Origin: Octopus bimaculoides
Taxonomy: Eukaryota
DNA: 64,000 nt
Assembly: GCF_001194135.2 (NCBI RefSeq)
Contig: NC_069002.1
Location: 8,797,990-8,861,989 of the forward strand
Direction of reading: 5' to 3'
Of this stretch, positions 1 to 64,000 are shown one piece after another. The position numbers and the translations under genes were made by a program. Each line of letters opens with the position of its first letter. The first letter of the stretch is position 1. The notes beneath the pieces are model-generated. The model saw nothing but the letters and a program-made list of their open reading frames with translations, was not told the DNA's origin and made no database searches.

Positions 1-29
1 TATGCATATACATGTATACATATAAAAGA

Positions 30-79
30 TGGGATTCTTTCAGTTTCTGTCCACCAAATCCACCCACGAGGCTTTGGTC
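30..79 (-). mobile_element. SINE family A (CORE-like) fragment
   Basis: Reverse complement of gaccaaagcc..gtgggtggatttggtggacagaaactgaaagaa, matching the fuller copies at 3637-3792 and 6857-7025. Confidence 0.7.
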
Positions 80-559
80 TTATTGATTTTTTTTTTGATT
101 TTTTTTTTTTATTACAATGAAAATTTGAAGAGAGGCCATTCCGCAAAAATAATTAAACAACTATAGAAAATTAACTCTCAACTTAAACAGGAAGAAAATC
201 TTTAATTAATGGTATTGTAATTAGGTGTGAAACTTCAAGAGATATAACAAGGATGGAACTGGAAATTGGTAATTCTAACGTGCATGTGCGATTGCGTACA
301 TGTATGTGTATGTCAGCCTATGTGCAATTGTGTATATGCATGCTTTTTTTTGTGTGTGTGTGTGTGTGTTTGCTTTTTGTTGTTGATTTTTCAGAGATAT
401 TGTTTGAAAAAAATATCCTGAAGTGATTATAACAAATGACAGAAATATATTTCACCATTTTCTTTATAAGAATATCATACTTTGGTTCTGGTCTTAAGAA
501 TTATGTTTTTTAAATGCGTTTTCTTATTAAGAAGTTTATGTCTAATATAGTATTTTATG

Positions 560-770
<211 letters not shown>

Positions 771-1620
771 TATCTTTGTGTATGAGTCTGCGCATTTATG
801 ACTGTATGTGTGTGCAAATTTGTGCATGTGTGTGTGAGCCTGCGTATATATTAATGTGTATATATGTAATTGTGTGTTTGCATTCATCAAAGGAAAAATC
901 AATCATTTCACTAATCTTTTATTATCTTTTCCTTCTTGTTGTTCTTTCTCCTCTTTTTCCTTTTCGTCTTCTACTTCTTTTCGTCATCCTCTTCCTCCTC
1001 CTCCTCCTTCTCCACAACTCCTCTCCTCTTCCATAACCAGACTTATTCACACAAACGCACCACAAATTGAAGTCGAAACCCAGTAAAGCAGATCTAACTG
1101 TCTAATACAGACGACCTGAAGTGGAAAAATATATTTAAGCAAAGCAGAAAGAGTTGCTTTTCTATGACGGTTATCGATTAAGTCACGTGAAGAGATTTCG
1201 ATTTGTTTCTTCTTGTTATTCATCCTCTTTTTCTTCTTCTTAAGGTCCGTTCTGTGAAAAGTACCGATGTGGATGGAATAATCAATGAATGAGAGTTTAT
1301 GGAGAGGAACAACAATGGTGCTTAACTTGAAAGAAATAATCAGAGCTCCGATATGAATAAAATAATAATAAAAAAAAGAATGCGAAAAAACATTAGAGGA
1401 ATCACTATATTTGGAGTTTGATAGGAACAAACTATTTTAGCGAGATATAATATAGGCTATTATATTTTATTGTAGATTCAAAAGCAAATCTAAAAATATA
1501 TCCTACCACGATATATCATATACTATTGGTTTAAAAAAAATCAAAAGTAAAGAAGTGAAATGGTGACAAAACTGGACAAAAAAGCGATCGGTCAGTATTT
1601 CTTCGCCCCCAAAATATCGA

Positions 1621-1790
1621 TTTCAAATTTTGGCACAAGGCCAGCAATTTTGGGGGAGTGGGTAAGTTGATTATATTGACCCCAGTGTAGAATTGTTACT
1701 TATTTTATCGACCCCGAAAGGATGAATGGCAGAGTCGACTCCGGTGAAATTTGAACTCAGAACGTAACGACGAACGAATAAAATCATAAT
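1621..1790 (-). mobile_element. SINE family C copy
   Basis: ggcacaaggccagcaatt...tcgaccccgaaaggatgaa..gtcgac..tttgaactcagaac; the same string recurs more than 15 times in the window. Confidence 0.85.
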
Positions 1791-2055
1791 CAACTGATTC
1801 CTGTATTTTCTTTGACGCAAAGCCAGGTACTTTTCAGCGCCGCCCCCACCACCCGTAAATGGGATCATATTCCTATTTTATCATAAAGTTAGAATAATAA
1901 GGCCGTTGCGAAGCTAGAATACAATATTAACTGAGCCTTCAAAACTCTACTCACTAACTTCATAATTTTATACTTGATGGTTGTAAGTAGTGGTAGCACT
2001 CTGGTCGTGATGGGTATTTCGTTGACCAGGCAATTGATCCTTCATCTTCCATTTT

Positions 2056-2260
2056 TTTTATCTTTTACTTGTTTCAGACATTTGACTGCAGCCGTGCTGG
2101 GGCACCGGCTTCAAGAATTTTAGTCTAACATTTCGATTCTAGTACCCTATTTTTAAAGTCTGGTACTTAACCTATTGTTCCTGCTTTGTTGAACAAAGCT
2201 AAGTTACAAAGACATAAACAAACACCAGTTGTCAAGCGTTGGTGTAGGACGAACACAGCA

Positions 2261-2265
<5 letters not shown>
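2056..2265 (-). mobile_element. 3' half (B segment) of composite SINE A/B, followed by (CA)n
   Basis: cttttacttgtttcag.catttgactgc.gcc.tgctgg.gcacc...gttgtcaagcg, similar to 3398-3600. Confidence 0.75.
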
Positions 2266-2311
<46 letters not shown>

Positions 2312-2719
2312 TTATAACTTAAGGCGAATAATTATATTGTGGTCAAATAATAACTTTATAAACGAACGAAGAAAACATTGCAACATTTCCAAACCGACGT
2401 GCCAAAATGGCGAACCGTAACTTCAATTGTCCACGATGCAAAATGAACAGTCTGTTCCACAGTCAGTGTGCTAAGGCGAAGAGAGTAAATCTACAACAAT
2501 GAGTCGATGTATATCTAATGTCACCTGATAGAGTCAATAAAACGTCCCTTCGGACAAATCGACGTAAGCTTAAATAATAAATGATGTGGGCGTGAAGAAC
2601 ATCACATGTTAAAATCGTGTCCGTTGACTGGATGACACTTAATAAAGAAGCTTTGTGTCGAGACAACTGGAGTTGTCTCACACACACTCATATCATTCAG
2701 AAACAATATACAGCCTCTT

Positions 2720-3345
2720 GTTTCTTCTCTCCATTTTTCACCTCGTCTCTCTTTTCTCTCTTAACAAATTGTCTTGTTTAATTATTGGCAATAATCAGCG
2801 TTGATCTCCGCCGCTGACAGATGGCATCACAACATACAATAACCAGTGGGTGATTTTGTGACCATAGTTGTCACTGTTGTGCTTACTTGAACAAAGCATT
2901 TTCATAAATTTGTCCTAAACGTCCATCTTTGTTTTCAGATTTTTAGTTAACCCCTATTGCTTACATTTTAAGTCAATAAAGCTTTACTTCCATAAATCCT
3001 AAGTTACTCCGGTGGCTGACAAAAATTCGGAATATGCATCATATATGATGCATGACTGCCAGGGAAATATGTAGAAATATGTCCTGCATATCACATGCGA
3101 TACGCAGGAGAGGCAAAGGATTAAACTAAGATTGAGGTTTATTCGCTTCTGATCCTTCCTTTGCCCAAAGCATTTTCATTATTCTAACCGTCTATGCTTG
3201 TTTTCAGATTGTTGTTTAGCCCTTGTTTCATGCGTTCTGAGTAATATAAAGCTATCTTTTCTAAGTACCAAATTACCCTAATGATTGAAAAAAATCATGT
3301 CCAGCAAGTTCGCCGTCATTATTTCACCGCAGGGTAAGTTCACTG
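2720..3345 (+). repeat. Left arm of diverged inverted duplication (partner 3795-4230)
   Basis: 2755-2835 equals the reverse complement of 4120-4200 with 5 mismatches in 81 nt; weaker colinear matches near 2850-2880, 3165-3200 and 3305-3342. Confidence 0.85.
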
Positions 3346-3397
3346 TCAGCAATTCCCTGTTCTGAGGGTTTCAAGTAAAATAGTTTTTAACTATTAA

Positions 3398-3605
3398 TCT
3401 TTTACTTGTTTCAGTCATTTGACTGCGGCCATGCTGCAGCACCACCTTTAGTCGAGAAAATCGACCCCAGGACTTATTCTTTGTAAGCCTAGTACTTATT
3501 CTATCGGACTCTCTTTTGCTGAACCGCTAGGTTACGGGGACGTAAACACACCAGCATCGGTTGTCAAGCGATGTTGGGGGGACAAACACAGACACACAAA
3601 CACGC

Positions 3606-3636
<31 letters not shown>

Positions 3637-3792
3637 TACGACTGGCTTCTTTCAGTTTCCGTCTACCAAATCCACTCACAAGGCTTTGGTCGGCCCAAGG
3701 CTATAGTAGAAGACTCTTGCCCAAGGTGCCACGCAGTGGGACTGAACCCGGAACCATGTGGTTGGAAAGCAGGCTACTTACCACACAGCCAC
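3398..3792 (-). mobile_element. Full-length composite SINE: tRNA-like head with CORE-like segment, internal (TA/TG)n, B tail
   Basis: On the minus strand: gtggctgtgtggtaag (A-box-like), ggttcagtccc (B-box-like), gcaccttgggcaag (CORE-like start), microsatellite, then tail ending gaaacaagtaaaaga; same layout at 36960-37315. Confidence 0.9.
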
Positions 3793-3794
3793 CG

Positions 3795-4230
3795 GTAAAC
3801 TTTCCTCGCTGTGAACTTACTTCACGGTGAATTGATGGCGGTGATCTTACCTGTAATCGAAAAAAATAGTTAAGAATGTGCATCGTATGTAATGCATGGA
3901 CGCCAAGGATATATGCGTTTTACATGTAATACACAAGACAGGCAGAAGGTTAAATGGAGAAGGAAATGCTATCATTCCACATAAGAGTGCAGAAAGATAC
4001 AGTATTGGTTATTAGGGGAGGTAGGGTGAGAGAACAAACAAAGAAAACGAAGCTGAAAAATTAAACAACACGCACGACAGCAGTAACAACTGCAGCCACA
4101 AAAACTTTCGCTAGTTGATATATTGTAATGCCATCTGTCGGCGGCGGAGATCAACGCTGATTATTGCCAATAATTATACAAGACAATTTGCTAAGAGAGA
4201 AGAGGTTAAAAATGGAATGGAGAAATAAGA
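3795..4230 (-). repeat. Right arm of diverged inverted duplication (partner 2720-3345)
   Basis: See left arm. Confidence 0.85.
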
Positions 4231-4639
4231 AAAATAAGAAAAAAAATAATGGACATTGTTTCTGAATAACTGTGTCAGTTCTATTGTGGCAGATCATCAA
4301 TAAATTGAGTAGGAGTGGAGTAGAATGGTGGTGGTGTTCGTCGTCATTCTTGTGGTGCTGGCGGTTCCGGTGCTGGTGGTGCCGGTGGTGGTTCTCTTGC
4401 TAGCGGTCGTCGACGTCGTCGTCGTTATTATAATCGTTGTAGTCGCCGTCGTCATCATTGTCCAGAGAGGTTAGAGTGTTTCCGTGTTTATCTTTGCTTC
4501 GTTAATCACTAATAAATGAATTAATTACCTCTGTAAAGGTAAATTGTAATAAAAGTAGAATAGATTTAGCGGAGGTGACCGCTAGGGGAAGCTGTCGGAA
4601 CCTCATACGTCACAGCTGACACTACCACAATTGTTGTTA

Positions 4640-4686
4640 CTAACACTACTACCACCACCACTACTACAACCACTACAACTACTACG

Positions 4687-4755
<69 letters not shown>

Positions 4756-4790
4756 TTTACTATTACTACTACTACTAGTGTTGGTGTTCT
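4640..4790. repeat. (TAC)n(TGC)n trinucleotide tract
   Basis: Directly visible. Confidence 0.97.
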
Positions 4791-4802
4791 GTCTTTTACT
4801 CA

Positions 4803-4945
4803 TTGTTGTCTGGTTAAGAAGTTCGCTTTGTAAACACGTGGTTTGGGGTTCAGCCCCATTGCGAGGCACCTTGAGTAAGTGTCTTCTACTATGGCCCCGA
4901 GTTGACCAATGACTTCTGAGTGAATTTGGTAGACGGAAACTGAGC
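4803..4945 (+). mobile_element. SINE family A head, diverged
   Basis: ggttcagccccattgcgaggcaccttgagtaagtgtcttctactat...ttggtagacggaaactga. Confidence 0.8.
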
Positions 4946-5604
4946 TTTATATATGAGTGTGTGTAAATAAGGTTTTCTGCTTTGTCATATTATAAAACAG
5001 CAACGCAATTTGATTTCCATATTTCAGTCTTATTTTCTGATAAAATTCTTTTATTTATCTCATTCAAATTGATCAATTATGTATTTTTCTATATTAATTA
5101 ATTAACTATTTTGGGTGGTGACCTTTGTATTTTAGCTGCGGAAATAGCTGCAGAATTTACGAATGAAATTTTGAAATACCAGAGAGATTTTTGTATTTTC
5201 GGATCTGTGTTCGTGTGTGTGTGTGTGTGTGATATGTATATGTATGCGTGCGTGTGGTTGTGTATTTGCGTGTGTGTAAGTGAAGTAACAAAGAAATGAA
5301 GACGGAGAGCTTCTTAAAATGCATAAACGGAAAGTTTAATGACCTTTATATATTTGAGGTACAAAGCCCATCAGATGTGAACGAGATAAACAAACGAAGT
5401 GCTGTGCTGAAAACTCAACATGACCGGATCTGTATAAGCTCACAGTTCTTTGTTCTGTTCATTACTGATGATGGGCCTTTCTGCTTGAAATATACAAAGG
5501 TTACGAAACTTTTCCGTGTTCACATCGTATGGTGTTCTCCGCCTTCATTATTTTGTTATTTCACATCTGAATTACAACGCTTCTAGCAAGCTACAACGCT
5601 CTTC

Positions 5605-5636
<32 letters not shown>

Positions 5637-6047
5637 NNNNNNNNNNNNNNNNNNNNNNNNNNNNNNNNNNNNNNNNNNNNNNNNNNNNNNNNNNNNNNNN
5701 NNNNNNNNNNNNNNNNNNNNNNNNNNNNNNNNNNNNNNNNNNNNNNNNNNNNNNNNNNNNNNNNNNNNNNNNNNNNNNNNNNNNNNNNNNNNNNNNNNNN
5801 NNNNNNNNNNNNNNNNNNNNNNNTATATATATCGTAATTTATTTCTCCATCCAACATAGCCCTTAATCCTTCAATAACATGAAAGAGACCAGTAAATAAT
5901 GTGTTTCTGTATAGCGACAATTTCGTCTTAATAGGTTTTGGTGAACTCTGTAAAGAAAGGCAAATTGAAATACAAACAACGATATTTTTCCGCTAGCTGT
6001 GACATTTCTTACATTTCTCTCTCTTTCTCTCTCTATTCCTCTTTCTT

Positions 6048-6086
<39 letters not shown>

Positions 6087-6530
6087 ATCAATTCAATTTT
6101 CATCTCCTTGTTTTCATTCTTGTTCACTCTTTTTTTCTTTCTCTATCTCCCTCTCTTTCTCTCTTTCTCTCTCTCTCTCCCTCTCTTTATCAATTCAATT
6201 TTCATCCCCTCGGTTTCATTCTTGTTCACTCTCTTTTCTTTCCCTATCTCTCTCTCTTTCTCTCTTTCTCACTCACTCACTCACTCATTCCATCTTACAA
6301 CTTTTCCCCCTCTTTCTCCTCTATATGCTTCTCAATCTCTTTGTTTTTCTTCATCCCTAACTTATTTTTCATCGTCTCATTTCCTTCTTCTCACTTTCAT
6401 TTTTCTCTTTCAGTCCTTTTCCTTTTCATTTCTACCTTTCTTTCATTCTTTTTCTATTTTTTCCCTTCACTTTACCCCATTCCATTCTTTCCCTTTCCAT
6501 TTTAGTATAGCTCTTCCGTTTTACGTTCCT

Positions 6531-6587
<57 letters not shown>

Positions 6588-6826
6588 CTATCTCTATCTC
6601 TCTCTCATTCTCTATCCAGTTCCATCTTGTTCACTCTCACCTCGATCTTTTCTTCCCCAATAAATTCTTTGACAATTTCATCAAAACGTAACAACAGTTT
6701 TGGACACACAGACAGACAAGCTTGCCATTTATGGATGTTTGCATCTAACAAAATGTTGTTTACATACTGTCAAAAATAATGTTCCACTTCTACAACTGAA
6801 TAACAAAAGAATTTCCCGATTTTGTT

Positions 6827-6856
<30 letters not shown>

Positions 6857-6857
<1 letters not shown>

Positions 6858-7025
6858 AGCACAGGCGTGGCTGTGTAATGAGAAGCTTGCTTCGCAATCA
6901 CACAGTTCTGGGTCCAGTCCCATTGCGTGGCAAATTGGGCAAGTATCTTTTACTATAGCCTTGAGTCGACCAAAGCCTTGTGAGTGGATTTGGTAGGCGG
7001 AAACTGAAAGAAACCCGTAGTATAT
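6857..7025 (+). mobile_element. SINE family A head running into (TA)n and a gap
   Basis: gtggctgtgt..gcttgcttc..cagtcccattgcgtggc..ttgggcaagt..gaccaaagccttgtgagtggatttggtaggcggaaactgaaag. Confidence 0.88.
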
Positions 7026-7041
7026 ATGTGTGTATGTACCC

Positions 7042-7079
<38 letters not shown>

Positions 7080-7395
7080 NNNNNNNNNNNNNNNNNNNNN
7101 NNNNNNNNNNNNNNNNNNNNNNNNNNNNNNNNNNNNNNNNNNNNNNNNNNNNNNNNNNNNNNNNNNNNNNNNNNNNNNNNNNNNNNNNNNNNNNNNNNNN
7201 NNNNNNNNNNNNNNNNNNNNNNNNNNNNNNNNNNNNNNNNNNNNNNNNNNNNNNNNNNNNNNNNNNNNNNNNNNNNNNNNNNNNNNNNNNNNNNNNNNNN
7301 NNNNNNNNNNNNNNNNNNNNNNNNNNNNNNNNNNNNNNNNNNNNNNNNNNNNNNNNNNNNNNNNNNNNNNNNNNNNNNNNNNNNNNNNNNNNNNN

Positions 7396-7448
<53 letters not shown>

Positions 7449-8100
7449 CTTTATCTTCATAGTGCTATGTAAGAAAGTTTTATAGCAAGTTTGATGTCTC
7501 AAAGTTACATTATTATATGAATTGTGACAGGCATATCTATGTGTGTGTATATGTATGTGTGTGTGCATGCCTCTGTGTGGGCAGTCTCTGTGGCTCTGTG
7601 TTTCTGTGCCAATATGAGTATGTGTATGCACGTGTATTTTATAGCATTGTTGCCTGACCAATCGTATTAAACTATGACAATTCTTCTTGAAGCAGGAAAA
7701 AAACACAAACATTGGTATAAAATAAGTTTGCGTTGTAGAGTGTAATAAAAAAAAAACTATTTATTCCATTTGTATCGTAAAATATGAGGAAATTCAGGAA
7801 GCAAGAAGCTCCGCCCCACATGTCTGTGTATGTGTGTGTGTTAGTGTGTGTGTATTAGTGTGTGTGTGTTAGTGTGTGTGTGTATGTTAGTGTGTGTGTG
7901 TTAGAGTGCGTGTGTACATATATAAACGCAAATCATGAACGTATATGTGTTTGTGTTTATTGCAATAATGTGAAAATGTGTAGGCGTGTTTACATGTATT
8001 TTTGCACAGACACCAACACACATTAACGAATCTTCATACCCACGCATACACATGTCTGTGCATATTTGTAGACACGTACATTATATATACACATATACTC

Positions 8101-8145
<45 letters not shown>

Positions 8146-8750
8146 TATAACGAAACATGAAGTGCAGTTGGTTTCTGGTCGTCTCAACCTCTGTTGTGCC
8201 GCTGGTTTTATAAGTGAATGCACACAAATGTGGCTTCAATGCTGAGCAAAACTTTATTCACTTAAAATAAATTCACGCAGAATTTCTGGGAATCTCGGAA
8301 CGTTTGCAGGAAAGTGGCTTTACTTGGTCATGAACTGACTTCCACCACACACACACACACACATACACATATATATATATATATGTACATATATATGGTT
8401 GAGGAGGGTATTGGATTTAACCAAACCCAAAATGGATACAGGTAATACCGAGTAAGTGCTGTATACCGACTAGTTTTGCCCCAGTCCTTGTATGAACAGG
8501 ATTGGGGACTATAAGTCGTGTATTAGCGTGTGCATATATAAATATATAAAAGGATAAAGAGAGCAATGGTAAGGTTGGAAATATATTTTATGGATATTTA
8601 TATATATGTATGTGTATATATGCATGTATACACATATATGTGTACGCATATGGACATATATATATATGTGTAAATATAGAAGTATATATATTTATATATG
8701 AATGTATATATATGTGTGTGTGTATACATATAAACGTGTGTGCATCTATG

Positions 8751-8816
<66 letters not shown>

Positions 8817-8838
8817 CATACATACATACATACATACA

Positions 8839-8869
<31 letters not shown>

Positions 8870-9699
8870 GTGTGTATGTACCCTATATTGTCGTGTATCT
8901 TTATGTGGCGTTTTGATCAGAGGATTTATATTCGAAATATCTCAAAACAACGAAGTAAATCATTTAGAAAATTTTACATGATTTAACTTCGATTATCTGT
9001 CAAAATAATTTCGGATGCCTTAATCTGTCAATAGATTTCAGAAAGCGAAATCATCAAAAACCCATAAATTTTTCCGTTCCCTAAAAAAACAAACGATGTA
9101 ATATTTTTATCATCATCATCATCATCATTATCATCGTCATCATTATTATTATTATTATTATTATCATTATTATTATTATCATCATTATTATCTTTATTAT
9201 TATTATTGTATTTGTTGTTATTGTTTCTTTTGTAATGTGCAAAAGACAAAAATAAACTTTTTGATGAATCGATTAACAAGTTGATATAAACATTATATTG
9301 ATCATTCTATCCACCCGCCCTCACTCAAAAAAAAAATGAATTTTCAAACTGCATTCAAAAGACGATGATAATTAGTAATTAGTAATGTTTTACAATGAAG
9401 AGGAGGTATATATTGATTAATTAAATCATTTATTGATTTCTTGATTGATTTTAATTGATAAACCCACCACCGTCTCTACTGGAAGGATAAAAAGCCTGCG
9501 TTGATCTCGGTGGTATTTGAATTCAAAATGCAAAACCATCGCAAGCGAAATTAGCCAAGCATTTCGTCTGAGGTTCTGAGTTTCTGCTATGGAAACTAGC
9601 GTTTATTGATTCCTTGGATTTGGGTTCAATTTGTCCCAAGATCACAGTGGAAAACCCTTTTTCTTTTTTTGCGTGTATGAGACAGTGCTGCTGAAACTG

Positions 9700-10200
9700 T
9701 AATAGCTGCTACTTCAAACACGTCTAATTGGCTACGGCTATTTCGTTCAGGACGAATGGAATTGCGGGATCATAGAAATCGTTTGAGCGCCCGCTCGATA
9801 GAACGGTGGTGCCAGGCTGCTTCTAAAGGAAAATAGTTGAATGCCTTAAAGCTGGAACCATAACCGGATCCCGAGTTGTTTTTCAAAAGCATCTCAACCT
9901 TAAGGTGCGTGTCTTAGTTCGGCGCATGCCGTCCGCCCGCCAAGCACTCCCCGTGGAGCTGGCCAATCATTTGATACCCTCACTTACCTTTTCTCTCTTG
10001 TTTTTCCATACCATCTTGCCTCTATCCGCTTCGCAGAGCCCCGTACTAATGCCCTTTTTTACAGTCCTTACATTTGAGAAGTTATTGTGCTGAGATTCTT
10101 TCCCTGTTAAAATTGTATCTCTAACCCTCAACTCAGTTCTCATCGGTGCGAAGATCAGCAACATCGCAACATCTCGAGTTGGTCCCTCCATGACAAACTA
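9700..10200 (-). mobile_element. Degenerate LINE fragment, probably the C-terminal part of a CR1-type AP endonuclease
   Basis: Minus-strand peptide EGPTRDVAMLLIFAP..ELRVRDTILTGKESQHN resembles the CR1 motif EPTRG.ALLDL.F....LV.DV...G.SDH as I recall it; region is GC-richer than its flanks. Confidence 0.5.
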
Positions 10201-10627
10201 TCAAAAGCGATAAGACAGACAATTCTTTAAAATTCCAATCAGCAAAAACTGGATCGTAATGGATCTTTCGCCACCTTGATAACAATTTGTTATCACTGTT
10301 TAAATTTACCAGTTATCAAAGGTGCAAAGTAATTACGCACAAAATATAGATTTGGTTTGCTTCCGTTTCATCTAGTTTGGTTTTGTGGAGGTAACCTCTA
10401 TCTGGTAGATAATTTCTCCAGTGGTGAATAGTTAAGCGTAGTCGTGCTGGGATGTCTGCATGCTACTGGTATGACTGCATGCAGAGTTTAACTACCGTTT
10501 ACTCGGTTGATCTGATTGTTGATTTTCCCTTATCGATGCTACTGTTGTAAAATATTGTTTGTGTATTTGCATATCTACACACACACACACATGAATGTGT
10601 GCGTGTCTGCGTGTGTGTATGTGTGAT

Positions 10628-10674
<47 letters not shown>

Positions 10675-11773
10675 AAGAGAGAGAAGAGAGAAGAAAGAGA
10701 ATATGAGAGAAAATAATGAAGGAGGAGAAAAGAAATGCGGGGATAGATAGGATGAATGATAGATTTAAAATGTTAAGTTCGCGTATTCCGGAAATGGTGT
10801 TTTTATGTCCGGAACTAAAATATTTCTGTCAGATTTTTGTCTAAAGTTGTAAAATGGGATGAACATAACACTTGATAACTGGCATTAATGACAAAATTTT
10901 CTCTTTAATAACAAAATAACTTTTAATTATCTATTGCAACATTTACTTTCATTGAATAAATATTGATTGTATGTGAATATGTGTGTTTGTACGCGCGTGA
11001 TTGTATGTGTGTGTTTATGAATGCGTATGCGTATGGTTCCTTCTGTTTGTGTCTGCTGGACTTTCAGACGCTTTTGGTTCCTAACACACACACAGCTATC
11101 TATCAATCTATCTACGTACCTGCTTATCTATCTATCTATTTGTCTATCTATCTATCTATCTGTCTGTCTGTCTGTCTGCCTGTCTGTTTGTCTGTCTGTC
11201 TGTCTATCTACTTATCTATGTACATATTTATCCATCTAACTATCTACCTATCTATCTCTCTATTTATCTATCTAACTATCTATCTATCTATCTATCTATC
11301 TATCCGTCAATCGTTTTATCTATCTATCTGTTTTTCTCTCAGAGCTGTGATGGTATCAGAAGTGAAACTTTTCAACAGAGTCTATTGGTGTACTTTTTTT
11401 CTGCTTTTTCCTCGTGGTGATGTCTTTTATCCGATGAGTCAAAAACAAAGGTTTTTGTAACACCAGTAAATGAGCGGTTTTTTTGCCGTGCTTCTACTTT
11501 CTGTTGCTTCTAATTTTATTGTCGTTAGTGTTGTTGTTGCTGTTCCAGCTGCTGCTGCCGCTGTTCACATTGCTTGTTATCGATGTTATTGTAATGGCCT
11601 CATTATTACTGCTATATTTTGTCGGGTACTAGAGCGGTTGCGGTAGAAATGAATTCCTCTCGGCGACATGCTGCTCCGCTTCACATATCGTTGCTTCGCC
11701 AGTTATAGTTTCCGTTGTCATTGCTACTGCTTGATGCTCCTGTTGCTGTTGCTGCTGATACTGCTGCTGCTGG

Positions 11774-11811
<38 letters not shown>

Positions 11812-12348
11812 TAATTAATGCTCCTAGTGTTACTGGTCTTTATTACAGTTATGATGCTCTCCGGTGGGAGATATTGACAGTGAACGACAGTTTCACCTTC
11901 AAAGCCATCTTTCATTTTCTTCTCTTGCTGATCTGACGGTAAAGATGAAAGTGAGGAAATCATTTTTGTTTTTTCAAAGGTTGCCCTGTGTGGCAAGTAA
12001 CAAAAGAAGGCTTGCGAGTCTCGTACACTCCAGGAAAGCTACGCTTAATAACAAGATCTAACAAGAAAATTAACAAATAAAACCCTCTGGAAAAGAAAAC
12101 AAGACTTCTAAATCAAAGGTTGTAAAATACATTCAAAAAGCGCTGAAAAAGTGACACTGATAATTCTAATATAAATTAGTGAGCGTGCGTGTCTCTGTGC
12201 GCGCGCACTGGTGTATGTGTGTGTGTGTGTGTGTGTGCGAGTGTGAGTGTGTGTGTGTCTTAATTACTGGACAGAAAACGAAGACAACACGCGTGGTTCG
12301 TTTTGACAAATGTCGTATTTGTTCAAAACATAAAAGAGGGAAAGATGT

Positions 12349-12384
12349 TCTTGACATTTTGGACACTGGACCTTCGTCAGAAAA
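12349..12384 (-). ncRNA. CpG-decayed minimal hammerhead ribozyme motif
   Basis: Minus strand tttt-CTGACGA-aGG-tccagtgt-CC-aaaatgtc-aaga; restoring two CpGs gives ccGAAACGTC, a canonical core. Confidence 0.45.
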
Positions 12385-13174
12385 AAAAATTAAAAGCATT
12401 ATCTTTACTATCGAGATTTCATGCAGATGTTGTCCTTAGGTAATTTCCACCTCATTTAACTTTCTACCAATGTTAAAATCAATATAACTGTCGTTGCTTC
12501 TTTTAATACATTTCAGTTTAGTGTCAAACTATATGATGCACTACCATACTTAGTTCCATTTTGTTATGATCTGAGTTCATATCCCGCAGGTATCGTCTTC
12601 AACTTTTATTTCCTTACAGTCACAGCGGTGCCAATGTGTGAGAAATTATTACACATTATTGTACGAATGTCTGATCTAATTAGATTATTTAATCATAAAT
12701 GAGAATGGAAATTCGTGTTATTCACTCATATTGTCGCCGAAAACAACGATAATTGTTTTTGAAAAAAAATGCAATTATCACCTGAAAAGTTTACGTATTA
12801 AAGCAAAAACGATAAAATAAAAGAATCTAGAACATAGGTGTTAGAAAGTAATGCATGAGTCGATTAGAAATAATTCCATGTGAATATATGGAGGTGTTGG
12901 TGGTAGGAATTAAATGCGTCTGTAGAAATGGTGTGGGACGGGTCGGTTCGAAAACCCTTGCTTGGTGTGAAATACAGTCAATATTGGTAGCGTTAATTAA
13001 CTGTTATGGGTGTTAATTTATTTCTATAATTATTGAGGAAATTGTTATTTTAATCCAGAAAATATGTGTAGGGCCAATATTTGCATAAATAGTATGTAAA
13101 TATGAGAGTTTAATGCATATACGTATATATGTCCATATGTTTGTGTGTGTGTGTGTGTGTGTGTNNNNNNNNNN

Positions 13175-13208
<34 letters not shown>

Positions 13209-13467
13209 GTGCAGACCAGTTCGAGCGAAGCATTGTGTGATATTTCAAGTCAAACTTGTTCAAAAGCCAATACATTGTGAATTAAAATATAGAGAAAATG
13301 AAAATAGAAGAGCAGTTTACACCTTATTTTATATGTCAATATTTCGGTGTTAATAACACTTTCTCAAAGCAAAATGGAGGACGGTGCCGAGCTGGAAATT
13401 TTCACCAGATATGTGGGTGGAGTGTGTAACTTGCACAGACTGGTTTACAATTCAATACAAGTGTTTT

Positions 13468-13740
13468 GTTGTTGTTGTTGGCACTCCGTCGCTTACGACG
13501 TCGAGGGTTCCAGTTGATCCGATCAACGGAACAGCCTGCTCGTGAAATTAACGTGCATGTGGCTGAGCACTCCATAGAAACGTGTACCCTACCCTTTACG
13601 TAGTTCTCGGGGATATTCAGCGTGACACAGTGTGACAAGGCTGACCCTTTGAATTACAGGTACAACAGAAACAGGAAGTAAAAGTGAGAGAAGGTTGCGG
13701 TGAAAGAGTACAGCAGGGTTCGCCACCATCCCCTGCATTG
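13468..13740 (-). mobile_element. SINE family D, 5'-truncated, followed by a B-tail fragment on + (about 13755-13890)
   Basis: Near-identical to 52630-52880 (ggcactccgtcgcttacgacgtcgagggttccagttgatccgatcaacgg...), with a (TTG)n tail. Confidence 0.9.
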
Positions 13741-14479
13741 TCTATGTCCCGGCAATGTAACGTAACGGTTCGGCAAAAGTTTCTGATAGAAGTACCAAGC
13801 TTTATAAGTACTGCAGTCGATTTCTTTGACTAAAACCCTTCGAAGTGGCACCCAAGGATAGCCAAAGTCCAATGTCTGAAACAAAAGTAAATTTTAAAAA
13901 ATCTAAAAACAAGGATAAAAGAAGATAACTTGTATATATTTTACCCGAGTATTTGTCATAAGGATAGGATTTATAGATAACAAATCACAAGTACCTACAT
14001 CTTTCCTACGATTTTCACATTTAGAGGGTTTCGTGGAACATCATAAGTACACGTATCATCCGTTTTACGATAATACTTAGTATCTATGACTATTTCGCTA
14101 TCATTTTTCTTACAATCTTACCACGAACCGTTCTTATAAATTTTCATACTTTCTAACTACTCCATTCGAAAATGTGTAGCATATACAAAATATATCCTCT
14201 CAAGTTCTTTTTAAGATATTTTAAAACCATTTTCCTGTTTCGTATATATATTCTGACCGAGTGGTTTGTTCCGGCCCGAATAAATAATTACAGAAAAAGA
14301 AATATAAGTTGTTTTTTCATTATTCAGTAAGTTGTCATATATAAAATACGTTCTCGAGTCCTTTAAGGAGATTTGCCATTAGGATCTTTATTATTGTATT
14401 TTTCAACAGAGGCGAGTCATTCTTCATTACTAATGGGTTCACTATAAATTTTTTGTAATATGAGAAACATATACACGAT

Positions 14480-14630
14480 CTAGCTGTGTGGATAAGACGC
14501 TCGCTCTGCAACCGCGGTGATTTGGGTTCGGTTCCTCTGCGTGGTATCTTGGGTAAGTGTTTCTACAATATCTCCAAGCTCATCAATGTTTTGTGAGTGA
14601 GTTTGGTAGATGGAAACTGCGGAGGCCAAT
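14480..14630 (+). mobile_element. SINE family A head, old copy
   Basis: gctgtgtgg...gggttcggttcc.ctgcgtggtatcttgggtaagtg...ttggtagatggaaactg. Confidence 0.7.
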
Positions 14631-14875
14631 CACATACACCCACGCCCATATGTACACACATATGTACGCATAGGTGTGTGTATACATATCTGTATATGTG
14701 TGTATATGTATATATATATGTATGGATGGATGGATAGATGGATGGATAAGAATTTATACACTTCGAGGGAACGTGAAATAATTCTTTTCTGGAGCGGTGA
14801 AAGTCGAAGCAGATGATGTTGTAAAATATTTACACACTATTATATGTATACGTGTATTTATGTGTATATATATAC

Positions 14876-14930
<55 letters not shown>

Positions 14931-15019
14931 GTATGGATTTATGTATATGTATATGCTTGTGTTAATCCGTCATCCCCACCCTTGTCACTTCCCAACCTGT
15001 CTTGATTTGTTTATGTCCA

Positions 15020-15690
15020 TATAACATAGTGGTTCGGCAAAAGGAACGATAGAATACTACAAGACTTTAAAATATGTACTGGGGCCAATTTGTTTGACTG
15101 AAACTCTTTTAGGTGATGCTCCAGCATGATCGCAATCCAATGAGTAAAACAAGTAAAAGATGAAGGATGAAAGACCTTGACAGTTCTGCATATAAACGTG
15201 TACTTAAAAAAGTGGTACAGTCCCCTTTAATGAATGTGTTCCACACAGCAAAATGTTAGTCCTGATAGACACATTCTTTTATTCTTTTATTCTTTTACTT
15301 GCTTCAGTAATTTAAAGGCGGTCTTACAAAAGAAATAATAAGCCCTGTGGTCGATTCATTCGACTAAACTTGCTCTAGGTGTTGCCACAGCAAGGTCGTA
15401 GTCTGACTGAAGCAAGTACAAGAGAGAATTCAAAATTAAAAAAAAGAACAACAGTCCTTCCCGAGCCAAAGACTTATAAGGGATGTTTCCCGGACTCTGT
15501 GGCGTATATATTCCTTCCACTGGACCGGATACCGGTTGGTTCGCAGGATTACTTACTTTTAGAAGTTAAGAAGACTGAAGCAACATATAGTGAAATGCTT
15601 CGCTCAGGAACGCAACTCATCGCCTCGCCTAAGAATTGAAACCACAATCTTACGATCGTAACTGTAGTACTTTAACCGATAAGCCATGTG
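15020..15690. mobile_element. Cluster of decayed SINE fragments (B tails in both orientations and a tRNA-headed copy on minus)
   Basis: cggcaaaag..gatagaata, gctccagcatg, aacaagtaaaaga; tRNA B-box-like attgaaaccacaatc at about 15635. Confidence 0.6.
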
Positions 15691-16018
15691 TCTCTCCCAA
15701 TATATCATCATTTTCATAAAATTACATTTATGAACTTCCAGAGCAAAACATAATTACAATATACGATGCAGATATACAAGTTTTCAATAATAGCATTTTA
15801 TATTTATTGAGTTTTTTAAACATATTTAATAGTTATATGTTGCTTAAATTGGATTTATAGATATTTTTTAACAAAACTTGATCTTACAGTGTGTCTTATT
15901 TAATCCAGCTAGATACTTCGAAACAAAAATACACGCATACACAGCCATTTCCATATACAAGTAAGTATGCAATATATATGTGTGTATATATGTAGTATGA
16001 TAATATATATATGTATAC

Positions 16019-16050
<32 letters not shown>

Positions 16051-16063
16051 GTATGTATATGTG

Positions 16064-16109
<46 letters not shown>

Positions 16110-16112
<3 letters not shown>

Positions 16113-16270
16113 TTTCATTTGTTTCAGTCATTTGACTGCGGCCACGCTGGAGCACCGCGTTTAGTCGAACAAATCGACCCCATGACTTATTCTTTGTAAG
16201 CCTATTACTTATTCTATCGGTCGCTTTTGCCGAACCGTTAAGGTAAGGGGACGTGAACACACCAACATCT
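16110..16270 (-). mobile_element. SINE B tail
   Basis: ttgtttcagtcatttgactgcggccacgctggagcaccg..tagtcga..tcgacccc..gacttattctttgtaagcct. Confidence 0.88.
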
Positions 16271-17089
16271 ACACTACCACCTACACCACCACCTACACTA
16301 CCACTTACACCACCACCACTTACAAATCCTCTTCCTCCTCCTTCTCTTCCTTTTCAGTCAATTCCAGTGATTTCACATTTTTCTTTAAAATTACAAACTG
16401 ACAAAACATTGAGATAGAGAGAAGTTACGGAGTTCATGCCTTCACCGCCCAAGATTATTAAACAACCTAAGTGAAGCGCTCACACAAATTCCGCACCACC
16501 ATCACATTTTTCAAAATATTAATTGCTTAATTGTTTAATTAGCTAAATACTTCATTAATTTTCATTTCGATTAAATCAATTGGTTTTTATTCAACTGCAT
16601 CATCATCGTCGTCAACATCATAATCATCATCGCCATCGTCATAATCACACACATGATCATCACCAACACCACCATCACCACCATCATTACCATCATTATT
16701 TACCATCATCATTATCGTCATCATCGTCATCATCGTCATCATTTTGTTTCAATGATTCATAACTGCAAAATAAATCAAATAAGAAATTTTGAAAAAAAAA
16801 TAAAATAACGGATAAATTTGATTAAATCCACAAAAAAATGTATCGGAAATAAACTTATAGAATATAATTTTTCTACTGAAGAACTCATTATTTGTTTGTT
16901 TGTTTTTATCTTTAATGAAATAATAACAACAACAATAATAATGATAATAATGTTTTTTTTTATGAAACGCTGAAGGTTCACAAATACACGCTGAGGACGG
17001 TACAGGACACTACAATACAAATAAAGTGGGATTACAGAATAAGAAAGACGTGTAAGCAAAAGAATAATAAATAACATCCTAATAATCTA

Positions 17090-17400
17090 AAGAGGCTGAT
17101 TTTCCAAGGACTGCGCGTGGAAACCCCACAAGACCACGATCCACCTCATCTCTAGGGCAAGTGTCCTCGCTTCTTCATTCACTCTCAGTCTAGAAGCGCA
17201 ATACGTTCACCCACCATGCCTATCCCCTTTCACCCTCACTTTCCTTTTCAAGTGAAATTTGAAAAATTGATGAGAGCTTGGGGGAAGCGGAAAATACTTG
17301 CCCTTAGCCTTTTTAGTCGCCTCCGCCATGCAACTATTTTCGCTGTGACCATCAGCCAAAGAAACACTGCTGATAGCACAGGCTTGAGACGTAACAGTGG
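17090..17400 (-). mobile_element. 3' end of an L1/Tx1-type LINE (ORF2 C-terminus plus 3' UTR), frameshifted
   Basis: Minus-strand peptides AVFLWLMVTAKIVAWRRRLK and QALINFFKFHLKRKVRV resemble the C-terminal W..R / FF...L..K.R pattern of L1/Tx1 ORF2. Confidence 0.55.
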
Positions 17401-18527
17401 CGACGAGGATTTCGTAGCTCACACAGCCACTGTATAGTATTGAGATATAACAGTGTTTCCTTATATTTATCTGTTTCCCTTTGCTTGTTCCTAATTAATT
17501 TTGTAGTCCTACTATTGCTATTTTCTAGTAGTTCTTTATCTATACCAAGCTTCCGCCACCACTACCTTTTTATGCAAAATAGATATATTCTGTCAGCTTT
17601 TGGATGTGAGCTTCTGAAGGCCGTCAGTAATTTCTTGCTTTTCAGTCTAAACTTTTTAATTCTCTCGACTTTTAGTCGATTATATTGGAGCTGTAATTTA
17701 TAACTGGGATGACTAACATATTTGTGAAGTTTTTAATGACAGAGATGATCGTTAACTGTAAAGAGACAGTGTATGCAGTGAAAATGAGATCTAAATGTTG
17801 GTTCTAATGACATAACTTAACGTTGATTTCAATAAAATCGCCCGGAGGTGATTATAATGTCACAGCTCTAGGTTTTAGCTGTAATGAAACGGTGTTTATA
17901 GTAATGAGAGCTTAGAAGTATTTTTAAAGATACACCTCAAAGGTGGTCGGAATTAAATAGTTTAGCAATGGATGTAATGTCTCAAATCTGTATATATATA
18001 TATATATNNNNNNNNNNNNNNNNNNNNNNNNNNNNNNNNNNNNNNNNNNNNNNNNNNNNNNNNNNNNNNNNNNNNNNNNNNNNNNNNNNNNNNNNNNNNN
18101 NNNNNNNNNNNNNNNNNNNNNNNNNNNNNNNNNNNNNNNNNNNNNNNNNNNNNNNNNNNNNNNNNNNNNNNNNNNNNNNNNNNNNNNNNNNNNNNNNNNN
18201 NNNNNNNNNNNNNNNNNNNNNNNNNNNNNNNNNNNNNNNNNNNNNNNNNNNNNNNNNNNNNNNNNNNNNNNNNNNNNNNNNNNNNNNNNNNNNNNNNNNN
18301 NNNNNNNNNNNNNNNNNNNNNNNNNNNNNNNNNNNNNNNNNNNNNNNNNNNNNNNNNNNNNNNNNNNNNNNNNNNNNNNNNNNNNNNNNNNNNNNNNNNN
18401 NNNNNNNNNNNNNNNNNNNNNNNNNNNNNNNNNNNNNNNNNNNNNNNNNNNNNNNNNNNNNNNNNNNNNNNNNNNNNNNNNNNNNNNNNNNNNNNNNNNN
18501 NNNNNNNNNNNNNNNNNNNNNNNNNNN

Positions 18528-18574
<47 letters not shown>

Positions 18575-18577
<3 letters not shown>

Positions 18578-18790
18578 TGTGTCGGTTTGTCTCCCCAGCA
18601 TCGCTTGACAACCGATGCTGTCGTGTTTGCGTCCCCGTAACTTAGCGGTTCGGCAAAAGAGGACGATAGAATAAGTACAAGGCTTAGAAAGAATAAGCTC
18701 TAGGGTCAATTTGCTCGACTATAAAGGCGGTGCTCCAGCATGGCCACAGTCAAATGACTGAAACAAGTAAAAGAGAGTAAAAGAGAGTAT
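18575..18790 (+). mobile_element. SINE B tail after (TG)n and a gap
   Basis: catcgcttgacaaccgatgctg..cgtccccgtaacttagcggttcggcaaaagag..ggcggtgctccagcatggcc..gtcaaatgactgaaacaagtaaaagag. Confidence 0.9.
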
Positions 18791-19524
18791 ATATATATAT
18801 ATATATATATATGTAAAATTTATGAACACTGTATATATATATGTAGAGGGTGTTCACAAATTCTCGTTACAGCTTCCGTAATTTATTATATTGTATCGTC
18901 TAGACGTGTTGCGTGCAACCAATAAAACCTGTGTCGAATTGTTCTGGTGATAACTATACTGTTATCCTTCTGTTTCATTTTTCTCAATTTCTCTATGTAT
19001 ATATGTATGTATGTATGGATGGATGGATGGATGTATACATGCAGATTTGTATGTGTTGTTTTATGTATGTCTTCTCATACATATAGTTGTATATCTAGTG
19101 TGGTATAGTGAAACTTTATAGCCCTTCCCGTTAAAAAGTGGTAGTATAATTAAAACAATGTCATATTTTAAACCTGAGAAACGTCTTGCATAGTTCTACT
19201 GTGTGCGTCCGTGTGTATAGTTGTGGGTTGTATCGAAACAGTTCAGCGTTAGATGTATTGAAGTGGCTCAGTGATGGTTGTAATGACACAACGGAGATAT
19301 GCTTCTTTTTAAATAATTTATTGACGGTTGCAATAACATAGCTCATTAATGATTGCCGGAATAACTCCTACATTTGATGGAATAACACAGTTTAAATGTA
19401 CTAATAACACAACCTCACAACAGCAAGAAAATTGACTTAATCTCTTGTGCTTTTTTTGTTTGTTTTTTACTCAGGAGTCTCTACTACAAATTGATTTTTG
19501 CGCTGAGACTTAAGTAACTGATAT

Positions 19525-19560
19525 TCACAGCCAATGAAATGTACGTAAGATGACGTAAGT
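19525..19560. promoter_or_regulatory. CCAAT box plus CRE/bZIP-like sites
   Basis: AGCCAATGA followed within 25 nt by TACGTAA and ATGACGTAA. Confidence 0.3.
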
Positions 19561-20617
19561 AAATATTTAAACAAACTTTTCTGCTTTGTTTTACTTTCTA
19601 TACATACATATATACGTATGTATATATGTATGCATGTATGCATATATATATATNNNNNNNNNNNNNNNNNNNNNNNNNNNNNNNNNNNNNNNNNNNNNNN
19701 NNNNNNNNNNNNNNNNNNNNNNNNNNNNNNNNNNNNNNNNNNNNNNNNNNNNNNNNNNNNNNNNNNNNNNNNNNNNNNNNNNNNNNNNNNNNNNNNNNNN
19801 NNNNNNNNNNNNNNNNNNNNNNNNNNNNNNNNNNNNNNNNNNNNNNNNNNNNNNNNNNNNNNNNNNNNNNNNNNNNNNNNNNNNNNNNNNNNNNNNNNNN
19901 NNNNNNNNNNNNNNNNNNNNNNNNNNNNNNNNNNNNNNNNNNNNNNNNNNNNNNNNNNNNNNNNNNNNNNNNNNNNNNNNNNNNNNNNNNNNNNNNNNNN
20001 NNNNNNNNNNNNNNNNNNNNNNNNNNNNNNNNNNNNNNNNNNNNNNNNNNNNNNNNNNNNNNNNNNNNNNNNNNNNNNNNNNNNNNNNNNNNNNNNNNNN
20101 NNNNNNNNNNNNNNNNNNNNNNNNNNNNNNNNNNNNNNNNNNNNNNNNNNNNNNNNNNNNNNNNNNNNNNNNNNNNNNNNNNNNNNNNNNNNNNNNNNNN
20201 NNNNNNNNNNNNNNNNNNNNNNNNNNNNNNNNNNNNNNNNNNNNNNNNNNNNNNNNNNNNNNNNNNNNNNNNNNNNNNNNNNNNNNNNNNNNNNNNNNNN
20301 NNNNNNNNNNNNNNNNNNNNNNNNNNNNNNNNNNNNNNNNNNNNNNNNNNNNNNNNNNNNNNNNNNNNNNNNNNNNNNNNNNNNNNNNNNNNNNNNNNNN
20401 NNNNNNNNNNNNNNNNNNNNNNNNNNNNNNNNNNNNNNNNNNNNNNNNNNNNNNNNNNNNNNNNNNNNNNNNNNNNNNNNNNNNNNNNNNNNNNNNNNNN
20501 NNNNNNNNNNNNNNNNNNNNNNNNNNNNNNNNNNNNNNNNNNNNNNNNNNNNNNNNNNNNNNNNNNNNNNNNNNNNNNNNNNNNNNNNNNNNNNNNNNNN
20601 ATATATATACGTATGCA

Positions 20618-20653
<36 letters not shown>

Positions 20654-21998
20654 CATATATATATAATAAAAGTTACAGCTGCGAAAAATTGTATAATTAA
20701 TACCAACATCAGTGCTTGTTATCAATAAAATTACACGCGTAATTTGTACACAGCGACATTTCCACGCGTTACAAAAAAAATTATGTCTAAACGAAAAAAG
20801 ATCAATATATATATTTAATATTTTTCTCTTTATGAATGCTTTTGAACTTCTGATTTTTCCATCAAAATCGTATGACCTGTAATTCCGTTGGCATGTATTT
20901 TATGACCTGTAATTTTGTTAAAATATACTTTATGAAAACACTAACCAAAGGCAACGGAATGATAAGCACGGAGAACGTTGATAGTGTTGTTTTTTTTTTC
21001 TTTAATTAATACTATCACTAGTGTTGTACTTGGTTTGCGAGATTCTTAATGTAATTTCGCGTGTTAAAACATATTTAGTAGTATCTTGGGTGGGGGGTCA
21101 TTATGCAAATGATAAACACACGCACTGATTCTATTTCACTTCTTTTTGTCGAACATACAAATAAAGACAGAGAGTGTAAATACAGAGTAAACAATCGATG
21201 AAGACAAACATTAAGGGTCGTTAGGGCAAAGTGAATTGTAATGAGTAACGCCTGAGAGAAAATTTGAAAGAATATAGAATAAATATAGAATAAATATAGA
21301 ATAAATATAGAATAAATAGAAGAGAAGAAAACAGTAGAAAATAAAACATCGGGAGCCGAGAAAAATAACATCCAACCCGGTGAACGTCAAGTCCAGAAAA
21401 AGAAAGGGGCAATAGAAAAGACCTGTAGTCACATGTGAGCAACAGAGGTTGAGAGGAAGGGAGACAAGAGAGAGGATGAGGGAAAGAAACAAAAGGAGTG
21501 AAGAGAAGAGAGAAGAAACGACAGATAGTAAGGAGTGGAACGAACACGGGTAGAGGAAGCAAAGAAGGTTATAGTGGGATAGAGAGAAAGACAGAAAACA
21601 ATGTGTAGTCGCAGGAATTATATATAGATGTAAGAACTTATTGTTGGCATAACTTTACACACACACTTATATATATATGTATATGTACCTCCTAGATTTC
21701 GATTATCTCCCCTATACTGGAAGAAATCCCTAATCCCCCTATCTAGAACTCTTCTTTTTCAGACTGGAGCGAACACGTTACAATGAAGTAGAGAAATTTG
21801 AAAAGACAACACGAAACCGGTTATTTCTCAAAATACAATGTTTATATACCAAAAAGATTTTATAACATTTTTCTAACATTTTTCTGACATAATTTAAATA
21901 TATACTTTAACCATGTAACACAAGCCTTCTGTAGATTTTTCACTCTTATCATCTTTTATACATCCAACCACGTGCTTTCATATACCAACTTTCTCACC

Positions 21999-22030
<32 letters not shown>

Positions 22031-22716
22031 TATATNNNNNNNNNNNNNNNNNNNNNNNNNNNNNNNNNNNNNNNNNNNNNNNNNNNNNNNNNNNNNNNNN
22101 NNNNNNNNNNNNNNNNNNNNNNNNNNNNNNNNNNNNNNNNNNNNNNNNNNNNNNNNNNNNNNNNNNNNNNNNNNNNNNNNNNNNNNNNNNNNNNNNNNNN
22201 NNNNNNNNNNNNNNNNNNNNNNNNNNNNNNNNNNNNNNNNNNNNNNNNNNNNNNNNNNNNNNNNNNNNNNNNNNNNNNNNNNNNNNNNNNNNNNNNNNNN
22301 NNNNNNNNNNNNNNNNNNNNNNNNNNNNNNNNNNNNNNNNNNNNNNNNNNNNNNNNNNNNNNNNNNNNNNNNNNNNNNNNNNNNNNNNNNNNNNNNNNNN
22401 NNNNNNNNNNNNNNNNNNNNNNNNNNNNNNNNNNNNNNNNNNNNNNNNNNNNNNNNNNNNNNNNNNNNNNNNNNNNNNNNNNNNNNNNNNNNNNNNNNNN
22501 NNNNNNNNNNNNNNNNNNNNNNNNNNNNNNNNNNNNNNNNNNNNNNNNNNNNNNNNNNNNNNNNNNNNNNNNNNNNNNNNNNNNNNNNNNNNNNNNNNNN
22601 NNNNNNNNNNNNNNNNNNNNNNNNNNNNNNNNNNNNNNNNNNNNNNNNNNNNNNNNNNNNNNNNNNNNNNNNNNNNNNNNNNNNNNNNNNNNNNNNNNNN
22701 NNNNNNNNNNNNNNNN

Positions 22717-22760
<44 letters not shown>

Positions 22761-22767
22761 CACACGT

Positions 22768-22920
22768 ATATTCAATGGGCTTCCACAGTTCCTGTGTACC
22801 AAATTCACTCACAATGCGTTATTCGGCCCAGGACAATAATAGAAGACACTTACCGGGGGTGATGCAAAGCGGGACTGAACCCGAAACCACGTGGTTGCAA
22901 TGCGTGATTGCACCTACAGC
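22768..22920 (-). mobile_element. SINE family A head, old copy
   Basis: ccaaattcactcaca..tcggcccagg..agaagacactt..gggactgaacccgaaaccacgtggttg. Confidence 0.75.
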
Positions 22921-22992
22921 TATAACAATACAACTATGATCTTTCGCAACTTACTGTAAAGCGCGCAACCAATAGACCGTTATTATTACTAT

Positions 22993-23044
22993 GACTTCAT
23001 CCTAATAATGAGGCCGGGAAGGTCTCGAAAACGTTAATGAAGTT
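22993..23044 (+). ncRNA. Decayed minimal hammerhead ribozyme motif
   Basis: Stem I gacttcat/atgaagtt, stem II gaggcc-gggaa-ggtctc, GAAA, palindromic AACGTT stem III; core reads CTAATAA (two G-to-A changes from CTGATGA). Confidence 0.45.
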
Positions 23045-23154
23045 ATAGATTTAGGAATGCTTTTGTACCAGACTGGAACATAAATGATTTATCGGGAAGT
23101 GTGAAACGTCTTTAACAGAAAAAATATCAAATTTGAATATCATGGGTCTTTAAT

Positions 23155-23207
<53 letters not shown>

Positions 23208-23838
23208 GATTGTGTTTTTCTTTCAATGAACAATTGACGTAGCTGTCAGATGCTTAATGATGGAGAATTGAACCCAAACATTATTGGAATAAAAACAATT
23301 TTCCAGTTCCAGCTATTTTATATTTTATTATTGTTAAATATATTTCTTTATTTTTACATTTCTGTGTTTTTTTTTCTANNNNNNNNNNNNNNNNNNNNNN
23401 NNNNNNNNNNNNNNNNNNNNNNNNNNNNNNNNNNNNNNNNNNNNNNNNNNNNNNNNNNNNNNNNNNNNNNNNNNNNNNNNNNNNNNNNNNNNNNNNNNNN
23501 NNNNNNNNNNNNNNNNNNNNNNNNNNNNNNNNNNNNNNNNNNNNNNNNNNNNNNNNNNNNNNNNNNNNNNNNNNNNNNNNNNNNNNNNNNNNNNNNNNNN
23601 NNNNNNNNNNNNNNNNNNNNNNNNNNNNNNNNNNNNNNNNNNNNNNNNNNNNNNNNNNNNNNNNNNNNNNNNNNNNNNNNNNNNNNNNNNNNNNNNNNNN
23701 NNNNNNNNNNNNNNNNNNNNNNNNNNNNNNNNNNNNNNNNNNNNNNNNNNNNNNNNNNNNNNNNNNNNNNNNNNNNNNNNNNNNNNNNNNNNNNNNNNNN
23801 NNNNNNNNNNNNNNNNNNNNNNNNNNNNNNNNNNNNNN

Positions 23839-23948
23839 AAGAAGAAGAAGAAGAAGAAGAAGAAGAAGAAGAAGAAGAAGAAGAAGAAGAAGAAGAAGAA
23901 GAAGAAGAAGAAGAAGAAGAAGAAGAAGAAGAAGAAGAAGAAGAAGAA
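23839..23948. repeat. (GAA)n microsatellite
   Basis: Directly visible next to a gap. Confidence 0.98.
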
Positions 23949-24431
23949 ATAATTATAGAATCAAATTGAAAGTTTGCAAGAAAACTGAAAGATACCAAAA
24001 TCAAAAATACAAAAAAAAATTATTATATTTATTTATTAATGTTGATTGTTGAATATAAAGTAATGAGGATTGGAAAATATTGTTGAGGGGGGTGAGAGAG
24101 TGGAAGAGAATAAGAATAGGGTGGGGTGAGGATATAAATTGAGGAGGAGAGAGAGAATAAGGAGGGAGGTTGAGAAAGAGGAAGAGAGAGACACAGAGAG
24201 CGATGAGAAAATAGGCAGGGGTAAAGAGACGGAAGGGCAGGAGAAAAAAACGAGTTGAGAGAGAGAGAGGGGGGGGTAAATAGGAAAAATTGAGAGATGA
24301 GAGACCGGTCAATAAAAATGAAATGTGTGAGAGAAGGTAGAGGGAAAAGAGAAAGAGGAGAGAGAGAGAAGTGAAAATAGAAAGAGGGAGAGGTGTACGT
24401 AGAAGAGAAGAAAAGAAATGAATGAGGAGTG

Positions 24432-24469
<38 letters not shown>

Positions 24470-24559
24470 AAACTGATAGGGAGATGAGAAGAGAAGAAGG
24501 TAAAAAAAAAGAAAGACAGGGAGATTTTGTGATTGTGTGAGAAATGTGAAAATTTCTTT

Positions 24560-24725
24560 TCTACTCTAGGCACAAGGCCCGAAATTTTGGGGAAAGTGGG
24601 CCCAGTCAATTAGATCGATCCCGGTACGCAACTGTTACTTAATTTTTCGACCCAGAAAAGATGAAAGGCAAAGTCGAAACCTCTATCTCGCGATCGAGAA
24701 TGCAACACCCAAACGACCACGCCAC
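24560..24725 (-). mobile_element. SINE family C fragment fused to a tRNA-head fragment
   Basis: ggcacaaggcc.gaaatttt..tcgacccagaaaagatgaaaggcaaagtcga then cgatcgagaatgcaacacc..accacgccacgc. Confidence 0.7.
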
Positions 24726-25539
24726 GCATTATTTGTTCGTGCAAGATTATATGACAATAATGGTTTAGCCCATTATAAAGCAGATTGTTATTGCAATAAT
24801 GGTTTAGTCCAAACTAGTATTTTACATTAGCTTGTATCAATGATAAAATCAATTTATAATTTAAATATCACTGATCTTCCAATAATAAAATCAAATTTTG
24901 TTATCCGGTGCAGCGAACAATTTGCAATATCAGTACATTTGTTATACATATTGACGATACCATAAATTGGTGTTATATTTTCTATATTTAATAATTTATG
25001 AAATTTTGATTTAAAAATACAGAAAAGATCAGATCAGATTTATTCAGAGGAAATCAATCAGCAACATTGATTATAGGTGATTCCTATAGACATTCTTTGT
25101 ATCTAATGAAATATTGAATGCAATTGGCTCATTCAATCATGCCTTCAATTCCATATTTGCTGTAATATCGATAAATGAAGGAACATTGTGTGTTTGGGGT
25201 GGAGTATGTCACGAAACAGGACCTTAAAATGTATTAACACTTTACTTTCAGAACCCATTTTGCGCCATATCTTCTTTTGTACCAGCAGTTTAATCATGTT
25301 ATAAATTAAGCATTTTATTTCCATTTCTTATTTTTTAACCATATTTTTAAAAATGAACTGGCACCCTGTCGTTTAGGATGACAAAATTTACTAACAGAAG
25401 TAACTTCATAAATTTCACTTCAATCCGCACACCTCGTTAAATTCGTCTACAAATTTCTTATTTACTTTTGCGACGTTTCGTGTTGTTTTGCTGTTGACGG
25501 AATAACTGGGGTTTTTTTTTTTTTTTGGTTACAAAATAA

Positions 25540-25772
25540 GCTACACAAAACGTGTTTTTAAATTACGTGTATTTACCGTATATACATATATAAGTTGAAA
25601 ACTTTCTTTTAACATTTCACGTAACGTCTATGTTCCACGCTGTCATGAGTTGGAGAGTTATTAGTGGAGAAACTTGGTATCTCAACTACTAGCAATTGAG
25701 ACTTGCGTAATCTAGACAGCAATTTTACATTTCATTATTCTCTTTAATCCGGGCAACGCCGAGTATTTCTGC

Positions 25773-25775
<3 letters not shown>
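25540..25775 (-). mobile_element. Non-autonomous Helitron-like repeat fragment
   Basis: Minus strand begins tagcagaaatactcggcgttgcccgga, like the ACTAGC..CCCGGCGTTGCCCGG termini I associate with microsatellite-linked invertebrate rolling-circle elements; shares ctccaactcatg with about 52480. Confidence 0.4.
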
Positions 25776-25820
<45 letters not shown>

Positions 25821-26611
25821 ATATCACGTTATCACATGATCGACCAAACTCTCGAATGTTGTTATACACCGCTGATCACAATGCACTTCGCATTGTTTTA
25901 GCTTTCGAATGATATCACCCTGCTGATTTCGCAGGTAGTCCAATGTAAATAAGCGTATATGTATGTATGTATGTACGTACGTACGTATGTATGTATTTTA
26001 GCGTTTATAAATTTCTTTTTATTACACCTTAATGCTTTTTAAATGATATAAGAATAAATATTCAACCGTAAATATATATTTACATTACTTAAACTGAACG
26101 TTTTTGTGTAGATGTATACAAAAGATGCGAGTGAATTAAAAGTTCGTTTTATTTTTATAGGTCTATATCGTTTATATCACTGTCCAAACACACACATACA
26201 TACACACACACACTCACACATGTACATGCACACACACACGGTTATATATATTTGTATACGTGTATGTGTGCATATGTATACATATGTGCGAGTGCGTCTT
26301 GCCGAAGTCGGGGTTTCTGTCTATCGAAGCTTAAATTGTTGATCAAAGACATTAATAGCAGTGTCAGATAAATATGCAAATTTATGTAAATATTATTGGC
26401 GACGAATCAAATATTAATTAAGCGGAGTCTTGAAAATTTATGAAATATAATAGAGATTGAAAAGTTTAATATAGAAATTTTATTTAATTCTGGAAGAGAA
26501 ATATGGCTGAAGGTAGATATAATAATTTTGTTATCTTCCTCATTAGATATGAGACTGCACTTTGTCAGTGTCATAGTGCGAGATATATTATATCTTTTTT
26601 ATAAGTGAAGG

Positions 26612-26935
26612 TGAGTGGCTTAGTCATTAGGGGCATTCGGCTCTCGATCGTTAGGTCATGAGTTCGTTTCTCGCCGGCGCTTTGTGTCTTTTGAGCAAGA
26701 CACTTTATTTCACGTTGTTCCAGTCCATTCAGCTAGCAAAAATGAATAGCAATTGTAATTCAGAGGGCCAGCCATGACACATTCTGTTTAATGCTGAATC
26801 TCCCTGAGAACTACGTTAAGGATACACGTGTCCGTGGAGTACACAGCCACTTGTACATTAATTTCATGATCAGGCTGTTCCGTTGATCAAATCTACTGAA
26901 ACACTCTTCATCGTAACCGACAGTGTACCAATTAT
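26612..26935 (+). mobile_element. tRNA-headed SINE (family D variant)
   Basis: gtgaaggtgagtggcttagt..tagg..gagttcgtttctc (A and B boxes), ttgagcaagacactttatttcacgttg, 3' part matching family D. Confidence 0.8.
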
Positions 26936-27209
26936 CTTTTATCCTTTACATCTTATTTGTTTCGATCACTGGACTGCGGCCATGCTGGGGCATAGCTCTG
27001 AGTCAAAGTTGACTTCACAATGTTAAGAACTCAGAGCGAATAAAACCGGAACGATTATTGCAAAGCAATCCATCGACCGCTCTGGTGCCTCCACCAATTG
27101 CTCATCTATTTGTCAGTTAAACGTTGCATTGTTCCTATCTTTTAATCTTTTATTTTTACTTGGTTAAGTGATGGACCTATGAAATATTGAAGTCCTAGAT
27201 ATATATCGT

Positions 27210-27540
27210 GAAGGCGCACGGCTCAGTGGGCTCGCAGTCATGAGGTTGTGAGTTCGATTCTCGGACCAGGATGCATGTTGTGTACTTGAGCAAGACACTT
27301 TATTTCACGTTGCTCCAGTTCACTCAGCTGTAGAAATGAGTTGTGACTTCACTGGTGCCAAGCTGTATCAACCTTTGTCTTTCCCTTGGATAACATCGGT
27401 GGCATGGAGAGGGGGGCTGGCATGCATGGGCGACTGTTGGTCTTCCATAAGAAACGTTGCCCGGACTTGTGTCTGGGAGGAGAACATTCTACGTGCAATC
27501 CCATGGTCATTCCTGACCGAAGGGGGTCTTTACCTCTTTG
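27210..27540 (+). mobile_element. tRNA-headed SINE with a different 3' tail
   Basis: gtgaaggcgcacggctcagtgg..gagttcgattctcggacc..ttgagcaagacactttatttcacgttgctccag, then a tail unrelated to family D. Confidence 0.75.
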
Positions 27541-27869
27541 CCCTTTTAAATATACTACTAAACCAAATATGGCCTGAATTTAAAACTTTATCTGTCCAAC
27601 TCAGCTGAATAAAAATAATAATATCATGAATATAGCTTGGAGAGGAATGTGTCCAACGAAACGTAACTTTAATCCGGATACACTTTGTGTAGACTAAACT
27701 TCCCATTTTGAAAGTCTGGTTCTATAGAATGCGAGATAACCATTTCATTCAATTGTCAGATTAGAAACTAAAACTTGGAAGTAAATCTCGTAGACGATTT
27801 ACTGAAACGAATTATCAGTCATTGTCCACTTCACTAATCAACAAACTGACAAATTCAACAGTTTAGTGG

Positions 27870-28190
27870 GGAGAGAGAGGGGGGAGAGAGAGGGAGAGAG
27901 AGAGAAGTGCTAGAAAGTGAGAGAGGGTCTGAGAGAAATAGAGAGAGAGAGAGAGAGTGGGGTATTTAATGGATTGTATTGTGAAGATGGCGGAAACTGT
28001 ATTTGTTTGAGTTTATCGAGAGCCAGCGATTCTTGAAAAAAAAAAAGAGAAAATAATAAAGAAACAAAACAAAAAAGAAAACCTACAAAAGAAAAATAAA
28101 CAAACAGAATTTCATATATGAATTGAATTCCGTCTCACGGTCTGCTGCCCTCTAAATCCGAACTAGTCATGTCTTTGTAGACAGTAAGAC
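27870..28190 (+). promoter_or_regulatory. Putative promoter and non-coding first exon (left copy)
   Basis: GA-rich tract, AAGATGGCG (YY1-type motif, typically just downstream of a TSS), A-rich leader, then ACA|GTAAGA donor at 28184; same elements in the paralog. Confidence 0.4.
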
Positions 28191-29952
28191 AGACTAACAG
28201 ACAGATAAGTAAATATAGGTCGACATACATAAATAGGTATTTCTATGTATCTTGTGATGAGTTTTGACAGCTGAATCGACTAGGGTAACGAGAAATAAAG
28301 TATTCTGCTCAAGAACCTGTAGCATCAAGGAAGCAAATTATCGGAAACCGGAACCGAAATTGTATCACTGTATTCCATTGCTTGGTATTTACCTCTGGTA
28401 CTACAGACACCGCCGCAACATGTGTTATCGCATTTAATCAGACTAGAATTATTAGATTTAGATATGTTATCATATATAATCAGACTAGAATAGTTTACAC
28501 TGGTTATAATATTCGATATTGATTTTTTTGTCCTTTAATGTAAGAGATACATACACATGTATCTAATATTATATGTATATATTTTATCAATTTTTCTGTA
28601 CGACTGATAATTCGCTTACCACTCGTGATGGTATTTTAATAATATCATTCTTATATATATATGAAGTCGTCAATTATGGAACACGTCTGTCACTACATAA
28701 ACCTGATGATTGCATAATGCATGAAAGTACTAGTTTATTTCAATATTGTAATACTGTAAAAATTGCAAATAAAAAAACCTGAAAATCAAAACTTAGAATT
28801 TCATAGGTTAATATATTTTTTCATTACACAATCATGCAAACTCGGATATATATATATATANNNNNNNNNNNNNNNNNNNNNNNNNNNNNNNNNNNNNNNN
28901 NNNNNNNNNNNNNNNNNNNNNNNNNNNNNNNNNNNNNNNNNNNNNNNNNNNNNNNNNNNNNNNNNNNNNNNNNNNNNNNNNNNNNNNNNNNNNNNNNNNN
29001 NNNNNNNNNNNNNNNNNNNNNNNNNNNNNNNNNNNNNNNNNNNNNNNNNNNNNNNNNNNNNNNNNNNNNNNNNNNNNNNNNNNNNNNNNNNNNNNNNNNN
29101 NNNNNNNNNNNNNNNNNNNNNNNNNNNNNNNNNNNNNNNNNNNNNNNNNNNNNNNNNNNNNNNNNNNNNNNNNNNNNNNNNNNNNNNNNNNNNNNNNNNN
29201 NNNNNNNNNNNNNNNNNNNNNNNNNNNNNNNNNNNNNNNNNNNNNNNNNNNNNNNNNNNNNNNNNNNNNNNNNNNNNNATATATATATATATACAAAATA
29301 CATCTCACCTCGGAGGCTAGTCTTTCGTATCAAGGAACAGGAGATAGCTACTTAATACTTAGTCGAAAAAAAGCGATAATGATACTTTTAAACCTCCCGA
29401 TAAGAGAGAAAGTAACGACTTTTGCCTTATCAGAGTGAAAGATATAATTTGTATCAGAAGGAGATGTCCAAAAATATCTGCAAGATGCCGCCTTCACACC
29501 TGACATGCTAAGTTCGTCTGAAAGGCGTGTGCATGTGTATGTGTTTACGCGTGTGCGTATGCATGTGATTGTGCACGTGTGTGTGTTTGTGTATATATGT
29601 TTGTGTATGCGAGTTTGAGTATGTGTTTCTGTGAGTATATTGTGTATGTGTGTGTATGTATGTATGTATGTGAGTACAGGTGTGTGTGTGCATGTGTATG
29701 TTTGGATCTGTGTGTGTGTGCGCGTGTGTTTTTGTGTATGCGTCTGTGTTCGTGCGTGTATGAATGTTCGTGCGCGTTTGTGTTTGTGTGTGTTTTTGTC
29801 AGTGAGCGTGTGTGTTTCTGTTAGTGTGTGCATTGTATGTGTGTGCACGTGTATGTTTGCTTGTGTGTGTGTGTGTGTGCGTGTGTGTGTGTGTGTGCGT
29901 GCGTATGCGTGCGTGCGTTGATGTGCGTGTATGCATGTATGTTTGTGCGTCC

Positions 29953-30001
<49 letters not shown>

Positions 30002-30699
30002 TGTGTTTCTGTGAGTGTATGCATTGCATGTATATGTACACGTGTATGCTTGCCTGTGTCTGCGCGCGTGTGTGTGTGTTTGTGTATGTGTGCATGTATA
30101 TTAGTGCGCGTCTGTGTTTATGTGTGTGCGTTTTCTGTGTGTTTGTGCTTGTGTGTGTGCGCATCAGGGTTTTTTGTGCGTTTGTGCTTGTGTGCACCTG
30201 TGTTTATTTTTGTACCCTTCCACCATTTGACAACAGGTGTTTATTCGTTTAAGTTCCCTGCTGGCTATACCAAAATTCACACCAAAACCAGCTGAAAGTA
30301 TCAACACCTTTAAAACTAAAGAATAATGGTGGAACATACTTACAAAACCCAAAACGGGTGTAAGCAAAGAAATAAAAGAGAAACAGATATATAACAGTTA
30401 AATGGGACAGGTAACAAAATTTGTGTGCCGTTATGGAGATTAGCTTCCCAGAAAATGTGAATGACCAAAATACTTAATTTCACGTTACTCTGCAACCTTT
30501 TCGTTGTTCCTGAGAAAAATGCTTCCATTTCCCGTTGCCCGCGATCACTTCGACATCTGACTTATGGAATACTGCACACCTGTTTTCTTTTTTTGTTTTT
30601 TTTAATGGTTGAAGTAAAAGAAAAAAATGCAAATCTATGAGAAGCTTATGGGGAGCCTATAGTACTCAGTGTACTACTACACGCCTGATATCGAAGTGA

Positions 30700-30815
30700 T
30701 TGCAGCTCAGCATGAAATTAAGTATTTTGCTCAAAAACACCATGAATTACCCAATTCAGGATTTGAACCCACGGTCTCGCGATCGTGGGTGCAACACCTT
30801 AATCACTGCACCACG
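30700..30815 (-). mobile_element. tRNA-headed SINE 5' fragment
   Basis: tttgctcaaaaacac..ggatttgaacccacggtctcgcgatcgtgggtgcaacacc.taa.cactgcaccacgcgc. Confidence 0.7.
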
Positions 30816-31229
30816 CGCACACACATAAACAGCAATGAAACATAGACACGTGTTTCATTGTGACACGCATTCATATTCTATCTTAGATCTATTAAATTCC
30901 TTTCTACCGTCACATCTGATCGTGATGGAATATTTATATGGCTTTTACATGGTTTTCCATCAATCATCAAAGACTCATTGCATATGACTTTTCTAAAGGC
31001 CTTTCAAAGTTTATTTATCATTCTTCCTACACTGAATTAAGATAATTCTTAGGATATTTATGCGCATTTTTTTTTTTTTTAGTATTTCTCCATGTCGTCT
31101 CAAACTTTTTCAGCAGTTGCTCGTCAGTCAATTTTGACCAATTTTTTCTTTATGTGTGCGTGTTTATGCGCGCGCATGTTTGTGCGTGCGGTCGTTTGGT
31201 TTTGCTTTCATTACACATGGTAAAAAACA

Positions 31230-31335
31230 CGACTGGCACCTTGAGCAAATGTCTTTTACTGTAATCTCGGATCGACCAAAGCCGTGTGAGTGTATTTGGT
31301 AGACGGAAACTGGAAAAAAACCCGTCGTATATATA
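31230..31335 (+). mobile_element. SINE family A, 5'-truncated, running into (TA)n and a gap
   Basis: ggcaccttgagcaa.tgtctt..gaccaaagcc.tgtgagtgtatttggtagacggaaact..cccgtcgtata. Confidence 0.8.
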
Positions 31336-31529
31336 TATATNNNNNNNNNNNNNNNNNNNNNNNNNNNNNNNNNNNNNNNNNNNNNNNNNNNNNNNNNNNN
31401 NNNNNNNNNNNNNNNNNNNNNNNNNNNNNNNNNNNNNNNNNNNNNNNNNNNNNNNNNNNNNNNNNNNNNNNNNNNNNNNNNNNNNNNNNNNNNNNNNNNN
31501 NNNNNNNNNNNNNNNNNNNNNNNNNNNNN

Positions 31530-31586
<57 letters not shown>

Positions 31587-31944
31587 GTATATAAACAGAC
31601 ATACATGTATCTATATGTACATACACACACATATTTCTTCTATCTCATGCCTTCTTTCCATATCCGACAAAGGCATTTCATATCTCTCCTTCACCACCAT
31701 CACCATCACCACCATCACCATCACCACTGAGCCTGTATATTCATCCGCTCTCTATCAATTCATTTCTTCTCTCTATCCTACGCTGTTTCTCACTTTCCCT
31801 TTTGTCTTTCTTCCGTCTTTCTCTGTTATTCATGTTTTCTTTCTTTCCATTTGCACTTATGCACTCACTCACAAACGCGCATACATATACACACGCAACT
31901 GCACACACATGTAGTATGTGTAGATGTATGTCTATACACACATG

Positions 31945-31989
<45 letters not shown>

Positions 31990-32589
31990 TTGTATACACA
32001 CATAATTTGTTGCATACACGCACTGACACACGTGTGTGTGTGTGTTCTTACGTACACGCTTTAAACACATATAAATCTATATACATATATGTTTACCTGT
32101 ATGCATATATATATTTACGTATACGCACACATGCTTGTAGACACATGATATATTTTTTTCTAATTTTTCATTTTTTCTTTTTTGAATATTGTTTTCTTTT
32201 CCACTAAGCAGAGATGTAGAAACGCGTGCGCCCGGGCATGTGTGTATGCGCTCGCGTGTTAGCATGTGAGTGCGCGTGCGCATGTGCACGCGCGCGTATA
32301 AGCGTGTGTGTGTGTGCGTGTATGTGAATTTGTGTGCGTGTGTGTGTATGAGTAGTTGGTGTCTTTCACATACCCACCCCACATACACACACACACACAC
32401 ACTCACGCACACACACACGCACACACACGCACATCATAATCTGTAGCATTAGAATCGGGGAAATTAGTAAGCCAGGAATTAGAGATGATGAAGTCGTAGA
32501 CATTTTGAAACAGGCATTTCTGACTCGTTCCGGAGGTATGGTAAGGATGATACAGTTCTATATTTAAGAGATGAGGAATATTTAAGGGA

Positions 32590-33580
32590 TGTGGCCGCTC
32601 AGATCGCCACCCCTGCTAGCTATGCAAATGACACAAAAGTTTCTCAGACGATACAAACTTCTGGAAATATTGCGGATCTACAACGGGAGGCGGACGCAAT
32701 ATACATTTGGGCAGAGGACAACAACATGCAGTTTAATGCAGGAAAATTCCAGGCCCTAAGTTACTAGCACAGAAAGCTAAACGACATGCAGACAAAATAC
32801 ACTGGCCCGAGAGGAATTGCAATCCCTGAATCAAAAACAGTGCGTGACCTGGGCATTGACATGAGCAATGATACATCTTTTCAAGTGCATATTACCAATT
32901 TGGTAACAAAATGCAGACGGCTGGATGGATAGATCCTCCGAACTTTCAAAACGCGAGAAAAGGAGATATTGATGATCCTTTGGGGGACATACGTCCTCAG
33001 CCGCTTGGACTACTGCTCCCAGCTATGATCACCACTTCGGAGCTCGAAGCAATCCAACGAAGCTACACTAAGAAAATCGTCTCCATGCAACGTATCAGTT
33101 ATTGGGGAAGACTGAAAGAATTAAAGCTCTTCTCCCGAGAACGAAGGCGGGGAAGATATGCTGTGATATACATCTGGAAAATCCTAGAAGGCCTTGTATC
33201 AAACTTTGGCATTGAAGATTACTCAAACTGCAGAATGCGGCGCCACTGCATAGTGCCAAAGATCCCAGCATTACCATCCAAATACAGAACCAGGTACTGT
33301 AACAGCTTGGGCTTCAAGGGCCCACAGTCTTTCAATATCCATCCAAAATGCCTGAGAGACTTGTATGGTGTGGATGTAGGTGTCTTCAAAACAAAACTGG
33401 ATCCCCCTCCTGTCAAAGGTTCCGGATGAGCCTACCTCAAGGTAGGAAACACAGATGAGGGCAGTGGCATCAAACTCCCTCATTGACCAAATGCCATATA
33501 TCAGAGGAGGTTTCAAATAATGGCGTAGCTCAGTCAACTGTGGTGCCCCAACACGACCGCAGCTTTGAACCTGAAACAGT
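32590..33580 (+). mobile_element. 5'-truncated CR1/L2/Crack-clade LINE: C-terminal reverse transcriptase, with stops and frameshifts
   Basis: SYANDTK (YADD-like), WAEDNNMQFNAGKFQ, VRDLGI, LSRLDYCSQL, ELEAIQRSYTKKI, SYWGRLKELKLFSRERRR, VFKTKLD. Confidence 0.92.
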
Positions 33581-34619
33581 TTAAAAAATTAACGAATTAA
33601 AATATTATTCTATAAACATTTGATATCTTATTTAATATCAGGAACCTATCAATGATGATCTCAGTCGCCACAGTCTCAAGATATGATATAATATATGTAA
33701 ACCCATATAATAGATATATAAACAGGGTTAATTCAGGTGTTTCTCTGTCAATTGAAAAATGGTGAACAACCTTCAATCGATCCTCGAAATTTACTAGCTT
33801 CGCATCCTGAGGTGTATAGGACGTGACGTTAACCTCTCTGTGCAAAATATTGTGAAACGAAATCGGAAGACTTGTTAGCATTTTACATCCGTTATCGTAC
33901 ATTTTTGGTGATAGGAATAAACAAACTCGGTTGTTTTGAAATTAAATTCAATCAAAAAATATTTAAATTAGATTAAAATGCATTATTCAGATGTTAAGTA
34001 ATTACTTTTTGAAATTATTAACATAAAAACAAATTATTTTGTATCAAACTTTGTATAAAATTATTCTAAATGAATTGTTTTGCATTAAAATGAATAAATA
34101 ACATATCTAACTGGTTTTTAGCTACAATAACTGTGGGTGAGAATATATTCAGACATTAAATGTGATGTAAATACGAAACTAAAAACATAATGAACATGAT
34201 TTTTATTCATGAGAGTTGTGCGAAGCCATAAGTCACTGTTTATACAAACTAATTGGAACATCTTTTTATTTTAAATTAACAATAAACATACATAAAAGCG
34301 TTAGCTTAGAAACATCGAGAAAATGTAATAACATTTTTACCAACGCTACGAAACTTAAAACGATAGCTTCAAACTGTGCTTGGCCAAAATTAGCTTCTTT
34401 GCTGAGAAAGACTTTCGTCGTGGCTATCTCAAAGATCGACACAGTAATTTTTATTTTGCTTTTTTATAAACGTGAAGAACAAAAATATCATACCCGTAGA
34501 TAAGAGGCTGAATTTGAAGCATATATATATTACATACATACATACATATGTATGTATGCATGTGGCACATGCATGCATGTGCCACAAACTTTAAAGATTA
34601 CAATGAATTCGCAATTTAG

Positions 34620-36243
34620 TAACCCTCAAAGTCCGACACATTACGTGCCAAAAAATAGAAATATGAAACTTATTTGTAATATGGATTTTTACTTTTACCT
34701 TGAAAAATAATGAAGAAATGCCTGTCCGCTTTGTTTATAACGATTGTTTCGTTACTGAATGAGCGTAGCCTACAAAATTTTAAAGACATTTTGCTTTAAG
34801 ACATTCCTTCTAAAGCAGTGAACCTAAAGAATTTTTTGAAAGGCTATCGGATTCTTTCAGCAAACAGAAGCATTGTTTTGAGACTAATATTCACACTATA
34901 GACATAGCGGAATACTTAAGGGCATCTTTTGAAGCTGCTTATTTTAATTGCAAGAGATAAAAAAATAAACATATAGCATCGGTGAAGATATTTCAGTGAT
35001 AAAAATGACAACATTATATGGAGATGAATTATGGAGAGTTCTTTTGTCAAATAATAATGTTAGTAGTCATACTTAAAAAAACATAATGACAACCAATTCG
35101 AGCAAATTATTGAAAGAAATTGAAGAAAAAAGTAAAAATCGCAATTTAATTAGAAGAGATGATTGACATTACAAACGCAACACAATTATTGGAATATGTC
35201 AGAAATTGTCACGAGAATAGTATCCACAAAAACTTGTTGATCTGTAGGTCGTTAGATGAAAGTACTTCAGGTGAAATTATTTTTCAAAATTAGATTATTG
35301 TTCCCGGGAAGCTGCCCTTGAATGGAATATCTACGTTGGCGTATTTGCTGATGGCGTAGCCGCTATGACAGGAAGGAAAATTCAATTTCAATTTCAAGTC
35401 AAATATGCAAGCAAAAATCCTATTACTTTCACTCTTTGCATGGCTCATCGAGAGACGTAAGTGTCGGAGGAAATTTCTGTAGATCTCAATGCAAGGTTAC
35501 AAGATGCAGTTGAAATTATTAAGTTTATTAAAAGACGTCTTTTCAATAGTTTCCTCTTCACAAATATCTGTAATGAAATAGAATCCAATTTCAGCGAACT
35601 TATTCAGAACAGGAGTGCAGTGGTTCTCAAAAGAACGAGCTTCGAAACGGTTATTAGAATTTAAAAATTGTTGTAATATTCCTGACGGGACAAAAATTCA
35701 GATTTCACAAATAAGATTGGTTATGCAAATTATTTTGTTTGTCGGATGCTTTTGGAAAACTTAATGAATTTTATGCCTCTAAAAGTAAACAAGAAAAATA
35801 TTTTCCTACTTAAATTTAAAATTCAAGTTTCCATAAAAAAATAAACATGTGGAAATAAAAATATTAAAAAAAAACAGAAAAGGAATAAATTGGAAAGGAT
35901 CTCATATACATTTTTTTTTTTTTTTATATATGAACAGAATTTTGATTTGATCAAGCAAATAATAATTGATCGCTTGGAGAATCTAGAAAGCATTACCAGA
36001 AATACTTTTCGCCATCATTATTCAATGACCAATCAGACTGGAGCCAAAATCTAGTCTCAGTTAAAATAGAGCGTGAGAAACAGCTGACACTAAGAGAAAT
36101 GGGAAGAATATGTAGAAGAACTTTCGAATGATTCAACTCTGAGAAATCTTTAAACGGTTTTGGTCTTAGTGTTGTTGTTGAAATTAGCATTTGAAACCTT
36201 TCTACAATTTGTCAGAAAGTATTTGTGAAAAATAGATCGGAAG
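34620..36243 (+). mobile_element. Decayed hAT-superfamily transposase (Buster/Charlie/ZBED5-like); 3' part lost in a gap
   Basis: Fragments YGFTF, KRHF..RH, KEFF, AYLIARDKK, DITNATQLLEYVR, LDESTSGEIIF, DGVAAMTGRK, CMAHRE, LQDAVEIIKFIKRR..NS..F..IC.E; many stops. Confidence 0.9.
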
Positions 36244-36959
36244 NNNNNNNNNNNNNNNNNNNNNNNNNNNNNNNNNNNNNNNNNNNNNNNNNNNNNNNNN
36301 NNNNNNNNNNNNNNNNNNNNNNNNNNNNNNNNNNNNNNNNNNNNNNNNNNNNNNNNNNNNNNNNNNNNNNNNNNNNNNNNNNNNNNNNNNNNNNNNNNNN
36401 NNNNNNNNNNNNNNNNNNNNNNNNNNNNNNNNNNNNNNNNNNNNNNNNNNNNNNNNNNNNNNNNNNNNNNNNNNNNNNNNNNNNNNNNNNNNNNNNNNNN
36501 NNNNNNNNNNNNNNNNNNNNNNNNNNNNNNNNNNNNNNNNNNNNNNNNNNNNNNNNNNNNNNNNNNNNNNNNNNNNNNNNNNNNNNNNNNNNNNNNNNNN
36601 NNNNNNNNNNNNNNNNNNNNNNNNNNNNNNNNNNNNNNNNNNNNNNNNNNNNNNNNNNNNNNNNNNNNNNNNNNNNNNNNNNNNNNNNNNNNNNNNNNNN
36701 NNNNNNNNNNNNNNNNNNNNNNNNNNNNNNNNNNNNNNNNNNNNNNNNNNNNNNNNNNNNNNNNNNNNNNNNNNNNNNNNNNNNNNNNNNNNNNNNNNNN
36801 NNNNNNNNNNNNNNNNNNNNNNNNNNNNNNNNNNNNNNNNNNNNATATATAAATTTATATATAGTATATTTGCCACCCAAATGTGGCTAACCCTTAAGGG
36901 TTGATGCTACTGTAGCTTGTAGCCCCAGGAAAACATCTCCTCCAGCTATAGAGCTATAG

Positions 36960-37100
36960 GCGAAGGAGGGGCTGTGTGGTAAGAAGCTTGCTTCTCAACG
37001 ACATGGTTACAGGTTCAGTCCTACAGCGTGGTACAATAGCCTCGGGCCGACCAAAGCCCTGTGAGTGTATTTGGTAGACGGAAACTGAAAGAAGCCCGTC

Positions 37101-37132
<32 letters not shown>

Positions 37133-37315
37133 TCCACACCATCACTTGACAACCGATGTTGATATGTTTACGTCCCCGTAATCTAGCTGTTCAGCAAAAG
37201 ACACCAATAGAATAAGTACTAAGCTTACAAAGAATATGTCCTGGGGGTCGATTAATTCGACTAAAGGCGGTGCTCCAGCATGGCCACGGTCAAATGACTG
37301 AAACAAGTAAAAAAT
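36960..37315 (+). mobile_element. Full-length composite SINE A/B with internal (TG)n
   Basis: Head 36960-37105, (TG)n, tail 37130-37315; mirrors 3398-3792. Confidence 0.9.
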
Positions 37316-37844
37316 AAAGTAATATATACGTGTGTGTGTGTATGCGAGAGCAGGACATGGACTATGAAGTATATACATATATGACGAGACGACAGAATGA
37401 GAGATGGGAAAAATGAAAGAAAATGGAGAAATATTGGATAGAGAGAGAAAATTATTGCCAATGAACGGACGAAAACACGAGTTGGGTGGGACGAGAGGTG
37501 ATAATGGAAGACAGAAAGAAGCTAAAACAAACGTTTGCGTGCACGCACGGGAGGTGGGTTTTGTTTGTGTGTGTGTGTGTGTGTATACGTGAATACTTGA
37601 CTATCTCAGTGTGTATGTGTACCTGTATAAGGTTGAGTGAGGGTACAAGAGGGCACATAAATGCACGTTCGTATGTGTCAATGCTCACGTTTATACATAA
37701 ATACGTGTGTGCGTGTGTGTGTGTACGTGTGTGTACGTGTGTGTGCGTATTTACACACATAGAGGAGAGCAAATATTCGTGTGTGTGTATGTATGTATGT
37801 ATATCTGTATGTATGTATGAACGTACGTATATATACTTAAGTCA

Positions 37845-38020
37845 TTAAGCCATTCTGGGGCAGTGCTTTGAAGGACGTAGTAGAACAAATTAACCCCCAG
37901 TACATTTCTTTTAAGTCTGACACTTATTTTATCGGACACTTTTTGCCGAACCGCAAGATACGCAGACGTAAACAAATGAACGCCGGTTGCCAAGCGATGA
38001 CGGTGACAAACACAAAGACA
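37845..38020 (-). mobile_element. SINE B tail, diverged, leading into a microsatellite and gap
   Basis: cttttgccgaaccgc.aagatacg..gacgtaaaca..ccggttgccaagcgatg.cggtgacaaacac. Confidence 0.7.
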
Positions 38021-38055
38021 CACACACACGCGACACATATGCATGTAAATATATG

Positions 38056-38097
<42 letters not shown>

Positions 38098-38639
38098 NNN
38101 NNNNNNNNNNNNNNNNNNNNNNNNNNNNNNNNNNNNNNNNNNNNNNNNNNNNNNNNNNNNNNNNNNNNNNNNNNNNNNNNNNNNNNNNNNNNNNNNNNNN
38201 NNNNNNNNNNNNNNNNNNNNNNNNNNNNNNNNNNNNNNNNNNNNNNNNNNNNNNNNNNNNNNNNNNNNNNNNNNNNNNNNNNNNNNNNNNNNNNNNNNNN
38301 NNNNNNNNNNNNNNNNNNNNNNNNNNNNNNNNNNNNNNNNNNNNNNNNNNNNNNNNNNNNNNNNNNNNNNNNNNNNNNNNNNNNNNNNNNNNNNNNNNNN
38401 NNNNNNNNNNNNNNNNNNNNNNNNNNNNNNNNNNNNNNNNNNNNNNNNNNNNNNNNNNNNNNNNNNNNNNNNNNNNNNNNNNNNNNNNNNNNNNNNNNNN
38501 NNNNNNNNNNNNNNNNNNNNNNNNNNNNNNNNNNNNNNNNNNNNNNNNNNNNNNNNNNNNNNNNNNNNNNNNNNNNNNNNNNNNNNNNNNNNNNNNNNNN
38601 NNNNNNNNNNNNNNNNNNNNAAATTTCGAGCCTATTCTT

Positions 38640-51514: not shown

Positions 51515-52050
51515 CTTACTGTCTACAAAGACATGACTAGTTCGGATTTAGAGGGCAGCAGACCGTGAGACGGAATTCAATTCATATATGAAATTCTGTT
51601 TGTTTGTTTATTTATTATTTCTTTGCAGGTTTTTTCTTTTCTTTTTCCTTTTTTTTCCCCCCTTTATTTATTATTTTGTTTTTTCAAGAATCGCTGACTC
51701 TCGATAAACGCAAACAAACATAGTTTCCGCCATCTTNNNNNNNNNNNNNNNNNNNNNNNNNNNNNNNNNNNNNNNNNNNNNNNNNNNNNNNNNNNNNNNN
51801 NNNNNNNNNNNNNNNNNNNNNNNNNNNNNNNNNNNNNNNNNNNNNNNNNNNNNNNNNNNNNNNNNNNNNNNNNNNNNNNNNNNNNNNNNNNNNNNNNNNN
51901 NNNNNNNNNNNNNNNNNNNNNNNNNNNNNNNNNNNNNNNNNNNNNNNNNNNNNNNNNNNNNNNNNNNNNNNNNNNNNNNNNNNNNNNNNNNNNNNNNNNN
52001 NNNNNNNNNNNNNNNNNNNNNNNNNNNNNNNNNNNNNCCTCTCTCTCCAC
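51515..52050 (-). promoter_or_regulatory. Putative promoter and non-coding first exon (right copy), partly in a gap
   Basis: Minus strand: GA tract at about 52045, gap, AAGATGGCG at 51736-51728, donor ACA|GTAAGA at 51519. Confidence 0.4.
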
Positions 52051-52629
52051 ACTTTCTTTTAAACTGTTGAATTTGTCAGTTTGTTGATAAATGAAGTGGA
52101 CGATGACTGATAATTCGTTTCAATAAATCGTCTGAGAGAGTTTCTTCCAAGTTTCTAGTTTCTAATCTGGCTATTGAATGGAATGATTATCTTGTATTCT
52201 ATGGAACCACACTACCAAAACGAGAAGTTTAGTCTACACAAAGTGTAACTGGGTTAAAGTTTCGTTTGGTTGGACACATTCCTCTCCAAGCTCTATCCAT
52301 GAGTCTATTATTTCTGCTTAGTTCTATAAACTCGTGAAACATCTGTCAGTTATATTATGCCCCCGCTACCTATTCCCAACGCAGAAAACATACTAAACGA
52401 ACTAAAAGCAAGGCATACCGACGAAATAGGATATCTTCTCGTGGCGGATGGTACCCTTTTGCACCACTCAGGGGACAACCCTCCAACTCATGGGTCTCTT
52501 TCAATTGTCATTGGTAGTAAACGTTTTACGAGGTCGAGAGTGGAAATCCTACCTCAACCTCTTTCAGTTACCTTTTACGACCCGCAATGGAAACGTTGGA
52601 TCTAACTTTTGACGTGCTATTCTCTATAT

Positions 52630-53019
52630 TTGGTTGTTGGCACTCCGTCGCTTACGACGTCGAGGGTTCCAGTTGATCCGATCAACGGAACAGTCTGCTC
52701 GTGAAATTAACGTGCAAGTGGCTGAGCACTCCACAGACACGTGTAACCCTTAACGTAGTTCTCGGGGATATTCAGCGTGACACAGTGTGTGACAAGGCTG
52801 ACCGTTTGAATTACAGGCACAACAGAAACAGGAAGTAAGAGTGAGAGAAAGTTGTGGTGGAAGAGTACAGAAGGGTTCGCCACCATCCACTGCCGGAGCC
52901 TCGTAGAACTTTAGGTGTTTTCGCTCAATAAGCACTCACAACGCCCGGTCTGGGAATCGAAACCGCAATCCTATGACCGCGAATCCGCTGCCCTAACCAC
53001 TGGGCCATTGCGCCTCCAC
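52630..53019 (-). mobile_element. Full-length SINE family D with tRNA-Arg-like head
   Basis: Head gtggaggcgcaatggcccagtggttagggcagcggattcgcggtc..ggtttcgattcccag; 12-bp TSD tattctcYatat at 52618-52629 and 53020-53031. Confidence 0.95.
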
Positions 53020-53439
53020 TATTCTCCATATAGCGCGACTTAAAGCCTAAGAATAAACAATTCTTTTTTCACTAATTGCATTTTATTTTACTTTTAATGT
53101 GTTCCGTTGTTTGGATATTTTTCCTGAAATTGGTTCTTCAGTTTTTCTCAAAATTTCTCTTCCAAAATTATCCAAAATTCTTATGTCCATCTTTGGTGAT
53201 ATTTCTTTTTACACAATTAAACAATTAAACAAAATTCTTCCGTTCCTCATTATGTCTTGTTTTTGTTCTACAAATTTTCATGTTGCGGCTTTGGTTTGGT
53301 GCCAATAATATTTACATAAAAATTTGCATATTTATCTGGCATTCTTATTAATGTCTTTGATCAGCAGTTTAAGCTTCCAATATCTGTGCTTGTGTGAGCG
53401 TTTGCGAGAATGCGTGTATGCGTGTGAGCGCGCCCATGT

Positions 53440-53491
<52 letters not shown>

Positions 53492-53678
53492 GTGTGTGTG
53501 TGTGAGTGTGCGTGCGTGTGTGTATATATAGATATACAAAGCCAAAACAGGACGAAATTTAATTAACTCTTAGCTTTGTATCTCTACAGAAACAGTGTGT
53601 AAATACGCACACTGTTATTTCATATGTCACTGAAATACAGTTATACATATATACATACATAAATGCATACATACAAAC

Positions 53679-53753
<75 letters not shown>

Positions 53754-53902
53754 CTCTCGCGTTGTATGCTCTGTAGCACGTATTAATTAATAAACTTCAG
53801 TGCAATAATGACGAAGTCTTGTATTGGTGCTAAGCCAACACTTTGATACCCTGAGCATACAAAACTTATTGGATTATCCTCCGTGTATCACCTGATCTAA
53901 GG

Positions 53903-55050
53903 CGGTGAGCTGGCAGGATTGTATCGTTAGCATGTCGAACAAAATGATTAGTGTTACGTTCTGAGTTCGAATCCCACCGACGTCAGCTTTGCCGTTCATC
54001 CCTTCGGGGTCGATAAAATAAGTACCAGTCAAGTACTTTGAATCGATGTAATCAACTGCCCTCCCCACCATCCACCCAAATTTCAGGCCTTACGTACACA
54101 GTAGAAACAAAATGCTGAGCGGTATTTCTCCCGGCGCTTTACGTTCTGAGTTCAAATCCCGCCAAAGTTAACTCGGCCTCTCATCCTTTCGGGGTCGATA
54201 AAGTAAGCACCAATCAAGTACTTGGATCGATCTAATCGATTAGACACCTCTATCCCAAATTTCAGACCTTACGCCTACAATGGAAACAAAATGTTGAGCG
54301 GTATTTCTTCTGTCTCTTAATGTTCCGAGTTCAAGACCCACCGAAGTCAATTTTGCATTTCATCCCTTCGGGGTCGATAAAATAAAGTACAAGCCACGTT
54401 CCTTCCCCTCAAAATTACTAACCTTGAACCCTGCAACAGACCGGCGTGCTATCGTTTCTGCCAGCTCGTCGCCTAAAAATAAACTGAATATCATCATAGC
54501 AAATTTTGGCACAAGGCCAGCAATTGCGGGGTAAGGGTAAGTCGCTTACATCGACCCCAGGCTGGTGATCAACTGGAACTTATTTATCGATCCCAAAAGG
54601 ATGAAAGGAAAACTCGACCTCGACCGAATTTGAACTCACAGCATGAAGACGGATGAAACGCCACTAAACATTTTGTCTAGCTTGCTCATGATTCTGCCAG
54701 CTCGCCTCTTTTATTATTGATGTCAAATGTTGGCACAAGGCCAACTGGTACTAAACTTTATTGACCCTTGAAAGATGAAAGGCCAATTCGACCTCCGGCG
54801 GGCTCACGATTCTGCCAGCTCACCTCTTTTATTACATATTTTATTGATTTCAAATGTTGGCACAAGGCTGGCAATTTTGCTGTTGAAATAAGCCAATTAC
54901 ACCCACCCCAGTGCTTAACTGGTACTAAATTTTATCGATCCCTGAGAGATGAAAGGCCAATTCTACCTCAGCCGAATTTAAACTCAGGACTTGAATACGG
55001 ACGAAAAGCCTCTAATTGTTTTGTCCGGCGTGCTGACGAATCTTCTAGCT
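53903..55050. mobile_element. Cluster of SINE family C copies: about three on + (53903-54420) then about three on - (54445-55050)
   Basis: Repeated ttctgagttc.aa.ccc..cga..tc / catcc.ttcggggtcgataaa on +, and their reverse complements after 54445. Confidence 0.9.
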
Positions 55051-55480
55051 AATTTCCTTTACTAATATTTTATTGAAATCAGAATGATAAATGCTAAGGA
55101 TAAAAACGTCCTTGGCGATGTTTGAAATCAGGAAGCTAAGAAATTGGATTGAATTTTCTAAAGTCTATATTACGACTCTGTACACTTCCTGCTGTACCAA
55201 GGAATCACCTCAGTGTCTTTGATAATAGCAATTTCTTTGTTGGCAGCAATAGTTGTGTCAATAATGGTGCTGCCATCGTTTAATACCTTTATTGATTACA
55301 GTTTCTGATAGAATATATTATTATCTCTAACGCGGATGTATATATATATGTGTGTACATGCGTTAATAAATATACACATATNNNNNNNNNNGCGTGTGTG
55401 TATAATTGTACATATGCTATGTGGAAACATTAAACGCGATATGTTTTTCCTCTCGCAGTTTCTCTCTCTCCCTTTCTCTT

Positions 55481-55518
<38 letters not shown>

Positions 55519-55520
55519 AT

Positions 55521-55551
<31 letters not shown>

Positions 55552-57185
55552 CTCTCTCTCTCTCTCTTTCCATTTCTTTTTCCTTTATTCCCTTGTCAAT
55601 GAGCGTTGGCTTTTCCATTTTTCCCGAGCGTCAAACTAATACATCTGCTTGTTTTTCCCTTACCTTATCTCTGCCTATTGTTTCCTGTACATTTGAACCA
55701 TATGTGTGTATGTACGTGTGTGTGTGTGCTTCGTGTGTATATGTACGTGTGTGTGTGTGTGTGTGTGTGTAATGATTTACATACTTGTGTATTTGTTTAA
55801 TTTGATAATTTAAAAATAAACTTAATATATCAATTATATATCAATCCTAGAACGGTTGCCAGAGTGATACTGTGAATGAAATGTGCACTTACTGAACAGA
55901 GACTGCACAAAAAAAAATTGCAGTAAGGTTATTGGCCTCTTTCGTTATTTTCATATCATGTTCATCCGTCCGTTGCAGAAGAATAAATGTTAATATTCAA
56001 CAAAATTAAATATTGATGGTTACTTTCAACGAAATCGCTACTAAAACCAAGCGTACAGAGAAAACCAATCAACACAACCTATTTAACAATATAAACAAGA
56101 GATTTGAAAAGCATAAATTTCAGTACCTAAATTGTACTCAATTTCCACATCGTGTAGAAAGGAGTTGGTATCATATGGAATTACTATGAGGTATTTTTTT
56201 TATTCACCAAGCTTTTAACACAAATATTTGCGGAATATTTTTTTGCATAAGATAGCTTTATACTGAAACTGGTTTGAAGTCAATAGTTTTTAAATACTCA
56301 TTTACTATACACGTAATGAAAACTGCTTTAGATGCTGATGTACCACAAAAAGTATAAAGCCAATGTTGTTTTACGTCAAAAGAATCTAGAACCTTCGAGA
56401 GAACATAAAATAATTCGTTTTTAACAGAGGGACTAGAAGTAGATTAGGTTATAAATATTCCTTTGTACTATAGGCACAAGGCCTCAAATTTGGGGGGCGG
56501 GGGTTCTATTACGAAGTTCTTAAAATTTCTAGTTGGTGGTAATCGATTGTGTATAGCACTATTTCATTCTTTTTGGAAATCTTCAGCATGAGTTAACCTG
56601 TAAATTATTAATTCGGTATATTACGAATAGAGACATTTCGTTAAATTAAATTAAATAAATATTAAAGATGAAATTAATTACTATCCGGAAGAAATAGTGA
56701 ATTTATGTAAGAAGTGGGTGCATAATATGATGTTTGTGTACTCATTTTGCTTGGTGTTTAGTGTCCGAATTAAACAAGATTTTAGGCATTGTGCCATAAC
56801 AGAAACATTCCAACAGACAATGATGATTTATCGACATCACACGAAATATGGAATCGGTGGCATGATTGAGTGAATGAACCAGTTATATTTAATATTTTAC
56901 TAAAAGCAAAGAATGTCTGCAGAAATCATACATAATCAATGTTGATGATTGATTTCATTAGAATTAATCTAATGTGATTTCTTCTTTTATTTTTATGCTA
57001 AAATTTCATAAATTATTAACTCTTGATAATATGACACCAATTTATATGTGTAACAAATGTGCTAACATAGCAAATTGTTCGCTACACCGGATATCAGAGA
57101 TTGGTTTTATTATTGGAATACCAGTGATATTTAGATTATAAATTGATTTTATTATTGATACAAGTTAATATAAAATACTGGTTTG

Positions 57186-57700
57186 GACTGAACCATTATT
57201 GCAACATAATATTTCACTACATAATGGCCTAAACCATCATTGTAATGGAATAATTCACTATGTAACGGACTAAACTACTATCGTAATGTAAATAATTGCC
57301 CATATAATGGACTGAACCATTATTGTCATGTACGAGTTCACTATATAATGGACTGAACTATTACTGTCACGTAAGAGTACACTAGTACACTAGTGAAGGC
57401 GCGTGGCCTAGTGGTTAGGCTTTTGTACTCACGATCGCTAGATCGTGGGTTCGATTCCCTGATTAGCCGGCACGTTATGTCCTTGAGCAAAACACTCCAT
57501 TTCACGTTGCTCCCCCTTTCGATCACCGGGGAAAGTTGGCCTGCTCGTCTAGCCAACAGGGTGGTATCATCTGAAGGCTAAACCGATACAAAAACGCATT
57601 GTGACCAACATATGATAGCCCGGTCGGTCACGTGATCACCTAAATAGTACACTATACAACCTACTAAACCATTATTATAATGCAATAGTTGGCTATATAA
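57186..57700 (+). repeat. About 41-bp minisatellite (6-7 degenerate units) interrupted by a SINE
   Basis: Units begin ggactgaaccattattg, ggcctaaaccatcattg, ggactaaactactatcg, ggactgaaccattattg, ggactgaactattactg; resumes after 57654. Confidence 0.85.
57393..57644 (+). mobile_element. tRNA-headed SINE with 10-bp TSD
   Basis: gtgaaggcgcgtggcctagtggttagg..gggttcgattccc; TSD tagtacacta at 57383-57392 and 57645-57654. Confidence 0.93.
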
Positions 57701-58064
57701 TCGACTAAACAGCTTAGTTGATGTTACAGTCAACTAAATTTATTCAATCATAATCAATTGATATTCATTTCCATGTTCCACACCCTATTAATCTATTTGT
57801 ATGTATAATATATATGTATGTATGTGTCTATTTGTGAATGCATGTGTATGTGTCAATTTGTGTCTGTATGTGTATTTGTGTATAATAGGTGAAATATCAC
57901 AAATGGAACGAAAGAAACAAGAGACGGGCAGATGGACAACGTGAGAGGTTACAACAGGTAGAGAAATATTCGAAATCAGTGCACAAAATGTAAATACATA
58001 CACAACACACACACACACACACACACACATACATACATACGTACATACATACATACATACATAA

Positions 58065-58095
<31 letters not shown>

Positions 58096-58104
58096 CATAT
58101 ATAT

Positions 58105-58218
58105 ATACTTTATTTAAAAGCAGCAGAAATATAACAAAAAAACCGTTACTCTGAGTTTCACGTTCCCGTTCATCGGACAGTTTTGTTAGATTTTTCTAAC
58201 AAAACTGTCCGATGAACG
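58105..58218 (-). mobile_element. Penelope-like terminal repeat in fold-back arrangement, between (TA)n tracts
   Basis: Hammerhead motif, then AATAAA (58114-58109), then (TA)n on minus; perfect 24-bp inverted repeat 58167-58190/58195-58218 running into a gap. Confidence 0.6.
58139..58184 (-). ncRNA. Minimal type I hammerhead ribozyme motif (U4C core variant)
   Basis: AAAACUGU-CCGAUGA-ACG(GGAA)CGU-GAA-ACUC(A)GAGU-A^-ACGGUUUU: 8-bp stem I, 3-bp stem II with GNRA loop, palindromic stem III, GUA cleavage triplet. Confidence 0.65.
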
Positions 58219-58702
58219 NNNNNNNNNNNNNNNNNNNNNNNNNNNNNNNNNNNNNNNNNNNNNNNNNNNNNNNNNNNNNNNNNNNNNNNNNNNNNNNNNN
58301 NNNNNNNNNNNNNNNNNNNNNNNNNNNNNNNNNNNNNNNNNNNNNNNNNNNNNNNNNNNNNNNNNNNNNNNNNNNNNNNNNNNNNNNNNNNNNNNNNNNN
58401 NNNNNNNNNNNNNNNNNNNNNNNNNNNNNNNNNNNNNNNNNNNNNNNNNNNNNNNNNNNNNNNNNNNNNNNNNNNNNNNNNNNNNNNNNNNNNNNNNNNN
58501 NNNNNNTATATATATATATATAAATTGGTGCTATACACAATGAGTACTATGCTGAAAGAAGAAAGAAAATAGACTGACGTTTTGGGGTGAGTCCTTTATC
58601 AAATTAGAGTAAGAAGCAAGGAAAAGTAATAAGGTAAGAAATGAAACTTTTCTGAAGCACATGTGTATCTTCCTGCTACATGGTATAAAGTGTGAGTATA
58701 TA

Positions 58703-58756
<54 letters not shown>

Positions 58757-59340
58757 TTTATCGTTAAGATATTCAAGATTTTGGCAGAATAATTTGATTG
58801 ACTCACAGCGTTTATTGTTTTTAAAACTGCATGGGATTCATAAGAAAATATGGAATCTAAACAATAAAAAATAATGCTATAACTTAATTGTGTTTTCTAA
58901 ACATCATGTGAGCAAGAAAAGCGTGTGTCCATATACATAAATATAAAAATGTAAAATACAACAAGGAACGTTAGCAAACGTGAAAAAATGTTCGATAGAA
59001 TACTGGAGAAAAGTGAACGACTGTCAAACACACGAAACAACGTGGGATATAGAAAAAATAGAACCGGAAACGAAACGGAAATTACATACTTATAACAACG
59101 ATATACACAAATCTCTCTTACGGGCAATTATATTCAACAGGATGAATAATGCCCACAACATACACTCAACTAAAAGAGAAGACAAGAAAAAAAATACATG
59201 AAGTTACGTCATTCGTCCGTGTTGCCAACTTACACCTACGTGAGAAATATGAGTAAGGCAGAAGCAAAAAGCGAACTATTCTACGACAGCCTGGAAAATA
59301 TGTCAAACATAAAAATAAATATGGACGATCAAGCATAATC

Positions 59341-59716
59341 GTTGTTGTTGTTGTCACTCCGTCGCTTATGACGTCGAGGGTTCCAGTTGATCCGATCAAC
59401 GGAAATTAACGTGCAAGCGGCTGAGCACTCCACAGACACGTGTACGCTTAATGTAGTTCTCGGGGATATTCAGCGTGACACAGTGTGACAAGTCTGGTCC
59501 CTTTGAATTACAGGCACAACAGAAACAGGAAGTAAGAGTGAGAGAAAGTTGTGGTGAGAGAGTACAGCAGGGTTCGCCACCATCCCCTGCCGGAGCCTCG
59601 TGGAGCTTTAGGTGTTTTCGCTCAATAAACACTCACAACGTCCGGTCTGGGAATCGAAACGGCGATCCTATGACCGCGAGTCCGCTGCCCTAACCACTGG
59701 GCCACTGCGCCTCCAC
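59341..59716 (-). mobile_element. Full-length SINE family D
   Basis: Near-identical to 52630-53019 with a short internal deletion; 11-bp TSD caagYataatc at 59330-59340 and 59717-59727. Confidence 0.95.
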
Positions 59717-60735
59717 CAAGTATAATCAAGCAAGTAATAAACAAGCATTGAACAAGAAATTTTAAATGTGTGTGTATGTGTGTATGTGTGTGTATGTGTG
59801 TACGTATGTATGCGTATAGGTATGTATATAACACATTTTAAATATGGAAAAATTGCCCAACACTTTGAGTGGGTGAAGACCAGCGCAAACCGGATCCCGG
59901 TCAGTTAAGTAACCCTTTTCTTCTACAAAGCCATTTTTAGTGTATGCACATGAAAATGCATACACTAAAACGGTTTCCTATACAGAAGACGCAAAGTAAC
60001 ATACGATTCACCCTTTTTTTTCTTTTCTCCTTCTGACTTGTGTTATATATGTAAAAGTTGTCTTATGAATACGTACACGAATATATTTTCTGTTAAGCTT
60101 TAATACGAAAATATTTATTCTGTGAAAACGCATTTTCCTATTTCTATTTTCAAACAAATGAATACTGAGAACAGAACTATTTTTTCCCCTTTCCCTTGGT
60201 GTTAAAAAGCTAAACTTTGTTTTAATTCCACAAAAAATATATATGTATATAAAAAGAATTTAATGCATTTTCGAACTTTCCTCAGTACTTTTTACATACT
60301 CACACAATATATATATATATATGTGTGTGTGTGGGCATATGCGTGTATGTATATATATATATANNNNNNNNNNNNNNNNNNNNNNNNNNNNNNNNNNNNN
60401 NNNNNNNNNNNNNNNNNNNNNNNNNNNNNNNNNNNNNNNNNNNNNNNNNNNNNNNNNNNNNNNNNNNNNNNNNNNNNNNNNNNNNNNNNNNNNNNNNNNN
60501 NNNNNNNNNNNNNNNNNNNNNNNNNNNNNNNNNNNNNNNNNNNNNNNNNNNNNNNNNNNNNNNNNNNNNNNNNNNNNNNNNNNNNNNNNNNNNNNNNNNN
60601 NNNNNNNNNNNNNNNNNNNNNNNNNNNNNNNNNNNNNNNNNNNNNNNNNNNNNNNNNNNNNNNNNNNNNNNNNNNNNNNNNNNNNNNNNNNNNNNNNNNN
60701 NNNNNNNNNNNNNNNNNNNNNNNNNNNNNNNNNNN

Positions 60736-60766
<31 letters not shown>

Positions 60767-60789
60767 TATATATATATATATTTATATAT

Positions 60790-60852
60790 GATAGATAGAT
60801 AGACGGACGGACGGACGGACGGACGGACGGACGGACGGACGGACAGTCGGAA

Positions 60853-60908
<56 letters not shown>

Positions 60909-60935
60909 GGACAGAAAGGCAAGCAATCAAGCAGG
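60790..60935. repeat. (AGAT)(GGAC)n(AGAC)n compound tetranucleotide tract
   Basis: Directly visible. Confidence 0.97.
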
Positions 60936-61904
60936 CAGGCACTGAATTTTTATATCGCGACTCTCGAGTTCCACGCCACTGCATTCTTCAAGCGTAAATT
61001 GTTCAAGTGTTCCCATGTTTCTAACTTGGTGTTGTTGATATATTCCTGTTTGTTGGCGTGGTTGGGGTTTCATATTTATATTTATTCGTTTGCATTTTCC
61101 TTTTGCTAAATGCCAGTGATTTTCTGCTTCGGCTATTTTATGATGAACGGCCTGTTTTTAAGACGCTTATGAAGTTGTTGATCTACTTCAGGCTGTTCTT
61201 TTGTTAAGTTTGTTTCGGTATGTTTTCGGGGCACCTTTAATGGTATTGTGTTTGCAAATTCTGTCAGGAGATTTTTGAAAATGGTTATAAAACCAATTAA
61301 GGATAAGGATTGTTCGGTTATAAAAGATATTCCATGGCTGAGTGGCTCATGATTTCTGTGATTTTCGGAAAAGTATCCTATTTATTTCAATGGGAATGTG
61401 GTTTTAGGGTGTGTTTAGAATGTATGTATGCGTGGTTATATATCTGTGTGTATGTGTGTGTGCGCGTGAGTGTGCACCTGCTTGTACGATGTGCACACGT
61501 AGTGTGTGTCTGAGAGTGCGTGTGTGAGTGTGCACGCGTACCTGCATGCATGTGCACACCTGTCTGTGCGCGTGTATGCGTGTGTATGCGTGTGTGTGCG
61601 CGCTCGCTCGCACGTGTGTGTGTATACGTGTGAGTGTGATATGTATATAAAGAATTTTGTTTGTAAAAATCCATTGAAGATCATGTGAAATTAAATTCTT
61701 AGGTTCCCAAGTGTGAATATGTGTGCAAGTGTTCAAACCTGAGTACGTGCGTTCGTGTGTGCAACGTAGCCGAGTCTTTATGTATGTATGCGTATGTGTG
61801 TGTGTGTGTGTGTGTGTGTATTTGTGTGCGTGTACGTGTGTGTGTATGGATGTGTTCGTGTGTGTGTGGCATGTATGGAGACAGAGCCAATTCTTTAAAT
61901 ATCA

Positions 61905-62520
61905 GCTTCAAATTTTGACACACGGCCAGTAAATTAGAGGGGAGGGGTAAGTCATTTACATCGACCCTAGTACTCAAATTGTGCTTGTTTTATCGACCCC
62001 GAAAGGATATGAGACAAAGTCGGCCGCGATGGAATTTGAACTCAGAATGTAAGGACGGAATAAATGCTGTTAAGGATTTAGCCTGGTTTCCTAACGATTC
62101 TACTGGCTCGTCGCCCTAACAATTGATTATAATATTAAATAACGTGGTCATTTATTAGTTATGTTGTTCGGAGTTCAGATTCCGCTGAGGTCGACGTTGT
62201 CATTTGTTTTACTTTCGTGGGATGGAGGTCGAAAAAATAAGTAGCTGTTGAACAATGGATTCCATGTTATTAACTATCCCCTCCCCTCAAATTTCAGGTT
62301 TTGTGCTTATAGCAGAAAAAATTATAACTGTTATTATGTTCTGAGTTCGAATTCCGCCAAGTAGAATTTTGTCTTTCATCTTTTCGGGGTCGATCCTGAA
62401 ATGATGAAAGGCAAAGTCGACCTCGGTGTAATTTGAACTCAGAACGTAAAGACAGACCAAAAAAACGCTAAGCATTTTATCCGACGTGCAAACGTTTCTG
62501 CCAGCTCGTCGCCTTAGCCA
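61905..62520. mobile_element. SINE family C copies in alternating orientation, including a head-to-head fusion at 62338-62445
   Basis: Minus copy 61905-62120, plus fragment 62170-62320, fused inverted pair centred on tcga at 62390-62393. Confidence 0.85.
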
Positions 62521-62969
62521 GTTTTTTAATATCAATTTACTTTTGTGCGTTCAGCATGATGTGTTCTCATTCTGCTTGTTTAGAGTGAAAACGTTTTGAG
62601 TAATTCTATTTTCTTCTTGTTTGTTTTGCTGTATAGGGAGATATTCTAGATCGATTTACGTACGGCAATGCACGGTCAATCATTTCTCATTTTTATAATA
62701 TGTTTGCAATGATGTGGCATTCTTTAAGCTCCCTGGACAAGGACATTGCATTCATTACTTGATAGGGTATGACATAAGGTCAAACAGACAGACAGACAAG
62801 CAGACAGCTAGAGAAACCCAGCGCTTAGTATATAAAATAGGTTGTCATCAGAATGCTACTCAAACATCATTACACACACATATCTATATGCACGCATGCA
62901 TATACATATCTCAATATGTATATAAATATCCGAATATGTGTATAAATGAATGTATATACAGTAATGCCT

Positions 62970-63320
62970 CGATATACTTAGCGCTTCGGCAAAAAGAGAC
63001 CGATAGAATAGTACTACGCTTATGAAAAATAAGTCCTGGGTCGATTTCTACGTCCAAAGGCGGAGCTCCAGCATGGCCGCAGTCAAATGACTGAAACAAG
63101 TAAAAGAATAAAAGAATATATATATATATAAGGCATTTCGTCTGCCTTAACATTCTGAGTTCAAATTCTACGGAGGTCGATTCTACGGAGGTCAAATTCT
63201 ACGGAGGTCGATCCCTTTCGGGATCGATAAAATCAGTACCAGTTGTACATTGGTGTCGATGTAATCGACTTACCCCCTCTTCCGAAATTGCTGGCCTTGT
63301 GCCAAAATTTGAAAGCAATA
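62970..63320 (+). mobile_element. SINE B tail (62970-63125) followed by a family C copy with an internal 15-bp triplication
   Basis: gctccagcatggccgcagtcaaatgactgaaacaagtaaaag; attctacggaggtc three times at about 63165-63210. Confidence 0.88.
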
Positions 63321-64000
63321 TCACGTTAAAATGTTTATCGTAAATATGCTGTTTGTTTAATTATTTCTTTTCTAATCCATGACTTTGAAATTTCATCGGA
63401 GTTGGACCTTGTCCCAACTCATATCAGCACGATCCAAATATGGAATATTGATACAAGAAGACAAGGAAATCTGCTGTAAATCGACATGGAAGCATCATTC
63501 GGCAATTTACTTGGCTTATTTCAGGATATTTCCAGCAGTTTCTGATGTTCTGAAATTACTATTTCTTCAACCTGCAGGCTTATATTTTTACTTACGAACG
63601 CTAGATTAGCTTATCTAATTTTATTACAGTGTGTGTGTGTCTGTGTCTGTGTCTGTATGTGCGTGTGTGTGTTTCATCTACGTCTGTATACATTCATACA
63701 CATACATCTATGTTTGTATACAGACACGCGCACACACACACATGCACACGCACACAAATGCACACATATACACGTCCACACACACGTACATACATACGCA
63801 GCATAAACTCACACATATATATATAAAGCTATTACACCTATACGTGTACTTGTCTAAGAATCTACATAGTTATGTATATGTATACATGCACGTATGCATG
63901 TATGTGTGTAGGTATGTATACATTAACGTGTGCATCTATGTATGTATGAATGTATATATGAATGCATGCATGTGTGCATCTTAGTATGTATGTAGGGATT

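What the first reader, a model, noticed from the sequence alone, without database searches (positions are those of the whole stretch)
28097..28262. 160-bp core almost identical between paralogs whose flanks are clearly diverged
Seen: from cagaatttcatatatgaattgaattccg to gtgatgagttt there is one mismatch against the reverse complement of 51438-51598, while 27630-27865 differs at many positions. The core holds a TTCATATATGAA palindrome, small hairpins (tgtct-ttgt-agaca; atacata...tatgtat) and a GTAAGA donor. Inference: strong purifying selection or local gene conversion between the inverted arms. On the opposite strand the same stretch reads as AG|..ATG ACT AGT TCG GAT TTA GAG GGC AGC AGA CC|GTGAGA, with pyrimidine-rich acceptors conserved in both copies. 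Splicing to the TTTCAAG acceptor gives 16-aa peptides MTSSDLEGSRPIA(D/G)SR, so strand and role are unresolved.
Basis: partly seen in the sequence, partly recalled or inferred. Interest (0 to 1): 0.7.

Follow-up and report, generated by a model that had tools for sequence, protein, structure and literature searches.

The report
Near-identical patch in old inverted duplication
Two old, non-coding inverted copies of a few kilobases are about 85% alike except for one 165-170 bp patch that is almost identical, most likely because one copy recently overwrote the other there (gene conversion), not because a gene or RNA is hidden in it.

Summary
Window 28102-28264 matches the reverse complement of 51439-51601 with 1 mismatch in 163 bp (2 in 173 from 28092). 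The other 1033 aligned sites of the same inverted duplication differ at 15.8% (binomial P = 4e-12; no permutation of 20,000 gave so long a run). The duplication is larger than reported: five collinear blocks, 24751-28264 against 57246-51439. None is coding. Outside the patch the mismatches are evenly spread. The patch lies at the inner edge of the homology, between an indel-rich A-rich tract and the point where homology stops.

Nothing supports a functional element. There is no Rfam match and no unusual RNA stability on either strand. There are no protein or ORF records, and no inverted ends or target duplication. The exon-like pattern (ATG, 11 codons, GTGAGA) occurs in 15% of background windows, and both differences that touch the proposed peptides change an amino acid. 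Half of the patch is degenerate (GACA)n/(ATAC)n-like sequence.

My best explanation is a recent interlocus gene-conversion tract confined between two heterology barriers (about 0.45). Rivals are a constrained small exon or promoter, a conserved terminal module of a mobile element, and an assembly artefact. No genome of this or a related species could be searched, so copy number and orthology are untested. Interest is low.

The parts
28092..28264 (.). Near-identical patch, copy A (163-bp core 28102-28264 plus 10 bp of AAAC repeat)
   Evidence: 1 mismatch in 163 bp and 2 in 173 bp against copy B. Only two copies in the window.
51439..51611 (.). Near-identical patch, copy B, in inverted orientation
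   Evidence: Same alignment. It lies 136 bp from the N run 51737-52037 but inside contiguous sequence with unique flanks.
28041..28091 (.). A-rich low-complexity tract that bounds the patch on the outer side (copy B 51612-51679, 17 bp longer)
   Evidence: 15/51 mismatches plus 17 gap columns. TRF reports degenerate A-rich periods.
27984..28040 (.). 57-bp homologous block (copy B 51680-51736) holding AAGATGGCGGAAAC
   Evidence: 4/57 mismatches, 93%.
27613..27865 (.). Homologous block (copy B 52313-52066), followed by (GA)n in A and an N run in B
   Evidence: 87.9% identity, stops in all frames.
26754..26931 (.). SINE-like 3' module at a collinear position in both arms (copy B 52815-52637)
   Evidence: 81.5% identity. 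Further copies at 13474-13736, 59347-59716 and 38749-38943.
26326..26411 (.). Homologous block (copy B 53377-53290)
   Evidence: 88.4% identity.
24751..25176 (.). Outermost homologous block (copy B 57246-56826), AT-rich and non-coding
   Evidence: 82.9% identity, 7-18 stops per frame.
28265..28316 (-). 3'-truncated SINE fragment that abuts the end of homology in copy A
   Evidence: About 75% identity over 55 nt to the reverse complement of the SINE at 27282-27337.
51200..51438 (-). Sequence just beyond the end of homology in copy B; weakly resembles a tRNA-derived SINE head
   Evidence: Only weak local alignments to the window's SINE heads. No homology to copy A's outer flank.

Best explanation
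The patch is a recent interlocus (non-allelic) gene-conversion tract between the two arms of an old, non-coding inverted duplication (arms 24751-28264 and 57246-51439, spacer about 23 kb). The arms have drifted apart to about 16% difference (about 0.18 substitutions per site after Jukes-Cantor correction). In one 165-173 bp segment, one arm was recently used as the template to repair or overwrite the other, which reset the difference to 1-2 sites. The tract fills exactly the stretch of uninterrupted homology between two barriers that a heteroduplex cannot cross: the indel-rich A-rich tract on one side and the end of homology on the other. Shown: the identity step, its significance, the even divergence elsewhere, and the lack of coding or RNA signals. 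Inferred: the conversion event itself, its recency (roughly 3-7% of the age of the duplication), and the role of the barriers.
For: An unexpectedly long run of identity in a paralogue alignment is the standard signature of conversion; a paper cited in PMC4467073 used it that way. Here the run is 167 sites against a permutation maximum of 108, with binomial P = 4e-12. Outside the patch the mismatches are homogeneous (chi-square p = 0.08; longest-run p = 0.74). So there is one discrete event on a uniform background, not graded constraint. The arms are close together and inverted, an arrangement known to permit conversion (established knowledge). There is no Rfam hit at gathering score, nor any non-chance hit at E<=10, on either copy. 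Fold z-scores are +0.34 and -0.56. No protein or ORF is on record. No other conserved exon exists in the arms. Positions 77-150 of the core are degenerate (GACA)n/(ATAC)n-like sequence, which should mutate fast, yet only one site there differs between the copies. All four CpG sites are kept.
Against: The tract abuts the end of homology, so one side of the exchange had no homologous flank. That is awkward for the usual repair models and makes 170 bp a short substrate. Nothing dates the event independently. With only two sequences and no outgroup, conversion cannot be told apart from very strong constraint. The position at the edge is explained more naturally by a mobile-element terminus.
Confidence: 0.45

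Rival explanations
1. Functional constraint. The core is a small functional unit kept in both copies by selection. It could be a core promoter with a tiny first exon on the minus strand of arm A and the plus strand of arm B (ATG at 28170, donor GTGAGA at 28138, T-rich intron, acceptor TTCAAG near 28037). That would encode an 11-31 aa peptide or start a non-coding transcript, in two head-to-head copies.
For: ATG, 11 open codons, GTGAGA, a pyrimidine tract and an AG acceptor are present in both copies. A 31-aa ATG ORF is kept in both. Homology begins abruptly at what would be the upstream edge of the unit.
Against: The exon-like pattern occurs in 15% of background windows. The one core mismatch changes Tyr to Cys in the 31-aa ORF. 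The difference in the proposed second exon changes Gly to Asp. No further conserved exon exists in the arms. No protein in the database shares any frame. At least about 80% of sites would have to be constrained, including 47 nt of proposed intron and microsatellite-like sequence.
Confidence: 0.2
2. Mobile-element module. The arms are two copies of a long non-autonomous element or composite repeat from different subfamilies. Its terminal 165 bp are kept nearly identical because the transposition machinery recognises them. Alternatively the core is a separate young repeat.
For: This explains in one step why the best-conserved stretch coincides with a sharp end of homology. The window is dense with SINEs and other repeats, and SINE fragments abut the boundary, clearly in A and weakly in B.
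Against: There is no inverted partner of the terminal sequence within the window and no inverted ends inside the core. By inspection there is no target-site duplication and no TG..CA or Helitron-type end. There are only two copies in 64 kb, 23 kb apart and inverted, with a SINE module at a collinear internal position. That looks like a local segmental duplication. There are no transposase or RT remnants in the arms.
Confidence: 0.2
3. Assembly or gap-closing artefact. In this gappy short-read-type draft, reads from one arm were used to build about 165 bp of the other.
For: The window has 23 runs of N. Copy B of the core lies 136 bp from an N run. The patch is about one short-read length.
Against: Both cores sit inside contiguous sequence with unique, arm-specific flanks on both sides. 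One real difference (28214) is kept between them. A true 15%-diverged copy would assemble without difficulty.
Confidence: 0.1

Closest known systems
Interlocus gene-conversion tracts in segmental duplications and inverted repeats (for example the inverted RHD/RHCE pair and other human duplicons surveyed in PMC4467073; palindrome arms of sex chromosomes, from general knowledge)
   Same: Paralogous DNA in inverted orientation a few tens of kb apart. A short patch (10^2-10^3 bp) of near identity sits in a more diverged background and is detected as a longer-than-expected run of identity.
   Different: Here the background is very diverged (about 16%), well beyond the identity at which conversion is usually efficient. 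The tract also sits at the very edge of the homology. No outgroup or population data confirm the exchange.
Ultraconserved or otherwise constrained non-coding elements and short first exons retained in duplicates
   Same: A sharply bounded block far more conserved than its surroundings, with no need for an ORF.
   Different: Such elements are defined by conservation between species, which could not be tested. This block is half microsatellite-like, has no structure signal and shows no partner exons.
Conserved termini of non-autonomous DNA transposons, Helitrons and MITEs
   Same: High identity confined to an end, with a diverged interior and an abrupt loss of homology at the terminus.
   Different: No inverted ends, no target-site duplication, no characteristic terminal motifs, and no further copies in the window.

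Membership tests
Interlocus gene-conversion tract | Two paralogous sequences with measurable background divergence | tested here: met
   Five collinear inverted blocks with 163/1033 mismatches outside the patch.
Interlocus gene-conversion tract | A run of identity significantly longer than the background predicts (Sawyer/GENECONV-type test) | tested here: met
   Run of 167 sites with at most 1 mismatch, against a maximum of 108 in 20,000 permutations; binomial P = 4e-12. The rest is homogeneous.
Interlocus gene-conversion tract | Tree conflict with orthologues: paralogues within the species group together in the tract but by locus in the flanks | not testable with these tools
   No eukaryotic genome collection could be searched. 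Metagenome scans found nothing.
Interlocus gene-conversion tract | Homologous flanks on both sides of the tract | tested here: not met
   Homology ends at 28264/51439 and does not resume within 3.7-4.4 kb. The other side is an indel-rich A-tract.
MITE / DNA transposon | Terminal inverted repeats | tested here: not met
   No inverted repeat joins the ends of the core. There is no partner for the terminal 14-30 nt in the window.
MITE / DNA transposon | Target-site duplication flanking each copy | tested here: not met
   The flanks are ...AAACAAA / TGACAGC in A and ...AAACAAA / GCTTGAT in B, with no direct repeat (read).
MITE / DNA transposon | Many dispersed copies in the genome | not testable with these tools
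   Only two copies in the 64-kb window. The genome is not available.
Structured non-coding RNA (Rfam family, miRNA precursor, snoRNA, snRNA) | Match to a curated covariance model | tested here: not met
   No hit at gathering score in the window. At E<=10 only chance hits appear: PART1_3 on (GA)n at 20 bits against 40, and mir-214 at 16 bits against 66.7.
Structured non-coding RNA (Rfam family, miRNA precursor, snoRNA, snRNA) | Fold more stable than shuffled sequence, or a long hairpin | tested here: not met
   z = +0.34 on the plus strand and -0.56 on the minus strand. The longest stems are 9-11 bp.
Protein-coding first exon of paralogous genes | ORF with start codon and splice donor beyond what chance gives | tested here: inconclusive
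   Present in both copies, but the same pattern occurs in 15% of background windows.
Protein-coding first exon of paralogous genes | Further conserved coding exons, and differences biased to synonymous sites | tested here: not met
   All homologous blocks have stops in every frame. Both differences that touch the proposed peptides are non-synonymous.
Protein-coding first exon of paralogous genes | Homologous proteins or called genes elsewhere | tested here: not met
   No hit for any frame of the core. No called gene has these products. The peptides are very short, so this test is weak.

The most novel reading that the evidence does not exclude
The 165-bp unit is a real, lineage-specific functional element kept identical in two head-to-head copies. 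It could be a minimal promoter with a micro-exon for a 16-31 aa hydrophobic peptide or a non-coding transcript. Or, if both arms are transcribed together, the two cores could form a perfect 163-bp double-stranded stem that yields small RNAs. In either case selection, helped by conversion, holds the two copies together while the rest of the duplication decays.
Probability: 0.12. Interest if true: 0.45.

Novelty: already known. Interest (0 to 1): 0.2.

Why it matters
If it is a conversion tract, it is an ordinary example of concerted evolution persisting in a last island of a decaying inverted duplication. That is useful as an annotation caveat, because high local identity here does not mark a gene or an RNA. 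It also marks a possible substrate for inversion of the 23-kb spacer. It would matter more only if transcript or cross-species data showed that the unit is expressed and conserved, which nothing here suggests.

Tried and rejected
- **Rfam:** the whole window at gathering score and both copies at E<=10 gave only chance hits.
- **tRNA scan:** none found.
- **RNA folding:** both strands fold no better than shuffles.
- **Bacterial promoter/terminator scan:** nothing, and not an appropriate test here.
- **Related sequences elsewhere:** two exact-pattern scans of metagenome contigs gave 0. One protein search with all reading frames of the core joined end to end gave 0. Five exact-product look-ups of ORFs in or near the core and of the 172-aa ORF gave nothing on record. 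No eukaryotic genome collection is on hand, so copy number and orthology remain untested.
- **Pfam:** six of the less repetitive ORFs gave nothing usable.
- **Resumption of homology:** none found beyond either boundary. None found for a missing SINE half either.
- **Inverted ends:** none.
- **Third, diverged copy:** nhmmer and sensitive blastn found only microsatellite-like noise.
- **Identity gradient toward the inner edge:** considered and rejected as not significant (Spearman p = 0.10).
- **Site-specific retroelement target and Pol III gene readings:** considered and rejected, because no RNA-gene match exists and the T-runs differ between copies.

Full report
**Context.** The window is a gappy eukaryote-type draft with 23 runs of N and 30-40% G+C. 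It is full of microsatellites and tRNA-derived SINE-like repeats. ORFs of 90 aa or more are almost all translations of simple repeats or of N runs. No tRNA gene and no Rfam family at gathering score is present. I could not establish the organism. From memory, the SINE at 24559-24745 resembles those of octopus genomes; that is unverified.

I read both regions directly and aligned them globally.
- Window 28102-28264 and the reverse complement of 51601-51439 differ at one position in 163 (28214, T against C).
- Extending into the AAAC repeat to 28092 gives 2 differences in 173.
- The other aligned sites of the arms differ at 163 of 1033 positions (15.8%).
- The chance of at most one mismatch in the patch at that rate is 4e-12. 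Using only the nearest flanks (11.2%) it is 3e-8.
- The longest stretch with at most one mismatch is 167 sites. In 20,000 permutations of the mismatches the mean was 51 and the maximum 108.

**The duplication is larger than the finding.** Five collinear inverted blocks link 24751-28264 to 57246-51439, with the following identities:

| Arm A | Arm B | Identity |
|---|---|---|
| 24751-25176 | 57246-56826 | 82.9% |
| 26326-26411 | 53377-53290 | 88.4% |
| 26754-26931 (SINE-like module, further copies in the window) | 52815-52637 | 81.5% |
| 27613-27865 | 52313-52066 | 87.9% |
| 27984-28040 | 51736-51680 | 93.0% |

After these comes an A-rich, indel-rich tract, and then the patch.
- Every block has stop codons in all six frames in both arms. 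The arms are therefore duplicated non-coding DNA, not gene paralogues.
- Outside the patch the mismatches are evenly spread. The heterogeneity chi-square gives p = 0.08. The longest run is typical of permutations (p = 0.74). The apparent rise of identity toward the inner edge is not significant (Spearman p = 0.10).
- The patch is therefore a single discrete outlier on a uniform background.

**Position.** The patch lies at the inner edge of the arms.
- Homology stops at 28264 and 51439. A sensitive search out to 32000 and 47000 found no resumption.
- In arm A the next bases are a 3'-truncated SINE fragment in reverse orientation.
- In arm B the next bases only weakly resemble a SINE head.
- On the other side the patch ends at an A-rich tract that differs between the arms by 17 bp of indels and many substitutions.

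**Tests for a functional element.**
- *RNA.* No Rfam hit other than chance appeared at E<=10 on either copy (PART1_3 on the (GA)n run; mir-214 at 16 bits against a threshold of 66.7). Neither strand folds better than shuffled sequence (z = +0.34 and -0.56), and the stems are 9-11 bp.
- *Coding.* The minus-strand pattern of ATG, 11 codons and GTGAGA is real and is kept in both copies. A 31-aa ORF also starts at an upstream ATG. However, ATG with at least 10 open codons running into a GTRAG occurs in 15% of background 173-nt windows of this same sequence.
- *The differences.* The single difference in the core changes Tyr to Cys in the 31-aa ORF. The difference in the proposed second exon changes Gly to Asp.
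- *External records.* No protein in the large database shares any frame of the core. No gene has been called with these products.
- *Composition.* Positions 77-150 of the core are degenerate (GACA)n/(ATAC)n-like sequence that weakly matches the window's microsatellites. That is an unlikely substrate for a constrained element, and it is sequence that normally changes fast.

**Tests for a mobile element.**
- The core has no inverted ends.
- Its terminal 14-30 nt have no partner elsewhere in the window.
- No target-site duplication flanks either copy (read).
- No third copy, even a diverged one, is in the window.
- Copy number in the rest of the genome could not be tested. Two metagenome scans found nothing, and no eukaryotic genome collection is available.

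**Interpretation.**
- About 26 differences are expected in 163 neutral sites at the background rate, and one is seen. For selection alone, roughly 80% or more of the positions would have to be constrained (Poisson upper bound 4.7 of 25.7; inference). That set would include 47 nt of the proposed intron and the microsatellite-like half. This exceeds typical coding exons, and no structural or coding signal supports it.
- A recent copy-over of one arm by the other explains the same numbers without requiring any function. It matches the accepted signature of interlocus gene conversion, namely longer-than-expected runs of identity between paralogues (as summarised in PMC4467073).
- The tract fills exactly the uninterrupted homology between two heterology barriers. 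This is what one expects if heteroduplex or repair synthesis cannot pass the indel-rich A-tract or the end of homology (inference).
- The weak point is that one side of the tract has no homologous flank. A break just outside arm A, repaired from arm B and then end-joined, would account both for this and for the truncated SINE at the junction. That is speculation.
- The coincidence of the best-conserved stretch with a sharp end of homology is explained more economically by a conserved terminus of a mobile element. I therefore keep that as a serious rival, alongside a constrained small exon or promoter and an assembly artefact.

**Verdict.** This is a known kind of phenomenon in non-coding, repeat-rich DNA, and interest is low. 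Whole-genome copy number and a sister-species comparison would settle it.

Noticed in passing
window 27205-27550; 26613-26931; 52633-53019; 59347-59716; 13474-13736; 38749-38943: Several tRNA-derived SINE-like copies of at least two head types share a 3' module. The copy at 52633-52893 is 93% identical to 13474-13736 but only about 81% identical to the collinear copy in the other arm (26754-26931). These may be independent insertions at matching sites, or conversion by other SINE copies.
   Followed up: partly
window 24748-24810 and 57184-57384 (also 57640-57720): A 41-bp minisatellite (unit like CAATAATGGTTTAGTCCATTATA...) marks the outer ends of both arms. It has 4.6 copies in arm B, interrupted by a SINE at about 57385-57560, and about 1.5 copies in arm A.
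   Followed up: partly
window 53954-54385: A 179-bp unit repeated 2.4 times in tandem (78% matches) looks like a SINE-derived tandem array. Related copies lie at 46859-47416, 54487-55050, 61898-62510 and 1615-1778.
   Followed up: no
window 32911-33429 (+): This 172-aa ORF is the only long ORF that is not low-complexity. From memory it resembles the C-terminal tail of non-LTR retrotransposon ORF2 proteins. It has no Pfam hit and no exact record.
   Followed up: partly
window 40380-40538 (+), running into the N run at 40540: The ORF fragment ...PPQFWEEGIFKLKERWRRIVQQNGSYLV resembles, from memory, the C-terminus of mariner-type transposases. Its only Pfam hit is a weak, irrelevant one.
   Followed up: partly
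window 27985-27998 and 51735-51722: AAGATGGCGGAAAC is kept in both arms next to a long (GA)n run. The AAGATGGCGG part matches the YY1/Pho-type motif known from core promoters (from memory). There is a single occurrence per arm, so no weight was put on it.
   Followed up: no
window 18562-18772, 37106-37312, 41353-41473, 47648-47890, 62976-63130, 16088-16242: A dispersed repeat family of about 200 bp sits next to (CA)n/(GT)n runs, at 80-85% identity between copies.
   Followed up: no
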